In this document: one piece after another, positions 1-64,000 of the stretch
How positions within the stretch are numbered: the first letter of the stretch is position 1
How the letters are laid out: every line of letters begins with the position of its first letter
Source of the DNA: Escherichia coli
GTDB taxonomy: Bacteria; Pseudomonadota; Gammaproteobacteria; Enterobacterales; Enterobacteriaceae
Assembly: GCF_009931435.1 (NCBI RefSeq)
Contig: NZ_CP043414.1
Reading direction: 5' to 3' (one strand)
Length of the DNA: 64,000 nt
Translations under genes and position numbers: made by a program
Notes under the pieces: model-generated
Told to the model about the DNA's origin: nothing
The model's input: only the letters and a program-made list of their open reading frames with translations
The model's database searches: none

Positions 1-1811
1 GCGCTTTGTGGCGCCGGAATTTTTTCGTAGATTTTTTCTCCGCTTTCCCGCCATTTTTCAAAACCAAGATGCCACAGTATTTGTTGCTCCGGTGTAAGCG
101 GTATTAAGTGTTTCTCCCAGCTTGCTTTTTTTATCGGCGGCAGGTCGGTAAACAATGTTTGTTTTGTCGCCTGCTGTTGGGCTATTTGCTGGAAGCGGGT
201 GACAAGGTAAGTACGGGTTAGTCTTTTGGCAATCTCGGGAGTGACATCAGAAACAGAAGGAACTGGAAGCACTGGAAGATCAAACACAGGCGTATTTTTC
301 TTTTTCTCTTTGGTCATCCAGGGCGGCGAAACAAACAGCTCCGGCAACATATCCACAGTGGCATATTCACATTCTTCAGCTACTGGCTGCGGACGACATT
401 CAGATAAGATGCCTGCCGCTTTAGCATTAACCCAGGGAATGACGTCACATACCAACTCTGGCCTGATGGTAATCAGTTTGATAAGTGCGTTACGCCACTG
501 TGCATCTTCGTGTATTGCAAGCAAAGTAGCATAAGCGGCAATAGCTGCAGCGGGATGTTTTTGACAGGCTTTGCTTAAGTATTCCAGGTGCTTTTTCTTG
601 CCAATCACAGCGAGGATCAGAATTTGAATCGCATCCGGGTGATTCGTTTTCCATAGCCATTTGACAAGATTTTCAGTCTCGCTGTTGCGCTCGAAAAGAT
701 AAGTGGGATTGTCAGAATGCTCTTCCGTAAACTCAAGAAGGATCTGGCTTACACCCCGAATTCCATTATTCGCCAGCAACATTGCCAGATAAGCGCGAAA
801 ATTACGAAAATCACGATACAACGGTGGGAAGTCGTATTTTTCCACTGTACTCAGAGCAGTATCATCGGTTATCACCAGTCTTAACCAGGTCATCGCCGGA
901 ACGTTTTGGTCTGCATAGCGTAGAGCCATAGCATTGGCAATATCCGGGCGTTCAGGGAGCAGTAACGCGGCAAAAGGTTGCCGTGCTGGAGATAGCGAGG
1001 GAATAGCCGCGAGTACTTTATCTACACAGCGTTGCCACTCATCTTCTGAAGTGAGTGAAAGATGATGACATAGACGTTGATGCCAACTAGGTAGCGATTC
1101 TGCTTCGTGATTAGGTGGAATGATGGTGGTTACTGCGCCTTTTACTGGTTTATATTTGAGTTGAATAGCGAGAAGGGCAATTTCAACGGCACTTTCCAGA
1201 CCACAGCGAATGACTAAGTCATCGACCAATTCATCTGCAGAGTAAGAGTTCCAAAAACTCCAAAGCAATGCTGCATCAGATTGCGCACTTCCTGTCTGTT
1301 GACTACCCAGAATTCGCATTTGTAACTCAGCAAACGCCTGCTGCCAGTTTTCTGGATAAGAACGGTAATTGTTGTCGGGATCATATGCCCTGGTGTTATC
1401 TGCAATACGCTTCCATATCTCACCGTCTTTGCGCAGATAATTGATCTCTCTGGGGCGAGAGCGATGTGGAAAAGCAAATCGGTTAATATCGTCGGTTAGC
1501 GGAATGGCTGCATCATCAGCCAGCCATGGGCGTTTGTTTTTACTCTCAGGTGAAGTTTCAACTTCAGGAGTGACTTTGGTGACGGGGGGGATATGCACGT
1601 TTGCCGAAGCGTCTTCCACATAGCCTTTTTTCGTTTTCTCAGCGATAAGCTTCAGTTCCGCTTTTTCCGCCGCCGCAGCATCCGCAAAGCTTTTTATCTG
1701 GCTTTGCCCTTGGGTGCCAACTTTTCCCCAACTGATATGCAACTCGTTACCTTGCTGCCCCACCGCCCAGAATTTATGCGATTTTTCGTCCTGATAGATA
1801 TAACTCTTCAT
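1..1811 (-). CDS. molR: WGR-domain protein, MolR-like; N-terminal ~603 codons, gene continues beyond window start
   Basis: ATG at 1811 on minus strand gives MKSYIYQDEKSHKFWAVGQQGNELHISWGKVGTQG (WGR-like N-terminus). Frame hand-checked at 1-360, 1020-1080, 1440-1480 and 1800-1811 with no stop or frame change; not every codon checked. Lies downstream of metG on the same strand as in K-12. Confidence 0.65.
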   Translation of the reverse strand, partial: MKSYIYQDEKSHKFWAVGQQGNELHISWGKVGTQGQSQIKSFADAAAAEKAELKLIAEKTKKGYVEDASANVHIPPVTKVTPEVETSPESKNKRPWLADDAAIPLTDDINRFAFPHRSRPREINYLRKDGEIWKRIADNTRAYDPDNNYRSYPENWQQAFAELQMRILGSQQTGSAQSDAALLWSFWNSYSADELVDDLVIRCGLESAVEIALLAIQLKYKPVKGAVTTIIPPNHEAESLPSWHQRLCHHLSLTSEDEWQRCVDKVLAAIPSLSPARQPFAALLLPERPDIANAMALRYADQNVPAMTWLRLVITDDTALSTVEKYDFPPLYRDFRNFRAYLAMLLANNGIRGVSQILLEFTEEHSDNPTYLFERNSETENLVKWLWKTNHPDAIQILILAVIGKKKHLEYLSKACQKHPAAAIAAYATLLAIHEDAQWRNALIKLITIRPELVCDVIPWVNAKAAGILSECRPQPVAEECEYATVDMLPELFVSPPWMTKEKKKNTPVFDLPVLPVPSVSDVTPEIAKRLTRTYLVTRFQQIAQQQATKQTLFTDLPPIKKASWEKHLIPLTPEQQILWHLGFEKWRESGEKIYEKIPAPQS

Positions 1812-1910
1812 CCGCGTTCCCTGTATTTATATCCAGTTATAAGCGGATGCTAGCAGTTAATGAAAAAAATTAAGAGCGTTGAACAAACAAGAAAACAACT
1901 TTAGGAATTC

Positions 1911-1940
1911 ATAAAGAAAAGGCGCTGTCGATGCAGCGCC
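1911..1940 (-). terminator. Probable rho-independent terminator of metG
   Basis: Inverted repeat ggcgctg/cagcgcc (about 1921-1940) followed on the minus-strand transcript by a U-rich run, directly after the metG stop. Confidence 0.5.
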
Positions 1941-1951
1941 TTGAAGGGGGA

Positions 1952-3985
1952 TTATTTCACCTGATGGCCCGGTTTAGCACCGGCATCCGGGCTTAGCAGG
2001 AAAATATCTTTCCCGCCAGGACCGGCAGCCATCACCATGCCTTCAGAGATACCGAAGCGCATTTTACGTGGTGCCAGGTTAGCCACCATAATGGTGTGAC
2101 GACCAATAAGTGCCTGCGGATCCGGGTAAGCAGAACGAATGCCGGAGAAGACATTGCGTTTTTCACCGCCGAGATCCAGTGTCAGGCGCAGCAGTTTGTC
2201 AGAACCTTCAACAAACTCTGCGTTTTCAATCAGCGCCACGCGCAGGTCAACTTTAGCGAAGTCGTCAAAGGTGATGGTTTCCTGAATCGGATCATCTGCC
2301 AGCGGGCCAGTCACGGGGGCGGCAGTGGCTTTCACTTCTTCTTTAGACGCTTCCACCAGTGCTTCAACCTGCTTCATATCGATGCGGTTATACAGCGCCT
2401 TGAACGGATTCACTTTGTGGCCCAGCAGCGGTTGCTGGATGCCATCCCAGGTCAGTTCCGTATTGAGGAATGCTTCTGCACGCTCGGTCAGTTTTGGCAG
2501 TACCGGCTTCAGGTAAGTCATCAGTACGCGGAACAGGTTAATGCCCATAGAGCAAATCGCCTGCAGGTCAGCATCGCGACCTTCCTGCTTCGCCACCACC
2601 CACGGAGCCTGTTCATCGACATAGCGGTTAGCCAGGTCAGCCAGTGCCATGATTTCGCGCACTGCTTTACCAAATTCACGGCTTTCCCATGCTTCACCAA
2701 TCACTTCAGCGGCATCCGTGAAGGTTTTGTACAACTGCGGGTCAGCCAGTTCGCTTGCCAGCACGCCGTCAAAACGTTTGTTGATAAAGCCTGCGTTACG
2801 GGACGCCAGATTAACCACTTTGTTGACGATATCGGCATTCACACGCTGAACGAAATCTTCCAGGTTGAGATCGATATCATCAATGCGCGAAGAGAGTTTC
2901 GCAGTGTAGTAGTAACGCAGGCTGTCAGCGTCAAAATGATTCAGCCAGGTGCTGGCTTTAATAAAGGTGCCGCGAGACTTGGACATCTTCGCGCCGTTCA
3001 CCGTTACATAGCCGTGAACAAACAGGTTGGTCGGCTTGCGGAAGTTGCTACCTTCCAACATGGCAGGCCAGAACAGGCTGTGGAAGTAAACAATATCTTT
3101 ACCGATGAAGTGGTACAGCTCGGCGGTGGAGTCTTTCTTCCAGTATTCATCGAAGCTTACGCTGTCGCCGCGCTTGTCACACAGATTCTTGAAAGAACCC
3201 ATGTAGCCAATCGGTGCGTCCAGCCAGACGTAGAAATATTTGCCCGGCGCGTTCGGAATTTCAAAACCGAAGTACGGTGCATCGCGGGAGATATCCCATT
3301 GTTGCAGGCCAGATTCAAACCACTCCTGCATTTTGTTTGCCACCTGCTCCTGCAACGCACCGCTGCGGGTCCATGCCTGCAGCATTTCGCTGAAAGAGGG
3401 CAGATCAAAGAAGAAGTGTTCAGAATCACGCATTACCGGGGTAGCGCCAGAAACCACCGATTTCGGCTCGATCAGTTCAGTCGGGCTATATGTTGCGCCG
3501 CAGACTTCACAGTTATCGCCGTATTGATCCGGTGATTTACATTTCGGGCAGGTGCCTTTCACAAAACGGTCCGGCAGGAACATGCCTTTTTCCGGATCGT
3601 ACAGTTGAGAGATGGTGCGGTTTTTAATAAAACCGTTTTCCTTCAGGCGAGTATAGATAAGCTCAGACAACTGACGGTTCTCTTCACTGTGCGTCGAGTG
3701 ATAGTTGTCATAGCTGATGTTAAAGCCTGCGAAATCAGTCTGATGCTCCTGACTCATTTCGCCAATCATCTGCTCCGGAGTGATACCAAGCTGCTGAGCT
3801 TTCAGCATGATTGGTGTACCGTGGGCATCGTCGGCGCAGATGAAGTTGACCTCGTGGCCGCGCATTCGCTGGTAACGGACCCAGACATCAGCCTGGATGT
3901 GCTCCAGCATATGGCCGAGGTGGATTGAGCCGTTAGCGTACGGCAGTGCGCACGTCACCAGAATTTTCTTCGCGACTTGAGTCAT
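1952..3985 (-). CDS. metG: Methionine--tRNA ligase
   Basis: 680-aa ORF with HIGH-type motif ([11 protein letters not shown]) and KMSKS motif. Start set at the internal ATG giving [10 protein letters not shown] (677 aa) from memory of K-12 MetG; the ORF could begin 3 codons upstream (MPTMTQ). Confidence 0.95.
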
Positions 3986-4152
3986 AGTAGGCATTACTTC
4001 TTTGTAGTGAAAAGGGCTTAGATAGTACCAAATGGGGCATGGTTACGTAAGTCCTGTGCAAGCATCTTATGATGCATTATTAGGTAAGTACTTAGCTGTT
4101 AACTTCAGGTAAACTAATAGCGATAAGTTATCTTTATAAATAAGGAGTCGGG

Positions 4153-5262
4153 ATGAACGAACAATCCCAGGCCAAATCACCAGAAGCCCTGCGCGCAATG
4201 GTCGCCGGGACACTGGCCAATTTTCAGCACCCAACCCTCAAGCATAACCTCACCACGCTGAAAGCGTTGCACCATGTCGCCTGGATGGACGACACGCTGC
4301 ATGTGGAACTGGTTATGCCGTTCGTATGGCATAGCGCGTTCGAAGAGTTAAAAGAGCAATGTAGCGCCGAACTGCTGCGCATTACCGGGGCGAAAGCTAT
4401 CGACTGGAAACTGTCGCACAATATCGCCACCTTAAAACGCGTGAAGAATCAGCCGGGAATTAACGGCGTGAAGAACATCATTGCGGTCAGCTCCGGTAAA
4501 GGCGGCGTGGGTAAATCCTCCACGGCGGTAAATCTGGCGCTGGCACTGGCGGCGGAAGGGGCGAAAGTCGGCATTCTGGACGCCGATATCTACGGCCCAT
4601 CAATACCCACCATGCTGGGCGCAGAAAATCAGCGTCCAACTTCGCCGGACGGTACCCATATGGCACCGATTATGTCTCATGGACTGGCAACCAATTCAAT
4701 TGGTTATCTGGTCACTGACGACAATGCGATGGTGTGGCGTGGTCCGATGGCGAGCAAGGCGTTAATGCAGATGTTGCAGGAAACCTTGTGGCCGGATCTC
4801 GACTATCTGGTGCTTGATATGCCGCCAGGCACCGGTGACATTCAATTGACACTGGCACAAAACATTCCAGTAACTGGCGCGGTAGTGGTCACCACCCCGC
4901 AGGACATTGCGTTGATCGATGCGAAAAAAGGCATTGTGATGTTCGAGAAAGTCGAGGTTCCGGTGCTCGGTATTGTCGAGAACATGAGTGTGCATATTTG
5001 CAGTAACTGTGGTCACCATGAACCGATTTTCGGTACCGGTGGTGCAGAGAAACTGGCCGAGAAATACCACACGCAGTTGCTGGGGCAGATGCCGTTACAC
5101 ATTTCCTTACGTGAAGATCTCGATAAAGGCACGCCAACAGTTATCAGCCGTCCGGAGAGCGAATTTACTGCTATCTACCGCCAGCTGGCTGACCGCGTTG
5201 CAGCCCAGCTTTATTGGCAGGGAGAAGTCATTCCTGGCGAGATTTCCTTCCGCGCGGTCTGA
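4153..5262 (+). CDS. mrp: Fe-S cluster carrier ATPase Mrp/ApbC
   Basis: 369-aa ORF with deviant Walker A (SSGKGGVGKSS) and CxxC (CSNCGHH); divergent from metG as in K-12. Confidence 0.95.
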   Translation: MNEQSQAKSPEALRAMVAGTLANFQHPTLKHNLTTLKALHHVAWMDDTLHVELVMPFVWHSAFEELKEQCSAELLRITGAKAIDWKLSHNIATLKRVKNQPGINGVKNIIAVSSGKGGVGKSSTAVNLALALAAEGAKVGILDADIYGPSIPTMLGAENQRPTSPDGTHMAPIMSHGLATNSIGYLVTDDNAMVWRGPMASKALMQMLQETLWPDLDYLVLDMPPGTGDIQLTLAQNIPVTGAVVVTTPQDIALIDAKKGIVMFEKVEVPVLGIVENMSVHICSNCGHHEPIFGTGGAEKLAEKYHTQLLGQMPLHISLREDLDKGTPTVISRPESEFTAIYRQLADRVAAQLYWQGEVIPGEISFRAV

Positions 5263-5290
5263 CGCGCATTAACCTTTTTGGTTGTTTTTT

Positions 5291-5335
5291 ATACACCGCA
5301 GAGATGTTACATTGATGCGGTGTATTTGTTTTTGC
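5291..5335 (+). terminator. Probable rho-independent terminator after mrp
   Basis: Hairpin acaccgca...tgcggtgt followed by atttgttttt. Confidence 0.5.
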
Positions 5336-5524
5336 CGCATTAATGAACACTTATTTAATGCTGCGAATATTCTGCGGACCTTCGTCCGAAACTCTATAAA
5401 GTCGATTGATCGTACAGGCAATGCATCATTATCATCCTTCGTGGCTGTGTAGTGGATGTACAGCTATAGTTTGTTATGCACTCATTCTATCCAGGCATAA
5501 CCTTTACTACAGGGATAACGTTCA

Positions 5525-5806
5525 ATGAATAAGTACTGGCTGTCAGGAATTATTTTTCTTGCCTATGGAATGGCTTCTCCCGCGTTCTCTTCACAGACTG
5601 CCACATTAACGATTAATGGCAGGATCAGTCCCCCAACATGCAGTATGGCTATGGTTAATGGTCAACCTCAACAGCATTGTGGTCAGTTAACGTATGATGT
5701 TGATACCCGTCATCAGGTTTCTTCGCCAGTCAAAGGTGTGACGACAGAAGTGGTTGTTGCAGGTAGCGATAGCAAACGTCGAATCGTGTTAAATCGCTAC
5801 GATTAA
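5525..5806 (+). CDS. yehE: Small secreted protein YehE
   Basis: 93-aa ORF with N-terminal signal peptide (MNKYWLSGIIFLAYGMASPAFS); position upstream of the yeh fimbrial genes. Confidence 0.75.
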   Translation: MNKYWLSGIIFLAYGMASPAFSSQTATLTINGRISPPTCSMAMVNGQPQQHCGQLTYDVDTRHQVSSPVKGVTTEVVVAGSDSKRRIVLNRYD

Positions 5807-6101
5807 TTTGCCACCCTGGTTTTTTAAGCGGATTTAGAAAGCTGAAATCATTCGTGTGAATGATTTCAGCTTTTTTATTGATATTAATAATACCATTTAA
5901 AAAAATCTGCATTAATTAATAGATGTGATAAATATTTAATATGCTTAAGTATTTGTTGTATTTATATTGCAATAGTTAATTTGTTTTAAATCAATAAAAC
6001 AATATGTTTACATTGCGGCAACTTTTTTGATGTGAGAAATTTGTTTCCAAGAGATACAGACTCTTAACAACCAAAAAATAAATTTTATTAAGGGACATAT
6101 T

Positions 6102-6644
6102 ATGAAACGTTCAATTATTGCTGCCGCTGTCTTTTCTTCTTTTTTTATGAGCGCTGGGGTATTTGCCGCAGACGTTGATACCGGAACATTAACCATTAAA
6201 GGGAATATTGCAGAATCTCCGTGTAAATTCGAAGCGGGTGGCGATTCAGTAAGTATTAATATGCCAACTGTACCAACCACTGTCTTTGAAGGTAAAGCTA
6301 AATACTCGACCTATGATGATGCAGTCGGTGTAACCAGCAGCATGTTAAAAATTAGCTGTCCGAAAGAAGTTGCTGGTGTAAAACTCTCGTTGATTACCAA
6401 CGATAAAATAACCGGAAACGATAAGGCGATAGCCAGTAGCAACGATACCGTGGGGTACTATCTCTATTTAGGTGATAACAGCGATGTCCTGGATGTTTCT
6501 GCACCTTTTAACATTGAAAGTTATAAAACAGCGGAAGGTCAATATGCTATTCCGTTTAAAGCAAAATACCTGAAGCTGACAGATAATTCAGTGCAATCAG
6601 GTGATGTGTTATCTTCTCTGGTTATGCGTGTGGCGCAGGATTAA
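6102..6644 (+). CDS. yehD: Fimbrial major subunit-like protein
   Basis: 180-aa ORF with signal peptide and conserved fimbrial Cys pair; first gene of a subunit-chaperone-usher-adhesin array. Confidence 0.85.
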   Translation: MKRSIIAAAVFSSFFMSAGVFAADVDTGTLTIKGNIAESPCKFEAGGDSVSINMPTVPTTVFEGKAKYSTYDDAVGVTSSMLKISCPKEVAGVKLSLITNDKITGNDKAIASSNDTVGYYLYLGDNSDVLDVSAPFNIESYKTAEGQYAIPFKAKYLKLTDNSVQSGDVLSSLVMRVAQD

Positions 6645-6724
6645 TAAATAAAATTTCAAATTTCTCCAGGTAATAAACATGGCCGCTATCCCCATGGCGG
6701 CCTTTTAATTTAAGAGGCATTAAG

Positions 6725-7399
6725 ATGAAAGGATTATTAGCTTTACTCATTTCTTCTATGGTCCTTCCTGCACATGCCGGTATTGTCATCTACGGGACGC
6801 GTATTATTTACCCGGCAGAAAACAAAGAAGTGACGGTGCAGTTGATGAATCAGGGAAACCGTTCTTCGCTGCTGCAGGCGTGGATTGATGATGGCGATAC
6901 GTCGTTACCACCAGAAAAAATTCAGGTTCCTTTCATGTTAACGCCACCAGTGGCAAAAATAGGGGCAAATTCCGGGCAGCAAGTAAAAATCAAAATTATG
7001 TCGAATAAACTGCCCACTAATAAAGAGAGCATTTTTTATCTGAATGTTCTGGATATTCCACCAAATAGTCCAGAGCAAGAGGGCAAGAATGCACTGAAAT
7101 TTGCAATGCAAAACAGAATCAAATTGTTTTACCGGCCTGCGGGTATTGCACCGGTAAATAAAGCGACATTTAAAAAGTTACTGGTAAATCGCAGTGGCAA
7201 TGGATTGGTGATAAAAAATGACTCAGCAAATTGGGTAACGATTTCGGATGTCAAAGCTAATAATGTCAAAGTCAATTATGAAACTATTATGATTGCCCCC
7301 TTAGAAAGTCAGAGTATTAATGTCAAAAGTAATAATGCGAATAACTGGTATCTGACCATTATCGATGACCATGGCAACTATATTAGTGACAAAATTTAA
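6725..7399 (+). CDS. yehC: Periplasmic fimbrial chaperone (PapD-like)
   Basis: 224-aa ORF with signal peptide; chaperone-like N-terminal region (IVIYGTRIIYPAENKEVTVQLMNQG). Confidence 0.85.
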   Translation: MKGLLALLISSMVLPAHAGIVIYGTRIIYPAENKEVTVQLMNQGNRSSLLQAWIDDGDTSLPPEKIQVPFMLTPPVAKIGANSGQQVKIKIMSNKLPTNKESIFYLNVLDIPPNSPEQEGKNALKFAMQNRIKLFYRPAGIAPVNKATFKKLLVNRSGNGLVIKNDSANWVTISDVKANNVKVNYETIMIAPLESQSINVKSNNANNWYLTIIDDHGNYISDKI

Positions 7400-7414
7400 T
7401 TGCAGGAGCTGCCT

Positions 7415-9895
7415 ATGTTGAGAATGACCCCACTTGCATCAGCAATCGTAGCGTTATTGCTCGGCATTGAAGCTTATGCAGCTGAAGAAACCTTTGATAC
7501 CCATTTTATGATAGGTGGAATGAAAGACCAGCAGGTTGCAAATATTCGTCTTGATGATAATCAACCCTTGCCGGGGCAGTATGACATCGATATTTATGTC
7601 AATAAGCAATGGCGCGGGAAATATGAGATTATTGTTAAAGACAACCCGCAAGAAACATGTTTATCAAGGGAAATTATCAAGCGGTTAGGCATTAATACCG
7701 ATAACTTTGCCAGCGGTAAGCAATGTTTAACATTTGAGCAACTTGTTCACGGTGGGAGATATACCTGGGATATCGGAGTTTTTCGTCTCGATTTCAGTGT
7801 ACCGCAGGCGTGGGTGGAGGAACTGGAAAGTGGCTATGTTCCACCGGAAAACTGGGAGCGGGGTATTAATGCGTTTTATACCTCTTATTATGTGAGTCAG
7901 TATTACAGCGACTATAAAGCGTCGGGTAATAGCAAGAGTACATATGTACGTTTTAACAGCGGGTTAAATTTACTGGGGTGGCAACTGCATTCTGATGCCA
8001 GTTTCAGTAAAACAAATAGCAATCCAGGGGTGTGGAAAAGCAATACCCTGTATCTGGAACGTGGATTTGCCCAACTTCTCGGCACGCTTCGCGTGGGTGA
8101 TATGTACACATCAAGCGATATTTTCGATTCTGTTCGCTTCAGCGGTGTGCGGTTGTTTCGTGATATGCAGATGTTGCCTAACTCGAAACAAAATTTTACT
8201 CCACGGGTGCAGGGGATTGCTCAGAGTAACGCGCTGGTAACGATTGAACAGAACGGTTTTGTGGTTTATCAGAAAGAGGTTCCTCCTGGCCCGTTTGCGA
8301 TTACAGATTTGCAGTTGGCCGGTGGTGGAGCAGATCTTGATGTCAGCGTGAAAGAGGCGGACGGTTCGGTAACCACCTATCTGGTGCCTTATGCAGCAGT
8401 GCCGAATATGCTGCAACCCGGCGTGTCGAAATATGATTTTGCGGCAGGTCGTAGCCATATTGAAGGGGCGAGCAAACAAAGTGATTTTGTTCAGGCGGGT
8501 TATCAGTATGGTTTTAATAACTTATTGACGCTGTATGGCGGATCGATGGTCGCGAATAATTATTACGCGTTCACTTTGGGCACAGGCTGGAATACACGCA
8601 TTGGTGCCATTTCCGTCGATGCCACGAAGTCGCATAGTAAACAAGACAACGGCGATGTGTTTGACGGGCAAAGTTATCAAATTGCCTACAACAAATTTGT
8701 GAGCCAAACGTCGACGCGTTTTGGTCTGGCGGCCTGGCGTTATTCGTCGCGTGATTACCGGACATTTAACGATCACGTTTGGGCAAACAATAAAGATAAT
8801 TATCGCCGTGATGAAAACGATATCTATGACATTGCCGATTATTACCAGAACGATTTTGGCCGTAAAAATAGCTTTTCTGCCAATATGAGCCAGTCATTGC
8901 CAGAAGGCTGGGGTTCTGTGTCCTTAAGTACGTTATGGCGAGATTACTGGGGGCGTAGCGGCAGCAGTAAGGATTATCAGTTGAGTTATTCCAACAACCT
9001 GCGACGGATAAGCTATACCCTCGCGGCAAGCCAGGCTTATGACGAGAATCATCATGAAGAGAAACGTTTTAATATTTTTATATCGATTCCCTTTGATTGG
9101 GGTGATGACGTTACGACGCCTCGTCGGCAAATATATATGTCTAACTCAACGACGTTTGATGATCAGGGTTTTGCCTCAAATAATACGGGATTATCGGGAA
9201 CCGTTGGAAGCCGGGATCAATTTAACTATGGGGTCAACCTGAGTCATCAGCATCAGGGAAATGAAACGACAGCTGGAGCGAATTTAACCTGGAACGCGCC
9301 GGTGGCAACGGTGAATGGCAGTTATAGTCAGTCGAGTACTTATCGACAGGCTGGAGCCAGTCTTTCAGGGGGCATTGTCGCCTGGTCGGGTGGCGTTAAT
9401 CTGGCGAACCGTCTTTCCGAAACGTTTGCTGTGATGAATGCGCCAGGAATTAAAGATGCTTATGTCAATGGGCAAAAATATCGCACAACAAACCGTAATG
9501 GAGTGGTGGTATACGACGGAATGACACCTTATCGGGAAAATCACCTGATGCTGGATGTGTCGCAAAGCGATAGCGAAGCAGAATTACGTGGCAACCGGAA
9601 CATTGCCGTCCCTTTTCGCGGCGCGGTTGTACTGGTTAATTTTGATACCGATCAGCGCAAGCCCTGGTTTATAAAAGCGTTAAGAGCGGATGGGCAACCA
9701 TTAACGTTTGGTTATGAAGTCAATGATATCCACGGTCACAATATTGGTGTTGTCGGTCAGGGAAGCCAGTTATTTATCCGCACTAATGATGTACCGCCAT
9801 CGGTTAATGTGGCAATTGATAAACAACAAGGGCTCTCATGCACAATCACCTTCGGTAAAGAGATTGATGAAAATAGGAATTATATTTGCCAGTAA
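7415..9895 (+). CDS. yehB: Outer-membrane fimbrial usher
   Basis: About 826 aa, usher-sized. Track ORF begins at a TTG at 7400; ATG at 7415 is preceded by aggag and gives MLRMTPLASA with a signal peptide. Confidence 0.9.
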   Translation: MLRMTPLASAIVALLLGIEAYAAEETFDTHFMIGGMKDQQVANIRLDDNQPLPGQYDIDIYVNKQWRGKYEIIVKDNPQETCLSREIIKRLGINTDNFASGKQCLTFEQLVHGGRYTWDIGVFRLDFSVPQAWVEELESGYVPPENWERGINAFYTSYYVSQYYSDYKASGNSKSTYVRFNSGLNLLGWQLHSDASFSKTNSNPGVWKSNTLYLERGFAQLLGTLRVGDMYTSSDIFDSVRFSGVRLFRDMQMLPNSKQNFTPRVQGIAQSNALVTIEQNGFVVYQKEVPPGPFAITDLQLAGGGADLDVSVKEADGSVTTYLVPYAAVPNMLQPGVSKYDFAAGRSHIEGASKQSDFVQAGYQYGFNNLLTLYGGSMVANNYYAFTLGTGWNTRIGAISVDATKSHSKQDNGDVFDGQSYQIAYNKFVSQTSTRFGLAAWRYSSRDYRTFNDHVWANNKDNYRRDENDIYDIADYYQNDFGRKNSFSANMSQSLPEGWGSVSLSTLWRDYWGRSGSSKDYQLSYSNNLRRISYTLAASQAYDENHHEEKRFNIFISIPFDWGDDVTTPRRQIYMSNSTTFDDQGFASNNTGLSGTVGSRDQFNYGVNLSHQHQGNETTAGANLTWNAPVATVNGSYSQSSTYRQAGASLSGGIVAWSGGVNLANRLSETFAVMNAPGIKDAYVNGQKYRTTNRNGVVVYDGMTPYRENHLMLDVSQSDSEAELRGNRNIAVPFRGAVVLVNFDTDQRKPWFIKALRADGQPLTFGYEVNDIHGHNIGVVGQGSQLFIRTNDVPPSVNVAIDKQQGLSCTITFGKEIDENRNYICQ

Positions 9896-9910
9896 TAATC
9901 GGGTGGCTCT

Positions 9911-10945
9911 ATGAAAATTCGCATAATGTTATTTATATTAATTATGATGGTAATGCCTGTGAGTTATGCAGCATGTTATGGAGAGTTATCTGCTCAGCAT
10001 AATTTGGCTGTTCAGGGGGATTTTGCACTGACTCAAACACAAACGGCGACATATGAGCATAATTTCAACGATTCATCATGTGTGAGTACAAATACCATCA
10101 TTCCCATGAATTCATCGGATATTATTGTTGGGCTGTATAACGATACTATTAAATTAAATTTACATTTTGAATGGATCAATAAAAACAACATCACGTTGTC
10201 AAATAATCAGACCAGTTTCACCAGTGGTTATTCGATAACGGTAACACCTGCGGCTAGTAATGCAAAAGTAAATGTTTCTGCGGGGGGCAGCGGTTCAGTG
10301 ATGATTAATGGTGTTGCGACATTATCCAGTGCTTCATCATCGACACGCGGGAGTGCTGCAGTACAATTTTTACTGTGTTTATTCGGTGGCAAGTCATGGG
10401 ATGCATGTGTAAATAGCTACAGAAATGCATTGGCACAAAATGCAGGTGTCTATTCCTTTAATCTGACATTGTCATACAACCCGATAACCACAACCTGCAA
10501 ACCGGACGATTTATTAATTACTTTAGAGAGTATTCCCATTTCACAATTACCAGCTACAGGTAACAAAGCAACAATAAATAGTAACAAAGGGGATATTGTT
10601 CTGCGTTGTAAAAACTTATTAGGTCAACAAAATCAAACATCACGGAAAATGCAGGTGTATTTATCAAGTTCTGATTTGTTAACCAACAGCAACACAATAC
10701 TGAAAGGTGCGGAAGATAATGGCGTAGGATTTATTCTTGAAAGTAATGGTTCTCCAGTCACACTTTTAAATATCACTAACAGCAGTAAAGAATACACAAA
10801 TTTAAAAGAAATTGCGGCAAAGTCAAAACTTACAGATACAACGGTTTCAATTCCGGTAACTGCCAGTTACTACGTCTACGATACAAATAAAGTTAAATCT
10901 GGCGCTCTGGAGGCTACCGCCTTAATCAACGTGAAATATGATTAA
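9911..10945 (+). CDS. yehA: Fimbrial adhesin-like tip protein
   Basis: 344-aa ORF with signal peptide, last gene of the yehDCBA array. Confidence 0.8.
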   Translation: MKIRIMLFILIMMVMPVSYAACYGELSAQHNLAVQGDFALTQTQTATYEHNFNDSSCVSTNTIIPMNSSDIIVGLYNDTIKLNLHFEWINKNNITLSNNQTSFTSGYSITVTPAASNAKVNVSAGGSGSVMINGVATLSSASSSTRGSAAVQFLLCLFGGKSWDACVNSYRNALAQNAGVYSFNLTLSYNPITTTCKPDDLLITLESIPISQLPATGNKATINSNKGDIVLRCKNLLGQQNQTSRKMQVYLSSSDLLTNSNTILKGAEDNGVGFILESNGSPVTLLNITNSSKEYTNLKEIAAKSKLTDTTVSIPVTASYYVYDTNKVKSGALEATALINVKYD

Positions 10946-10999
10946 TAACAAGTAAGACGAGCAAGTGGCTAATAATAAAAAATAACAAGGTGTCTGCAT

Positions 11000-11029
11000 T
11001 TCCCCCTCATGATGAGGGGGCTTTTTTTA
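11000..11029 (+). terminator. Probable rho-independent terminator after yehA
   Basis: Hairpin tccccctcat/gatgaggggg followed by a run of seven T. Confidence 0.55.
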
Positions 11030-11365
11030 GCGATGATAAAAAATCTCACCGTCGTAGGCTTTAATGATTTTACCGTCGGCATCGTTGATCAACACGTATG
11101 CGCCACCCATATAGGTCCAGTGCGTTCCGGCATCAGGAGCGGGCAGGTTACGTAACTGCCACTGCTTAATGTTGTACTCATCGGTGCGGTACATCTCTGG
11201 GACGGTATCGCCTGGTTTGAAATGCTTAAAGTCAGCAATGAAACTGCTTAACTCATACTTAGAAATTCCCGAGGTATTGGTCGAACCCGCGGTGGCTGGT
11301 GCGGCCCAGGCGGCACTGGTAACCAGCAATAGCGCACCCAGCAACATCTTATTTTTAATGGTCAT
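11027..11365 (-). CDS. rcnB: Periplasmic Ni/Co homeostasis protein RcnB
   Basis: Track ORF is 172 aa; internal ATG giving MTIKNKMLLGALLLVTSAAWA (signal peptide, 112 aa) matches my memory of RcnB; downstream of rcnA on the same strand. Confidence 0.85.
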   Translation of the reverse strand: MTIKNKMLLGALLLVTSAAWAAPATAGSTNTSGISKYELSSFIADFKHFKPGDTVPEMYRTDEYNIKQWQLRNLPAPDAGTHWTYMGGAYVLINDADGKIIKAYDGEIFYHR

Positions 11366-11569
11366 ATACTCTCCACTTTGGGGATCTGTAATATCAGTCG
11401 CATATCTTTCCTGCCATACAATATAACTGACAAGCGATATTTTGTTAGTGATCCCATGATTTCGTAAAAAGTGTAAATGAAAGGATGCCCTAAAAGCATC
11501 CTTAGCGAGCAGAGAGCCAGCGGAAATAGCTGATTTAAGAATCATCCTGGGCTGAAGATAACATGCAGC

Positions 11570-12391
11570 CTATCGCATAATGCCCATAAAGCCATGCACG
11601 CCCATATACACCCCAACTAAGCCAATCAACAGACTGGAAAAATAGGGCGCACGTTTAGCGAGAGTGTTAAATCCGCTCCAGCGTTTTGCGACCTGCTGAA
11701 CGCTGATTGCTGCGCCAACGCCTACGGTGACCAGCGTTAACGCCAGGCCAATGCTGAAACTGACGACCAGTGTTGCGCCCAGTGTCAGGGCTTTCAACTG
11801 AATACAAATCAACAGCACGGTAATTGCTGCCGGGCAGGGGATCAGTCCACCTGTTAACCCAAACAATAAAATTTGCCAGTTGGTCACTTCTCTGCCATTG
11901 AAGCGTCGTTTGATGTCATTGGCATGGGCTCGTGCATGAGCATCCTGATACTCCCCATGTTCGTGATGGTGATGATGTCCATGGTCGTGGTGATCTTCGT
12001 GATCGTGATGATACTCATGATCATGCCCGTGCATATTCTCCAGCCAGTTGCGTTCGCCGCGCCAGGTACGCCAGAACATCCAGAACGCGGTGCCAATAAT
12101 GATCACCGCGGAAATCAACTGGAGCCACGGTTCTGCAGATTGAGCAGTAAAACGTTTGCTGATCACCATCCCGCCAAAGGCAATCAACCAGACCACCGCG
12201 GTATGCGAAAGGGTTGCTGCCAGTCCGAGCATCACCGCCTGTTTAATGGTGCCTTTGATGGCGATGATAAACGCCGCCATCATCGTTTTTGAGTGCCCTG
12301 GTTCCAGGCCATGAAGCGCACCAAGTAAGATGGCGCTGGGAATGAAGAACCAGGCGTTTCCTTGCTGAAGAAGAGTGGTAAATTCGGTCAT
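11570..12391 (-). CDS. rcnA: Nickel/cobalt efflux permease RcnA
   Basis: 273-aa membrane protein with a His-rich loop (HGHDHEYHHDHEDHHDHGHHHHHEHGE). Confidence 0.9.
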   Translation of the reverse strand: MTEFTTLLQQGNAWFFIPSAILLGALHGLEPGHSKTMMAAFIIAIKGTIKQAVMLGLAATLSHTAVVWLIAFGGMVISKRFTAQSAEPWLQLISAVIIIGTAFWMFWRTWRGERNWLENMHGHDHEYHHDHEDHHDHGHHHHHEHGEYQDAHARAHANDIKRRFNGREVTNWQILLFGLTGGLIPCPAAITVLLICIQLKALTLGATLVVSFSIGLALTLVTVGVGAAISVQQVAKRWSGFNTLAKRAPYFSSLLIGLVGVYMGVHGFMGIMR

Positions 12392-12428
12392 GATAATAAT
12401 TCTTAGTATTAATTCGGCAATCCGATTC

Positions 12429-12463
12429 TACTCCCCCCCAGTACCTGATACTACCCCCCAGTA
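12429..12463. promoter_or_regulatory. Two tandem RcnR operator-like sites in the rcnA/rcnR divergent promoter region
   Basis: tactcccccccagta and tactaccccccagta seen directly, 5 nt apart; they fit the TACT-G-tract-AGTA operator form I recall for RcnR. Confidence 0.8.
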
Positions 12464-12511
12464 GAATAATAGTGCTATGATTTTTCATGTTCTTGTTAAC
12501 CAGGTGTTGCC

Positions 12512-12784
12512 ATGTCTCATACAATCCGTGATAAACAGAAACTGAAAGCGCGTGCCAGTAAGATTCAGGGTCAGGTCGTGGCGCTCAAGAAAATGCTCGA
12601 CGAGCCGCACGAATGCGCAGCTGTTCTACAACAGATTGCTGCTATCCGTGGCGCGGTAAACGGTCTGATGCGGGAAGTGATTAAAGGTCATCTGACGGAA
12701 CACATCGTTCACCAGGGGGATGAGCTAAAACGTGAAGAAGATCTGGATGTCGTTCTGAAGGTGCTGGATTCATATATCAAATAA
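12512..12784 (+). CDS. rcnR: Ni/Co-responsive repressor RcnR (CsoR/RcnR family)
   Basis: 90-aa [41 protein letters not shown]; divergent from rcnA. Confidence 0.9.
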
Positions 12785-12874
12785 TTTCACAACGTTATTG
12801 TAATCCCGCCGTTTTTCCTCGTTTACAACGTGTGCGCGGGACATTACCATCCATCTCTGCGATTCATCATCGCA

Positions 12875-12990
12875 ACCAAACGACTCGGGGTGCCCTTCTG
12901 CGTGAAGGCTGAGAAATACCCGTATCACCTGATCTGGATAATGCCAGCGTAGGGAAGTCACAGACCACCAGGTCATTGCTTCTTCACGTT
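12875..12990 (+). promoter_or_regulatory. TPP riboswitch (thi box) in the thiM leader
   Basis: ggggtgcccttctgcgtgaaggctgagaaatacccgtatcacctgatctggataatgccagcgtagggaa immediately upstream of thiM; conserved THI-element core (ctgaga, cctgatctggataatgccagcg). Boundaries approximate. Confidence 0.9.
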
Positions 12991-13006
12991 ATGGCAGGAG
13001 CAAACT

Positions 13007-13795
13007 ATGCAAGTCGACCTGCTGAGTTCCGCGCAATCAGCGCACGCGTTAAACCTCTTTTACCAACACTCTCCTCTTGTGCATTGCATGACCAATGATG
13101 TGGTGCAAACCTTTACTGCCAATACTTTACTGGTGCTCGGTGCATCGCCAGCGATGGTTATCGAAGCAGAAGAGGCCAGTCAATTTGCGGCTATCGCCAG
13201 TGCCTTGCTAATTAACGTCGGCACGCTGACGCAGCCACGCGCACAGGCAATGCGTGCTGCCGTTGAACAGGCAACACACTCCCAAACGCCCTGGACGCTT
13301 GATCCGGTCGCGGTTGGCGCACTCGATTATCGTCGCCGTTTTTGTCATGAACTTTTATCTTTTAAACCGACAGCGATACGTGGTAATGCTTCGGAAATCA
13401 TGGCATTAGCTGGCGTTGCTAATGGTGGACGGGGAGTGGACACCACTGACGCCGCGGCTAACGCGATACCTGCTGCACAAACACTGGCACGGGAAACTGG
13501 CGCAATCGTCGTGGTCACTGGCGAGGTGGATTATATTACCGATGGTCGTCGCACCGTTGGCATTCACGGCGGCAATTCGTTAATGACCAAAGTGGTAGGA
13601 ACTGGCTGTGCATTATCGGCAGTTGTCGCTGCCTGTTGTGCATTACCAGGCGATATGCTGGAAAATATCGCATCTGCCTGTCACTGGATGAAACAAGCCG
13701 GAGAACGCGCCGTCGCCAGAAGTGAAGGGCCTGGCAGTTTTGTTCCCCATTTTCTTGATGCGCTCTGGCAATTGACGCAGGAGGTGCAGGCATGA
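13007..13795 (+). CDS. thiM: Hydroxyethylthiazole kinase
   Basis: 262-aa ORF directly downstream of the thi box; 4-nt overlap with thiD. Confidence 0.95.
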
Positions 13796-14592
13796 AACGG
13801 ATTAACGCTCTGACAATTGCAGGCACTGATCCCAGTGGTGGCGCAGGAATTCAGGCAGATCTCAAAACGTTCTCTGCACTTGGTGCTTATGGTTGTTCAG
13901 TAATAACCGCCCTGGTAGCGCAAAACACCCGAGGCGTGCAATCGGTGTATCGCATAGATCCTGATTTTGTCGCCGCGCAGTTGGATTCGGTGTTCACTGA
14001 TGTGCGAATCGACACCACTAAAATCGGTATGTTGGCGGAAACCGATATTGTTGAAGCGGTGGCAGAACGGTTGCAACGTTATCAGATCCAAAACGTGGTA
14101 CTCGACACCGTTATGCTGGCAAAAAGCGGCGACCCTCTGCTTTCACCTTCGGCGGTTGCCACGCTGCGCAGTCGATTATTGCCACAGGTTTCATTAATAA
14201 CGCCAAACTTGCCCGAAGCTGCCGCCTTGCTCGACGCGCCACACGCGCGCAACGAACAGGAAATGCTGGAACAAGGGCGATCGCTGTTGGCGATGGGCTG
14301 TGGCGCAGTGCTAATGAAAGGTGGTCATCTGGATGATGAGCAAAGCCCGGACTGGCTGTTTACTCGCGAGGGGGAACAACGGTTTACTGCACCGCGCATT
14401 ATGACCAAAAACACCCACGGCACTGGTTGTACGCTCTCTGCGGCGTTGGCTGCACTGCGCCCGCGCCATACAAACTGGGCTGACACCGTCCAGGAGGCAA
14501 AAAGCTGGCTTTCATCGGCGTTAGCCCAGGCCGACACGCTGGAAGTTGGTCACGGTATTGGTCCGGTTCACCACTTCCACGCCTGGTGGTGA
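13792..14592 (+). CDS. thiD: Hydroxymethylpyrimidine/phosphomethylpyrimidine kinase
   Basis: 266-aa [30 protein letters not shown] (ribokinase-like HMP-P kinase). Confidence 0.95.
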
Positions 14593-14656
14593 GCACCTTA
14601 CTATAGCTGCTTTGGTTATTGTCAGTATTTAGCGCTGACATTCAGGGATGAAACCA

Positions 14657-15475
14657 ATGCAGCTGAGAATCACCAGTCGAAAAAAATTCACCGCTTTATT
14701 ATGCGCTCTTGGGCTAATTTCCATCGTTGCAATTTATCCGCGTCAGACGGTGAATTTTTTCTATTCGACAGCAATTCAGATTAAAGACTACATCCACTTC
14801 TACGGTTATCGTCCGGTTAAATCTTTCGCTATTCGCATTCCTGCCAGTTACACCATTCACGGAATAGATGTTTCGCGCTGGCAGGAGCGGATCGACTGGC
14901 AGCGGGTGGCAAAAATGCGCGATAACGGTATTCGCTTGCAATTTGCCTTTATCAAGGCGACGGAAGGCGAAAAACTGGTGGACCCGTATTTTTCGCGTAA
15001 CTGGCAACTAAGCCGCGAAAATGGCCTGTTGCGTGGGGCGTATCATTATTTTTCCCCGTCGGTATCCGCCTCAGTTCAGGCGCGATTATTTCTGCAAACG
15101 GTGGATTTTGCCCACGGTGATCTCCCTGCTGTGCTGGACGTAGAAGAGCGCGGAAAATTATCGGCGAAGGAATTACGCAAGCAGGTAAGTCAGTGGCTAA
15201 AAATGGTCGAAAAAAGCACAGGAAAAAAGCCGATTATTTATGCAGGCGCGACGTTTTATCACACGAATCTGGCGGGGTATTTCAATGAATATCCGTGGTG
15301 GGTGGCTCACTATTATCAACGTCGTCCGGACAATGACGGCATGGCCTGGCGCTTCTGGCAGCATTCCGACCGTGGACAGGTAGATGGCATTAATGGTCTG
15401 GTGGATTTTAATGTGTTTAATGGCACGGTGGAGGAGCTGCAGGGATTCGTTGATGGGATTAAAGAAACGCCTTAA
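14657..15475 (+). CDS. yegX: Glycoside hydrolase family 25 (lysozyme-like) protein
   Basis: Track ORF starts 14648; ATG at 14657 has better Shine-Dalgarno spacing and gives 272 aa. GH25-like motifs (GIDVSRWQ, FAFIKATEG). Confidence 0.8.
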   Translation: MQLRITSRKKFTALLCALGLISIVAIYPRQTVNFFYSTAIQIKDYIHFYGYRPVKSFAIRIPASYTIHGIDVSRWQERIDWQRVAKMRDNGIRLQFAFIKATEGEKLVDPYFSRNWQLSRENGLLRGAYHYFSPSVSASVQARLFLQTVDFAHGDLPAVLDVEERGKLSAKELRKQVSQWLKMVEKSTGKKPIIYAGATFYHTNLAGYFNEYPWWVAHYYQRRPDNDGMAWRFWQHSDRGQVDGINGLVDFNVFNGTVEELQGFVDGIKETP

Positions 15476-15526
15476 ATAAGAAGCAGTGATATACTCCCAC
15501 CAGACTCCCTGGCAGGAAAAAGACAA

Positions 15527-16273
15527 ATGGAACAAGCGCATACCCAGCTGATTGCCCAACTGAACGAACGTATTTTAGCGGCGGATAACACGCCGCTTTA
15601 TATTAAGTTTGCCGAAACGGTGAAAAATGCCGTGCGCAGCGGGGTGCTGGAACATGGCAATATTTTACCCGGCGAGCGCGATTTAAGTCAGTTAACCGGC
15701 GTTTCGCGCATTACGGTGCGCAAGGCGATGCAGGCGCTGGAAGAAGAGGGCGTGGTGACACGTTCGCGCGGCTACGGCACGCAGATTAATAACATCTTTG
15801 AATACTCGTTAAAAGAAGCGCGAGGATTTTCTCAGCAGGTGGTGTTGCGCGGGAAAAAGCCCGATACGCTATGGGTTAACAAGCGAGTGGTTAAATGCCC
15901 TGAAGAGGTGGCGCAGCAATTGGCGGTCGAAGCGGGTAGTGATGTCTTTTTGCTTAAGCGTATTCGCTATGTTGATGAAGAAGCGGTCTCTATTGAGGAG
16001 TCGTGGGTTCCGGCGCATTTAATTCATGATGTTGATGCCATCGGAATCTCTCTTTATGACTACTTCCGCAGTCAGCATATTTTTCCAAAGCGTACCCGTT
16101 CCCGCGTTAGCGCCCGGATGCCGGATGCCGAGTTTCAGTCACATATTCAATTAGATAGTAAAATACCGGTGCTGGTGATCAAGCAAGTGGCGCTTGACCA
16201 ACAGCAACGGCCTATTGAGTACAGCATCAGCCACTGTCGCAGTGATCTATACGTTTTTGTGTGTGAGGAGTAG
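15527..16273 (+). CDS. yegW: GntR-family transcriptional regulator
   Basis: 248-aa ORF with N-terminal GntR-type helix-turn-helix (LPGERDLSQLTGVSRITVRKAMQAL) and UTRA-like C-terminus. Confidence 0.85.
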   Translation: MEQAHTQLIAQLNERILAADNTPLYIKFAETVKNAVRSGVLEHGNILPGERDLSQLTGVSRITVRKAMQALEEEGVVTRSRGYGTQINNIFEYSLKEARGFSQQVVLRGKKPDTLWVNKRVVKCPEEVAQQLAVEAGSDVFLLKRIRYVDEEAVSIEESWVPAHLIHDVDAIGISLYDYFRSQHIFPKRTRSRVSARMPDAEFQSHIQLDSKIPVLVIKQVALDQQQRPIEYSISHCRSDLYVFVCEE

Positions 16274-17212
16274 TTCCTCGCGGGTTGGCGCGCAATCACC
16301 GCCGCGATGCCCGACAACCCACGACGCCACTGCATTGCCCAGCAATACGGCATCCGCCAGTGGCAAACCAGAGGCCAGTCCAGCTAATACGCCACCTGCA
16401 TGACTGTCGCCCGCCCCAATGGTGTCTACAACTTGCGTTGGAAATGCCGGGATGCAGCCAGAAGCGTTATTGCTGAAATACCATGCGCCTTCTTTATCGA
16501 GACGAACGATCAACGGCGCGGCAAATTTCTCCTGCCATTGCTTGCCAAGTGTTGTTATCTCTGCTGATAAAGCAAAACGTTCGGCGGCAATCTCACCCTC
16601 CTGACGATTGAGTGACACTAAAGGTCGACAGGCCATGATTCGCGCCAGTAATGCATCCGGGATATCGCCAATACGTGGGCCAAAATCGATGAACGGCGTC
16701 ACGTCTTGCAGACTCTCCAGCCATTCCACTAACAATTCACCGCAGGGCGAGGCCAGTTGATAACCAGAAAAATAGAGCAGGCTGCCAGGCGCAACGGTTA
16801 ATCGCGCCAACCATTCGCGATTCCACTGATTTTCCACACCACTGAACGACATAAACGTGCGTTCACCATCAGGCTCAACCAGCGCCAGACACCAGCCGTT
16901 ATCGCCTTCGGCGTTATCGATGAGGCTGATTAATCCTTCTTTCGCCATCCGGTTACGAATAATTTCCGCCCACACACCCTGGCCGAGCGGCAGGGCATTA
17001 CCCGCTTCGATACCGAGGCGCTTTAACGCCACGGCAATATTCAGTGCGCAGCCGCCAACGTTAACGCTCTGCTGTTTCAGTTCGATATCGCACCCACGCC
17101 AGGGGAGGGCATAAGCGTCGGCGATCACATCAATGACTGCCGCGCCGACGACCATCACCGGCTGACGCGTGGTTAATTCAGGCAGCAGCGTGTGTAATCG
17201 AGCGCCGCTCAT
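16247..17212 (-). CDS. yegV: PfkB-family sugar/nucleoside kinase
   Basis: 321-aa ORF with ribokinase-family signatures (GGCALNIAVALKRLG; DTIGAGDSHAGG). 3' end overlaps the convergent yegW by 27 nt. Confidence 0.85.
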   Translation of the reverse strand: MSGARLHTLLPELTTRQPVMVVGAAVIDVIADAYALPWRGCDIELKQQSVNVGGCALNIAVALKRLGIEAGNALPLGQGVWAEIIRNRMAKEGLISLIDNAEGDNGWCLALVEPDGERTFMSFSGVENQWNREWLARLTVAPGSLLYFSGYQLASPCGELLVEWLESLQDVTPFIDFGPRIGDIPDALLARIMACRPLVSLNRQEGEIAAERFALSAEITTLGKQWQEKFAAPLIVRLDKEGAWYFSNNASGCIPAFPTQVVDTIGAGDSHAGGVLAGLASGLPLADAVLLGNAVASWVVGHRGGDCAPTREELLLTHKNV

Positions 17213-18213
17213 GCCGCCTCCCGTTGTTGGCGATACTTTGCCAGCGCCGTGGCATAATGATTAAAATCAAGCTGATTTACCGCATCCAGCTCCGTCTTAA
17301 ACGCAGGATCGATAGCGTTAACGCCATGCAATGCGCCGCAAATCGCCGTCGCCATAGCGCCGATGGTGTCTGTGTCGCCGCCAAGGTTAGCGCACAGGAT
17401 GGCGCAACGGTTCGGGTCGGTTTGTGCCAGTTCAACCAGCGCAATGGCGCACGGAACGGACTCAATAGTACTGGTACCTGCCCCAACCACCTGATACAGC
17501 TGTTCGCTGGCGGATTCGGTGCCGTCGGCATTGCGCACAATTTTCAGCGCAATCTCCAGACGTGCTGCCAGTGAGGCGCTGAAGGTAGTGATGCGTTTTT
17601 GCTGTGCATGTCGCGCAATCGAGGGTAGAGAATCAACAATCGCTGACCAGCTTTCTCCGTCAATGGCACGGGAAATCGCCCATGCGATGACTACCGCACC
17701 TGCCACCGCCAGATCGGATTTATGGGTCGGGCTGGACGCCAGCGCCACATCATCAATAAAGGAATCAACATTGCGCGCCGGAAGCAAACAACCTAATGGC
17801 GAGACGCGCATCGCTGCGCCGTTGGTCACGCCATTGTTTTCCAGTTCAGCAACGGGTTTACCGTCGCGAATGGCGTTAAGCGCAATCTTCGAGGTCGGAC
17901 CTAGTACGTTTTTGTTAAAGGCGTCGAAACGCAGCGCCCAGTCGAGAATATTACGCCCAATCAGATCCGGATCGATCTTGCCTTCACGTTCCAGTAACGC
18001 ATCCGCCAGACACAGCGCCATCGAGGTATCGTCGGTGAATTCGGCGCGGTTAAAATAACAGGCCGCGTTATTCTCCTTTGGTCCAGGAAGAAAACGGTCA
18101 ATCCAGCCAAAGTGTGCTTTAACGCGGCTGCGTGGCCAAAGCTCGGAGGGCATCCCCATCGCATCCCCTAACGCCTGCCCATAAAGAGCACCGAGAATAC
18201 GTTCTGTTTTCAT
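17209..18213 (-). CDS. yegU: ADP-ribosylglycohydrolase-family protein
   Basis: 334-aa ORF MKTERILGALYGQALGDAMGMPSE; 4-nt overlaps with yegT upstream and yegV downstream. Confidence 0.85.
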   Translation of the reverse strand: MKTERILGALYGQALGDAMGMPSELWPRSRVKAHFGWIDRFLPGPKENNAACYFNRAEFTDDTSMALCLADALLEREGKIDPDLIGRNILDWALRFDAFNKNVLGPTSKIALNAIRDGKPVAELENNGVTNGAAMRVSPLGCLLPARNVDSFIDDVALASSPTHKSDLAVAGAVVIAWAISRAIDGESWSAIVDSLPSIARHAQQKRITTFSASLAARLEIALKIVRNADGTESASEQLYQVVGAGTSTIESVPCAIALVELAQTDPNRCAILCANLGGDTDTIGAMATAICGALHGVNAIDPAFKTELDAVNQLDFNHYATALAKYRQQREAA

Positions 18214-19487
18214 TTAACTTCCCCTTGTGTCAACGCAATATCGCGATCATCGACCTTGATAGCCGTAATTTCGTTGTCGGATTCGCGGAAAAAAATCATG
18301 AACAGCACGGCGATAATGGCAATCATCACCGCGCCGAAAGTCCACATCCCGGACCAGTTGAAAGTCAGTCCGTTTACCGGTTCCGGATAAGCGAACATCT
18401 TTTCCATCATCACACCGCCAAGACGATAGCCGAGCAAACTGCCGAATCCCTGGCAGCAGAGCGTGATCAGCCCCTGCGCAGCGGTACGCATATGCACGGG
18501 GGCTTTTTTATCGACATAGATGTAAGCGGTAACGTAGTAAAAATCGTAACTTACGCCATGCAGCAAAATGCCGAGGAACAGTAACGCGTAGGTGAAATAT
18601 TCATCCGCACTACCGTAAATAAAGAAGCCATAGCGGATCGCTGCGGTGACCAGACCAAGTAATAATACCTTTTTGATACCAAAGCGTTTAGTGAAAAACG
18701 GTAATGCCAGCATAAAGAATATTTCAGAGAACTGGCCGAGCGTCATCCAGCCGGTGGCATTTTTCATGCCGACTTCGGTCAGATAACCGTTGGCAAAGAT
18801 GTAATAGAACGCCAGTGGCATCGCAAACAGGAATGAACAGAAGAAAAAGACGAGGAAGTTTTTATCGCGCAGCAGGATCAGCGCATCCAGGCCGAGCATG
18901 ACTTTAATATCCATTTTGCCGGTGCTTTTTGGTGGCGTGTCGGGCAGGAAAAACGCAAACACACCGAGCAGAGCAGAACTTCCGGCGGTAATCAGCAGCG
19001 GGATGTTAGTCGGTGAGATATCGGCATACCCCAGTATTTGCGGCAAGAAACCACATGCCAGACCGGAGGCAATCCAGCCGATAGTGCCCATCACACGAAT
19101 GCGCGGGAAATCACGCTCAACATCCGGCACGTTGGCAAAAGCGATGCTGTTAGTCAGCGCAATGGTCGGCATATAGGTTAGCGAGTAGGCCAGCAGTAAC
19201 GGGAAGAACCCGGCAAAAGTGGTCTGTTGCGCAGCGAAATACATCAGCAGCGCGCCTGCGAACATCAATACCGCCAGCACTTTCTGCGCCGAGAAAAAGC
19301 GGTCAGTGATGGAGCCAACCAGAATTGGCGACAGGATCGCCGCAATGGCGGTACAGGCATACGACCAGCCAATTTCTCCGGCACTAAAACCGCTTTTACT
19401 TAACCACAACCACAATGGCACAAACCACGCGCCCCAGATAAACCATTCAACAAACATCATGAACGACAGCTTTGCTGTTGTTTTCAT
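18210..19487 (-). CDS. yegT: MFS nucleoside transporter-like protein
   Basis: 425-aa polytopic membrane protein; first gene of the yegT-yegU-yegV array. Confidence 0.85.
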   Translation of the reverse strand: MKTTAKLSFMMFVEWFIWGAWFVPLWLWLSKSGFSAGEIGWSYACTAIAAILSPILVGSITDRFFSAQKVLAVLMFAGALLMYFAAQQTTFAGFFPLLLAYSLTYMPTIALTNSIAFANVPDVERDFPRIRVMGTIGWIASGLACGFLPQILGYADISPTNIPLLITAGSSALLGVFAFFLPDTPPKSTGKMDIKVMLGLDALILLRDKNFLVFFFCSFLFAMPLAFYYIFANGYLTEVGMKNATGWMTLGQFSEIFFMLALPFFTKRFGIKKVLLLGLVTAAIRYGFFIYGSADEYFTYALLFLGILLHGVSYDFYYVTAYIYVDKKAPVHMRTAAQGLITLCCQGFGSLLGYRLGGVMMEKMFAYPEPVNGLTFNWSGMWTFGAVMIAIIAVLFMIFFRESDNEITAIKVDDRDIALTQGEVK

Positions 19488-19743
19488 CTTTTAATTCCTT
19501 CATGACAGGTAATGTAAGGTACACGATGACAATACCACTTAATAATACCTTTTAAATACCTTTGCGGTGAAAACTTGACCGCGCTAACATTTTTTCTGAT
19601 GAATCGAGCCAACAGAAAACGCTGAAAAAACATCCAAAAGATGGAAAAACTCGCCCGTAACGACCAGGATTATGATTGCCCGCAAAAGGCGGGCCAGGAC
19701 AATCCATAGCCGATATCCAATCGGAATTTACGGGAGCATAGTA

Positions 19744-20796
19744 ATGACAGATATTGCGCAGTTGCTTGGCAAAGACGCCGACAACCTTTTACAGCACCGT
19801 TGTATGACAATTCCTTCTGACCAGCTTTATCTCCCCGGACATGACTACGTAGACCGCGTAATGATTGACAATAATCGCCCGCCAGCGGTGTTACGTAATA
19901 TGCAGACGTTGTACAACACCGGGCGTCTGGCTGGCACAGGATATCTTTCTATTCTGCCGGTTGACCAGGGCGTTGAGCACTCTGCCGGAGCTTCATTTGC
20001 CGCTAACCCGCTCTACTTTGACCCGAAAAACATTGTTGAACTGGCGATCGAAGCGGGCTGTAACTGTGTGGCGTCAACCTACGGCGTGCTGGCATCGGTA
20101 TCGCGGCGTTACGCGCATCGCATTCCATTCCTTGTCAAACTTAATCACAACGAGACGCTAAGTTACCCGAACACTTACGATCAAACGCTGTATGCCAGCG
20201 TGGAGCAGGCGTTCAACATGGGCGCGGTGGCGGTTGGCGCGACCATCTATTTTGGCTCGGAAGAGTCACGTCGCCAGATTGAAGAAATTTCTGCGGCTTT
20301 TGAACGTGCGCACGAGCTGGGCATGGTGACCGTGCTGTGGGCCTATTTGCGTAACTCCGCCTTTAAGAAAGATGGCGTCGATTATCACGTTTCGGCTGAC
20401 CTGACCGGCCAGGCTAACCATCTGGCGGCAACCATAGGCGCAGATATCGTCAAACAAAAAATGGCGGAAAATAACGGCGGCTATAAAGCGATTAATTACG
20501 GTTATACCGACGATCGCGTGTACAGCAAGTTGACCAGCGAAAACCCGATTGATCTGGTGCGTTATCAGTTAGCTAACTGCTATATGGGTCGGGCTGGGTT
20601 GATAAACTCCGGCGGTGCTGCGGGCGGTGAAACTGACCTCAGCGATGCAGTGCGTACTGCGGTTATCAACAAACGCGCTGGCGGAATGGGGCTGATTCTT
20701 GGACGTAAGGCGTTCAAGAAATCGATGGCTGACGGCGTGAAACTGATTAATGCCGTGCAGGACGTTTATCTCGATAGCAAAATTACTATTGCCTGA
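19744..20796 (+). CDS. fbaB: Fructose-bisphosphate aldolase class I
   Basis: Track ORF 19672 has a 24-codon extension; ATG at 19744 gives [20 protein letters not shown] (350 aa). Confidence 0.95.
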
Positions 20797-20823
20797 TACG
20801 CCTCATACGAACAGCACCACCCC

Positions 20824-20937
20824 GTAGGACGGATAAGGCGTTTACACTGCATCCGGCAACCTATGCCTGATGCGACGCGGAAGCGTCTTATCATGCCTAC
20901 ATAGCACTGCCACGTATGTTTACACCGCATCCGGCAT
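20824..20937. repeat. REP/BIME cluster (about three REP units)
   Basis: Imperfect palindromic units of the gccggatgcggcgtaaacgccttatccggcctac type in alternating orientation. Confidence 0.7.
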
Positions 20938-20956
20938 AAAAACACGCGCACTTTGC

Positions 20957-20990
20957 TACGGCTTCCCTATCGGGAGGCCGTTTTTTTTTG
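20957..20990 (+). terminator. Probable rho-independent terminator of fbaB
   Basis: Hairpin cggcttccc...gggaggccg followed by a run of nine T. Confidence 0.6.
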
Positions 20991-21051
20991 CCTTTTACTC
21001 CTCGAACAATTTTCACATTGTCGTTTTTGTGATCGTTATCTCGACATTTAA

Positions 21052-21976
<925 letters not shown>

Positions 21977-21977
21977 T

Positions 21978-23251
<1,274 letters not shown>

Positions 23252-23260
23252 GGACGGTAT

Positions 23261-23713
23261 ATGACTAACCTGTTTGTTCGTAGCGGAATTTCTTTTGTCG
23301 ATCGTAGCGAAGTTTTAACCCATATCGGTAATGAGATGCTCGCCAAAGGTGTGGTTCATGATACCTGGCCACAGGCATTAATTGCCAGAGAAGCAGAATT
23401 CCCTACCGGGATAATGCTTGAGCAGCACGCCATTGCAATACCGCATTGTGAGGCGATTCATGCTAAGTCGTCAGCCATTTATCTGTTAAGGCCAACAAAT
23501 AAAGTTCATTTTCAGCAAGCGGATGATGATAACGACGTGGAGGTATCGTTGGTTATTGCGTTGATTGTGGAAAATCCGCAGCAGCAATTGAAACTTTTAC
23601 GCTGTTTATTTGGCAAGTTACAACAGCCCGATATCGTCGAGACACTAATCACTCTTCCTGAAACCCAGTTAAAGGAATACTTCACAAAGTATGTTTTAGA
23701 TTCAGACGAATAA
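23261..23713 (+). CDS. gatA: Galactitol PTS enzyme IIA
   Basis: 150-aa ORF, position in gat operon. Confidence 0.9.
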   Translation: MTNLFVRSGISFVDRSEVLTHIGNEMLAKGVVHDTWPQALIAREAEFPTGIMLEQHAIAIPHCEAIHAKSSAIYLLRPTNKVHFQQADDDNDVEVSLVIALIVENPQQQLKLLRCLFGKLQQPDIVETLITLPETQLKEYFTKYVLDSDE

Positions 23714-23743
23714 ATCCCTCTGTAACAATAAAAAGGACTATTT

Positions 23744-24028
23744 ATGAAACGCAAGATTATTGTCGCTTGCGGAGGCGCGGTTGCGACCTCTACGATGGCG
23801 GCGGAAGAAATTAAAGAGTTGTGTCAGAATCATAATATTCCTGTTGAATTAATCCAGTGTCGGGTTAATGAAATAGAAACCTATATGGATGGTGTGCATT
23901 TGATATGCACCATTGCCAAAGTGGATCGTAGTTTTGGCGATATTCCGTTAGTTCACGGCATGCCTTTTATTTCTGGTGTCGGTATCGAAGCATTACAAAA
24001 TAAAATTCTGACTATCTTACAGGGGTGA
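23744..24028 (+). CDS. gatB: Galactitol PTS enzyme IIB
   Basis: 94-aa ORF with N-terminal Cys motif ([12 protein letters not shown]). Confidence 0.9.
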
Positions 24029-24031
24029 CCT

Positions 24032-25387
24032 ATGTTTTCAGAAGTCATGCGTTATATTCTCGACCTCGGCCCTACAGTGATGCTGCCGGTTGTCATCATT
24101 ATTTTTTCTAAAATATTAGGCATGAAGGCAGGCGATTGCTTTAAAGCGGGTCTGCATATCGGGATTGGCTTTGTTGGCATTGGCCTTGTGATTGGCTTAA
24201 TGCTGGATTCCATTGGTCCGGCGGCGAAAGCGATGGCGGAAAATTTCGACCTGAATCTGCATGTGGTCGATGTCGGCTGGCCGGGCTCTTCACCAATGAC
24301 CTGGGCGTCGCAAATTGCGCTGGTGGCGATTCCGATTGCGATATTGGTTAACGTGGCGATGTTACTGACCCGTATGACGCGGGTGGTAAATGTTGATATC
24401 TGGAATATCTGGCATATGACCTTCACCGGCGCGTTGCTGCACCTGGCAACCGGTTCATGGATGATAGGGATGGCAGGTGTGGTAATTCACGCGGCGTTTG
24501 TTTATAAGCTCGGCGACTGGTTTGCCCGCGATACCCGAAATTTCTTTGAGCTGGAAGGTATTGCTATTCCGCACGGTACGTCGGCGTATATGGGGCCGAT
24601 TGCGGTGCTGGTCGATGCTATCATCGAGAAAATCCCAGGCGTTAACCGAATTAAATTTAGCGCCGACGATATTCAGCGCAAATTTGGCCCTTTTGGCGAA
24701 CCTGTCACCGTGGGTTTTGTGATGGGGCTGATTATCGGCATCCTCGCGGGTTACGATGTCAAAGGTGTATTGCAGCTGGCGGTAAAAACGGCGGCAGTTA
24801 TGCTGCTGATGCCACGGGTGATTAAACCCATCATGGATGGTTTAACGCCCATCGCTAAGCAGGCCCGTAGTCGTTTACAGGCGAAGTTCGGCGGTCAGGA
24901 GTTCCTGATTGGCCTGGATCCCGCATTACTGCTGGGGCATACGGCGGTGGTATCGGCAAGCCTGATTTTTATCCCACTCACCATTTTAATTGCTGTTTGT
25001 GTGCCGGGTAATCAGGTGCTGCCGTTTGGCGATCTTGCCACTATCGGCTTCTTTGTGGCGATGGCGGTCGCGGTGCATCGTGGAAATCTGTTCCGCACCT
25101 TAATCTCGGGTGTCATCATTATGAGCATCACCCTGTGGATCGCGACGCAAACTATTGGTTTGCACACCCAACTGGCGGCTAATGCTGGGGCGTTAAAAGC
25201 CGGGGGTATGGTGGCTTCAATGGATCAGGGCGGTTCTCCCATTACCTGGTTACTGATTCAGGTTTTCTCCCCGCAAAATATTCCCGGTTTCATTATTATC
25301 GGTGCAATTTATCTGACCGGTATTTTCATGACCTGGCGTAGAGCGCGTGGCTTTATTAAACAAGAGAAAGTCGTTCTCGCAGAATAA
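24032..25387 (+). CDS. gatC: Galactitol PTS enzyme IIC
   Basis: 451-aa polytopic membrane protein. Confidence 0.9.
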   Translation: MFSEVMRYILDLGPTVMLPVVIIIFSKILGMKAGDCFKAGLHIGIGFVGIGLVIGLMLDSIGPAAKAMAENFDLNLHVVDVGWPGSSPMTWASQIALVAIPIAILVNVAMLLTRMTRVVNVDIWNIWHMTFTGALLHLATGSWMIGMAGVVIHAAFVYKLGDWFARDTRNFFELEGIAIPHGTSAYMGPIAVLVDAIIEKIPGVNRIKFSADDIQRKFGPFGEPVTVGFVMGLIIGILAGYDVKGVLQLAVKTAAVMLLMPRVIKPIMDGLTPIAKQARSRLQAKFGGQEFLIGLDPALLLGHTAVVSASLIFIPLTILIAVCVPGNQVLPFGDLATIGFFVAMAVAVHRGNLFRTLISGVIIMSITLWIATQTIGLHTQLAANAGALKAGGMVASMDQGGSPITWLLIQVFSPQNIPGFIIIGAIYLTGIFMTWRRARGFIKQEKVVLAE

Positions 25388-25434
25388 TTTTTACCTGAGG
25401 GGGAGGTTATCCCCCTTAACAATCAGGAGTTTTT

Positions 25435-26475
25435 ATGAAATCAGTGGTGAATGATACTGATGGTATCGTGCGCGTTGCAGAAAGCGTCATTCCTGAAATT
25501 AAACATCAGGATGAGGTGCGGGTAAAAATTGCCAGCTCGGGCTTATGTGGTTCCGATTTACCCAGGATATTTAAAAATGGTGCACATTATTATCCAATAA
25601 CGTTAGGCCATGAATTTAGCGGCTATATTGATGCGGTGGGATCCGGTGTTGATGATTTACACCCTGGCGATGCGGTTGCCTGTGTGCCGTTATTACCCTG
25701 TTTTACTTGTCCAGAGTGTCTGAAAGGGTTTTATTCCCAGTGCGCAAAATATGATTTTATTGGCTCGCGGCGTGATGGTGGATTTGCTGAATATATTGTC
25801 GTTAAGCGAAAAAATGTCTTTGCTCTACCCACGGATATGCCTATTGAGGATGGGGCTTTTATTGAGCCGATTACCGTTGGTCTGCATGCTTTTCATTTAG
25901 CGCAAGGTTGTGAGAATAAAAACGTTATTATTATTGGTGCCGGAACCATTGGCCTGCTGGCTATTCAGTGCGCTGTCGCGCTGGGAGCAAAGAGTGTGAC
26001 GGCTATCGACATTAGCTCAGAAAAACTGGCACTGGCAAAATCTTTCGGTGCGATGCAAACATTTAACAGTAGCGAAATGAGCGCGCCGCAAATGCAGAGC
26101 GTTTTACGCGAACTGCGTTTTAATCAGCTTATCCTCGAGACGGCTGGCGTACCGCAAACTGTCGAACTGGCGGTAGAGATTGCCGGTCCTCATGCCCAAC
26201 TGGCGCTGGTGGGCACGTTGCATCAGGATCTGCATTTAACATCGGCAACGTTTGGCAAAATATTGCGTAAAGAGCTGACGGTTATCGGCAGTTGGATGAA
26301 CTATTCCAGCCCTTGGCCGGGGCAGGAGTGGGAAACGGCGAGCCGGTTGCTGACAGAACGTAAGTTAAGCCTGGAGCCATTAATCGCTCACCGTGGAAGC
26401 TTTGAAAGCTTCACCCAGGCGGTGCGTGACATCGCTCGTAATGCCATGCCGGGCAAAGTGTTGCTCATTCCATGA
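25435..26475 (+). CDS. gatD: Galactitol-1-phosphate 5-dehydrogenase (Zn-dependent MDR family)
   Basis: 346-aa ORF with zinc-ADH signatures (GHEFSGYI; CxxCxxC; GAGTIG). Confidence 0.95.
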   Translation: MKSVVNDTDGIVRVAESVIPEIKHQDEVRVKIASSGLCGSDLPRIFKNGAHYYPITLGHEFSGYIDAVGSGVDDLHPGDAVACVPLLPCFTCPECLKGFYSQCAKYDFIGSRRDGGFAEYIVVKRKNVFALPTDMPIEDGAFIEPITVGLHAFHLAQGCENKNVIIIGAGTIGLLAIQCAVALGAKSVTAIDISSEKLALAKSFGAMQTFNSSEMSAPQMQSVLRELRFNQLILETAGVPQTVELAVEIAGPHAQLALVGTLHQDLHLTSATFGKILRKELTVIGSWMNYSSPWPGQEWETASRLLTERKLSLEPLIAHRGSFESFTQAVRDIARNAMPGKVLLIP

Positions 26476-26574
26476 AACCGCGGGCCAGCGTGATGCTGGC
26501 CCGGTATTGTGCAAAACAGATCATTCACCAATGGTCCCCCTTCGTTTACACTAGCCACAATTGAATATGGGTAA

Positions 26575-27354
26575 ATGACGATGAATTCATTCGAGCGAAG
26601 GAATAAGATCATCCAATTAGTGAATGAACAGGGAACCGTGCTTGTTCAGGATCTGGCGGGAGTATTTGCTGCCTCGGAAGCGACAATCCGTGCCGATTTG
26701 CGCTTTCTCGAACAAAAAGGCGTGGTTACGCGCTTTCATGGCGGTGCGGCGAAAATAATGTCCGGTAATAGTGAAACCGAGACCCAGGAAGTCGGGTTTA
26801 AAGAGCGATTTCAGCTCGCCAGCGCGCCCAAAAACAGAATAGCGCAGGCGGCAGTCAAAATGATCCATGAAGGGATGACCGTTATTCTCGACAGCGGAAG
26901 TACCACAATGCTTATCGCCGAAGGATTAATGACCGCTAAAAATATCACGGTGATTACCAACAGTCTCCCGGCTGCGTTTGCCCTTTCCGAAAATAAAGAC
27001 ATTACTCTGGTCGTCTGCGGTGGCACGGTCCGCCATAAAACGCGCTCGATGCATGGTTCCATTGCCGAGCGTTCATTGCAGGATATTAATGCCGATTTAA
27101 TGTTTGTCGGTGCTGATGGTATTGATGCGGTTAATGGTATTACGACCTTTAATGAAGGTTATTCGATTAGCGGGGCGATGGTCACCGCCGCTAATAAAGT
27201 GATTGCCGTTCTCGATTCATCGAAATTTAACCGTCGCGGTTTTAATCAGGTACTGCCAATCGAAAAAATTGACATTATTATTACCGATGATGCTGTGTCT
27301 GAGGTGGATAAACTGGCATTGCAGAAGACACGGGTAAAATTAATTACGGTGTAG
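26575..27354 (+). CDS. gatR: DeoR-family repressor of the gat operon (uninterrupted)
   Basis: 259-aa continuous ORF with N-terminal DeoR helix-turn-helix and C-terminal sugar-phosphate-binding domain; no insertion element present. Confidence 0.9.
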   Translation: MTMNSFERRNKIIQLVNEQGTVLVQDLAGVFAASEATIRADLRFLEQKGVVTRFHGGAAKIMSGNSETETQEVGFKERFQLASAPKNRIAQAAVKMIHEGMTVILDSGSTTMLIAEGLMTAKNITVITNSLPAAFALSENKDITLVVCGGTVRHKTRSMHGSIAERSLQDINADLMFVGADGIDAVNGITTFNEGYSISGAMVTAANKVIAVLDSSKFNRRGFNQVLPIEKIDIIITDDAVSEVDKLALQKTRVKLITV

Positions 27355-27365
27355 TATTGTTCTGT

Positions 27366-27399
27366 ATGCCGGATAAGGTATTTACACTGCATCCGGCAT
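27366..27399. repeat. REP element
   Basis: atgccggataaggtatttacactgcatccggcat palindromic unit between gatR and yegS. Confidence 0.6.
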
Positions 27400-27435
27400 T
27401 TCGGATTCTCCCTGGTTCAAGAGAGAATAGTTTGA

Positions 27436-28335
27436 TTAACGCAATAATGGACAATCTGGTGGTAATCGACAACGCAACGCCGCCGGAAGTATTTCAATAT
27501 GAAAGTTTTGTCCGCTCAACGGTTCGCCATCAAGATTAAAAGTGATTTCGTGTGGGGCTTGTATATCAAACCACGACGAAGCGCCTTCGATAATATTCGG
27601 GTTATCTTCGTCAGATTTTAAGGTTGATACGAGAGCCGGAAGAATTTCATCGCCGGTAAAAATGCGCAGTTGCAGCAAGCCATCGTTAATTAACGCGTTC
27701 GGACACAATTGCTGACCGCCACCGGCCTGACGCCCGTTACCAATACCAATGACCAGGGCGTCACCTTGCCAGTGAAAGTTTTCACCGCGGATTTCACAAC
27801 GGTCCGGTTGCAGAGTATCCATGCGCATTAAGCCATGAATGATGTAAGAGACGCCACCCAGCGCGGCTTTTAATTTTTCCGGCGTTTCTGTGGTAATACG
27901 CGTCCCAAATCCGCCTGTCGCCATATTAATAAAACAGGTTTGTTTGTTGACCTGCGCCATATCTATCGCAATGGCGTTACCGGCAATTGCCAGTTTCAGC
28001 GCCTTATCCAGTGCCTCAGGAATCCCTACACTGGTGGCAAAATCATTGGCGGTTCCTAATGGCAAAATTCCCAGCGCGGGTATGTCATCCCCCTCACACT
28101 GAATCAACGCCGTAGAAACTTCATTAATGGTGCCATCGCCACCACCGGCAATCACCGTTGCGACGCCCAACTTCCGGGCCTCCTCTACATATCGTGCGGC
28201 ATCGCCTTTCTCCCAGGTGACCCGCACATGGATCGTCATTCCTTCCTCACGCAACAGCATAATTGCTTCGCGCAAGGGTAGATTGTCAGTACTTTTGCCA
28301 TTAAGAATCAGTAAGCTGGCGGGAAATTCTGCCAT
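27436..28335 (-). CDS. yegS: Lipid kinase YegS (DAGK/sphingosine-kinase-like fold)
   Basis: 299-aa ORF with GGDGT motif ([13 protein letters not shown]). Confidence 0.9.
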
Positions 28336-28741
28336 GATCGTATGTGCCTTTATGATTGGTCTGTAGATAGTGTAGAGCAGAAAACAAAAGGTGGAGTCAG
28401 AACAGGATGAAAGTCGGAGGATAAAAAGTCAGTTCAAGTATGGAGGATTCAGTGGTTACCACCAGGAGCTTGCAATGGGGGACAGCGAATACTAACGGCT
28501 GCCACCGATAAATTTCAAAAAAGAGCATATACCTAATATTCAACTAAACAGTGGCATCTTCAATATAATATATTAAAGCCCCCATGGAGTTACCCTGAAG
28601 GGCCTCAATGTCCGTAATTCCTACTTATGTAGGAAATGTTGTACAGAACATTTATTATAATCCTATTCAATTATAATAATCATGCCATTATTATATTTAA
28701 ACACTAGAGAGTGTCGTTGGTATTTAATGGGGGAAGGTGAG

Positions 28742-29059
28742 ATGAAAAAGATAGCTGCTATATCATTAATTAGTATTTTTATTGTGTCTGGTTGTGCTGT
28801 GCATAATGATGAGACAAGTATCGGTAAATTTGGTCTTGCATATAAAAGTAATATTCAGCGTAAACTCGATAACCAATACTACACCGAAGCCGAAGCTTCT
28901 TTAGCCAGGGGCAGAATATCTGGTGCAGAAAATATAGTAAAAAATGATGCAGCCCATTTCTGTGTTACTCAGGGCAAAAAAATGCAGATAGTTGACCTGA
29001 AGACAGAAGGTGCAGGATTACATGGCGTCGCTCGTCTGACATTCAAATGTGGAGAGTGA
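28742..29059 (+). CDS. yegR: Small lipoprotein
   Basis: ATG at 28742 preceded by ggggaaggtgag; MKKIAAISLISIFIVSGCAVH has a lipobox (VSGC); 105 aa. Track ORF carries an unlikely 20-codon extension. Gene symbol from position and size, from memory. Confidence 0.65.
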   Translation: MKKIAAISLISIFIVSGCAVHNDETSIGKFGLAYKSNIQRKLDNQYYTEAEASLARGRISGAENIVKNDAAHFCVTQGKKMQIVDLKTEGAGLHGVARLTFKCGE

Positions 29060-29217
29060 GAATATTTTTTGGTAAGCGTCAAACATGCGCGTTCTGGTTG
29101 TGCTTAGCCGGAACCTGTGCGAGCACGATGCCGTTACGTGAAAGGCATCGTGCTATGAAGGGAGATTCTATCGATGTGGTCAATGGAAGACGGTGACCAG
29201 GGATAGGGCTTATGCAT

Positions 29218-29304
29218 AAAAAATAAGCCCGTGTAAGGGAGATTACACAGGCTAAGGAGGTGGTTCCTGGTACAGCTAGCATTTTATGGGTTATGTTTTT
29301 CAGC
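29218..29304 (-). ncRNA. cyaR: CyaR (RyeE) Hfq-dependent small RNA
   Basis: Minus-strand sequence GCUGAAAAACAUAACCCAUAAAAUGCUAGCUGUACCAGGAACCACCUCCUUAGCCUGUGUAAUCUCCCUUACACGGGCUUAUUUUUU matches the CyaR sequence as I recall it, including the terminator hairpin and U-tail. Confidence 0.85.
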
Positions 29305-29388
29305 GAAACGGATGATAACCTTAATAAATGCAGCTGTATGTGATCGGTTTCTAAGAATTTTCCATCCGGGAAAAATAATCGAAATTAA

Positions 29389-30750
29389 TCACTTACCGTG
29401 GGGGTTACGCGTGGTTTCCCCGGAGAAATGACGCATCAGCAGCGCGTAATTTAGCTCAAGATCCTGCGGCACCGGGAGCCACACAGTATAACCATCGCCT
29501 GGTGCTACCGGCATAGCTTCGCCTTTGGCGTTTTCCATGTGCTCAAGGGTAAAGTTAATGTTGCCTTGCGGCGTCATCAGCTCAAGGCTGTCGCCAACGG
29601 AGAATTTATTTTTCACCGCTACCGCCGCGAGGTCCCCCTTGCGCTCACCGGTAAACTCACCAACAAACTGCTGGCGGTCAGAAACCGAATAACCGTATTC
29701 GTAGTTCTGATAATCGTCGTGAGTATGACGACGCAGGAAACCTTCGGTATAGCCACGATGCGCCAGACCTTCCAGAGTTTCCAGCAGGCTGGTATCGAAC
29801 GGTTTGCCCGCAGCGGCATCATCGATAGCTTTACGATAAACCTGTGCGGTGCGTGCGCAATAGTAGAAAGATTTAGTACGGCCTTCGATCTTCAGCGAAT
29901 GCACGCCCATTTTGGTCAGGCGTTCTACATGGGCGATGGCGCGCAGATCTTTCGAGTTCATGATGTAAGTGCCGTGCTTATCTTCAAACGCGGTCATATA
30001 CTCGCCCGGACGCTGGGCCTCTTCGATCATAAACACTTTGTCGGTTGGTGCGCCGATACCCAGCGTCGGCTCAACATTTTGCACCGGAATCGGCTCGTAC
30101 TTGTGTACGATGTTGCCAACATCATCTTCTTTCCCTTCCTGGACGTTGTACTCCCAGCGGCAGGCGTTGGTGCAGGTGCCCTGGTTCGGGTCGCGCTTGT
30201 TGATATAGCCAGAGAGCAGGCAGCGACCGGAGTAGGCCATGCACAGCGCGCCGTGAACGAAGATCTCGATCTCCATATCCGGCACCTGATTGCGGATCTC
30301 TTCAATCTCTTCCAGCGACAGCTCGCGAGAGAGGATCACGCGGGTCAGGCCCATTTGCTGCCAGAATTTCACCGTCGCCCAGTTCACGGCGTTAGCCTGC
30401 ACCGAAAGGTGGATCGGCATTTCAGGGAAGTGCTCACGCACCAGCATAATCAGCCCTGGATCGGACATAATCAGCGCATCCGGCCCCATTTCCACCACCG
30501 GTTTCAGGTCACGGATAAAGGTTTTCAGCTTGGCGTTGTGCGGTGCAATGTTGACCACGACATAAAACTTTTTCCCCAGCGCGTGGGCTTCATTGATGCC
30601 GAGCTGAAGATTTTCGTGGTTGAATTCGTTGTTGCGCACACGCAGGGAATAACGCGGCTGGCCCGCATAAACAGCATCTGCGCCATAAGCGAAAGCGTAA
30701 CGCATATTTTTCAGCGTTCCCGCCGGGGAAAGGAGTTCCGGTTTAAACAT
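29389..30750 (-). CDS. yegQ: Peptidase U32-family protein
   Basis: 453-aa ORF MFKPELLSPAGTLKNMRYAFAYGADAVYAG, U32 collagenase-like family. Confidence 0.9.
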   Translation of the reverse strand: MFKPELLSPAGTLKNMRYAFAYGADAVYAGQPRYSLRVRNNEFNHENLQLGINEAHALGKKFYVVVNIAPHNAKLKTFIRDLKPVVEMGPDALIMSDPGLIMLVREHFPEMPIHLSVQANAVNWATVKFWQQMGLTRVILSRELSLEEIEEIRNQVPDMEIEIFVHGALCMAYSGRCLLSGYINKRDPNQGTCTNACRWEYNVQEGKEDDVGNIVHKYEPIPVQNVEPTLGIGAPTDKVFMIEEAQRPGEYMTAFEDKHGTYIMNSKDLRAIAHVERLTKMGVHSLKIEGRTKSFYYCARTAQVYRKAIDDAAAGKPFDTSLLETLEGLAHRGYTEGFLRRHTHDDYQNYEYGYSVSDRQQFVGEFTGERKGDLAAVAVKNKFSVGDSLELMTPQGNINFTLEHMENAKGEAMPVAPGDGYTVWLPVPQDLELNYALLMRHFSGETTRNPHGK

Positions 30751-30852
30751 AATTCTCTCGTTCTGATGACAGGTCAGATCCGCTTCACCTGATGAAGCGG
30801 TTAGGGGAGTGCCCCCACTTTAAGGGCGGGCATTGTAGCGCAATCGGCGGGT

Positions 30853-31149
30853 TTAGCTCCAGTGTAAATGTCTGGTGGCGTCCTGGTTTTGGTTAAGGAT
30901 ACGAATGACGATAATTTCCCCTGGTGATTGCAGGAAATAAATGACGTGGCGTTCAAAAGAAAGAACAAAAATACCTTCGCCTAATTCAGGTCTGGGCGTA
31001 CCTATATTATTGTTACTCAGAATCTGGAGAACGTCTGAAAGATGTTCCACATATCTGTCGGCTTGTGGTTCGCCGAAATGGTGATAGCTGTAATACCAGA
31101 TGCCTTCTAAATCCTCATTGGCTTTTGGCATGAGTTTAATAATACGCAC
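30853..31149 (-). CDS. ParE/RelE-superfamily type II toxin
   Basis: 98-aa ORF MRIIKLMPKANEDLEGIWYYSYHHFGEPQADRYVEHLSDVLQILSNN, ParE-like; starts 1 nt after the stop of the upstream antitoxin ORF. Confidence 0.8.
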   Translation of the reverse strand: MRIIKLMPKANEDLEGIWYYSYHHFGEPQADRYVEHLSDVLQILSNNNIGTPRPELGEGIFVLSFERHVIYFLQSPGEIIVIRILNQNQDATRHLHWS

Positions 31150-31150
31150 A

Positions 31151-31402
31151 TTATTTCCTTATCCCTGCTTTCACCTTCCGTAAGAACGCGTCCTTTTCCC
31201 ACGGCTGAGCTTCACCACTACTCAACCCTTCTGCGAGCATGTCACGTAACGCTTGCAGGCGAGACTCTGCTTGCTTTTCTCGAAGTAATCGCAGTGACTC
31301 ACGGATCACTTCGCTTTGGGTGCGATAGTCGCCGGATTCAATTAAGGACTCGATAAATTCACGCAACTCATCGCCGAGATCAACCGTCATCGTTCTGGCC
31401 AT
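31151..31402 (-). CDS. ParD-family type II antitoxin (RHH)
   Basis: MARTMTVDLGDELREFIESLIESGDYRTQSEVIRESLRLLREKQ resembles ParD antitoxins; start chosen at ATG 31402 (83 aa) over the track start at 31447. Confidence 0.8.
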   Translation of the reverse strand: MARTMTVDLGDELREFIESLIESGDYRTQSEVIRESLRLLREKQAESRLQALRDMLAEGLSSGEAQPWEKDAFLRKVKAGIRK

Positions 31403-31617
31403 TTTACGCCCGCCTGTAAGTAAAAATCTTACATCAGTGTATGTCATAAACCGGATAGCGTCACGAAAGTATTAGAAGATATTTTGGCACATGAACATGT
31501 TCAGGAGGATAAGTATGGGATGGTAAACAAAGAAAGCACAACGAGTGCTCGTCAGTGCCCACTATTTTAATGGCGGCGGTTACTCTTAATTATTAATAAC
31601 TAAGCGTTATTTGGATA

Positions 31618-31652
31618 TAAAGCCGGACGCCAACAACCCACGCCCGGCATCG
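31618..31652 (-). terminator. Probable rho-independent terminator of yegP
   Basis: Hairpin gccgggcgtgg...cgtccggc followed by UUUAUAU on the minus-strand transcript, just downstream of the yegP stop. Confidence 0.5.
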
Positions 31653-31655
31653 TAA

Positions 31656-31988
31656 TTACGTATTGTCTTTCACCGTCTGGCTTGTGCCATTGGCTTTAAC
31701 GGAGGCAATTCCGGTTTCACGAGATTGCGCGGTGGCGTACATCTGGCTGGAGCCGATAATTTGATGATTAGCGGCTTTCAGATTGAAATAGAATTTGCCG
31801 TTACTTGCCGTTTTTTTCTCATAGCGTTCTTCTTGCGGGCTGTTGCTACGCACCGACGCGATGCCCTTTTCCGCAGAGGCTTTTGAGGTATACAGCTCGC
31901 TGGTGAGGATAGTCTCACCATTGCCCGCTTTTAGCACAAACCGGAACTGATTATCACTGCTCTTACTGAGTTCAAACCAACCAGCCAT
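31656..31988 (-). CDS. yegP: UPF0339/DUF1508 tandem-repeat protein YegP
   Basis: Internal ATG gives MAGWFELSKSSDNQFRFVLKAGNGETILTSELYTSKASAEKGIASV (110 aa) with two DUF1508-like repeats. Confidence 0.85.
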   Translation of the reverse strand: MAGWFELSKSSDNQFRFVLKAGNGETILTSELYTSKASAEKGIASVRSNSPQEERYEKKTASNGKFYFNLKAANHQIIGSSQMYATAQSRETGIASVKANGTSQTVKDNT

Positions 31989-32178
31989 AATGACTCCTTG
32001 ATTGAAATTGCGTATCGAAAACAGCATCTAAAGGTGCTGTTTACCGATTAAAGTATGAGCGATTTTCTGATGCCTGCCAGGGCGGAGAGATAATGTCAGT
32101 TTGCTGACCATGCGTGGGATAATGTTGCCGGATCTGGTCTGAACGCCATCTCCGGCTAACAAAGTCATGTCGCTAAAA

Positions 32179-32901
32179 CTAAACGATGCGGCAGGCGTCG
32201 GCTTCCCAGCGGTAACCGACGCCGTAAACGGCGCGGATAAATGACTGTTCGGCGTCGAGAGATTCCAGCTTGCGGCGCAGGTTTTTAATGTGGCTGTCGA
32301 TGGTGCGGTCGGTTACTACGCGGTAGTCGTCATAAAGATGATTGAGCAAATGCTCGCGGGAGAACACTTTTCCTGGTTCATGAGAGAGCGTTTTCAGCAG
32401 ACGAAATTCCGCAGGTGTCAGGTCAAGCATTTTACCGCGCCATGAAGCCTGAAAACGACCTTCGTCGATAATCAACGGGCTTTCAGCATCCTGTTGCTGC
32501 AACTCGCGCTGCGGTTTGCAACGGCGCAAAATGGTTTTGACGCGCGCTACCACTTCCCGTGGGCTGTACGGCTTGCAGATGTAGTCATCTGCGCCAATCT
32601 CCAGTCCGAGCAGGCGGTCGATCTCTTCGATTTTTGCCGTCACCATCACGATAGGAATGTCAGAAAAACGACGAATTTCCCGGCACAGCGTCAAGCCATC
32701 GATGCCAGGGAGCATCAGATCCAACAGGATCAGATCCGGTGGTGTCTGGCGCACATACGGCAGTACCTGATCGCCGTGGCTGATAAGCGTCGGCGCATAG
32801 CTCGCAGCACGCAGATAATCAATGAGCAACTGCCCCAGCTTCGGTTCATCTTCCACGATCAAAATACGCGGTGTGTTTTCGTCGATTGGTAACTCGGTCA
32901 T
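32179..32901 (-). CDS. baeR: Envelope-stress response regulator (OmpR family)
   Basis: 240-aa ORF with receiver domain ([11 protein letters not shown]; [14 protein letters not shown]) and winged-helix C-terminus. Confidence 0.95.
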
Positions 32902-34301
32902 ACTTCTCTCTGTAAATCCCGTTCCAGCGGTAACTCTACTGTAATGCTTACCCCGCCAAAAGGCGAATGGGCAGCAATAATGCGACCATTATGTGCTTCA
33001 ACAATGTTCAGGCAAATCGCCAGCCCCAGCCCGGAACCGCCGCTGGCACGGTTGCGGGAACCGTCGGTGCGATAAAAACGTTCAAACAATTTTTGTAGCT
33101 GATCGTCACTGACACCTGGCGCACTGTCGGCAAAGGTCAGGCGCACCGTTTTGTCGCGCTGCCCGGCAGAGATTTGCAGGCTGCCGCCGCTGTCAGTGTA
33201 GCGCAGGCTGTTTTCCAGTAAGTTATTGAATAACTGCATTAAACGGTCGCGATCGCCAAATACGGTAATACTGTCTGGCAGGGAAAATTGCAGTTTCAGG
33301 CCACGACTGGCGAATCGTTCGCGAAATGCGCCGCCCGCCACTTCCAGCAGTGGGATCAAATCTACCGGTGCTTTTTGATAGGCGAGAGCGCCTTCATCAG
33401 ACATCGACAACTGATGGAGATCGTCAACCAGTTTGGTCAGTGTACCGACCTCCGCCTGTAAAGACGCCACCGTCTCCGGCGTGAATTTACGCACGCCATC
33501 CTGAATGGCTTCCAGTTCACCGCGCAGCACCGCTAATGGCGTACGCAGTTCGTGAGAAATATCGGCCATAAAATCGCGCCGCATTTGCTGGTTTTTCTCC
33601 AGTGTGCTGGCAAGCTGGTTGAAGTCTTGCGCCAGTTTGCCCAGTTCATCTTCACTGGTGGGCGTTACGCGGGTAGTGAAATCGCCCGCCGCCAGTTTGT
33701 GCGTGCCATCGACAAGTCGTTTTACCGGTGCCAGTAAACCGCGCGCCAGCAGAAAAGTGGCAAGTGCCGCGAGTAACGTTGCCAGGGCGACAATCAACCA
33801 GCTGGTTTGCCGCTGTTGTTTATCGAAATTGATATCAGTATTGCGCGTTAACCGCTCAACGGGGGAGGCGATCACCGCGCCAACTTCCGCACCGTTGACC
33901 AGAATGGGTCGCCGTGTACCGTCAGGTGGAATCGGCGCTCGCGGACCAACCAGCACTTTGTTGTTTTGATCAACCACCCAGAACTGGGTACGCCAGCCGT
34001 GCGGTGGCATACCCGGGCCGGGTTTATCTTCCGAATTATCGTGTTCAAATGAACGCAGGATCTGAAAGACAAAGCGATCATTGTTGCGCAGGAAGCGCCA
34101 GTTGCCATGCTGCGCATACTGCTCGCCAAGCGCATCACTTAACAGTTGTAATCGCTGTTCATTACCATGCTTGATGTAATCAATAAAGCCACGCTCAAAA
34201 CTGATACGCACCGCCCAGTGCATACTGATCAGCAAGACAATGCAGGTGGCGAAAATCGCCAGAAACAGTTTGCCGGTAATACCAGGTCGCCAGAACTTCA
34301 T
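32898..34301 (-). CDS. baeS: Envelope-stress sensor histidine kinase
   Basis: 467-aa ORF with H-box ([11 protein letters not shown]) and ATP-binding G-boxes; 4-nt overlap with baeR. Confidence 0.95.
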
Positions 34302-35713
34302 TGCGCGCTCCTTTTTCGCCGCGAAATAGCTACATTTTGATGCGTATCGTTCGGCACTCTGGCAAAGATGAACGCCGGAAGGGCGATGATAAACGCCATG
34401 CTAAGCCAGGTGTACATAAAGACGGTTTGTGTGGTGCCGCTGTCGACGCTGACATGCTGCGAACCAAAAAGTCCCAGCAACAGCCCGGCGATGGTGACGC
34501 CGATACTCATCGACAATTGCATAATCATCGACAGCAGGCTGTTTCCGCTGCTCGCCAGATTGTCCGGGAGATCTTTCAGCGTCAGGGTGTTCATGGAGGA
34601 GAAACGCGTCGAGTTGACCATCCCTTGTAAAAACAGGACGAACGGCAAAACGTAGTACCAGCCCAGCAGAGCGGTAGTCATAAACAACAGGGTGACCAGC
34701 GACAGACCCAGCGTGGTCGCTACCAGTACCCGACGATAACCAAAGCGATTCACCACCTGTACAACAATTCGCTTCATTCCCATGCTGCCAAGCACCATCG
34801 GGATCATCATCAGTCCGGCATGAAACGGCGAGAAACCGAGGCCAATTTGCAGGAAAACCGGTGTCATAAAGGGCAACATGCCACTGCCAATACGTCCGGC
34901 AAAGCTCCCCGCCAGGCCCAGCGAAAAGGTACGAGTGCGGAACAGTTTCAGACTGAAAAGAGCGCGGTTGTTATTTCTGGCGTGCAGCAAATAAAGCACC
35001 AGTGCCACCACGCCAACTGCGACCAGGCCATCAATCGTCAGCGGCGATAAACCTGTACCTTTACTGCCGTCCAGCGCCAGGGTTAATACCGCCATGCCAA
35101 CCGCTAGCAATAAAAAGCCGGAGAGATCGAAGCGCCGCGTCTGCATGGTATAGTTCGGCATTAACATCAATGTGGCGATCGCACCGATAATCCCCACCGG
35201 AATGTTGATCAAAAAGATCCAGTGCCACGACGCGTACTCCACCAGCAGACCGCCGAGCGCCGGACCGAGCAGCGGACCGACCTGACCGGGTAACGTGACA
35301 AAGGTCATCGCCGCCATATATTGCTCGCGCGGTACGATTTTCATCACCGTCAATCTGCCGACCGGCACCATCATCGCGCCGCCAACGCCCTGTAACGCGC
35401 GTGCCAGCAACAGTTCGTTCAGCGTGCCGGAAAGCGCGCAAAACAGTGAACCGAGAGTAAACAGCACGATGGCGGTAAAGAAAATATTGCGCACGCCGAC
35501 TTTGTCCGCCAGCCAGCCGCTGGCGGGCAGCATCACCGCCACGGTCAGCACATAAGAGACAATGACCATGTGCATATGCAACGGACTTTCCCCGAGGCTT
35601 TGCGCCATTGAGGGAAGGGCGGTGTTTACGATGGTGGTGTCCAGCGACTGCATAAAGAAGCCGAAAGCCACAATCCACAATTGCCAACGGGTGCTGTCGG
35701 GAAGATCTGTCAT
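34298..35713 (-). CDS. mdtD: MFS transporter MdtD
   Basis: 471-aa membrane protein; 4-nt overlap with baeS. Confidence 0.95.
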
Positions 35714-38700
35714 TTACTCGGTTACCGTTTGTTTAGGTTTACGCGAAAAACGCAGCCGCAGACGGTCGAAAAAGAGATACACCACCGGCGTGGTATACAG
35801 CGTAAGGAGCTGGCTCATTACCAGTCCGCCGACAATGGTGATCCCCAGGGGTTGCCGCAGCTCCGAGCCGTCGCCGCCCGACAATACCAGCGGCAGCGCA
35901 CCAAACAGCGCCGCCAGGGTGGTCATCATAATCGGGCGAAAACGCAGCAGACAGGCCTGGAAAATAGCTTCCTGCGGCGTCAGGTTACCGTGCCGTTGGG
36001 CTTCAAGCGCAAAATCGACCATCATAATGGCGTTTTTCTTCACGATGCCGATTAATAGCATGATCCCTATCAGGGCGATTAGGCTGAACGGGGCATTGAA
36101 CAGCTCCAGCGCCAACAGCGCTCCAACGCCCGCCGAGGGCAGGGTGGAGAGAATCGTCAGCGGATGTACGTAACTCTCGTAAAGGATACCCAGCACGATA
36201 TACACCGTGGCGATGGCGGCGATAATCAGGATCACCTGCGAGTTCATCGTCTCCTGGAACACCTGCGCCGTGCCGGCAAAACTGCCGCGCACCGTCGAAG
36301 GCACCCCAAGCTGGGTCATTGCGCGATCGATCGCCGCACTGGCGTCCGAGAGCGATTTTCCGGTCGGCAGGTTAAACGAAATGGTCGAGGCCGCCGATAA
36401 TCCCTGATGATTCACCGATAGTGGGGCATTCGCCGGTTGCCATTTAGCGAAATACGACAGCGGGATCGCTTTGCCTTCGTTATTGATAACGAACATTTTT
36501 TCCAGCGCACTGATGTCCTGGGTATAGCGCGGATCCACTTCCATCACCACTTTATACTGGTTCATCGGCTGGTAAATGGTCGAGATTTGCCGCTGACCGA
36601 AGGCGTTATTTAACAGACTGTTGGCGGCTTGTACGTCGATTCCCAGCCGTGCCATGGTGTCGCGGTCGTAAACCAGATTCATCTCCGCGCCGTTATCCTG
36701 CTGATCGGAGTTCACGTCCGCCAGTTCCGGCAACGTCGCCAGTTTTTTGCGGATTTTCGGCTCCCATTCTCGCAGTGCCGCCAGGTCGTCGGATAACAAC
36801 GTGTACTGGTAGCTGGCGTTCGACTGACGCCCACCAACGCGAATATCCTGTACCGCCATCAGGAACAGATTCGCCCCCGGTTCTTTCGCCAGTTTTACGC
36901 GCAGACGGTCGATAATTTGCTGCGCCGTTTCGCTGCGTTCGTCGCGTGGCTTGAGGGTGATAAACATCATCCCACTGTTAACTCGTGAACCGCCGGTAAA
37001 GCCGGTGACATTATCCACTGCCGGATCGTCACGGATAATTTTCATGAAATCCTGCAATTTGCCGCGCATCGCCTGAAACGAAATGCTCTGATCCGCCTGT
37101 ATCCCGCCCATCAGCACGCCGGTGTCCTGCTCCGGGAAGAAGGTTTTCGGGATCGAGATATACAGCCAGATATTCAGCGCAATGGTGCCAAGCAGCACCA
37201 CACCCACCAGACGGGTATGATTGAGCACCCATTTCAGCGACTTGCCGTAGCCTTGTTGCAGGGCTACCAACATGCGGCCAAAACCACGCAGTCGCTTTTG
37301 CTCACGCGGCTTGCTGGCTTTCAGCATCCAGCCACACATCATTGGCGTTAATGTCAGAGAAACCAGCAACGATATAACAATGGCGACAGAAAGCGTCACG
37401 GCAAATTCGCGTAACAGTCGGCCCGGCAATCCGCCCATCAACAGCAGCGGCAGGAACACCGCCACCAGTGACAGACTCATCGACAGCACCGTAAAGCCGA
37501 CTTCGCGAGTACCTTGTAGCGCGGCCTGTAGCGGTTTCATCCCCGCTTCCAGATGACGGGCAATGTTTTCCAGCACCACGATGGCGTCATCCACCACGAA
37601 ACCAGTAGCGATGGTGAGCGCCATTAACGAAAGGTTATTGAGACTGAATCCGCACAGGTACATCGCTGCAAACGTACCAATCAGCGAAACCGGCACCGCA
37701 ACGGCGGGAATAATAGTGGCGCGACCCGAGCGCAGGAATAAAAACACCACCAGAATCACCAGCGCCACCGAGATAATCAGCGTTTGCTCGACTTCTTCCA
37801 GCGAGGCGCGAATGGTGGGGGAGCGATCCTGAGCAATTTGCAGATCAATCGCCGCCGGAATGGTTTCCTGCAACTCCGGTAATTTTGCCCGGATGCTGTC
37901 TACCGTCTGGATAATATTGGCTTCCGGCAGCTTGCGGATCATCAGCAAAATAGCCGGTTTGGCGTTGGTCATCCCGGCGTTGCGCACATCCTGCACCGAG
38001 TCGGTCACCGTCGCCACATCGCCCAGACGAACCGCGCCGCCGTTGTTGTAATGAATAATCAACGGCTGATATTCGGCGGCGGTTTTTAGCTCATCATTGG
38101 TCTGGATCTGCCAGCGGTGAGTGCCATCTTCCAGCGCCCCCTGCGGTTTACGCACGTTGGCATTGCTGATGGCGGTGCGTACGTCGTCCAGAGAGACGCC
38201 CTGATTAAACAGCGCCTGCGGATTCAGCCCGACGCGTACGGCGGGCAGCGAGCTGCCGCCAACATCGACATCACCGACACCGTCGATTTGCGAAATCGTC
38301 GGAGCCAGCTGCGTCGAGGCGAAATCGTACAGTTCACCCTGCGAATAAGTATCGGATGTCAGCGTGAGGATCATAATTGGCGCATCCGACGGGTTCGCTT
38401 TGCGATAGGTCGGGCGGCTGGGCATCCCACTGGGCAGCAAACTTTGTGCAGCGTTGATCGCCGCCTGCACATCACGCGCTGCGCCGTTGATATCCCGGTC
38501 AAAATCAAACTGCAAAATAATACGCGTGCTGCCGAGCGAACTGCTGGAGGTCATTTCACTGACTCCGGCAATGCGCCCAAGTGAGCGCTCCAGCGGCGTG
38601 GCAACGGAAGACGCCATTGTTTCTGGTGACGCACCGGGCAGCGAGGCGCTGACCATAATCACCGGAAAATCGACCTGCGGCAGCGGGGCGACCGGCAGCA

Positions 38701-38791
38701 TACGGAAGCCCAGTATGCCGCACAGGGTAATGGCAACCGACAGTAAAATCGTCGCCACCGGACGGTAAATGAAGAGGGCAAAAAACTTCAC
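35714..38791 (-). CDS. mdtC: RND multidrug efflux pump subunit MdtC
   Basis: 1025-aa RND transporter; immediately follows mdtB. Confidence 0.95.
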
Positions 38792-41700
38792 TTACGCCTC
38801 CTCTTCATGACGGGCAAAGCGGCTTTTGGTCCACAATGCCAGGCGGTCGAACAGCAAATAAATCACCGGCGTGGTAAACAGCGTCAGCACCTGGCTGACA
38901 ATCAGGCCGCCGACCATGCCGATACCTAACGGACGACGCAGTTCCGCGCCGACCCCGGTACTCAACATCAGCGGCAGCGCGCCAAGCAGAGCCGCCAGAG
39001 TGGTCATCAGGATCGGACGAAAACGCAACAGACAAGCCTGGTAGATGGCATCGCGCGGCGACATGCCTTGCTCGCGCTCAGCAGCCAGCGCGAAGTCGAT
39101 CATCATGATGGCGTTCTTCTTCACGATACCGATCAGCAAAATAATGCCGATAATCGCAATCACATCCAGCTCACTTCCGGCAATCATTAATGCCAGCAGT
39201 GCGCCGACCCCTGCGGTGGGTAGCGTCGAGAGAATGGTGATCGGGTGAATAAAGCTCTCGTACAGAATGCCGAGCACGATATACATCGCCACCACCGCCG
39301 CGACAATCAGCCAGACAGTGCTGCCCAGTGCCGACTGGAAGGCGAGGGTGCTGCCCTGGAACTGCGTGGTGATATCCACCGGCAGATTCAGCGTCTTCTC
39401 GGTGTCCATAATCGCCTGCACCGCATCGCCCAGCGAATAGTTATCCGGCACGTTAAAGGAGATGGTCGTTACCGGGAACTGATCCAGATGGTTAATGGAA
39501 AGCGGCGCAAAACGCTGTTCAACTTTGGCAATTGAGCTTAACGGCACCACGCCGCCGTCGCTACTGGTCAGGCGAATGGTATCCAGCGCCGCGAGGCCCG
39601 GGGTAATTTCGGTGTTGTGCTCCAGCACTACGCGATACTGGTTAGCCTGAGTATAAATAGTGGAAATCAGCCGCTGACCAAACGCGTTGTACAGGGCGTT
39701 ATCGACATCCGCCATGCTGATCCCCAGACGGCTGGCGCTGTCGCGATCAACATTGACATACGCAACCAGCCCTTTGTCCTGCCAGTCGCTGGAGACATCA
39801 GAAAGCTGTGGCAGTTGCTGGAGTTTTTCCATCAACTGTGGCACCCAGGTACTGAGCGCATCCAGTGAGGTGGCCTGCAAGGTAAACTGGTACTGGGTGC
39901 GGCTGACCTGAGTATCGATGGTCAGGTCCTGCGTTGGTTGCAGGAAGAGATCGACGCCCGGCACTTTATCCACCGCCGTTTGCAGACGGGCGATGACTTT
40001 TTGCACCCGATCATCACGTTCCTCCAACGGTTTGAGGTTGATCTGCAAACGCGCACTGTTCAGCGACGGGTTAGTGCCATCAACGCCAACAAATGAGGTC
40101 AAACTTTGCACCGCTGGATCCTGCAAAATCACGTCCGCGACCTGGCGTTGCCGCTGGGCCATATTGGCAAAGGAGCTGGATTGCGGTGCCTGCAAAGTGC
40201 CCTGAATAATGCCGTTGTCCTGTACCGGGAAGAAACCTTTCGGAATGAACACCCACAGCAGCACGCTAAGCAGCAGCGTGCTGAGTGCCACGCTTAAGGT
40301 CAGCCACGGATGATTCAGCACTTTCGCAAGTCCCTGACCATAGGCGGCGATTATCCTGTCGAACATTTTTTCCGAGGCACGGGAGAAGCGGTTCTGTTTA
40401 CGCAACGACTCCTGGCTGAGCATCCGCGCGCACATCATCGGTGTCAGGGTCAGCGACACCACCGCTGAGATCAAAATCGCTACCGCCAGCGTAATAGCAA
40501 ATTCGCGGAACAGTCGCCCGACGATATCGCCCATAAACAGCAGTGGGATCAACACCGCAATCAGTGAGAAGGTCAGCGAGATAATGGTAAAGCCGATTTC
40601 ACCTGCGCCCTTGAGCGCCGCCGCCAACGGTTTTTCGCCTTTTTCGATATAGCGGGAAATGTTTTCGATCACCACGATGGCGTCATCGACCACGAATCCG
40701 GTGGCGATAGTTAACGCCATCAGTGTCAGGTTATTGATTGAAAAATCGAGAAACACCATAACCGCGAAAGTGCCGATTAACGACAGCGGTACAGCAACAC
40801 CGGGAATGATGGTCGCCGGAATATTGCGCAAAAACAGGTAGATAATCATGACTACCAGCGCGATAGCCATCATCAATTCAAACTGAGTATCATCGACGGA
40901 TGCGCGGATATTGGTGGTGCGATCGGAAAGCACTGTCACCTTCACCGATTTCGGCAGACTCTCAGTGAGCTGTGGCAGCATCTGCCGAATGCTGTCGGCG
41001 GTGGAGATAATGTTAGCACCGGGCTGGCGCTGAACATTCATCACAATGGCCTGTTCTTTGTTCGCCCACGCGCCGAGCCAGCTGTTTTCTGCACCTTGCT
41101 CTACAGTTGCGACATCGCCCAGACGAATTGGCGCGCCGTTCTGGTAGGCGATGATTAGCTGGCGATACTCTTCGGCGGATTGCATCTGGTCGTTCGCGGA
41201 AAGCGTGACCGCACGGGAAGGGCCGTCGAGGCTACCTTTTGCCGAGTTAACGTTAGCGCCGGTAATGGCGGTGCGCACGGTTTCGCTGGTCAGGCCGAGG
41301 GCGGCAATCGCCTGAGCGTTAAGTTTGACGCGAACAGCCGGACGCTGACCGCCGGAAAGCGTCACCAGGCCGACGCCGGAAATCTGCGAGATTTTCTGCG
41401 CGACGCGGGTTTCCACCATATCTTCCACTTGCGTCATCGGCATGGCGGTTGAGGTGACGGCGAGCGTCATGATCGGCGGATCTGCCGGGTTCACTTTGCT
41501 GTAAACCGGCGGGTTAGGCAGATCGCTCGGCAACAAGTTGGTCGCAGCGTTAATCGCGGCCTGCACTTCCTGCTCGGCGACATCGAGCGGTAATGTTAGC
41601 TGGAACTGCAAAGTGATAACTGACGCACCGCCGGAACTTTGCGACGACATCTGTTTCAGGCCAGACATCTGCCCGAACTGGCGTTCGAGCGGCGCGGTAA

Positions 41701-41914
41701 CGGCAGAGGTCATGACATCCGGGCTGGCACCTGGGTAGAGCGTGACCACCTGAATGGTCGGATAGTCCACTTCCGGCAGCGCCGAAACGGGCAGGGCGCG
41801 ATAACCGATAATCCCGGCGAGTAAGATCGCCACCATCAGCAGCGTGGTGGCGACAGGACGCATAATAAACAGGCGCGACGGGCCGCCTGTGCTGCTCGGG
41901 GGTAACACCTGCAT
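38792..41914 (-). CDS. mdtB: RND multidrug efflux pump subunit MdtB
   Basis: 1040-aa RND transporter. Confidence 0.95.
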
Positions 41915-43161
41915 CAGGAGCGTGCTCCTTTTTTCGCGTATTCGCGGCTGGTGGCTTTCTCTTCCGGAGTGGTGGCGCTCTGGGCTTCCACCACTTCCAC
42001 TTTCGCCCCTTCGGTCAGGCGATCAATGCCGTCTGTCACCACGCGATCGCCCGCAGAAATACCTGCACGGATCACCACTTTCTGACTGTCCTGAATGCCC
42101 GGCGTCACCAGATGTTTGCTGACCTTGTTTTCGCTATTCAGCACCCAGACAAAATGGCCTTCATTGCCCATTTGCAGGGCGGCTGTTGGGATCACTACGG
42201 CGTTTTGTTCGGTGTCGACTAACATGCGCGCGTTAACAAACTGATTGGGAAACAGCGCATCATCCTGATTATTAAAGCGTGCTTTCACTTTAATCGTACC
42301 GGTTGTGGCATCGATTTGGTTATCGAGGCTTAACAGCGTGCCTTCACTTAATTTCTTCGAATTGGTGCGATCCCAGGCTTCTACCACCAGCGGTTTTCCG
42401 GCTTTTTGCGCCTGCACTACAGTAGCGATATCGCTTTCCGGCAGGGTAAAGACTAAATCGATAGGATGCGTCTGGGTGATCACCACAATTCCGGTGGTAT
42501 CACCACTGGAGATTTGGTTACCAACATCAACCTGCTTGAGACCAACGCGACCATCGACTGGTGCGGTGATGCGGCTCCAGTCGAGTTGCAGCTGCGCGCT
42601 GGCGACGCTTGCTTCATCAGCCTTAATGGTGCCTTCGGTTTCACTGACCAGCGCCTGTTGGGCATCCAGCTCCTGACGGGAGACGAGATTGGTTTTTGCC
42701 AGTTGCTGATAACGCGCCAGATCACGGCGGGCGTTAGCAAGCGTGGCTTTATCTTTTGCCAGTTGGCCCTGGGCTTGTGCTAATGCAACTTTGAACTGGC
42801 TGGGGTCAATTTCTGCCAGTAAATCGCCTGCTTTGACCTGCTGGCCTTCCTGGAAATGTAACGCCATCAGTTGACCGTCCACGCGGCTGCGCACCGTAAC
42901 AGTATTAGCGGCGGTAATGGTGCCAAGCCCGGTGAGGTAACGCGGAACTGCCTGTTCTACGGCGGTCGCCGCCTGAACCGGGGCTAATGGGCCGGAACGC
43001 ATACCACGGCGACCACCCGCTGGCGATTGCTGCGCTTGTTTCGTCGCCCCTGGGGCTGCACTCTGGGAGTCATTGCGGCCTTGCCAGAACCAGAATGCGG
43101 CGATGGCGGCGATAACCACCACGATTACGATTACCCAACGGGATTTATAACTGCCTTTCAT
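41914..43161 (-). CDS. mdtA: RND efflux membrane-fusion protein MdtA
   Basis: Track ORF starts with GTG at 43308; internal ATG at 43161 gives [27 protein letters not shown] (415 aa) as I recall for MdtA. Stop overlaps the mdtB start. Confidence 0.9.
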
Positions 43162-43214
43162 CGTTAAGAGTTTCTCTTCCTGAAACGTTTCGCGGAATGA
43201 TACTAGTGTAGCCA

Positions 43215-43232
43215 GCCAATAAGGGAGAAAAA
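43215..43232 (-). promoter_or_regulatory. BaeR-box-like sequence upstream of mdtA
   Basis: Minus-strand TTTTTCTCCCTTATTGGC, close to the BaeR binding consensus as I recall it (TTTTTCTCCATDATTGGC). Confidence 0.55.
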
Positions 43233-43389
43233 TGGAGGAATTATGAAACACTATCGGGAATCGTCTGAATGGCGGGCACATTTGCGAGCACGCATCCAGT
43301 AATAACACAGGAAACTATTTTATCTACGCGTTAGCGATGGACTGCATACAGGGCGAAAGGAGGTAAGCCGCAGATTTCAGCCGGATGCT

Positions 43390-43531
43390 GAAACGGGAAA
43401 GCCCCTCCCGAGGAAGGGGCCTTAAATAAGGAAAGGGTCATGATGAAGCTACTCATCATCGTGGTGCTCTTAGTGATTAGCTACCCAGCATACTAAGACT
43501 ACCAGGGCGGGGGAAACCCCGCTCTACCCTC
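43390..43531 (-). ncRNA. sibB: Sib antisense RNA covering ibsB
   Basis: Minus-strand promoter: -35 TTGACA (revcomp of about 43562-43567), 17-nt spacer, -10 TACTTT (revcomp of about 43539-43544); terminator-like hairpin gcccctcc...ggaagggg near 43401-43420. Ends approximate. Confidence 0.6.
43440..43496 (+). CDS. ibsB: Type I toxin Ibs (18 aa, hydrophobic)
   Basis: ATGATGAAGCTACTC... encodes MMKLLIIVVLLVISYPAY, preceded by aaggaaaggg. A/B assignment by position (copy nearer mdtA), from memory. Confidence 0.8.
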   Translation: MMKLLIIVVLLVISYPAY

Positions 43532-43717
43532 ACTCCTGAAAGTATGCCTTCACGATAAGATTGTCAATCCGCAGGATTTGCCGTCTGCGATCCTGCCAGC
43601 AAATATTCTTTGCGAGTCGTTACGCAATAATCACAGAGGAAACTATTTTATTCACGCGTTAGCGATAGACTGCATTCAGGGCGAAAGGAGGTAAGCCGAT
43701 GATTTCAGCGGGACGCT

Positions 43718-43866
43718 GAAACGGGAAAGCCTCTCCCGGAGAAGAGGGCTTTTAATAAGGAAAGGGTTATGATGAAGCACGTCATCATACTGGTGATACT
43801 CTTAGTGATTAGCTTCCAGGCTTACTAAGAACACCAGGGGGAGGGGGAAACCTCTCCCTAACCCTC
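43718..43866 (-). ncRNA. sibA: Sib antisense RNA covering ibsA
   Basis: Minus-strand promoter: -35 TTGACA (revcomp of about 43897-43902), 17-nt spacer, -10 TAATTT (revcomp of about 43874-43879); hairpin gcctctcccggagaagagggc near 43730-43750. Ends approximate. Confidence 0.6.
43769..43828 (+). CDS. ibsA: Type I toxin Ibs (19 aa, hydrophobic)
   Basis: ATGATGAAGCACGTC... encodes MMKHVIILVILLVISFQAY; second copy of the repeat unit, nearer yegL. Confidence 0.8.
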   Translation: MMKHVIILVILLVISFQAY

Positions 43867-44048
43867 ACTCCTGAAATTATGTCACTCCGCACTTAGTGTC
43901 AATCGACGGCTCTCCGTTCTTGCGAGGCGAATAGCAAAATTTTCTGCGCCGCCGGGCCTAATTCTGAAAGTTTCTTCGTTTGCTCTTATTTCATTATTGC
44001 AGTCGGTATGATACCGGACCTCGATAATTCTCTAAGAAAGGATTTCTT

Positions 44049-44708
44049 ATGAGCGAACAAATCACGTTTGCCACCAGCGATTTTGCCAGTAACCCGGAAC
44101 CACGTTGCCCCTGCATTTTGCTGCTGGATGTTTCTGGCTCGATGAGCGGCAGACCTATTAATGAACTTAACGCCGGATTGGTGACCTTTCGTGATGAACT
44201 GCTTGCCGATCCGCTGGCTTTAAAAAGAGTGGAACTCGGCATTGTGACGTTCGGCCCGGTGCATGTGGAACAACCCTTTACCAGCGCCGCTAATTTTTTT
44301 CCGCCCATCCTGTTTGCCCAGGGCGATACACCAATGGGTGCGGCCATTACCAAAGCCCTGGATATGGTAGAGGAGCGGAAACGTGAGTATCGTGCAAATG
44401 GTATTTCGTATTATCGCCCGTGGATTTTCCTGATTACCGATGGTGCACCAACCGATGAGTGGCAGGCTGCAGCCAACAAAGTGTTTCGGGGGGAAGAAGA
44501 TAAAAGGTTTGCTTTCTTTTCCATCGGTGTTCAGGGGGCGGATATGAAGACGCTGGCCCAAATCAGCGTTCGTCAGCCTTTGCCTCTGCAAGGATTACAA
44601 TTCCGTGAACTGTTTAGCTGGTTATCCAGTTCGCTGCGTTCGGTTTCCCGCTCCACGCCGGGAACGGAAGTTGTGCTGGAAGCGCCAAAAGGCTGGACGT
44701 CAGTGTGA
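44049..44708 (+). CDS. yegL: von Willebrand factor A domain protein (TerY-like)
   Basis: 219-aa ORF with MIDAS-type DxSxS motif ([11 protein letters not shown]) and downstream acidic residues ([12 protein letters not shown]). Confidence 0.9.
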
Positions 44709-45466
44709 GCTGGCGTCTGGTTTATGCATCCGCTGTTGGAACATCGCACATCAGCGCGGACTTGCCTTGCCAGGATGCCTGCCAGATGCAGGTTGCCTGG
44801 CTAAATGACCAGCAGCCATTACTGGTGATGTTCCTTGCTGATGGCGCAGGTAGCGTTTCGCAGGGAGGAGAAGGCGCGACGCTCGCCGTCAATGAAGCGA
44901 TGGCTTATATGTCGCAAAAAGTGCAGGGTGGGGAATTGGGGCTTAATGATATCCTCGCCACGGATATTGTGCTGACCGTTTGTCAGCGACTTTTTGCCGA
45001 GGCGGAAGCCAAAGAATTAGCAGTTCGCGATTTTGCCTGCACGTTTCTGGGATTGATTTCATCGCCTGACGGCACCTTGATTATGCAGATTGGCGATGGC
45101 GGCGTGGTGGTGGATTTTGGTCACGGTCTGCAATTGCCGCTTACGCCGATGGTGGGTGAATATGCCAATATGACGCACTTCATTACCGATGAAGATGCCG
45201 TTTCCAGACTGGAAACTTTCACCAGCACTGAGCGTGTGCATAAAGTTGCAGCATTTACGGATGGTATCCAGCGACTGGCGTTAAATATGCTGGATAATTC
45301 TCCTCATGTACCTTTCTTTACCCCGTTTTTCAATGGACTGGCGTCAGCAACGCAGGAACAACTCGATTTATTACCTGAATTGTTAAAGCAGTTTTTGTCC
45401 AGCCCGGCGGTAAACGAGCGTACGGATGATGATAAAACGTTGGCACTGGCGCTGTGGTTACCATGA
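44705..45466 (+). CDS. yegK: PP2C-like Ser/Thr protein phosphatase
   Basis: 253-aa ORF starting with GTG that overlaps the yegL stop (GTGA); metal-binding Asp motifs ([10 protein letters not shown]; [11 protein letters not shown]; AFTDG). Confidence 0.88.
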
Positions 45467-47403
45467 AACCCACTTTATATACTGCTACTGGTGAGTGCGT
45501 TACGCCAGGCCGTGAACTGGGCAAAGGCGGTGAAGGCGCGGTTTATGATATCAATGAGTTTGTCGATAGCGTCGCCAAGATTTATCACACGCCGCCACCC
45601 GCCTTAAAACAGGACAAACTTGCCTTTATGGCTGCGACAGCTGACGCGCAATTGTTGAATTATGTCGCCTGGCCGCAGGCAACGCTTCACGGTGGACGAG
45701 GCGGAAAAGTTATCGGTTTTATGATGCCAAAAGTTTCTGGTAAAGAACCGATTCATATGATCTATAGCCCGGCACATCGTCGTCAACGTTACCCTCATTG
45801 TGCGTGGGATTTTCTACTCTATGTTGCGCGCAATATTGCTTCATCTTTTGCTACGGTTCACGAGCACGGGCACGTCGTGGGTGACGTAAACCAGAACAGT
45901 TTTATGGTAGGTCGCGACAGCAAAGTGGTATTGATTGATAGCGACTCCTTTCAGATTAACGCTAATGGCACGTTGCATTTATGCGAAGTCGGTGTGTCGC
46001 ATTTTACGCCGCCAGAGCTACAAACCTTGTCGTCATTTGTCGGCTTTGAACGCACCGCGAATCACGATAATTTTGGCCTTGCCTTGCTGATATTTCACGT
46101 CTTGTTTGGTGGTCGGCATCCTTATTCCGGTGTACCGCTTATCTCTGAAGCGGGTAATGCACTGGAGACGGATATTGCCCATTTCCGTTATGCCTACGCG
46201 TCAGACAACCAGCTACGTGGTTTAAAACCGCCGCCACGATCGATTCCGCTGGCGATGTTACCGGGCCATGTTGAAGCCATGTTTCAGCAGGCATTCACGG
46301 AAAGTGGCGTGGCAACCGGGCGTCCGACGGCTAAAGCGTGGGTAGCGGCACTGGACTCTCTACGCCAACATTTAAAGAAATGTACCGTTTCAGCAATGCA
46401 TGTTTACCCCGCTCATTTGACTGACTGCCCGTGGTGTGCGCTGGATAATCAAGGCGTTATCTATTTTATTGATCTCGGCGAAGAGGTCATTACCACCAGC
46501 GGTGATTTTGTGCTGGCGAAATTCTGGGCGATGGTGATGGCGTCAGTAGCACCGCCAGCATTGCAATTGCCATTACCCGATCATTTCCAACCGACTGGCC
46601 GGCCGCTTCCTTTAGGCCTGTTACGGCGCGAATACATCATTCTGATTGAGATCGCACTGTCAGCGTTATCGCTGTTGCTTTGCGGCCTTCAGGCAGAACC
46701 GCGTTATATTATTTTGGTTCCTGTGCTGGCGGCTATCTGGATTATTGGCAGTCTGACAAGCAAAGCTTATAAAGCAGAAATCCAGCAACGCCGTGAGGCA
46801 TTTAATCGCGCGAAAATGGACTATGACCATTTAGTCAACCAGATCCAACAGTTGGGCGGGCTGGAAGGTTTTATCGCCAAACGGGCGATGCTCGAAAAAA
46901 TGAAAGACGAAATTCTCGGGTTACCGGAAGAAGAGAAACGCGCTCTGGCAGCACTTCACGACACCGCAAGGGAACGGCAGAAGCAGAAGTTTCTGGAGGG
47001 ATTTTTTATTGATGTTGCCTCTATTCCCGGCGTTGGCCCTGCGCGTAAAGCGGCGTTACGGTCCTTTGGTATTGAAACAGCGGCAGATGTTACCCGTCGT
47101 GGTGTTAAGCAAGTGAAAGGGTTTGGCGACCATCTGACCCAGGCAGTTATCGACTGGAAAGCAAGTTGCGAACGCCGTTTTGTGTTCAGGCCGAACGAAG
47201 CGGTAACGCCAGCAGACAGACAAGCGGTAATGGCGAAAATGACCGCCAAACGACATCGGCTGGAATCGACGTTGACTGTCGGCGCGACAGAGTTGCAGCG
47301 ATTTCGCCTTCATGCTCCAGCACGGACCATGCCGTTGATGGAACCTTTACGTCAGGCGGCAGAAAAACTGGCTCAGGCGCAGGCAGATTTAAGCCGCTGC
47401 TGA
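45463..47403 (+). CDS. yegI: Ser/Thr protein kinase-like protein with C-terminal helical/TM region
   Basis: ATG overlapping the yegK stop (ATGA); Gly-rich loop (GKGGEGAVYD), catalytic-loop-like (HGHVVGDVNQNSF), DFG-like (IDSDSF); predicted TM segment around residues 380-420. Confidence 0.88.
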   Translation: MKPTLYTATGECVTPGRELGKGGEGAVYDINEFVDSVAKIYHTPPPALKQDKLAFMAATADAQLLNYVAWPQATLHGGRGGKVIGFMMPKVSGKEPIHMIYSPAHRRQRYPHCAWDFLLYVARNIASSFATVHEHGHVVGDVNQNSFMVGRDSKVVLIDSDSFQINANGTLHLCEVGVSHFTPPELQTLSSFVGFERTANHDNFGLALLIFHVLFGGRHPYSGVPLISEAGNALETDIAHFRYAYASDNQLRGLKPPPRSIPLAMLPGHVEAMFQQAFTESGVATGRPTAKAWVAALDSLRQHLKKCTVSAMHVYPAHLTDCPWCALDNQGVIYFIDLGEEVITTSGDFVLAKFWAMVMASVAPPALQLPLPDHFQPTGRPLPLGLLRREYIILIEIALSALSLLLCGLQAEPRYIILVPVLAAIWIIGSLTSKAYKAEIQQRREAFNRAKMDYDHLVNQIQQLGGLEGFIAKRAMLEKMKDEILGLPEEEKRALAALHDTARERQKQKFLEGFFIDVASIPGVGPARKAALRSFGIETAADVTRRGVKQVKGFGDHLTQAVIDWKASCERRFVFRPNEAVTPADRQAVMAKMTAKRHRLESTLTVGATELQRFRLHAPARTMPLMEPLRQAAEKLAQAQADLSRC

Positions 47404-47414
47404 GCCATTTTCTT

Positions 47415-48767
47415 TTAACGAAATACCACTTCCGCCCAGCGTGCCAGCCCGGCGGTGACGGAGCCAAAGTCATCGCCGCCTGCAATCGGAATGCCCGGCA
47501 ACTGTTCTGCCAGCGCTTTTTTAATCAGCGGCGAACGGGCGCTACCGCCGGTCAGGTAGATGACATCCGGTTTTTCCTGGGCGTTATCCAGGGCCAGTTG
47601 CACCTGTTCCAGAATCCGCGCCAGTGGCTGGCTGAGGGCGCTTTCCAGCCCTTGCTGGCTAATCAGCGTAGCCAGTTCATTGCTGATAAACGGCAGTGAG
47701 GCGCGGGTTTCCGTTACGCTTGAAAGAGCAATTTTGCACTCTTCTGCGCTACGCACCAGGCGATAGCTTAAACGCTGACGCCAGACTTTCTGTAGCAGGG
47801 CCACTTTTTCCGGTTCGCGGGCATCGCGTACCAGATCGTTAAGCAGACGACCGTTGGCACTACTGTAGAAATCACTCTGCGCAGGTACGTCGTTGATGGC
47901 AACCGCATTCCACCACGGCAGGATCGGCAGGGCGATGCCTTTTTCGGTTTCGCCACCCATACCCAGCAGTGGCATCAGGTTTTTAAACGCCAGGGCGATA
48001 TCCAGATCGTTACCGCCAATACGACAACCACTGTGACCCAGCAGACTGGCTTCACGATCGAGACGCGAACGCCACTGCGGCCCCATCAGCAGCAATGAAC
48101 AGTCAGTCGTACCACCGCCGATATCCACCACCAGCACCCGTTTTTCTTCCTGCAAGGTGGCTTCGTAATCCAGCCCAGCCGCGACCGGCTCGTACTGGAA
48201 TACCACGTCCCTGAATCCGGCACGCTTCGCCGCGCGTTCCAGAATCCCTTGCGCCTGGGCGTTTGCTTCATCGCCGCCCAGCCCCTGGAAGTTGATCGGG
48301 CGACCAATCACCGCCTGAGTAATCGCTTCTGGCAGCTGCGCCTGCGCCTGCTGGCGAATGTGCAACATCATTGCGCAGACCAGATCCTCAAACAGCGCTA
48401 CCTGCTGCGGTTTTAAGCCGCTGGCACCGAGGAACGATTTTGGTGATTTCACAAACCACACTTCTTCTGGATCATCAATGTACTGTGCCAGTGAGGAAAG
48501 ACCGAACTGCACGCTTTTCGCCGTAACATCGATATCTTCTTCGCGGTTATAACGAATCGCCCGACGTAACAGCGCCTGCGTTTCATCGTCGTCTGCCGGA
48601 ACATCATGATGGCGGTACAGCCATTCGCTTACCGATTCACGCGTTGGCGCGCAAAGCATTGAAGGCAGCAGCGTGCTGTCGTTTTCCATTTTCAGTAATT
48701 GCGGTTTACCGTCACGCATGACCGCCACTGAACAGTTTGCTGTACCGTAATCAAAACCAATAAACAC
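47415..48767 (-). CDS. yegD: Hsp70/actin-fold ATPase (DnaK-like nucleotide-binding domain only)
   Basis: 450-aa ORF with Hsp70 signatures (IGFDYGTANCSVAV; VVDIGGGTTDCSLL); convergent with yegI, 11-nt gap. Confidence 0.9.
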   Translation of the reverse strand: MFIGFDYGTANCSVAVMRDGKPQLLKMENDSTLLPSMLCAPTRESVSEWLYRHHDVPADDDETQALLRRAIRYNREEDIDVTAKSVQFGLSSLAQYIDDPEEVWFVKSPKSFLGASGLKPQQVALFEDLVCAMMLHIRQQAQAQLPEAITQAVIGRPINFQGLGGDEANAQAQGILERAAKRAGFRDVVFQYEPVAAGLDYEATLQEEKRVLVVDIGGGTTDCSLLLMGPQWRSRLDREASLLGHSGCRIGGNDLDIALAFKNLMPLLGMGGETEKGIALPILPWWNAVAINDVPAQSDFYSSANGRLLNDLVRDAREPEKVALLQKVWRQRLSYRLVRSAEECKIALSSVTETRASLPFISNELATLISQQGLESALSQPLARILEQVQLALDNAQEKPDVIYLTGGSARSPLIKKALAEQLPGIPIAGGDDFGSVTAGLARWAEVVFR

Positions 48768-48900
48768 GAATTAATCCCCATGCCGGTGAAGAAGGGGCGT
48801 GACTTTAGCGAAATGTTGCTGTCGCGACAACCGGAATATGAAAGCAAAGCGTAGCGTCTGAATAACGTTTATGCTGAAAGCGGATGAATAAGGAGATGCG

Positions 48901-49758
48901 ATGTATACCCTGAACTGGCAGCCGCCGTATGACTGGTCGTGGATGTTGGGATTTCTCGCCGCCCGTGCAGTGAGTGGTGTGGAAACGGTCGCGGACAGTT
49001 ATTATGCCCGTAGTCTGGCGGTGGGCGAATATCGCGGCGTGGTGACTGCTATTCCGGATATAGCCCGCCATACTCTGCACATAAATTTAAGTGCAGGTTT
49101 AGAACCCGTTGCCGCTGAGTGTCTGGCGAAAATGAGCCGCCTGTTTGATCTGCAATGTAACCCGCAGATTGTTAACGGTGCGTTGGGCAAGTTAGGCGCG
49201 GCGCGGCCCGGATTGCGTTTACCCGGCTGTATTGATGCTTTTGAGCAGGGTGTGCGGGCGATTTTAGGCCAACTGGTGAGCGTGGCGATGGCGGCAAAAT
49301 TGACTGCCAAAGTTGTACAGCTTTATGGCGAACGGCTGGATGATTTTCCGGAGTATATCTGCTTCCCCACGCCTCAGCGGCTGGCAGCAGCCGACCCGCA
49401 GGCATTAAAAGCGTTAGGCATGCCGTTGAAACGGGCAGAGGCACTGATTCATCTGGCAAATGCGGCGCTGGAGGGCAGCTTACCAATGACAATTCCGGGC
49501 GATGTGGAGCAGGCGATGAAAACGCTGCAAACTTTTCCGGGTATCGGGCGCTGGACGGCGAATTATTTCGCTTTGCGTGGCTGGCAGGCGAAAGATGTTT
49601 TTCTGCCGGATGATTATCTGATTAAACAGCGATTTCCGGGGATGACACCGGCACAAATCCGCCGTTATGCCGAGCGCTGGAAGCCCTGGCGTTCTTATGC
49701 GCTGTTGCATATCTGGTATACGGAAGGCTGGCAACCAGACGGAACGGACGAATTGTAG
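48901..49758 (+). CDS. alkA: DNA-3-methyladenine glycosylase II
   Basis: 285-aa ORF MYTLNWQPPYDWSWMLGFLAARAVSGVE with helix-hairpin-helix region (FPGIGRWTANYFALRG). Confidence 0.95.
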   Translation: MYTLNWQPPYDWSWMLGFLAARAVSGVETVADSYYARSLAVGEYRGVVTAIPDIARHTLHINLSAGLEPVAAECLAKMSRLFDLQCNPQIVNGALGKLGAARPGLRLPGCIDAFEQGVRAILGQLVSVAMAAKLTAKVVQLYGERLDDFPEYICFPTPQRLAAADPQALKALGMPLKRAEALIHLANAALEGSLPMTIPGDVEQAMKTLQTFPGIGRWTANYFALRGWQAKDVFLPDDYLIKQRFPGMTPAQIRRYAERWKPWRSYALLHIWYTEGWQPDGTDEL

Positions 49759-49779
49759 GCCTGATGCGTCGCATCAGGC
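49759..49779. repeat. REP-like palindrome between convergent alkA and dgcE
   Basis: Perfect inverted repeat gcctgatgcg-t-cgcatcaggc directly after the alkA stop. Confidence 0.5.
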
Positions 49780-49796
49780 AATGGGCAAACGCTCCC

Positions 49797-52700
49797 TCAG
49801 TTAATCGCGAAATAACTGCTATTCACCAGCAAATCCAGCGGTTGGGCATCGGCAATCACATCACCATAAATCAGATCGACGCCGATGCCAGAAAGCGTAT
49901 CCATCACTAAGGGTAAAACGACTGGCCCGGCGATGGTTTTCATCCCGAGTCGCTGAGCGTGCCCCTGAATAATCGTAATCAGCATCTCATCCATCAAATT
50001 ACCCTGCACGTTGGCGCATAACTCACCATCAAGTAGCAGGTAATCTGCCATATTCGCTTTCAGCGAGTTGAAGATTTGCAGATCGCGGCCCACCTGGCTG
50101 AGCACTATCCGACATCCCGCCAGCCGCAGTTTTTGCACGCTTTCTGCGTGATCTAAAATCGCGTCTGCCGGAATAATCAGATGTAATAACCGTGGTGGTA
50201 GAGGGCTATTTTCCAGCTGCTCAAGCAGATCATTCACCAGCGTGGCGCTACTCAAACCGGCAACGGAAAGGGGGAGGGCGATGCTTATGCCTTTACTGGC
50301 AACCGCTTTTGCGGCCAGCTGGAAAAATTCGTGGAATACCCGTCGGTCAAGAGCATGGCTAAGTGCCGGATCGCTGAAGCTACGACGAAATTTTTGTTCA
50401 TCAATAATCTCGCCTTCGCAACTCCAGAGTTTAAGCGAAATCAGCCACAAATTACGCGCTTCCGGGATCCGCGGCGAAGCGACACCGTGGGCCATCATCA
50501 TCAACTGATTCTCTTTAATCATCCGCCACTGTTCATCAAGCGACATCGCCGCCCGTTCGCTATGTGCGGCAGCTTGCTGTGGTTCGTAAACCGTCACCCG
50601 GCCACGGCCACCATTTTTGGAGGCATAACAGGCGATATCAGCCTGCGACATCACTTCAGCCGCCTGATGATTGTTGTCATCAATCAAGGTAATCCCGGCA
50701 CTGGCACCTACCCGATGTACACGTCCTTCCCAGATAAAGTGATAGTCATTCACAGCACTGATAATACGTGTAGCGATAAAACGAGCGCTTTCGACATTGC
50801 AGTCTGGCAGCAGCAGACCAAATTCATCACCGCCGAGCCGCGCCAGCACGTCGCTGGAGCGCAGCATGCTCAGCATCAACGACGCCAGTTCGCGCAGTAA
50901 AGCGTCGCCAGCGGCGTGCCCGGCGCTGTCATTCACCGCTTTAAAGCGATCAAGATCGATAAACACCAGGGCATGTCGCTGATGTGTACTGTTTACCGTT
51001 TGCAGCAGGATACGCAGTTGCTTCTCAAAACTGGCGCGATTGGCGAGATGCGTTAGTGCATCATGGGAGGCGCTGTAGCTCAGCTGGCGTAGCATTTTGC
51101 GTGATTCGGTGACGTCCTGAATCACCAGAACCGAACCAATATTGCTGCCGTCCAGAGTACTTAACGGCGTAATACTGTAATGCACGTCGTAGCTGCCGCC
51201 GCTCCGGCAGTGCAACACCACATCTTGTTCAATCGCGGAACGTGAGGTGTCGGCACTGTAAATGTTCTCCATCAGGGGACCATTGTCGCCAAAGGTAATA
51301 TGCAACACCGTCAGGAGCGGAACACCTAATGCTTCTTCCTGCGTCCAGCCGCTCATCTTCTCCGCCACTGGATTCATAAAGGTAATTTTCATTGCCATAT
51401 CAATACAGACCACGGCTTCGCCGATGGAGTCCAGCGTTATGTGCAGGCGCTCTTTTTCCTGAAACAATGCCTCGTTAAGCTGTTTAACCTCAGTCATATC
51501 CATATTAATGCCGAGCAGGCGTTCGACTTCGCCTTCTTTATTCAGTACCCGGTTGGCGAGGGCGCGGATATGGCGAATACCGTCTTTTACGGTAATGCGA
51601 AATTCCAGTTTAAAGGGCGAGCGTGATTGCAACGAATCACGAATCACTTTTTCGGCATGCTGGCGATCTTCCGGCAGCACGCACTCGTACCACACCTGCC
51701 AGTTCGGTTTGATATGTGGAGGAATTTCATACAGCTCGAACATCCGCTTATCCCAGCTAAAAATATTCGGCTTCAACTCCCACTCCCAGATGCCAATCCC
51801 GCCCGCTTCGTTAGCCAGCGTGATGCGCTCCATCAGTTGCTGATTCACCTGTTCGGTGCGTTTTAGCTCGTTAATGTCTTCAATCTGAGCGATAAAATAG
51901 AGCGGCGTGCCATCCGTGTGGCGCACCAGTGAGACGGCAAGCAACGCCCAGACAACATCGCCATTGCGGTTGTAGTAGCGTTTTTCCATTGAATAGGTGT
52001 TTATTTCACCGCTTATCAGCTTTTCAACCTGTTGGAGATCTTTATTGAGATCCTCCGGCCAGGTCAGTTGCTGAAAGGTGAGTCCGCGCAGCTCTTCCTG
52101 ACTGTACCCGAGAAACTGGCAGAGCGCTTTGTTGGTTTGCAGCCATTGTCCCTCGGTGCCCACTAACGCCATACCGATAGCGGAATATTCCATGGCGTTC
52201 CGAAAACGGGTTTCGCTTTCGGAAATGTGTTTGCGTTCCGCACGAAAGGCATACATCACCATCGTCATGATGTTGGCGGGCAGCAGGATCAGCAAAAACG
52301 GTAGCCACGGCATATGGCTCATCAGGTATGTACGCGGCGTAGCAAGCAGGGAGGGATCCGCGGCCATCATCAGCGACACCATCATCACCGTGGTAAGGAA
52401 GATCAAAAAGGCTTCCATTCGTGGCAGGCGCACGGCGCTCCACATCAACAGCACAATAATGAAAGTAAAAGGCCACGGCAGATACAGCATCGAAAGCCAG
52501 CTTAACGTCAGTGTGATGGCTAACGTGAGCAGCGACTCAAAAAGCAACCGTGGGTTGCGATGGCGCAGCAGATAGTGTGGTTTAAATAACAATCCCAGCG
52601 GCACCAGTGCCAGAGCGCCGATGGATTCTGACAGTACCCATATCAAAAATGCCCTGAGAGGATCGTCTCCGGCCGTCAGCAGGACAACCAGACCCCCCCC

Positions 52701-53114
52701 CAACAGAGGCGGAACAATGGCGCTGCCGAGTGCCAGACGCAGCCAGTCAGCCAGATTTTGCAAGGGGTTATACCACGGCAGCAATTTACGTAGCAGCACT
52801 GCCCCGACCACGGCTTCAACAATATTGATGGTCGTCCAGGTCATGTTCAGCGAGCTGGTGGAAAAAAGCAGGATGGATGCGGCGATATTTCCCAGCGAGC
52901 AGCTCAGCGCAATTCCCGGCCACATGCGCCCGGCATGGCGATAAAACGCCACCATCATGATGGACGTCGGGAACCACAGTGGGGCGAGTTGGGTGCCAAA
53001 CTGCGAAAGCTCAAGCGAGAAAAGGGTAAAGATAAACGAGACTAAACCTAAACTGACCAGGTGAAGCAGCGGGTGGGGCAGGGCAATTAATACATGCTGT
53101 GATTGTTTGCTCAT
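49797..53114 (-). CDS. dgcE: Diguanylate cyclase/phosphodiesterase with MASE1, PAS, GGDEF and EAL domains
   Basis: 1105-aa ORF; membrane N-terminus, PAS-like regions, GGDEF motif (RLGGDEFGLLL), EAL-type C-terminus. Confidence 0.95.
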   Translation of the reverse strand: MSKQSQHVLIALPHPLLHLVSLGLVSFIFTLFSLELSQFGTQLAPLWFPTSIMMVAFYRHAGRMWPGIALSCSLGNIAASILLFSTSSLNMTWTTINIVEAVVGAVLLRKLLPWYNPLQNLADWLRLALGSAIVPPLLGGGLVVLLTAGDDPLRAFLIWVLSESIGALALVPLGLLFKPHYLLRHRNPRLLFESLLTLAITLTLSWLSMLYLPWPFTFIIVLLMWSAVRLPRMEAFLIFLTTVMMVSLMMAADPSLLATPRTYLMSHMPWLPFLLILLPANIMTMVMYAFRAERKHISESETRFRNAMEYSAIGMALVGTEGQWLQTNKALCQFLGYSQEELRGLTFQQLTWPEDLNKDLQQVEKLISGEINTYSMEKRYYNRNGDVVWALLAVSLVRHTDGTPLYFIAQIEDINELKRTEQVNQQLMERITLANEAGGIGIWEWELKPNIFSWDKRMFELYEIPPHIKPNWQVWYECVLPEDRQHAEKVIRDSLQSRSPFKLEFRITVKDGIRHIRALANRVLNKEGEVERLLGINMDMTEVKQLNEALFQEKERLHITLDSIGEAVVCIDMAMKITFMNPVAEKMSGWTQEEALGVPLLTVLHITFGDNGPLMENIYSADTSRSAIEQDVVLHCRSGGSYDVHYSITPLSTLDGSNIGSVLVIQDVTESRKMLRQLSYSASHDALTHLANRASFEKQLRILLQTVNSTHQRHALVFIDLDRFKAVNDSAGHAAGDALLRELASLMLSMLRSSDVLARLGGDEFGLLLPDCNVESARFIATRIISAVNDYHFIWEGRVHRVGASAGITLIDDNNHQAAEVMSQADIACYASKNGGRGRVTVYEPQQAAAHSERAAMSLDEQWRMIKENQLMMMAHGVASPRIPEARNLWLISLKLWSCEGEIIDEQKFRRSFSDPALSHALDRRVFHEFFQLAAKAVASKGISIALPLSVAGLSSATLVNDLLEQLENSPLPPRLLHLIIPADAILDHAESVQKLRLAGCRIVLSQVGRDLQIFNSLKANMADYLLLDGELCANVQGNLMDEMLITIIQGHAQRLGMKTIAGPVVLPLVMDTLSGIGVDLIYGDVIADAQPLDLLVNSSYFAIN

Positions 53115-53431
53115 TACCGCTTTATCCGCAAGACCAGGTCGCCAGTATTCGTTTCTGTGTTTATGCTAGTACAAAAGTTTTACATTTTATATGCGAATTG
53201 CTCATAAAGTGACGTAAAGGCGGATAATTTGCGCAACTGCGTATAACATTTTTTACCTTGTATAAAACTGATCAACGTAATTTGCCACCGGGAATTCTTC
53301 GTCAACAATTAACTCTGAGCGCGCGGCAGCGCTATTCGACTGGTATCAGGCGGATGAAATCCCTATAATTGCCGCGTTTGGCGCTTCGTCGCCCCCTTCC
53401 TAACATCCAGGTTAATCAGGTCGCTAAATAT

Positions 53432-54073
53432 ATGACTGATCAGTCTCATCAGTGCGTCATTATCGGTATCGCTGGCGCATCGGCTTCCGGCAAGAGTCTT
53501 ATTGCCAGTACCCTTTATCGTGAATTACGTGAGCAAGTCGGTGATGAACACATCGGCGTAATTCCCGAAGACTGCTATTACAAAGATCAAAGCCATCTGT
53601 CGATGGAAGAACGCGTTAAGACCAACTACGACCATCCCAGCGCGATGGATCACAGCCTGTTGCTTGAGCATTTACAAGCGTTGAAACGCGGCTCGGCAAT
53701 TGACCTGCCGGTTTACAGCTATGTTGAACATACGCGTATGAAAGAAACGGTGACGGTTGAGCCGAAGAAGGTCATCATTCTCGAAGGCATTTTGTTGCTG
53801 ACGGATGCGCGTTTGCGTGACGAACTTAACTTCTCCATTTTCGTTGATACCCCGCTGGATATCTGCCTGATGCGCCGCATCAAGCGTGACGTTAACGAGC
53901 GTGGGCGTTCAATGGATTCCGTGATGGCGCAATATCAAAAAACCGTGCGCCCGATGTTCCTGCAATTCATTGAGCCTTCTAAACAATATGCGGACATTAT
54001 CGTGCCGCGCGGCGGGAAAAACCGCATCGCGATCGATATATTGAAAGCGAAAATAAGTCAGTTCTTTGAATAA
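53432..54073 (+). CDS. udk: Uridine/cytidine kinase
   Basis: Internal ATG gives [22 protein letters not shown] (P-loop), 213 aa; track ORF has a 21-codon extension. Confidence 0.95.
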
Positions 54074-54164
54074 GCTTGATAAATTGTGTACCGTTCAGTG
54101 ATAACCTGGTATGCCCTTGACGTAATTGGCGTTAAGGGAGTGATGCGCGAAAGGAGAAAATGCC

Positions 54165-54746
54165 ATGCGTCTGTGTGACCGAGATATTGAAGCCTGGCTT
54201 GATGAAGGCCGTTTGTCGATCAACCCACGTCCGCCAGTGGAGCGTATTAACGGCGCGACGGTGGATGTACGCCTGGGCAATAAATTTCGTACCTTCCGTG
54301 GTCACACGGCAGCGTTTATCGATCTGAGCGGTCCCAAAGATGAAGTGAGCGCCGCGCTTGACCGCGTGATGAGCGATGAGATCGTTCTCGACGAGGGCGA
54401 GGCGTTCTATCTTCACCCAGGAGAGCTGGCGCTGGCGGTGACGCTGGAGTCGGTGACGCTGCCAGCCGATCTGGTGGGCTGGCTGGACGGGCGTTCCTCT
54501 TTGGCGCGTCTGGGGCTGATGGTGCACGTCACCGCGCACCGTATCGATCCGGGCTGGTCTGGTTGCATTGTGCTGGAGTTCTACAACTCCGGTAAGCTGC
54601 CGCTGGCGCTGCGTCCGGGCATGTTAATTGGTGCGCTGAGCTTTGAGCCGCTTTCCGGCCCGGCGGCGCGACCTTACAACCGCCGTGAAGATGCGAAATA
54701 TCGCAACCAGCAGGGCGCGGTAGCCAGCCGAATCGATAAAGACTAA
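54165..54746 (+). CDS. dcd: dCTP deaminase
   Basis: 193-aa [26 protein letters not shown]. Confidence 0.95.
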
Positions 54747-54767
54747 TTCAGGCCCATTGAGGATACC

Positions 54768-56621
54768 ATGAGACGATTTCTGACGACGCTGATGATACTC
54801 CTGGTCGTGCTGGTGGCCGGGTTATCTGCGTTAGTGTTGCTGGTGAATCCGAATGATTTCCGCGACTATATGGTCAAGCAAGTTGCTGCACGTAGCGGTT
54901 ATCAATTGCAGCTCGACGGGCCACTGCGTTGGCACGTCTGGCCGCAGCTTAGTATCCTCTCCGGGCGAATGTCTCTCACCGCCCAGGGCGCAAGCCAGCC
55001 ACTGGTTCGCGCCGACAACATGCGTCTGGACGTGGCGCTTTTACCACTACTGAGTCATCAACTGAGCGTTAAGCAGGTGATGCTAAAAGGGGCAGTGATC
55101 CAACTGACGCCGCAGACGGAAGCGGTGCGCAGTGAAGACGCTCCGGTTGCACCGCGCGACAATACCTTGCCGGATCTGTCAGACGATCGCGGATGGTCGT
55201 TTGATATATCCAGTCTTAAGGTGGCGGACAGCGTGCTGGTGTTCCAGCATGAAGATGACGAGCAGGTGACAATCCGCAATATTCGCCTGCAAATGGAACA
55301 AGATCCCCAACATCGTGGTTCATTTGAGTTCTCCGGGCGGGTTAATCGCGATCAGCGCGATCTCACGATATCCCTTAACGGTACGGTAGATGCTTCTGAT
55401 TATCCGCATGATTTAACGGCGGCTATTGAACAAATTAACTGGCAGTTGCAGGGTGCAGATTTACCAAAACAAGGTATTCAGGGGCAGGGGAGTTTCCAGG
55501 CCCAGTGGCAGGAGTCACATAAACGCCTTTCATTTAACCAAATCAGCTTGACCGCCAATGACAGCACGCTGAGCGGGCAAGCACAGGTCACGCTGACAGA
55601 GAAACCTGAATGGCAGCTGAGACTGCAATTCCCGCAACTGAATCTTGACAACCTCATCCCGCTTAATGAAACAGCGAATGGTGAAAACGGTGCCGCGCAG
55701 CAGGGGCAGAGCCAATCAACATTGCCGCGCCCGGTCATTTCTTCGCGTATTGATGAACCGGCATATCAGGGACTGCAAGGCTTTACGGCTGATATTTTGT
55801 TGCAGGCCAGTAACGTGCGCTGGCGCGGAATGAATTTTACAGATGTTGCCACGCAAATGACCAACAAGTCGGGTTTGCTGGAGATTATCCAGTTGCAGGG
55901 CAAACTTAACGGTGGACAGGTTTCACTGCCGGGCACGCTGGACGCGACATCAGTAAATCCGCGGATAAACTTCCAGCCACGGCTGGAAAACGTTGAGATT
56001 GGTACCATTCTGAAGGCGTTTAACTATCCGATTTCGTTGACCGGAAAAATGTCACTGGCTGGTGATTTCTCCGGTGCTGACATAGATGCCGACGCATTCC
56101 GCCACAACTGGCAAGGACAGGCACATGTCAAAATGACCGACACGCGCATGGAAGGGATGAACTTCCAGCAGATGATTCAGCAAGCGGTAGAGCGTAATGG
56201 CGGTGATGTGAAGGCCGCTGAAAACTTTGATAACGTGACGCGGCTTGACCGCTTTACCACCGATTTGACGTTGAAGGATGGCGTCGTGACGTTAAACGAC
56301 ATGCAAGGTCAATCGCCTGTGCTGGCGCTGACAGGGGAAGGCATGTTGAATCTGGCAGATCAAACCTGCGACACCCAGTTTGATATTCGGGTCGTGGGTG
56401 GCTGGAACGGGGAAAGCAAACTGATTGATTTCCTCAAAGAAACGCCAGTACCGCTGCGGGTTTATGGCAACTGGCAGCAACTCAATTACAGTCTGCAAGT
56501 GGATCAGTTACTGCGCAAACATCTACAGGACGAAGCGAAACGTCGCCTGAATGACTGGGCCGAGCGGAATAAAGATTCCCGCAATGGCAAAGATGTGAAG
56601 AAGTTGCTGGAGAAGATGTAG
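54768..56621 (+). CDS. asmA: Outer-membrane assembly protein AsmA
   Basis: 617-aa ORF with N-terminal membrane anchor (MRRFLTTLMILLVVLVAGLSALVLLV). Confidence 0.9.
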   Translation: MRRFLTTLMILLVVLVAGLSALVLLVNPNDFRDYMVKQVAARSGYQLQLDGPLRWHVWPQLSILSGRMSLTAQGASQPLVRADNMRLDVALLPLLSHQLSVKQVMLKGAVIQLTPQTEAVRSEDAPVAPRDNTLPDLSDDRGWSFDISSLKVADSVLVFQHEDDEQVTIRNIRLQMEQDPQHRGSFEFSGRVNRDQRDLTISLNGTVDASDYPHDLTAAIEQINWQLQGADLPKQGIQGQGSFQAQWQESHKRLSFNQISLTANDSTLSGQAQVTLTEKPEWQLRLQFPQLNLDNLIPLNETANGENGAAQQGQSQSTLPRPVISSRIDEPAYQGLQGFTADILLQASNVRWRGMNFTDVATQMTNKSGLLEIIQLQGKLNGGQVSLPGTLDATSVNPRINFQPRLENVEIGTILKAFNYPISLTGKMSLAGDFSGADIDADAFRHNWQGQAHVKMTDTRMEGMNFQQMIQQAVERNGGDVKAAENFDNVTRLDRFTTDLTLKDGVVTLNDMQGQSPVLALTGEGMLNLADQTCDTQFDIRVVGGWNGESKLIDFLKETPVPLRVYGNWQQLNYSLQVDQLLRKHLQDEAKRRLNDWAERNKDSRNGKDVKKLLEKM

Positions 56622-56641
56622 GTTACCAGGTGACCTGTCCT

Positions 56642-56679
56642 GTAGGCCTGATAAGACGCGTAAAGCGTCGCATCAGGCG
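56642..56679. repeat. REP element
   Basis: gtaggcctgataagacgcgtaaagcgtcgcatcaggcg after the asmA stop. Confidence 0.6.
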
Positions 56680-56894
56680 TTCGCGGCGGCACCATTATAT
56701 TCTGAATATGTAAGATCGAAGGCTGTTCCGTTCACTTGATGTTCCTCACTACTATGGAACGCTCAAGCCGGTGAACGTGCCAGGGTGGCTCAATCGCCAC
56801 CACCCTGGCAACCCGGGCTCCCGGCGGTAAATCGCCGCTGGCGCGGTTCCCTCATCTTATTCCTTTCGGCTATCGGGTAAAATGACCGATACCA

Positions 56895-58478
56895 TCACAC
56901 CTCGTACTCCAACTCGCCATCCTTATGCAGCGGAATAATCTGCACCTTCTGCACGCGATGGCTTTCCACCTGCAACGTTTTAAGCAAATAATCCCCCACC
57001 TGAACTTCTTCGCCAGGTTTTGGAATACGCTGTAAATATTCCATCAACAGCCCGGCAATGGTGTGATATTCACGTTTTTCATCCAGCGGCAGCGGCACAT
57101 ATTGCACCAGATCTTCCAGCGGCATATGACCATTCGCCGTCCAGGAACCGTCCGCATTCTTCTGAATATCATGGCGGGCGTCGATCTCTTCCACTTCGTT
57201 CGGTAAGTTACCGGCAATGGTTTCAGTGACGTCACTTAATGTCACAATCCCTTCCACCGAGCCAAACTCATCCACCACAAAAGCAAAGTGCGTGCGGGCA
57301 TTACGGAACTGCTCCAGGGCAGGTAACAACGGCAAGGTTTCCGGGAACACCAGCGGCTGGCGAATCAACACCCGCAGGTTGAGCGGTTCGCCACGCAGTG
57401 ACTGTTGTAGCAGGTCGATAACGTGAACAACACCGAGCAAATCTTCTGCGTCATCACCGTCGGTAACCACCAGCCGCGTATGCTGATTTCGCTCCAGCAA
57501 CTGGCGGATCTCGTCTTCCGGCGCGTTGAGATCGATATGCTCAATATCGTGGCGCGACGTCATAATGCTGCTGACAGTACGCTGGTTAAGATTAAGTACC
57601 CGCTCAATCATCCGCCGTTCCTGCGGATTAAAGATCTGCTGGTTACCATGATCCACCAGCATGGACGCGGTTTCGGCGTCCAGTTCCGCATCTTCTTTTT
57701 GCCCGCTAAGCAGGCGCATTACCGCTTCGGTAGTCCGCTGGCGTAGCGTCTGGTTAGCGGAAAGAAAACGTCGCCGGTTAAAGATAGCCAACTGATTGAG
57801 CGCCTCGATCATCACCGAGAAACCAATGGCAGCGTACAGGTAGCCTTTCGGAATGACGAAGCCGAAACCTTCTGCCACCAGGCTAAAGCCAATCATCAAC
57901 AGGAAGCTTAAGCAGAGAATAACGATGGTCGGGTGACTGTTAACAAATTGCGTTAACGGCTTGCTGGCCATCAACATCAGGCTGATAGCGATAACCACGG
58001 CGGCCATCATGACCAGTAAATGGTCGACCATCCCGACGGCGGTAATCACTGAGTCGAGTGAGAAGATGGCGTCCAGTACCACAATTTGTGTCACCACCCC
58101 CCAGAACTTCGCACCTTTGCGTTGTGTGGGATTATTGCTGTCTTTCCCTTCCAGCCGTTCGTTCAGCTCCATCGTGGCTTTGAACAACAGGAAGAAACCA
58201 CCAAACAGCATGATTAAGTCGCGGGCGCTAAAGGTAAACGAGCGGAAGCTGAACAGCGGTTGCGTCAGGGTGACCAGCCAGGAGATTGACGCCAGCAGTA
58301 ACAGGCGCATTAACATCGCCAGCAGCAGCCCGGTAACCCGTGCGCGGTCGCGCTGCTTCGGCGGTAGTTTTTCGGCGAGGATGGCAATAAAGACCAGGTT
58401 ATCAATGCCGAGGACCAGTTCGATCACAATCAGCGTGATTAACCCGGCCCAGATAGACGGATCGGCAATCCATTCCAT
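56895..58478 (-). CDS. yegH: TerC-family membrane protein with CBS and CorC/HlyC domains
   Basis: Internal ATG gives [34 protein letters not shown] (527 aa); track ORF has a 22-codon extension. Confidence 0.9.
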
Positions 58479-58946
58479 AGTAAGTACAAAACCTATTCGT
58501 TGTATGACAAATGTCACAATTCGATCATGGATAAATCGGGGCAAAAATGCAATGTTGCAGCACTATTTATCTCATATTATTTGAGGGTAATAACCTCACA
58601 TTATCCCTGAATTAAAAGTGGTAATAATAAAACATTATTTAAGAAATATCGCATGTGGAGGCGCAATATTAAATATTGTCAACCTAAAGAAACTCCTAAA
58701 AACCATATTGAATGACACTTAATATAATTCTTAAAAATAGCCAATTGCCGAATTGTTACCTTGCCTGCTATTCCGTTAGCTGTAACACTTCCTCCTGCAT
58801 TATTGGAGAGCCAATATTCAATTACCATAATGTCACCTTATATTCGGAAGTTAATTTCCGCAATAACCCTTTCTCATCAACGATTGTATGCAGAGAGGGT
58901 TTGAAAAATTAAGCTAAATCAGTGTATTGGTAGCTAAAAAGCCAGG

Positions 58947-58958
58947 GGCGGTAGCGTG
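58947..58958 (+). promoter_or_regulatory. ops (operon polarity suppressor) element in the wza 5' leader
   Basis: ggcggtagcgtg seen directly, about 180 nt upstream of the wza ATG; matches the RfaH-recruiting ops consensus GGCGGTAGnnTG. Confidence 0.7.
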
Positions 58959-59136
58959 TCTGGATGCCTGAAAGACCAGTCTGAATTATTCTGTCAATAG
59001 CCTGCGGATGAAATCAATTTTTTTAGGACTGATGCCAGTTAAATTTGTATTCAATTAACTGCAAGGTAAATGTGCATGGCGACATTGCTATTAATAGTGC
59101 ACAGGATAATTACTCTGCCAAAGTGATAAATAAACA

Positions 59137-60276
59137 ATGATGAAATCCAAAATGAAATTGATGCCATTATTGGTGTCAGTAACCTTGATAAGCGGTTGCA
59201 CAGTACTTCCGGGCAGCAATATGTCGACGATGGGCAAAGACGTCATCAAACAGCAGGACGCTGATTTCGATCTCGACAAAATGGTGAATGTTTATCCGTT
59301 GACCCCGCGCCTGATTGACCAATTACGTCCACGACCCAACGTAGCGCGCCCCAATATGACGCTGGAAAGCGAGATCGCGAATTACCAGTATCGCGTCGGG
59401 CCGGGGGACGTTCTTAATGTCACCGTCTGGGATCACCCGGAACTCACCACGCCAGCCGGTCAGTACCGCAGCTCCAGTGACACCGGCAACTGGGTACAGC
59501 CTGACGGCACCATGTTCTACCCGTATATCGGCAAGGTTCACGTAGTCGGGAAAACGCTCGCTGAAATCCGCAGTGATATTACCGGGCGCTTAGCGACGTA
59601 CATCGCTGACCCGCAGGTGGACGTTAATATCGCCGCCTTCCGCTCACAAAAGGCCTATATCTCAGGTCAGGTGAATAAATCCGGTCAACAGGCGATCACC
59701 AACGTACCACTGACTATTCTCGACGCCATCAACGCCGCAGGTGGCCTGACCGACACCGCTGACTGGCGCAACGTGGTGCTAACACACAATGGTCGTGAAG
59801 AACGCATTTCTTTGCAGGCGCTGATGCAAAACGGCGACCTCAATCAGAACCGACTGCTTTATCCCGGCGATATTCTCTACGTGCCGCGTAATGATGATCT
59901 GAAAGTATTTGTGATGGGTGAAGTGAAGAAACAGAGCACCCTGAAAATGGACTTTAGCGGCATGACCCTGACTGAAGCCCTGGGTAATGCTGAAGGCATC
60001 GACATGACCACCTCCAACGCCAGCGGCATCTTTGTCATTCGTCCGCTGAAAGGCGAGGGCGGGCGTAATGGCAAGATTGCCAATATCTACCAGCTGGATA
60101 TGTCCGATGCGACGTCGCTGGTGATGGCGACAGAATTCCGCCTGCAACCTTATGACGTGGTGTATGTCACCACCGCCCCGGTTTCCCGCTGGAACCGTCT
60201 GATCAATCAGTTGCTGCCAACTATTAGCGGTGTCCGTTACATGACGGATACAGCCAGCGACATTCATAACTGGTAA
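59137..60276 (+). CDS. wza: Outer-membrane polysaccharide export lipoprotein
   Basis: 379-aa [24 protein letters not shown] with lipobox; first gene of the colanic-acid cluster. Confidence 0.95.
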
Positions 60277-60281
60277 TCGTC

Positions 60282-60725
60282 ATGTTTAACAACATCTTAG
60301 TTGTCTGTGTCGGCAATATTTGCCGTTCCCCGACGGCGGAACGCTTACTGCAACGTTATCACCCGGAGCTGAAAGTGGAGTCCGCTGGACTCGGCGCGCT
60401 GGTCGGTAAGGGCGCTGATCCTACCGCTATCAGCGTCGCCGCAGAACATCAACTGTCTCTGGAAGGTCACTGTGCCCGTCAAATCAGCCGCCGTCTGTGT
60501 CGCAACTACGACCTGATTTTGACCATGGAAAAGCGCCATATCGAACGCTTATGCGAGATGGCACCGGAGATGCGCGGCAAAGTGATGCTGTTTGGTCACT
60601 GGGATAACGAATGTGAAATCCCCGATCCGTATCGCAAAAGCCGGGAAACGTTTGCAGCGGTGTACACATTACTTGAACGGTCTGCCCGCCAGTGGGCGCA
60701 GGCATTGAACGCAGAGCAGGTATAA
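60282..60725 (+). CDS. wzb: Low-molecular-weight protein-tyrosine phosphatase
   Basis: 147-aa ORF with CX5R P-loop (VCVGNICRSP). Confidence 0.95.
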   Translation: MFNNILVVCVGNICRSPTAERLLQRYHPELKVESAGLGALVGKGADPTAISVAAEHQLSLEGHCARQISRRLCRNYDLILTMEKRHIERLCEMAPEMRGKVMLFGHWDNECEIPDPYRKSRETFAAVYTLLERSARQWAQALNAEQV

Positions 60726-60727
60726 GA

Positions 60728-62890
60728 ATGACAGAAAAAGTAAAACAACATGCCGCTCCGGTAACGGGCAGTGATGAAATCGATATTGGTCGCCTGGTCG
60801 GCACCGTCATTGAAGCGCGCTGGTGGGTGATTGGCATCACCACCGTATTTGCCCTCTGTGCCGTGGTTTACACCTTCTTCGCCACGCCGATTTATAGTGC
60901 CGACGCACTGGTACAAATCGAGCAAAACAGCGGCAATTCGTTAGTGCAGGACATTGGTTCGGCATTAGCCAACAAACCGCCTGCATCGGACGCCGAGATC
61001 CAGTTGATTCGTTCGCGTCTGGTGCTTGGTAAAACGGTGGACGATCTCGACCTCGATATTGCGGTGAGCAAAAACACGTTCCCGATTTTCGGTGCGGGCT
61101 GGGATCGTTTGATGGGACGTCAGAACGAGACGGTGAAAGTGACCACCTTTAACCGCCCGAAAGAGATGGCGGATCAGGTGTTTACGCTTAATGTGCTGGA
61201 CGATAAAAACTACACCCTGAGCAGTGATGGCGGCTTTAGCGCCCGTGGACAAGCGGGCCAGATGCTGAAAAAAGAAGGCGTCACGCTGATGGTTGAAGCC
61301 ATTCACGCCCGCCCGGGCAGTGAGTTTACCGTCACCAAATACTCCACGCTGGGGATGATCAATCAACTGCAAAACAGCCTGACGGTAACGGAGAACGGCA
61401 AAGACGCAGGCGTACTGAGCCTGACTTATACCGGTGAAGATCGCGAACAGATCCGCGACATTCTTAACAGCATCGCCCGTAACTATCAGGAACAAAATAT
61501 TGAGCGCAAATCGGCGGAAGCGTCGAAAAGCCTCGCTTTCCTCGCGCAACAGTTACCGGAAGTACGTAGCCGCCTTGATGTTGCCGAAAACAAACTGAAT
61601 GCCTTCCGTCAGGATAAAGATTCTGTTGATCTGCCGCTGGAAGCGAAAGCGGTGCTCGATTCGATGGTGAACATCGACGCCCAGTTGAACGAACTGACCT
61701 TTAAAGAGGCGGAAATCTCCAAGCTGTACACCAAAGTTCACCCGGCGTACCGCACGCTGCTGGAGAAACGTCAGGCGCTGGAAGACGAAAAAGCCAAACT
61801 TAACGGTCGCGTAACGGCGATGCCGAAAACCCAGCAGGAGATTGTCCGTCTGACCCGCGATGTCGAGTCTGGTCAGCAGGTCTATATGCAACTGCTGAAT
61901 AAAGAGCAGGAGCTGAAAATCACCGAAGCCAGCACCGTCGGCGATGTGCGCATTGTTGACCCGGCAATCACTCAGCCTGGTGTGCTAAAACCGAAGAAAG
62001 GGCTGATTATCCTTGGGGCGATTATTCTTGGCCTGATGCTCTCTATCGTGGGTGTGCTGCTGCGCTCGTTGTTTAATCGCGGCATCGAAAGCCCGCAGGT
62101 GCTGGAAGAACACGGTATCAGCGTCTATGCCAGCATCCCGTTGTCGGAATGGCAGAAAGCGCGCGATAGCGTCAAAACCATCAAAGGGATTAAACGCTAT
62201 AAACAGAGCCAGCTACTGGCGGTGGGGAATCCAACCGATCTGGCGATTGAAGCCATCCGCAGTCTGCGTACCAGTCTGCACTTCGCGATGATGCAGGCGC
62301 AGAACAATGTGTTGATGATGACCGGGGTTAGCCCGTCAATCGGTAAAACCTTTGTCTGCGCCAACCTGGCGGCGGTGATCAGCCAGACCAATAAACGCGT
62401 GTTGTTGATCGACTGCGATATGCGCAAAGGCTACACCCACGAGCTGTTGGGCACCAATAACGTCAATGGCCTGTCGGAAATTCTGATTGGTCAGGGCGAT
62501 ATTACTACCGCTGCTAAACCGACCTCTATTGCCAAATTTGACCTCATCCCGCGCGGTCAGGTGCCGCCAAATCCTTCTGAACTGTTGATGAGCGAACGCT
62601 TTGCCGAACTGGTGAACTGGGCGAGTAAAAACTATGACCTGGTGTTGATTGATACGCCGCCGATTCTGGCAGTGACCGATGCGGCAATTGTTGGTCGTCA
62701 TGTCGGAACCACGTTAATGGTGGCGCGTTATGCGGTCAACACCTTGAAAGAAGTGGAAACCAGTCTGAGCCGCTTTGAGCAAAACGGTATTCCGGTGAAA
62801 GGGGTGATTCTGAACTCCATCTTCCGCCGCGCCAGCGCGTATCAGGATTATGGCTATTACGAATACGAATATAAGTCGGATGCGAAATAA
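60728..62890 (+). CDS. wzc: Tyrosine autokinase / polysaccharide co-polymerase
   Basis: ATG giving MTEKVKQHAAPVTGSDEIDIG (720 aa); Walker A (GVSPSIGKT); C-terminal Tyr cluster (YQDYGYYEYEYKSDAK). Confidence 0.95.
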   Translation: MTEKVKQHAAPVTGSDEIDIGRLVGTVIEARWWVIGITTVFALCAVVYTFFATPIYSADALVQIEQNSGNSLVQDIGSALANKPPASDAEIQLIRSRLVLGKTVDDLDLDIAVSKNTFPIFGAGWDRLMGRQNETVKVTTFNRPKEMADQVFTLNVLDDKNYTLSSDGGFSARGQAGQMLKKEGVTLMVEAIHARPGSEFTVTKYSTLGMINQLQNSLTVTENGKDAGVLSLTYTGEDREQIRDILNSIARNYQEQNIERKSAEASKSLAFLAQQLPEVRSRLDVAENKLNAFRQDKDSVDLPLEAKAVLDSMVNIDAQLNELTFKEAEISKLYTKVHPAYRTLLEKRQALEDEKAKLNGRVTAMPKTQQEIVRLTRDVESGQQVYMQLLNKEQELKITEASTVGDVRIVDPAITQPGVLKPKKGLIILGAIILGLMLSIVGVLLRSLFNRGIESPQVLEEHGISVYASIPLSEWQKARDSVKTIKGIKRYKQSQLLAVGNPTDLAIEAIRSLRTSLHFAMMQAQNNVLMMTGVSPSIGKTFVCANLAAVISQTNKRVLLIDCDMRKGYTHELLGTNNVNGLSEILIGQGDITTAAKPTSIAKFDLIPRGQVPPNPSELLMSERFAELVNWASKNYDLVLIDTPPILAVTDAAIVGRHVGTTLMVARYAVNTLKEVETSLSRFEQNGIPVKGVILNSIFRRASAYQDYGYYEYEYKSDAK

Positions 62891-62892
62891 CG

Positions 62893-63010
62893 ACATCCGC
62901 TGTCGGATGCGATGCTGACGCATCTTATCCGACCTACCTTCACGCCGCATCCGGCAAGCAAACCAGCTCCGTAGGCCGGATAAGGCGCTCACGCCGCATC
63001 CGGCAACAGA
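62893..63010. repeat. REP/BIME cluster
   Basis: Several palindromic units (gacatccgctgtcggatgcg..., ccgcatccggcaa..., gtaggccggataaggcgc...) between wzc and wcaA. Confidence 0.7.
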
Positions 63011-63067
63011 ACCCGTAAACAAGCTTATAAACCGGCAGAACATCTCGACACTCCGGGAGAACAACCT

Positions 63068-63907
63068 ATGAAAGACAATCCGCTGATTTCAATCTATATG
63101 CCGACCTGGAACCGCCAACAACTGGCGATTCGGGCGATAAAATCGGTCCTGCGCCAGGACTACAGCAACTGGGAGATGATCATCGTGGATGATTGCTCCA
63201 CCTCCTGGGAACAACTGCAACAGTACGTCACTGCCCTCAACGATCCGCGTATTACCTACATTCACAACGACATTAACAGCGGGGCGTGCGCGGTACGTAA
63301 CCAGGCGATTATGCTGGCGCAAGGGGAATACATTACCGGGATCGATGACGATGATGAATGGACGCCCAACCGCCTGAGCGTCTTCCTCGCCCATAAACAG
63401 CAACTGGTCACTCACGCCTTTTTGTACGCTAACGACTACGTATGCCAGGGAGAAGTTTATTCCCAACCAGCAAGCTTACCACTGTATCCCAAATCGCCGT
63501 ACTCACGCCGCCTGTTCTATAAACGCAATATCATTGGCAATCAGGTTTTTACCTGGGCGTGGCGTTTCAAAGAGTGCTTGTTCGATACCGAACTGAAAGC
63601 AGCACAGGATTACGACATCTTCCTGCGGATGGTGGTGGAGTATGGCGAACCGTGGAAAGTGGAAGAGGCGACGCAGATCCTGCATATCAATCACGGTGAA
63701 ATGCAGATCACCTCGTCACCGAAAAAATTCTCCGGGTACTTCCACTTTTACCGCAAGCACAAAGACAAATTCGACCGTGCCAGTAAAAAATATCAGCTGT
63801 TTACCCTCTACCAGATCCGCAATAAACGTATGACCTGGCGCACCTTGTTGACGCTGCTGTCGGTGCGTAACGGCAAACGTCTGGCTGATGGTATTCGGGG
63901 GCGCTAA
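63068..63907 (+). CDS. wcaA: Colanic-acid glycosyltransferase (GT2 family)
   Basis: 279-aa ORF with GT2 signatures (ISIYMPTWNR; IIVDDCS; GIDDDDEW). Confidence 0.9.
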   Translation: MKDNPLISIYMPTWNRQQLAIRAIKSVLRQDYSNWEMIIVDDCSTSWEQLQQYVTALNDPRITYIHNDINSGACAVRNQAIMLAQGEYITGIDDDDEWTPNRLSVFLAHKQQLVTHAFLYANDYVCQGEVYSQPASLPLYPKSPYSRRLFYKRNIIGNQVFTWAWRFKECLFDTELKAAQDYDIFLRMVVEYGEPWKVEEATQILHINHGEMQITSSPKKFSGYFHFYRKHKDKFDRASKKYQLFTLYQIRNKRMTWRTLLTLLSVRNGKRLADGIRGR

Positions 63908-63909
63908 AG

Positions 63910-64000
63910 ATGCTGGAAGATCTGCGCGCCAACAGCTGGAGTTTACGCCCGTGCTGCATGGTACTTGCCTATCGTATTGCTCATTTTTGTTCGGTGTGGC
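63910..64000 (+). CDS. wcaB: Colanic-acid acetyltransferase, first ~30 codons only (runs off window end)
   Basis: ATG 3 nt after the wcaA stop; MLEDLRANSWSLRPCCMVLAYRIAHFCSVW. Confidence 0.7.
   Translation, partial: MLEDLRANSWSLRPCCMVLAYRIAHFCSVW

Follow-up and report, generated by a model that had tools for sequence, protein, structure and literature searches.

Genes and features of the asmA-yegH spacer

The window analysed in this work, a 64,000-nucleotide stretch of the Escherichia coli contig NZ_CP043414.1 (assembly GCF_009931435.1), contains the convergent genes asmA (54768-56621, plus strand, a 617-aa ORF) and yegH, coding for a TerC-family protein (56895-58478, minus strand), both named after the annotation of a strain whose spacer is 100% identical. 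The two genes are separated by 273 bp. In the preliminary description this region was presented as a GC-rich spacer between convergent asmA and yegH, with a palindromic segment beyond a REP element, and this picture was fully borne out. The G+C content amounts to 55% in the spacer and 59.6% at 56729-56879, compared with 50.8% in the whole window, and a single REP hairpin (56646-56678, 14-nt arms, 86% complementary) lies just past the asmA stop codon, ahead of the flagged segment. A hairpin of the REP consensus was found at this position only, outside the core of the palindromic segment, and the Rfam REP-type family naRNA4 gave a partial match to it (33 bits against a threshold of 59.5). The REP hairpin directly adjoins the segment, and in one E. 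coli allele (L017, see below) the corresponding element is located between two inverted REPs, but the segment itself has no REP consensus and represents a different, much rarer repeat family than REP/BIME.

The earlier remark that no plausible ORF exists on either strand also holds. The sole ORF of at least 30 aa within the segment is a 31-aa one starting with GTG (56785-56880), and a 63-aa minus-strand ORF (56504-56695) overlaps the end of asmA and the REP; neither is gene-like. That the 31-aa frame exists at all could speak for a small protein encoded there, an explanation which we reject: the ORF lies wholly inside the non-coding repeat characterized below, where 1- and 2-nt indels set the paralogues apart over this part, it has a GTG start and no evident ribosome-binding site, and the frame ends differently in the full-length allele.

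The inverted repeat (56778-56810), previously called near-perfect, is real and in fact perfect over its 11-nt arms, as TGCCAGGGTGG (56778-56788) pairs with CCACCCTGGCA (56800-56810) around an 11-nt loop. As DNA this hairpin folds with -13.6/-13.7 kcal/mol (z -4.7/-4.2 versus shuffles) and as RNA with -22 kcal/mol. It is preceded by another hairpin, H1 (56729-56777), in which the arms cgttcact (56729-56736) and ggtgaacg (56770-56777) enclose an inner hairpin. The stretch 56822-56879 carries the orphaned left arms of long-range helices (aaatcgccg; ttccctcatcttattcctttcggctatcgggt), whose 3' partners are deleted in the window allele, and the only pairing left in it is a local 5-bp hairpin, cggcg/cgccg, at 56822-56837. 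The fold of the whole remnant reaches -73 kcal/mol over 179 nt, with z values of -3.4 and -4.4 for the two strands versus shuffles.

Inverted repeats whose arms are perfect over 11 nt or more and whose loop measures 3-20 nt occur at 3 loci in the 64-kb window, compared with an average of 0.4 in shuffled windows. The other two, at 5838-5873 (16-nt arms) and 29122-29154 (11-nt arms), are each placed shortly downstream of a small ORF (5525-5806 and 28682-29059, respectively) and are probably terminators.

Homology to the TRIP1/RRS repeat family

The TRIP1 repeat reportedly goes back to Rudd in 1999. TRIP1 and the replication risk sequence (RRS) are one and the same element, intergenic, GC-rich, strongly structured and about 222-283 bp long; the RRS at lysO and dusC measure 222 bp and TRIP1a/c/d/e 264-273 bp. 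Li et al. (2024, Genes 15:236; PMC10888264) catalogued the family across 6725 genomes and list five loci: aqpZ-ybjE, putP-ycdN, yohI-yohG, alx-sstT and copA-ybaP. RRS were recently reported to be conditionally essential and to organise replication and topology close to the terminus. The lysO and dusC copies are the RRS of Pham, Cox, Goodman and colleagues, and the element is treated under this name by Pham et al. (2023, NAR; PMC10287960), Pham et al. (bioRxiv 2023.10.01.560376; PMC10592627) and in a 2026 preprint (PMC13308219).

Searching the window by nhmmer with a profile of six E. coli copies revealed sequence homology to TRIP1a and TRIP1c (RRS-lysO and RRS-dusC) at 56720-56878 on the plus strand (E=2.5e-31). 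The match covers profile positions 4-163 of 283 only, and thus the segment is not a full-length element but its left ~57%, with the C-rich strand on the plus strand of the window. A control profile, built of 21 copies without any asmA-type sequence, still found the segment (E=2e-16), and it was the single match in 64 kb. We consider it almost certain that the segment 56720-56878 is derived from TRIP1/RRS. The palindromic spacer thereby turns out to be what is left of a known repeat, and makes a poor candidate for a terminator or a small RNA.

The available copies were compared in three alignments, A1, A2 (29 copies) and A3, and the element common to them is ~280 nt long. Between the REP and the element there is a locus-specific linker (56683-56719, plus strand; alignment A1), without TRIP1 homology and common to all forward asmA-type alleles; accordingly, the stretch common to the window and to the allele L002 starts at 56683, and the nhmmer match at 56720/56723. 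Pieces of the long allele of this locus match elsewhere in every E. coli genome, in a median of 3 places per genome, and the paralogues located between aqpZ and lysO, yohP and dusC, and putP and efeU are the published TRIP1a, TRIP1c and TRIP1b loci, respectively, the first two being the RRS (PMC10888264, PMC10592627).

Neither asmA nor yegH appears in Li et al. (PMC10888264) or in the RRS papers (PMC10287960, PMC10592627, PMC13308219). Identity to TRIP1a is 72.5% for the full asmA-yegH copy and 62% for the part retained in the window, and in the BLAST search of Li et al. a match had to cover more than 80% of the length (PMC10888264), which together explain why the copy was missed in that catalogue. 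The asmA-yegH spacer appears to be a sixth TRIP1/RRS locus, unlisted in published catalogues, and the five types published so far do not exhaust the loci and subfamilies of the family. Like the known TRIP1 copies, the asmA-yegH one is sequence-homologous, GC-rich, intergenic and bound to one locus, and it has the common hairpin architecture. It differs from them in being more diverged, truncated in the window allele, placed outside the five published loci, and in its left end, which resembles a second subfamily found in Kluyvera and Pseudocitrobacter. What is new here appears to be an unlisted, diverged and, in this strain, truncated member; the TRIP1/RRS family itself is known.

Structure conserved among the copies

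In alignment A2 paired cells make up 98.7%, and both partners have changed in 10 pairs, versus 0-2 when the partners were slid. These double-sided changes are distributed among the palindrome (helix 3, two), H1 (helix 2, three) and the long-range helices (five). In helices 6-7 columns 218-232 pair with columns 317-330, with 5 covarying pairs, and the window sequence is gapped at the 3' partners. With two doubtful helices left out, G-U pairs occupy 20 cells of A2 and A-C pairs 14, too even a balance to mark one strand as the functional one.

The palindrome is homologous to the hairpin that carries the G4 sequence in RRS (GCAGGGGGCGGC...GCCGCCCCCTGC). It is present in at least five sequence versions across the subfamilies, all of which fold, with -20 to -34 kcal/mol. 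The counterpart of H1 in TRIP1a/c is the GCGCTCCTT/AAGGAGCGC hairpin, and again all variants fold. The palindrome is thus real, old and constrained at the family level, and may act either as single-stranded DNA or as RNA. The multi-hairpin 'double-Y' structure of the TRIP1/RRS family was not found in the window copy, which kept two local hairpins and has lost the 3' partners of helices 6-12 (A2). As these partners are deleted, the window copy is unable to adopt the long-range 'double-Y' fold seen in the full copy.

Alleles of the locus in E. coli

We surveyed the locus in 5426 complete E. coli genomes, fetching examples, and distinguished at least six alleles. Their counts are approximate, as the search joins pieces up to ~550 bp apart, and were obtained with segment-specific queries; short queries spanning the junction gave 100% coverage for both full-length and truncated alleles and were unusable for counting.

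The simplest allele has the REP only, in a 67-bp spacer (L004). The second, REP followed by the segment described above, is present in the window and in K-12 MG1655 (2,139,486-2,139,758), with 7 SNPs between them in 273 bp. In the third (L007) the REP is followed by a longer version of the segment with 178 extra bp, and the fourth (L003) has a different internal deletion, of 159 bp. In the fifth (L013, 1553-2171; L014) the repeat is missing and a complete toxin-antitoxin pair is found instead, consisting of a Gp49/RelE-type toxin (PF05973, 112 aa) and an HTH_37 antitoxin. The sixth combines both, a truncated toxin of such a pair being fused to the long version of the repeat (L002, 1052-1499), with CATCAG...CG microhomology. 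Moreover, an inverted long version lies between two inverted REPs in L017 (1322-1780), which suggests that the inversion arose by REP-REP recombination. Strains with the full-length allele include ABU 83972 and CUVET20-PYO1, and an inverted allele is carried by 2020CK-00188.

Among strains and species the asmA-yegH element was observed in both orientations (L017, 1322-1780; L031, 8741-9014; L088, 315-585; L077, 8469-8815), as has been described for TRIP1a and TRIP1c (PMC10888264).

The asmA-type segment is present in ~4332 of the 5426 genomes. A full-length forward copy was counted in ~1425, about a quarter, and the complete toxin-antitoxin allele in ~793, including O157:H7 and the type strain; the truncated toxin fused to the full element is rarer (~116). 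By derivation, about 300 genomes have neither the segment nor the toxin-antitoxin pair and are REP-only or other. The window-type truncated allele is the commonest one, carried by roughly half of the genomes, hence it is at least not harmful and could be kept for a reason. The element at asmA-yegH is dispensable. Thousands of sequenced strains provide a natural allelic series, in which the element is absent, truncated (as in K-12), complete or inverted, or has given way to a toxin-antitoxin pair. The series could serve to ask which parts of RRS and which orientation matter.

The sixth allele brings in another explanation of the segment, namely a remnant of the toxin-antitoxin cassette (the toxin 5' end or a promoter/operator) with the palindrome as the antitoxin-binding site, since in L002 the truncated RelE/ParE-type toxin gene abuts sequence equal to window positions 56683-56879. 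We rejected it. The complete cassette of L013 differs in the N-terminus of its toxin and in its promoter region, blastn of the spacer against the cassette allele gave only chance matches of up to 13 nt, tblastn with the toxin gave nothing, the translated frames are against such an origin, and the palindrome is homologous to the TRIP1/RRS hairpin.

Transcription signals

Two possibilities raised in the preliminary description, a bidirectional terminator and a 3'-UTR-derived RNA, found no support in the sequence, where a truncated TRIP1/RRS copy was identified instead. What was rightly stated there is that the segment is not a known small RNA: an Rfam 15 scan of 56300-57300 (E<=10) gave no family in the segment, and returned outside it the REP-type naRNA4 along with noise. 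An intrinsic terminator scan of the same interval found 0 terminator-like sites on both strands (1.1 expected), the hairpins of the segment are not followed by any T/U run, and the only promoter-like site in a promoter scan lies inside yegH. A search of the literature for a yegH/asmA terminator returned nothing.

REP-like hairpins are known to protect 3' ends. This, the position of the segment between convergent genes and the strength of the local hairpins formed by either strand (-73 kcal/mol over 179 nt) would fit hairpins acting as a bidirectional terminator for asmA and yegH transcripts, or as the source of a stable 3'-UTR RNA. Against such a role, besides the lack of terminator sites, of a T/U run and of an Rfam match, stand the strains with the REP-only 67-bp spacer, with the toxin-antitoxin replacement or with the inverted segment, as well as the fact that the sequence is explained by descent from a repeat and not by local selection. 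We hold this role to be hardly probable. The hairpins may nevertheless have a passive effect on yegH or asmA mRNA at the 3' end, and would at most slow down exonucleases on read-through transcripts.

Deletion and ancestry of the window copy

Pairwise comparison of L007 with the window localized the deletion junction to 56875-56879, where the microhomology GGGTA is shared by both borders (ATC|GGGTAC ... ATT|GGGTAA). The missing 178 bp (L007, 991-1168) contained the most conserved 100 nt of the family, nearly invariant in A2, and this deleted core consists of two hairpins with GGA-containing loops. E. whittamii, Escherichia sp. E1V33, MOD1-EC7003 and SCPM-O-B-8794 have full-length copies at asmA-yegH, in one or the other orientation, which makes the long form the ancestral state and the window form a derived one. 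The copy of E. whittamii carries an extra structured insertion of ~75 nt.

The ancestral copy at asmA-yegH was thus full length, and the 178-bp GGGTA deletion took place in the lineage of the window, as in K-12, leaving two local hairpins, one of them the palindrome, and unpaired left arms. Replication slippage across the folded element is a likely mechanism of this GGGTA-GGGTA deletion.

The same core was lost independently in the L003 type, by the 159-bp deletion, and in K-12 TRIP1b (putP-efeU), where profile positions 94-216 are missing; an internal deletion of 125 bp has been described for TRIP1b (PMC10888264). The asmA-yegH copy is similar to TRIP1b as a secondary copy from which an internal deletion removed the two-hairpin core. 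In contrast to TRIP1b, which retains both ends and the G4 hairpin sequence, it retains the left end only, and its deletion reaches the flank. Either the core is easily deleted, or selection acts against additional active copies.

All three core-removing deletions are placed at short direct repeats (window 56875-56879; L003, 1697; L102, the K-12 putP-efeU locus, 640).

Loss of RRS properties

The G4 20-mer of RRS, GGGGGTGCAGGGGGCGGCGG (PMC10592627), is the G-rich arm of the RRS hairpin homologous to the window palindrome. This 20-mer is absent from the window even with up to 3 mismatches allowed. The corresponding strand reads GGGTTGCCAGGGTGGTGG there, with a G4Hunter score of 0.96 versus 1.84 for both K-12 RRS.

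In K-12 coordinates the asmA-yegH copy (L012, minus) and RRS-dusC (L015, plus) are on opposite strands, 90 kb apart and on the same replichore, the replichore being assigned from the known positions of oriC and dif. Due to this opposite orientation the G-rich strand of the asmA-yegH copy is the leading-strand template, and not the lagging-strand template as in RRS; it is the C-rich strand that serves as template for the lagging strand. The window copy has in common with RRS a palindrome homologous to the G4-bearing hairpin, and differs from it by the truncation, the lack of the G4 motif and the G-rich strand opposite to that of RRS-dusC. With the G4 lost and the G-rich strand on the leading-strand template, it most likely has no RRS action, that is, it would no longer form the programmed lagging-strand block leaving a post-replication gap. 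RRS trigger ssDNA gaps in the lagging strand, onto which RecA/SSB are loaded. In MG1655, which has the same allele, ssGap-seq revealed two prominent ssDNA/RecA peaks only, at lysO and dusC, and no ssDNA-gap peak was reported at asmA-yegH (PMC10287960).

We therefore read the segment as a truncated TRIP1/RRS copy which probably no longer works as RRS and persists as a neutral relic, and give this reading a probability of roughly 80%. A point against it is that the remnant folds better than shuffles (z -3.4 and -4.4).

Some residual RRS-like activity at the DNA level is also conceivable: hairpins formed on the single-stranded lagging template would occasionally stall synthesis and make the locus a weak gap-, recombination- or deletion-prone site. 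The palindrome hairpin is stable as DNA, and the locus is unusually rearranged, with two independent microhomology deletions, inversions and a toxin-antitoxin junction. The C-rich strand of the complete RRS, when it is the template for the lagging strand, as in the asmA-yegH copy, also gives gaps in vitro, in about two thirds of encounters and less efficiently (PMC13308219). However, the copy has lost the G4 motif along with more than 40% of the element, the rearrangements may predate the truncation, and the prominent MG1655 peaks mentioned above are confined to lysO and dusC. We regard such activity as unlikely and prefer the relic.

Resemblance to TwoAYGGAY RNA and wider distribution of the family

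TwoAYGGAY (Rfam RF01731, clan CL00106) is an RNA motif described by Weinberg et al. (2010; PMC2864571) and proposed to bind CsrA (Gardner and Eldai 2015; PMC4333381). On their G-rich strand, the full-length asmA-yegH alleles and TRIP1a/c score 30-31.5 bits with this model, against a gathering score of 43. The full-length E. coli copies have the same outer stem followed by two hairpins, with the loops ACAUGGAUGU and ACAGGGAUGU, but remain below the gathering score. The loops of the core hairpins match the reported CsrA-binding consensus. In the window no match to RF01731 was obtained at E<=10, and both AYGGAY-type hairpins belong to the deleted 178 bp. The TRIP1 paper and the RRS papers mention neither Rfam nor CsrA, and a literature search for a link between aqpZ/lysO and CsrA found none, its sole match being an unrelated paper on Pseudomonas RsmV.

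TwoAYGGAY-like cores were located on the minus strands of L002 (1646-1789), L007 (944-1087), L008 (2614-2753) and L005 (2535-2674), and further loci matching this motif were L027 (2218-2281), L085 (4104-4167), L084, L039 and L083.

An exact scan of 100,044 species genomes with an 18-mer of the core returned many unrelated taxa, and its matches were then checked with the profile. Confirmed in this way were only Escherichia, Kluyvera, Pseudocitrobacter, one further Enterobacteriaceae genome, Edaphovirga (weakly) and Lachnospiraceae (core only). Salmonella, Klebsiella and Citrobacter gave no match to the 18-mer, and any copies present there differ in it. The Lachnospiraceae sequences retrieved are bona fide TwoAYGGAY RNAs (72-79 bits), and 24 nt (CAGCCCACAUGGAUGUGGGCUGAG) are identical between them and the E. 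coli copies.

Edaphovirga cremea (L054-L064) has at least 11 loci with the core 18-mer and weak profile matches (positions ~63-220), which may represent an expanded, diverged family.

Kluyvera and Pseudocitrobacter possess, beside the RRS-type copy, a second, inverted one, whose core reaches 49.2 bits and thereby exceeds the RF01731 gathering score. This second copy and the asmA-type element have in common the left end, GTTCCGTTCAC...GTGAACG, and the palindrome, and the right part of the asmA-yegH element is TRIP1a-like, with 90% identity. The element consequently looks mosaic, composed of the second subfamily on the left and of TRIP1a-like sequence on the right.

In L085 (3750-4316; Kluyvera sichuanensis, beside xthA), L027 (1867-2431) and L094 (5316-5885) the two diverged copies are arranged tail to tail and form an imperfect palindrome of ~570 bp.

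One may go further and see in asmA-yegH a sixth, ancient TRIP1/RRS locus of the second subfamily, and in the whole family an enterobacterial branch of TwoAYGGAY. We put this forward as a tentative idea, less probable than not. Through the resemblance of the cores, an element acting on DNA and a candidate CsrA-binding RNA become connected in a way open to testing. If the idea were true, RRS would also be transcribed, with two ACA(N)GGAUGU hairpin loops binding CsrA; alternatively, TwoAYGGAY of gut Firmicutes would really be a DNA-level replication element. The repeated loss of the core at secondary loci, twice at asmA-yegH and once at TRIP1b, would then reflect selection against extra active copies.

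Two rearrangements involve other copies of the repeat. In the strain CFIAFB20120266 an IS of the IS110 family splits TRIP1c at yohP-dusC within the loop of the second core hairpin (GGTAACGT | IS | CCTTGTAAGACG; L006, 1117-2500), which hints that this loop is a specific IS110-type target. In the 2.8-kb MAG contig L026 the ends of yegH and dusC directly adjoin each other, flanked on either side by copies of the repeat. This arrangement stems either from recombination of the asmA-yegH copy with the dusC copy or from a chimeric assembly across the repeat.

Follow-up and report, generated by a model that had tools for sequence, protein, structure and literature searches.

The window analysed here, a 64,000-nt stretch of an Escherichia coli genome (NCBI RefSeq assembly GCF_009931435.1, contig NZ_CP043414.1), contains the divergent genes yegH, encoding a TerC-family membrane protein, and wza, the first gene of the colanic-acid operon. 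The interval from the yegH start codon on the minus strand to the wza ATG on the plus strand corresponds exactly to positions 58479-59136, a non-coding gap of 658 bp with a G+C content of 35.1%, against 50.8% for the whole window. Matching E. coli genomes, and MG1655, are annotated in RefSeq with an identical gene order and an identical 658-bp gap; the window strain is distinct from MG1655, differing by a few substitutions. The same gap was recovered from 4818 of 5426 complete E. coli genomes, mostly at 95-100% identity, and about 600 genomes had no match to it. The region is the already known control region of the colanic-acid (cps/wca) operon, placed back-to-back with yegH. Colanic acid forms the main slime of E. 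coli and its relatives under envelope stress, and the standard way to read out the Rcs stress pathway is with cpsB/wza fusions; assigning the bases of operator, promoter and RfaH site matters for reporter building or promoter replacement. One published 'wza promoter' construct comprises the ops-to-ATG fragment only, and lac-promoter replacements of the cps promoter were not recoverable in one published study.

The original prediction, made from the letters of the sequence, had treated the whole interval as an AT-rich wza leader of about 650 nt. The AT-richness was borne out, but the interval is not a single leader, because an RcsB-type operator and the sole conserved -10-like element sit inside it. 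It probably contains a yegH-proximal part, the Rcs operator, the cps promoter and a leader that would be about 400 nt long. The features of the locus are as follows.

56895-58478, minus strand: yegH, the divergent neighbour, whose start-codon ATG ends at 58478
58479-59136, no strand assigned: yegH-wza divergent intergenic region
58499-58554, minus strand: conserved yegH-proximal blocks, including a CRP-like site
58640-58653, plus strand: best candidate RcsAB (RcsB-type) box, TAAGAAATATCGCA, from motif match and footprint
58677-58702, plus strand: near-invariant block TGTCAAC..AAA(C/A)TCCTAAAAA, 0.78 mean identity against 0.27 in the adjacent spacer
58718-58736, plus strand: the previously suggested 'RcsAB box', likely the cps -10 and start-site region, with TAATAT at 58720-58725 and TATAAT at 58723-58728
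58759-58788, plus strand: early-leader blocks CCTTGCCTGC and TTAGCTG(T/C)AACA, a stretch with C exceeding G, 0.82-0.88 identity
58800-58915, plus strand: variable leader spacer, 0.30 identity, differing in length by about 40 nt between genera
58920-58958, plus strand: JUMPstart element
58947-58958, plus strand: ops element GGCGGTAGCGTG, the RfaH loading site on the non-template strand
58985-59046, plus strand: post-ops blocks AATTATTCTGTCAATAGCC and TTTTTAGGACTGATGCCAGTTAAATTT (58985-59003 and 59019-59046), 0.85 identity
59100-59136, plus strand: near-invariant 37 nt before the wza ATG, the translation initiation region, 0.92 identity
59137-60276, plus strand: wza, with its ATG at 59137, followed by wzb, wzc and wcaA

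The blocks at 58499-58554 probably belong to yegH, not to wza. The CRP-like site among them, TGTGACATTTGTCATA as read on the yegH strand (58503-58518), is situated 25-40 nt upstream of the yegH ATG, inside a conserved block, and has one mismatch to TGTGA-N6-TCACA; the count of CRP-like sites in the window was not above chance.

The ops 12-mer, GGCGGTAGnnTG, was matched exactly on the wza-sense (plus) strand. It occurred once in the window, where 0.02 occurrences were expected by chance, with its start 190 nt and its end 178 nt from the wza ATG, and it formed the 3' part of a full-length JUMPstart element with the 39-bp JUMPstart consensus and its small hairpin (Rfam RF01707, matched over model positions 1-38 of 38 at 57.3 bits, where the gathering score is 35; E 4.1e-12). 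The JUMPstart sequence was reportedly described by Hobbs & Reeves 1994, and antitermination by RfaH at ops by Bailey et al. 1997. In a comparison set of 80 enterobacterial wza loci, including Escherichia, Citrobacter, Salmonella, Enterobacter, Lelliottia, Kosakonia, Phytobacter, Cedecea and Buttiauxella, GGCGGTAG was present upstream of wza in 75, and the distance from ops to the ATG was 189-191 nt in 51 of the 63 loci in which it was measurable. Five loci had no exact copy of the element; those flagged (L006, L036, L037, L040, L046, L057 and L073) include a contig that begins at wza, so that its upstream DNA lay outside the comparison (L057), a Citrobacter amalonaticus locus with unrelated sequence immediately before the wza ATG (L046), and a second, divergent wza locus of Kosakonia oryziphila (L073). 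Elsewhere, a one-mismatch ops-like string, GGCGGTAGTTTT, was seen in the antisense strand of yegH (58360-58371, plus strand) adjoining a terminator-like hairpin match at 58351-58365; both are probably chance.

Published data agree with this placement. Hustmyer et al. 2022 (PMC9765446) report the same ops for CFT073, where it lies on the non-template strand, -190 from wza. In that study, the RfaH ChIP signal in a delta-hns delta-stpA background began at the wza ops and extended through wcaL, RfaH occupancy at wza was detected only upon deletion of hns and stpA, and a sigma-70 peak was present upstream of wza in the double deletion, whereas H-NS covered and silenced the wza promoter in wild-type CFT073 (PMC9765446). 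On RfaH control of the operon the same paper cites Navasa 2014, and control by JUMPStart-RfaH and by RcsA/RcsB is stated in PMC9976346 and PMC11014345, citing Stout 1996 and Wehland & Bernhard 2000. The claims that an ops consensus lies about 180 nt upstream of wza and implies RfaH-dependent antitermination, together with the suggested comparison to JUMPStart elements, thus stand on the exact match on the non-template strand, the conserved spacing, the full-length RF01707 match and the published ChIP; this part is textbook knowledge.

The RcsAB box required a different approach. Within 58479-59136, the 14-mer RcsAB consensus gave no match with up to three mismatches. The degenerate RcsB pattern TN(G/A)GAN4TC(T/C)NA, defined by Huesa et al. 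2021 (PMC7913699), was not enriched at one mismatch, with 40 matches in the window against 56 expected, and its matches included both 58640-58653 and 58720-58733. Since the strict pattern had no match and the degenerate one showed no enrichment, motif matching cannot decide, and phylogenetic footprinting was used. The best candidate, TAAGAAATATCGCA, fits the degenerate pattern with one mismatch and all six upper-case positions (T1, A3, G4, T10, C11 and A14) of what is reportedly the RcsAB box, TaAGaatatTCctA, from which five lower-case positions differ. A box with at least six of the seven contact positions occurred at a fixed offset in 50 of 68 loci (49 distinct sequences), and was absent from that offset in about 18 more distant ones. 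Information content reached 1-2 bits per position inside the 15 bp that make up the box and fell to about 0-0.4 bits in both flanks, and the inner positions varied (AATA, TATT, TATA, ATTA, ACTA) while the contact positions persisted. In 47 of 48 loci 79-81 bp separated the box from the -10 block; the one exception had 78 bp. This footprint and geometry suggest that 58640-58653 is the RcsAB operator.

Several variants of this upstream region were observed. Atlantibacter carries a near-consensus TGAGGATATTCCTA shifted by an insertion. In a number of loci from Enterobacter, Lelliottia and Trabulsiella, the main box is preceded by another complete RcsB-type box, TGAGATTTCTCTTA or TGAGATTTATCTCA, which lies about 95 bp further upstream. 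At the equivalent position in E. coli (58561-58574) only the right half of this second box, ATTTATCTCA, is retained, and this half is conserved. In E. coli 14EC017 (NZ_CP024134.1), a 766-bp IS1 insert at 58573-58583 lies between yegH and the RcsB-type box, with an overlap of about 11 bp at the junctions. A laboratory mutant with IS1 at another place, between JUMPstart and the wza ORF, was published with an enhanced capsule phenotype (PMC8117528 supplement).

The string that the original prediction offered as a loose RcsAB-box resemblance, cttaatataattcttaa, maps to 58718-58734, about 10 nt away from the 58728-58745 assigned to it. The resemblance is real but not above chance by itself, as the pattern counts above indicate. 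The element was near-invariant in 64 of 76 ops-bearing enterobacterial loci, reading TAATAT(T/A)A(T/A)TC, or TCATAT(T/A)A(T/A)TC in five of them; in all 64, position 4 of the corresponding box (58720-58733) was T instead of the conserved G. Because of this T, the TAATAT/TATAAT content, and the fixed 79-81 bp to the better box upstream, 58718-58734 is most likely the -10 of the cps core promoter rather than an RcsAB box. A consensus promoter scan found no -35 match for the conserved -10 at 16-18 bp spacing and missed the block for that reason; a -10 without a -35 is what is expected of an activator-dependent promoter. Transcription would then start at about 58731-58736. The box would be centred about -85 to -90 from this start, ops would fall at about +213, and the leader would be about 400 nt long. 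With this start, ops would lie downstream within the transcribed leader, a position for which the RfaH ChIP signal at ops offers indirect support.

Beyond these elements, conservation was expressed as mean identity to E. coli across the enterobacterial wza loci. The conserved blocks reached 0.78-0.92, like codon positions 1 and 2 of wza, with third positions at 0.55 and the spacer at about 0.3; the 37 nt before the ATG equalled the first codon positions of wza. The block at 58677-58702 contains TCCTA (58694-58698) at about -39, which may represent a perfect RcsB half-site. Overall, the region consists of two rigid modules with a variable spacer between them: the spacing from box to -10 is fixed within about 1 bp, that from ops to the ATG is constant in most loci, and the distance from the -10 to ops ranges from 212 to 250 nt. 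Inspection of the invariant blocks by eye gave no match to sigma-E-, sigma-54- or IHF-like elements, so those readings were dropped, and neither the scan nor inspection gave an acceptable hexamer pair for an internal promoter between ops and the ATG. Full-text literature searches returned no work on the conserved blocks, the box sequences, or the wza leader or UTR.

At the downstream end, the 20 nt before the wza ATG paired with the anti-Shine-Dalgarno sequence at -1.6 kcal/mol, against -6 to -7 kcal/mol for wzc, wcaA and asmA; the wza start is without a Shine-Dalgarno sequence. Burmann et al. 2012 reportedly proposed that RfaH recruits ribosomes to genes of this kind, a proposal that wza would fit.

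Taken together, this is the known colanic-acid regulatory region, probably organised as an RcsAB-activated sigma-70 promoter followed by a leader of about 400 nt with RfaH loading at JUMPstart/ops. In this model, phosphorylated RcsB together with RcsA would bind the box at 58640-58653 and activate a sigma-70 promoter that has a good -10 (58720-58728) and no -35. RNA polymerase starting at the predicted site would pause at JUMPstart/ops, where RfaH would load onto the exposed non-template strand, travel with the polymerase, exclude NusG/Rho and override H-NS-StpA filaments, so that the operon of roughly 20 genes would be transcribed to its end. RfaH probably also aids the recruitment of ribosomes to wza. 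The sequence elements of the promoter region, their conservation and their spacing are observed here, and RfaH loading at the wza ops, H-NS coverage of the promoter (PMC9765446) and Rcs dependence were published by others; we infer where transcription starts, which sequence is the RcsAB box and that RfaH helps to recruit ribosomes. The model does not account for the invariant blocks at 58677-58702, 58759-58788, 58985-59046 and 59100-59136.

One variation of the model concerns what RfaH chiefly counteracts. Rather than countering H-NS, ops might mainly suppress Rho-dependent attenuation in the leader and the operon, with Rho loading on the early leader. In this stretch C is abundant and G scarce (C/G ratio 1.5-2.0 over 58700-58840, negative GC skew), a composition that would suit Rho loading; its pyrimidine-rich block is conserved, no intrinsic terminator or terminator-like hairpin was found in the leader, and with an SD-less wza ribosomes would give the leader and early wza little protection. 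However, the stretch with C exceeding G sits upstream of ops, and the published data for the wza locus emphasise H-NS-StpA. We hold this emphasis on Rho to be possible but rather unlikely, and it is a refinement of the RcsAB-RfaH model rather than an alternative to it.

The segment between ops and the ATG (58959-59136) may form a functional module of its own, possibly an as yet undescribed platform on which ribosomes load in an RfaH-coupled way or on which an sRNA or protein gates wza translation. This reading follows from the segment's length, fixed at 189-191 nt in most loci, its three or four near-invariant blocks, the lack of conserved folding and the SD-less start, and we put it forward as a doubtful proposal. 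On the promoter side, the invariant blocks at 58677-58702 and 58759-58788 could likewise serve regulators that have so far not been linked to cps. This set of deeply conserved leader blocks is the only possibly new content of the region, and a modest lead.

An improbable alternative to the promoter assignment takes 58720-58733 (TAATATAATTCTTA) as the true RcsAB operator and moves the promoter downstream, for example to TGGAGA-16-CATAAT at 58804-58831, the sole match of the promoter scan. The site reads TAATATTATTCTTA in most genera, three mismatches from TAAGAATATTCCTA, and its right half, TTCTTA, is a good RcsB half-site within a near-invariant element. Against this stand the T at box position 4 in every locus that carries the element and the invariant TAATAT inside the proposed operator. 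The downstream promoter match, moreover, falls in the least conserved part of the region (0.30 identity, with indels), and the distance from 58720-58733 to downstream features varies by about 40 nt, whereas that to the upstream box varies by no more than about 1 bp. We therefore retain 58718-58734 as the likely -10 and 58640-58653 as the candidate operator.

A structured cis-regulatory RNA besides JUMPstart, such as a riboswitch, thermosensor or attenuator, is very improbable. The leader would be long enough at about 400 nt, several of its blocks are as conserved as coding positions, and colanic acid is produced at low temperature, all of which speaks for such an RNA. Nevertheless, an Rfam search of the region at E<=10 returned nothing besides JUMPstart, and RNAalifold on 41 diverse sequences (<93% identical) predicted 10 pairs, confined to the JUMPstart stem and the ops hairpin, with one-sided changes only and no compensatory ones. 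The post-ops blocks at 58985-59046 showed no conserved pairing in that analysis, and the E. coli leader folded no better than its shuffles (MFE z -0.31). The possibility that an inverted repeat at 58755-58786 forms an early-leader hairpin was rejected, since the changes between the blocks were not compensatory. The additional regulatory RNA structure for which the size of the leader had been said to leave room is not supported by these results. Other Rfam matches above the gathering score in the window were known E. coli features: a TPP riboswitch (12876-12972, plus strand), CyaR/RyeE (29221-29306, minus strand) and two SIB antitoxin RNAs (43425-43567 and 43754-43902, minus strand).

Hardly credible is the reading in which the blocks within 58679-58828 are conserved as coding sequence for a 49-aa minus-strand hypothetical protein that PGAP annotates across the cps promoter and early leader (WP_162829205.1): although the protein is annotated in many RefSeq E. 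coli genomes and one minus-strand frame reads G(R/G)IVAAN.IAGK..FK.NIK with a constant linker length in many genera, no start codon is conserved, the frame breaks between the blocks in seven loci (L019, L022, L024, L025, L026, L029 and L051), the N-terminal third falls in the indel-rich spacer, and conservation is equal at all three codon positions, unlike in wza with its drop at third positions. We regard this ORF as a by-product of conserved regulatory DNA. Two plus-strand ORFs (58712-58912 and 58761-58904) were rejected as both span the indel-rich spacer, the former additionally beginning upstream of the predicted transcription start.

In comparison with known systems, the region shows no essential difference from the E. 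coli K-12 cps/wza promoter region (Stout 1996): the locus is the same, its length in MG1655 is the same, and the window carries the full JUMPstart as the known system does. The candidate box at 58640-58653 shares with the RcsAB box (Wehland & Bernhard 2000) the six conserved positions and is itself conserved in position, and departs from it at the five lower-case positions. With other RfaH-controlled leaders (rfb/wzx, waaQ, kps and hly), the wza leader has in common an ops on the non-template strand, an AT-rich, H-NS-bound leader and a long envelope operon downstream. The distance from ops to the first gene is 190 nt for wza, compared with 40-71 nt for kpsM, rfaQ and wzx and 634 nt for hlyC, and, unlike in those other leaders, the interval upstream of wza is nearly fixed in length across genera and filled by invariant blocks.
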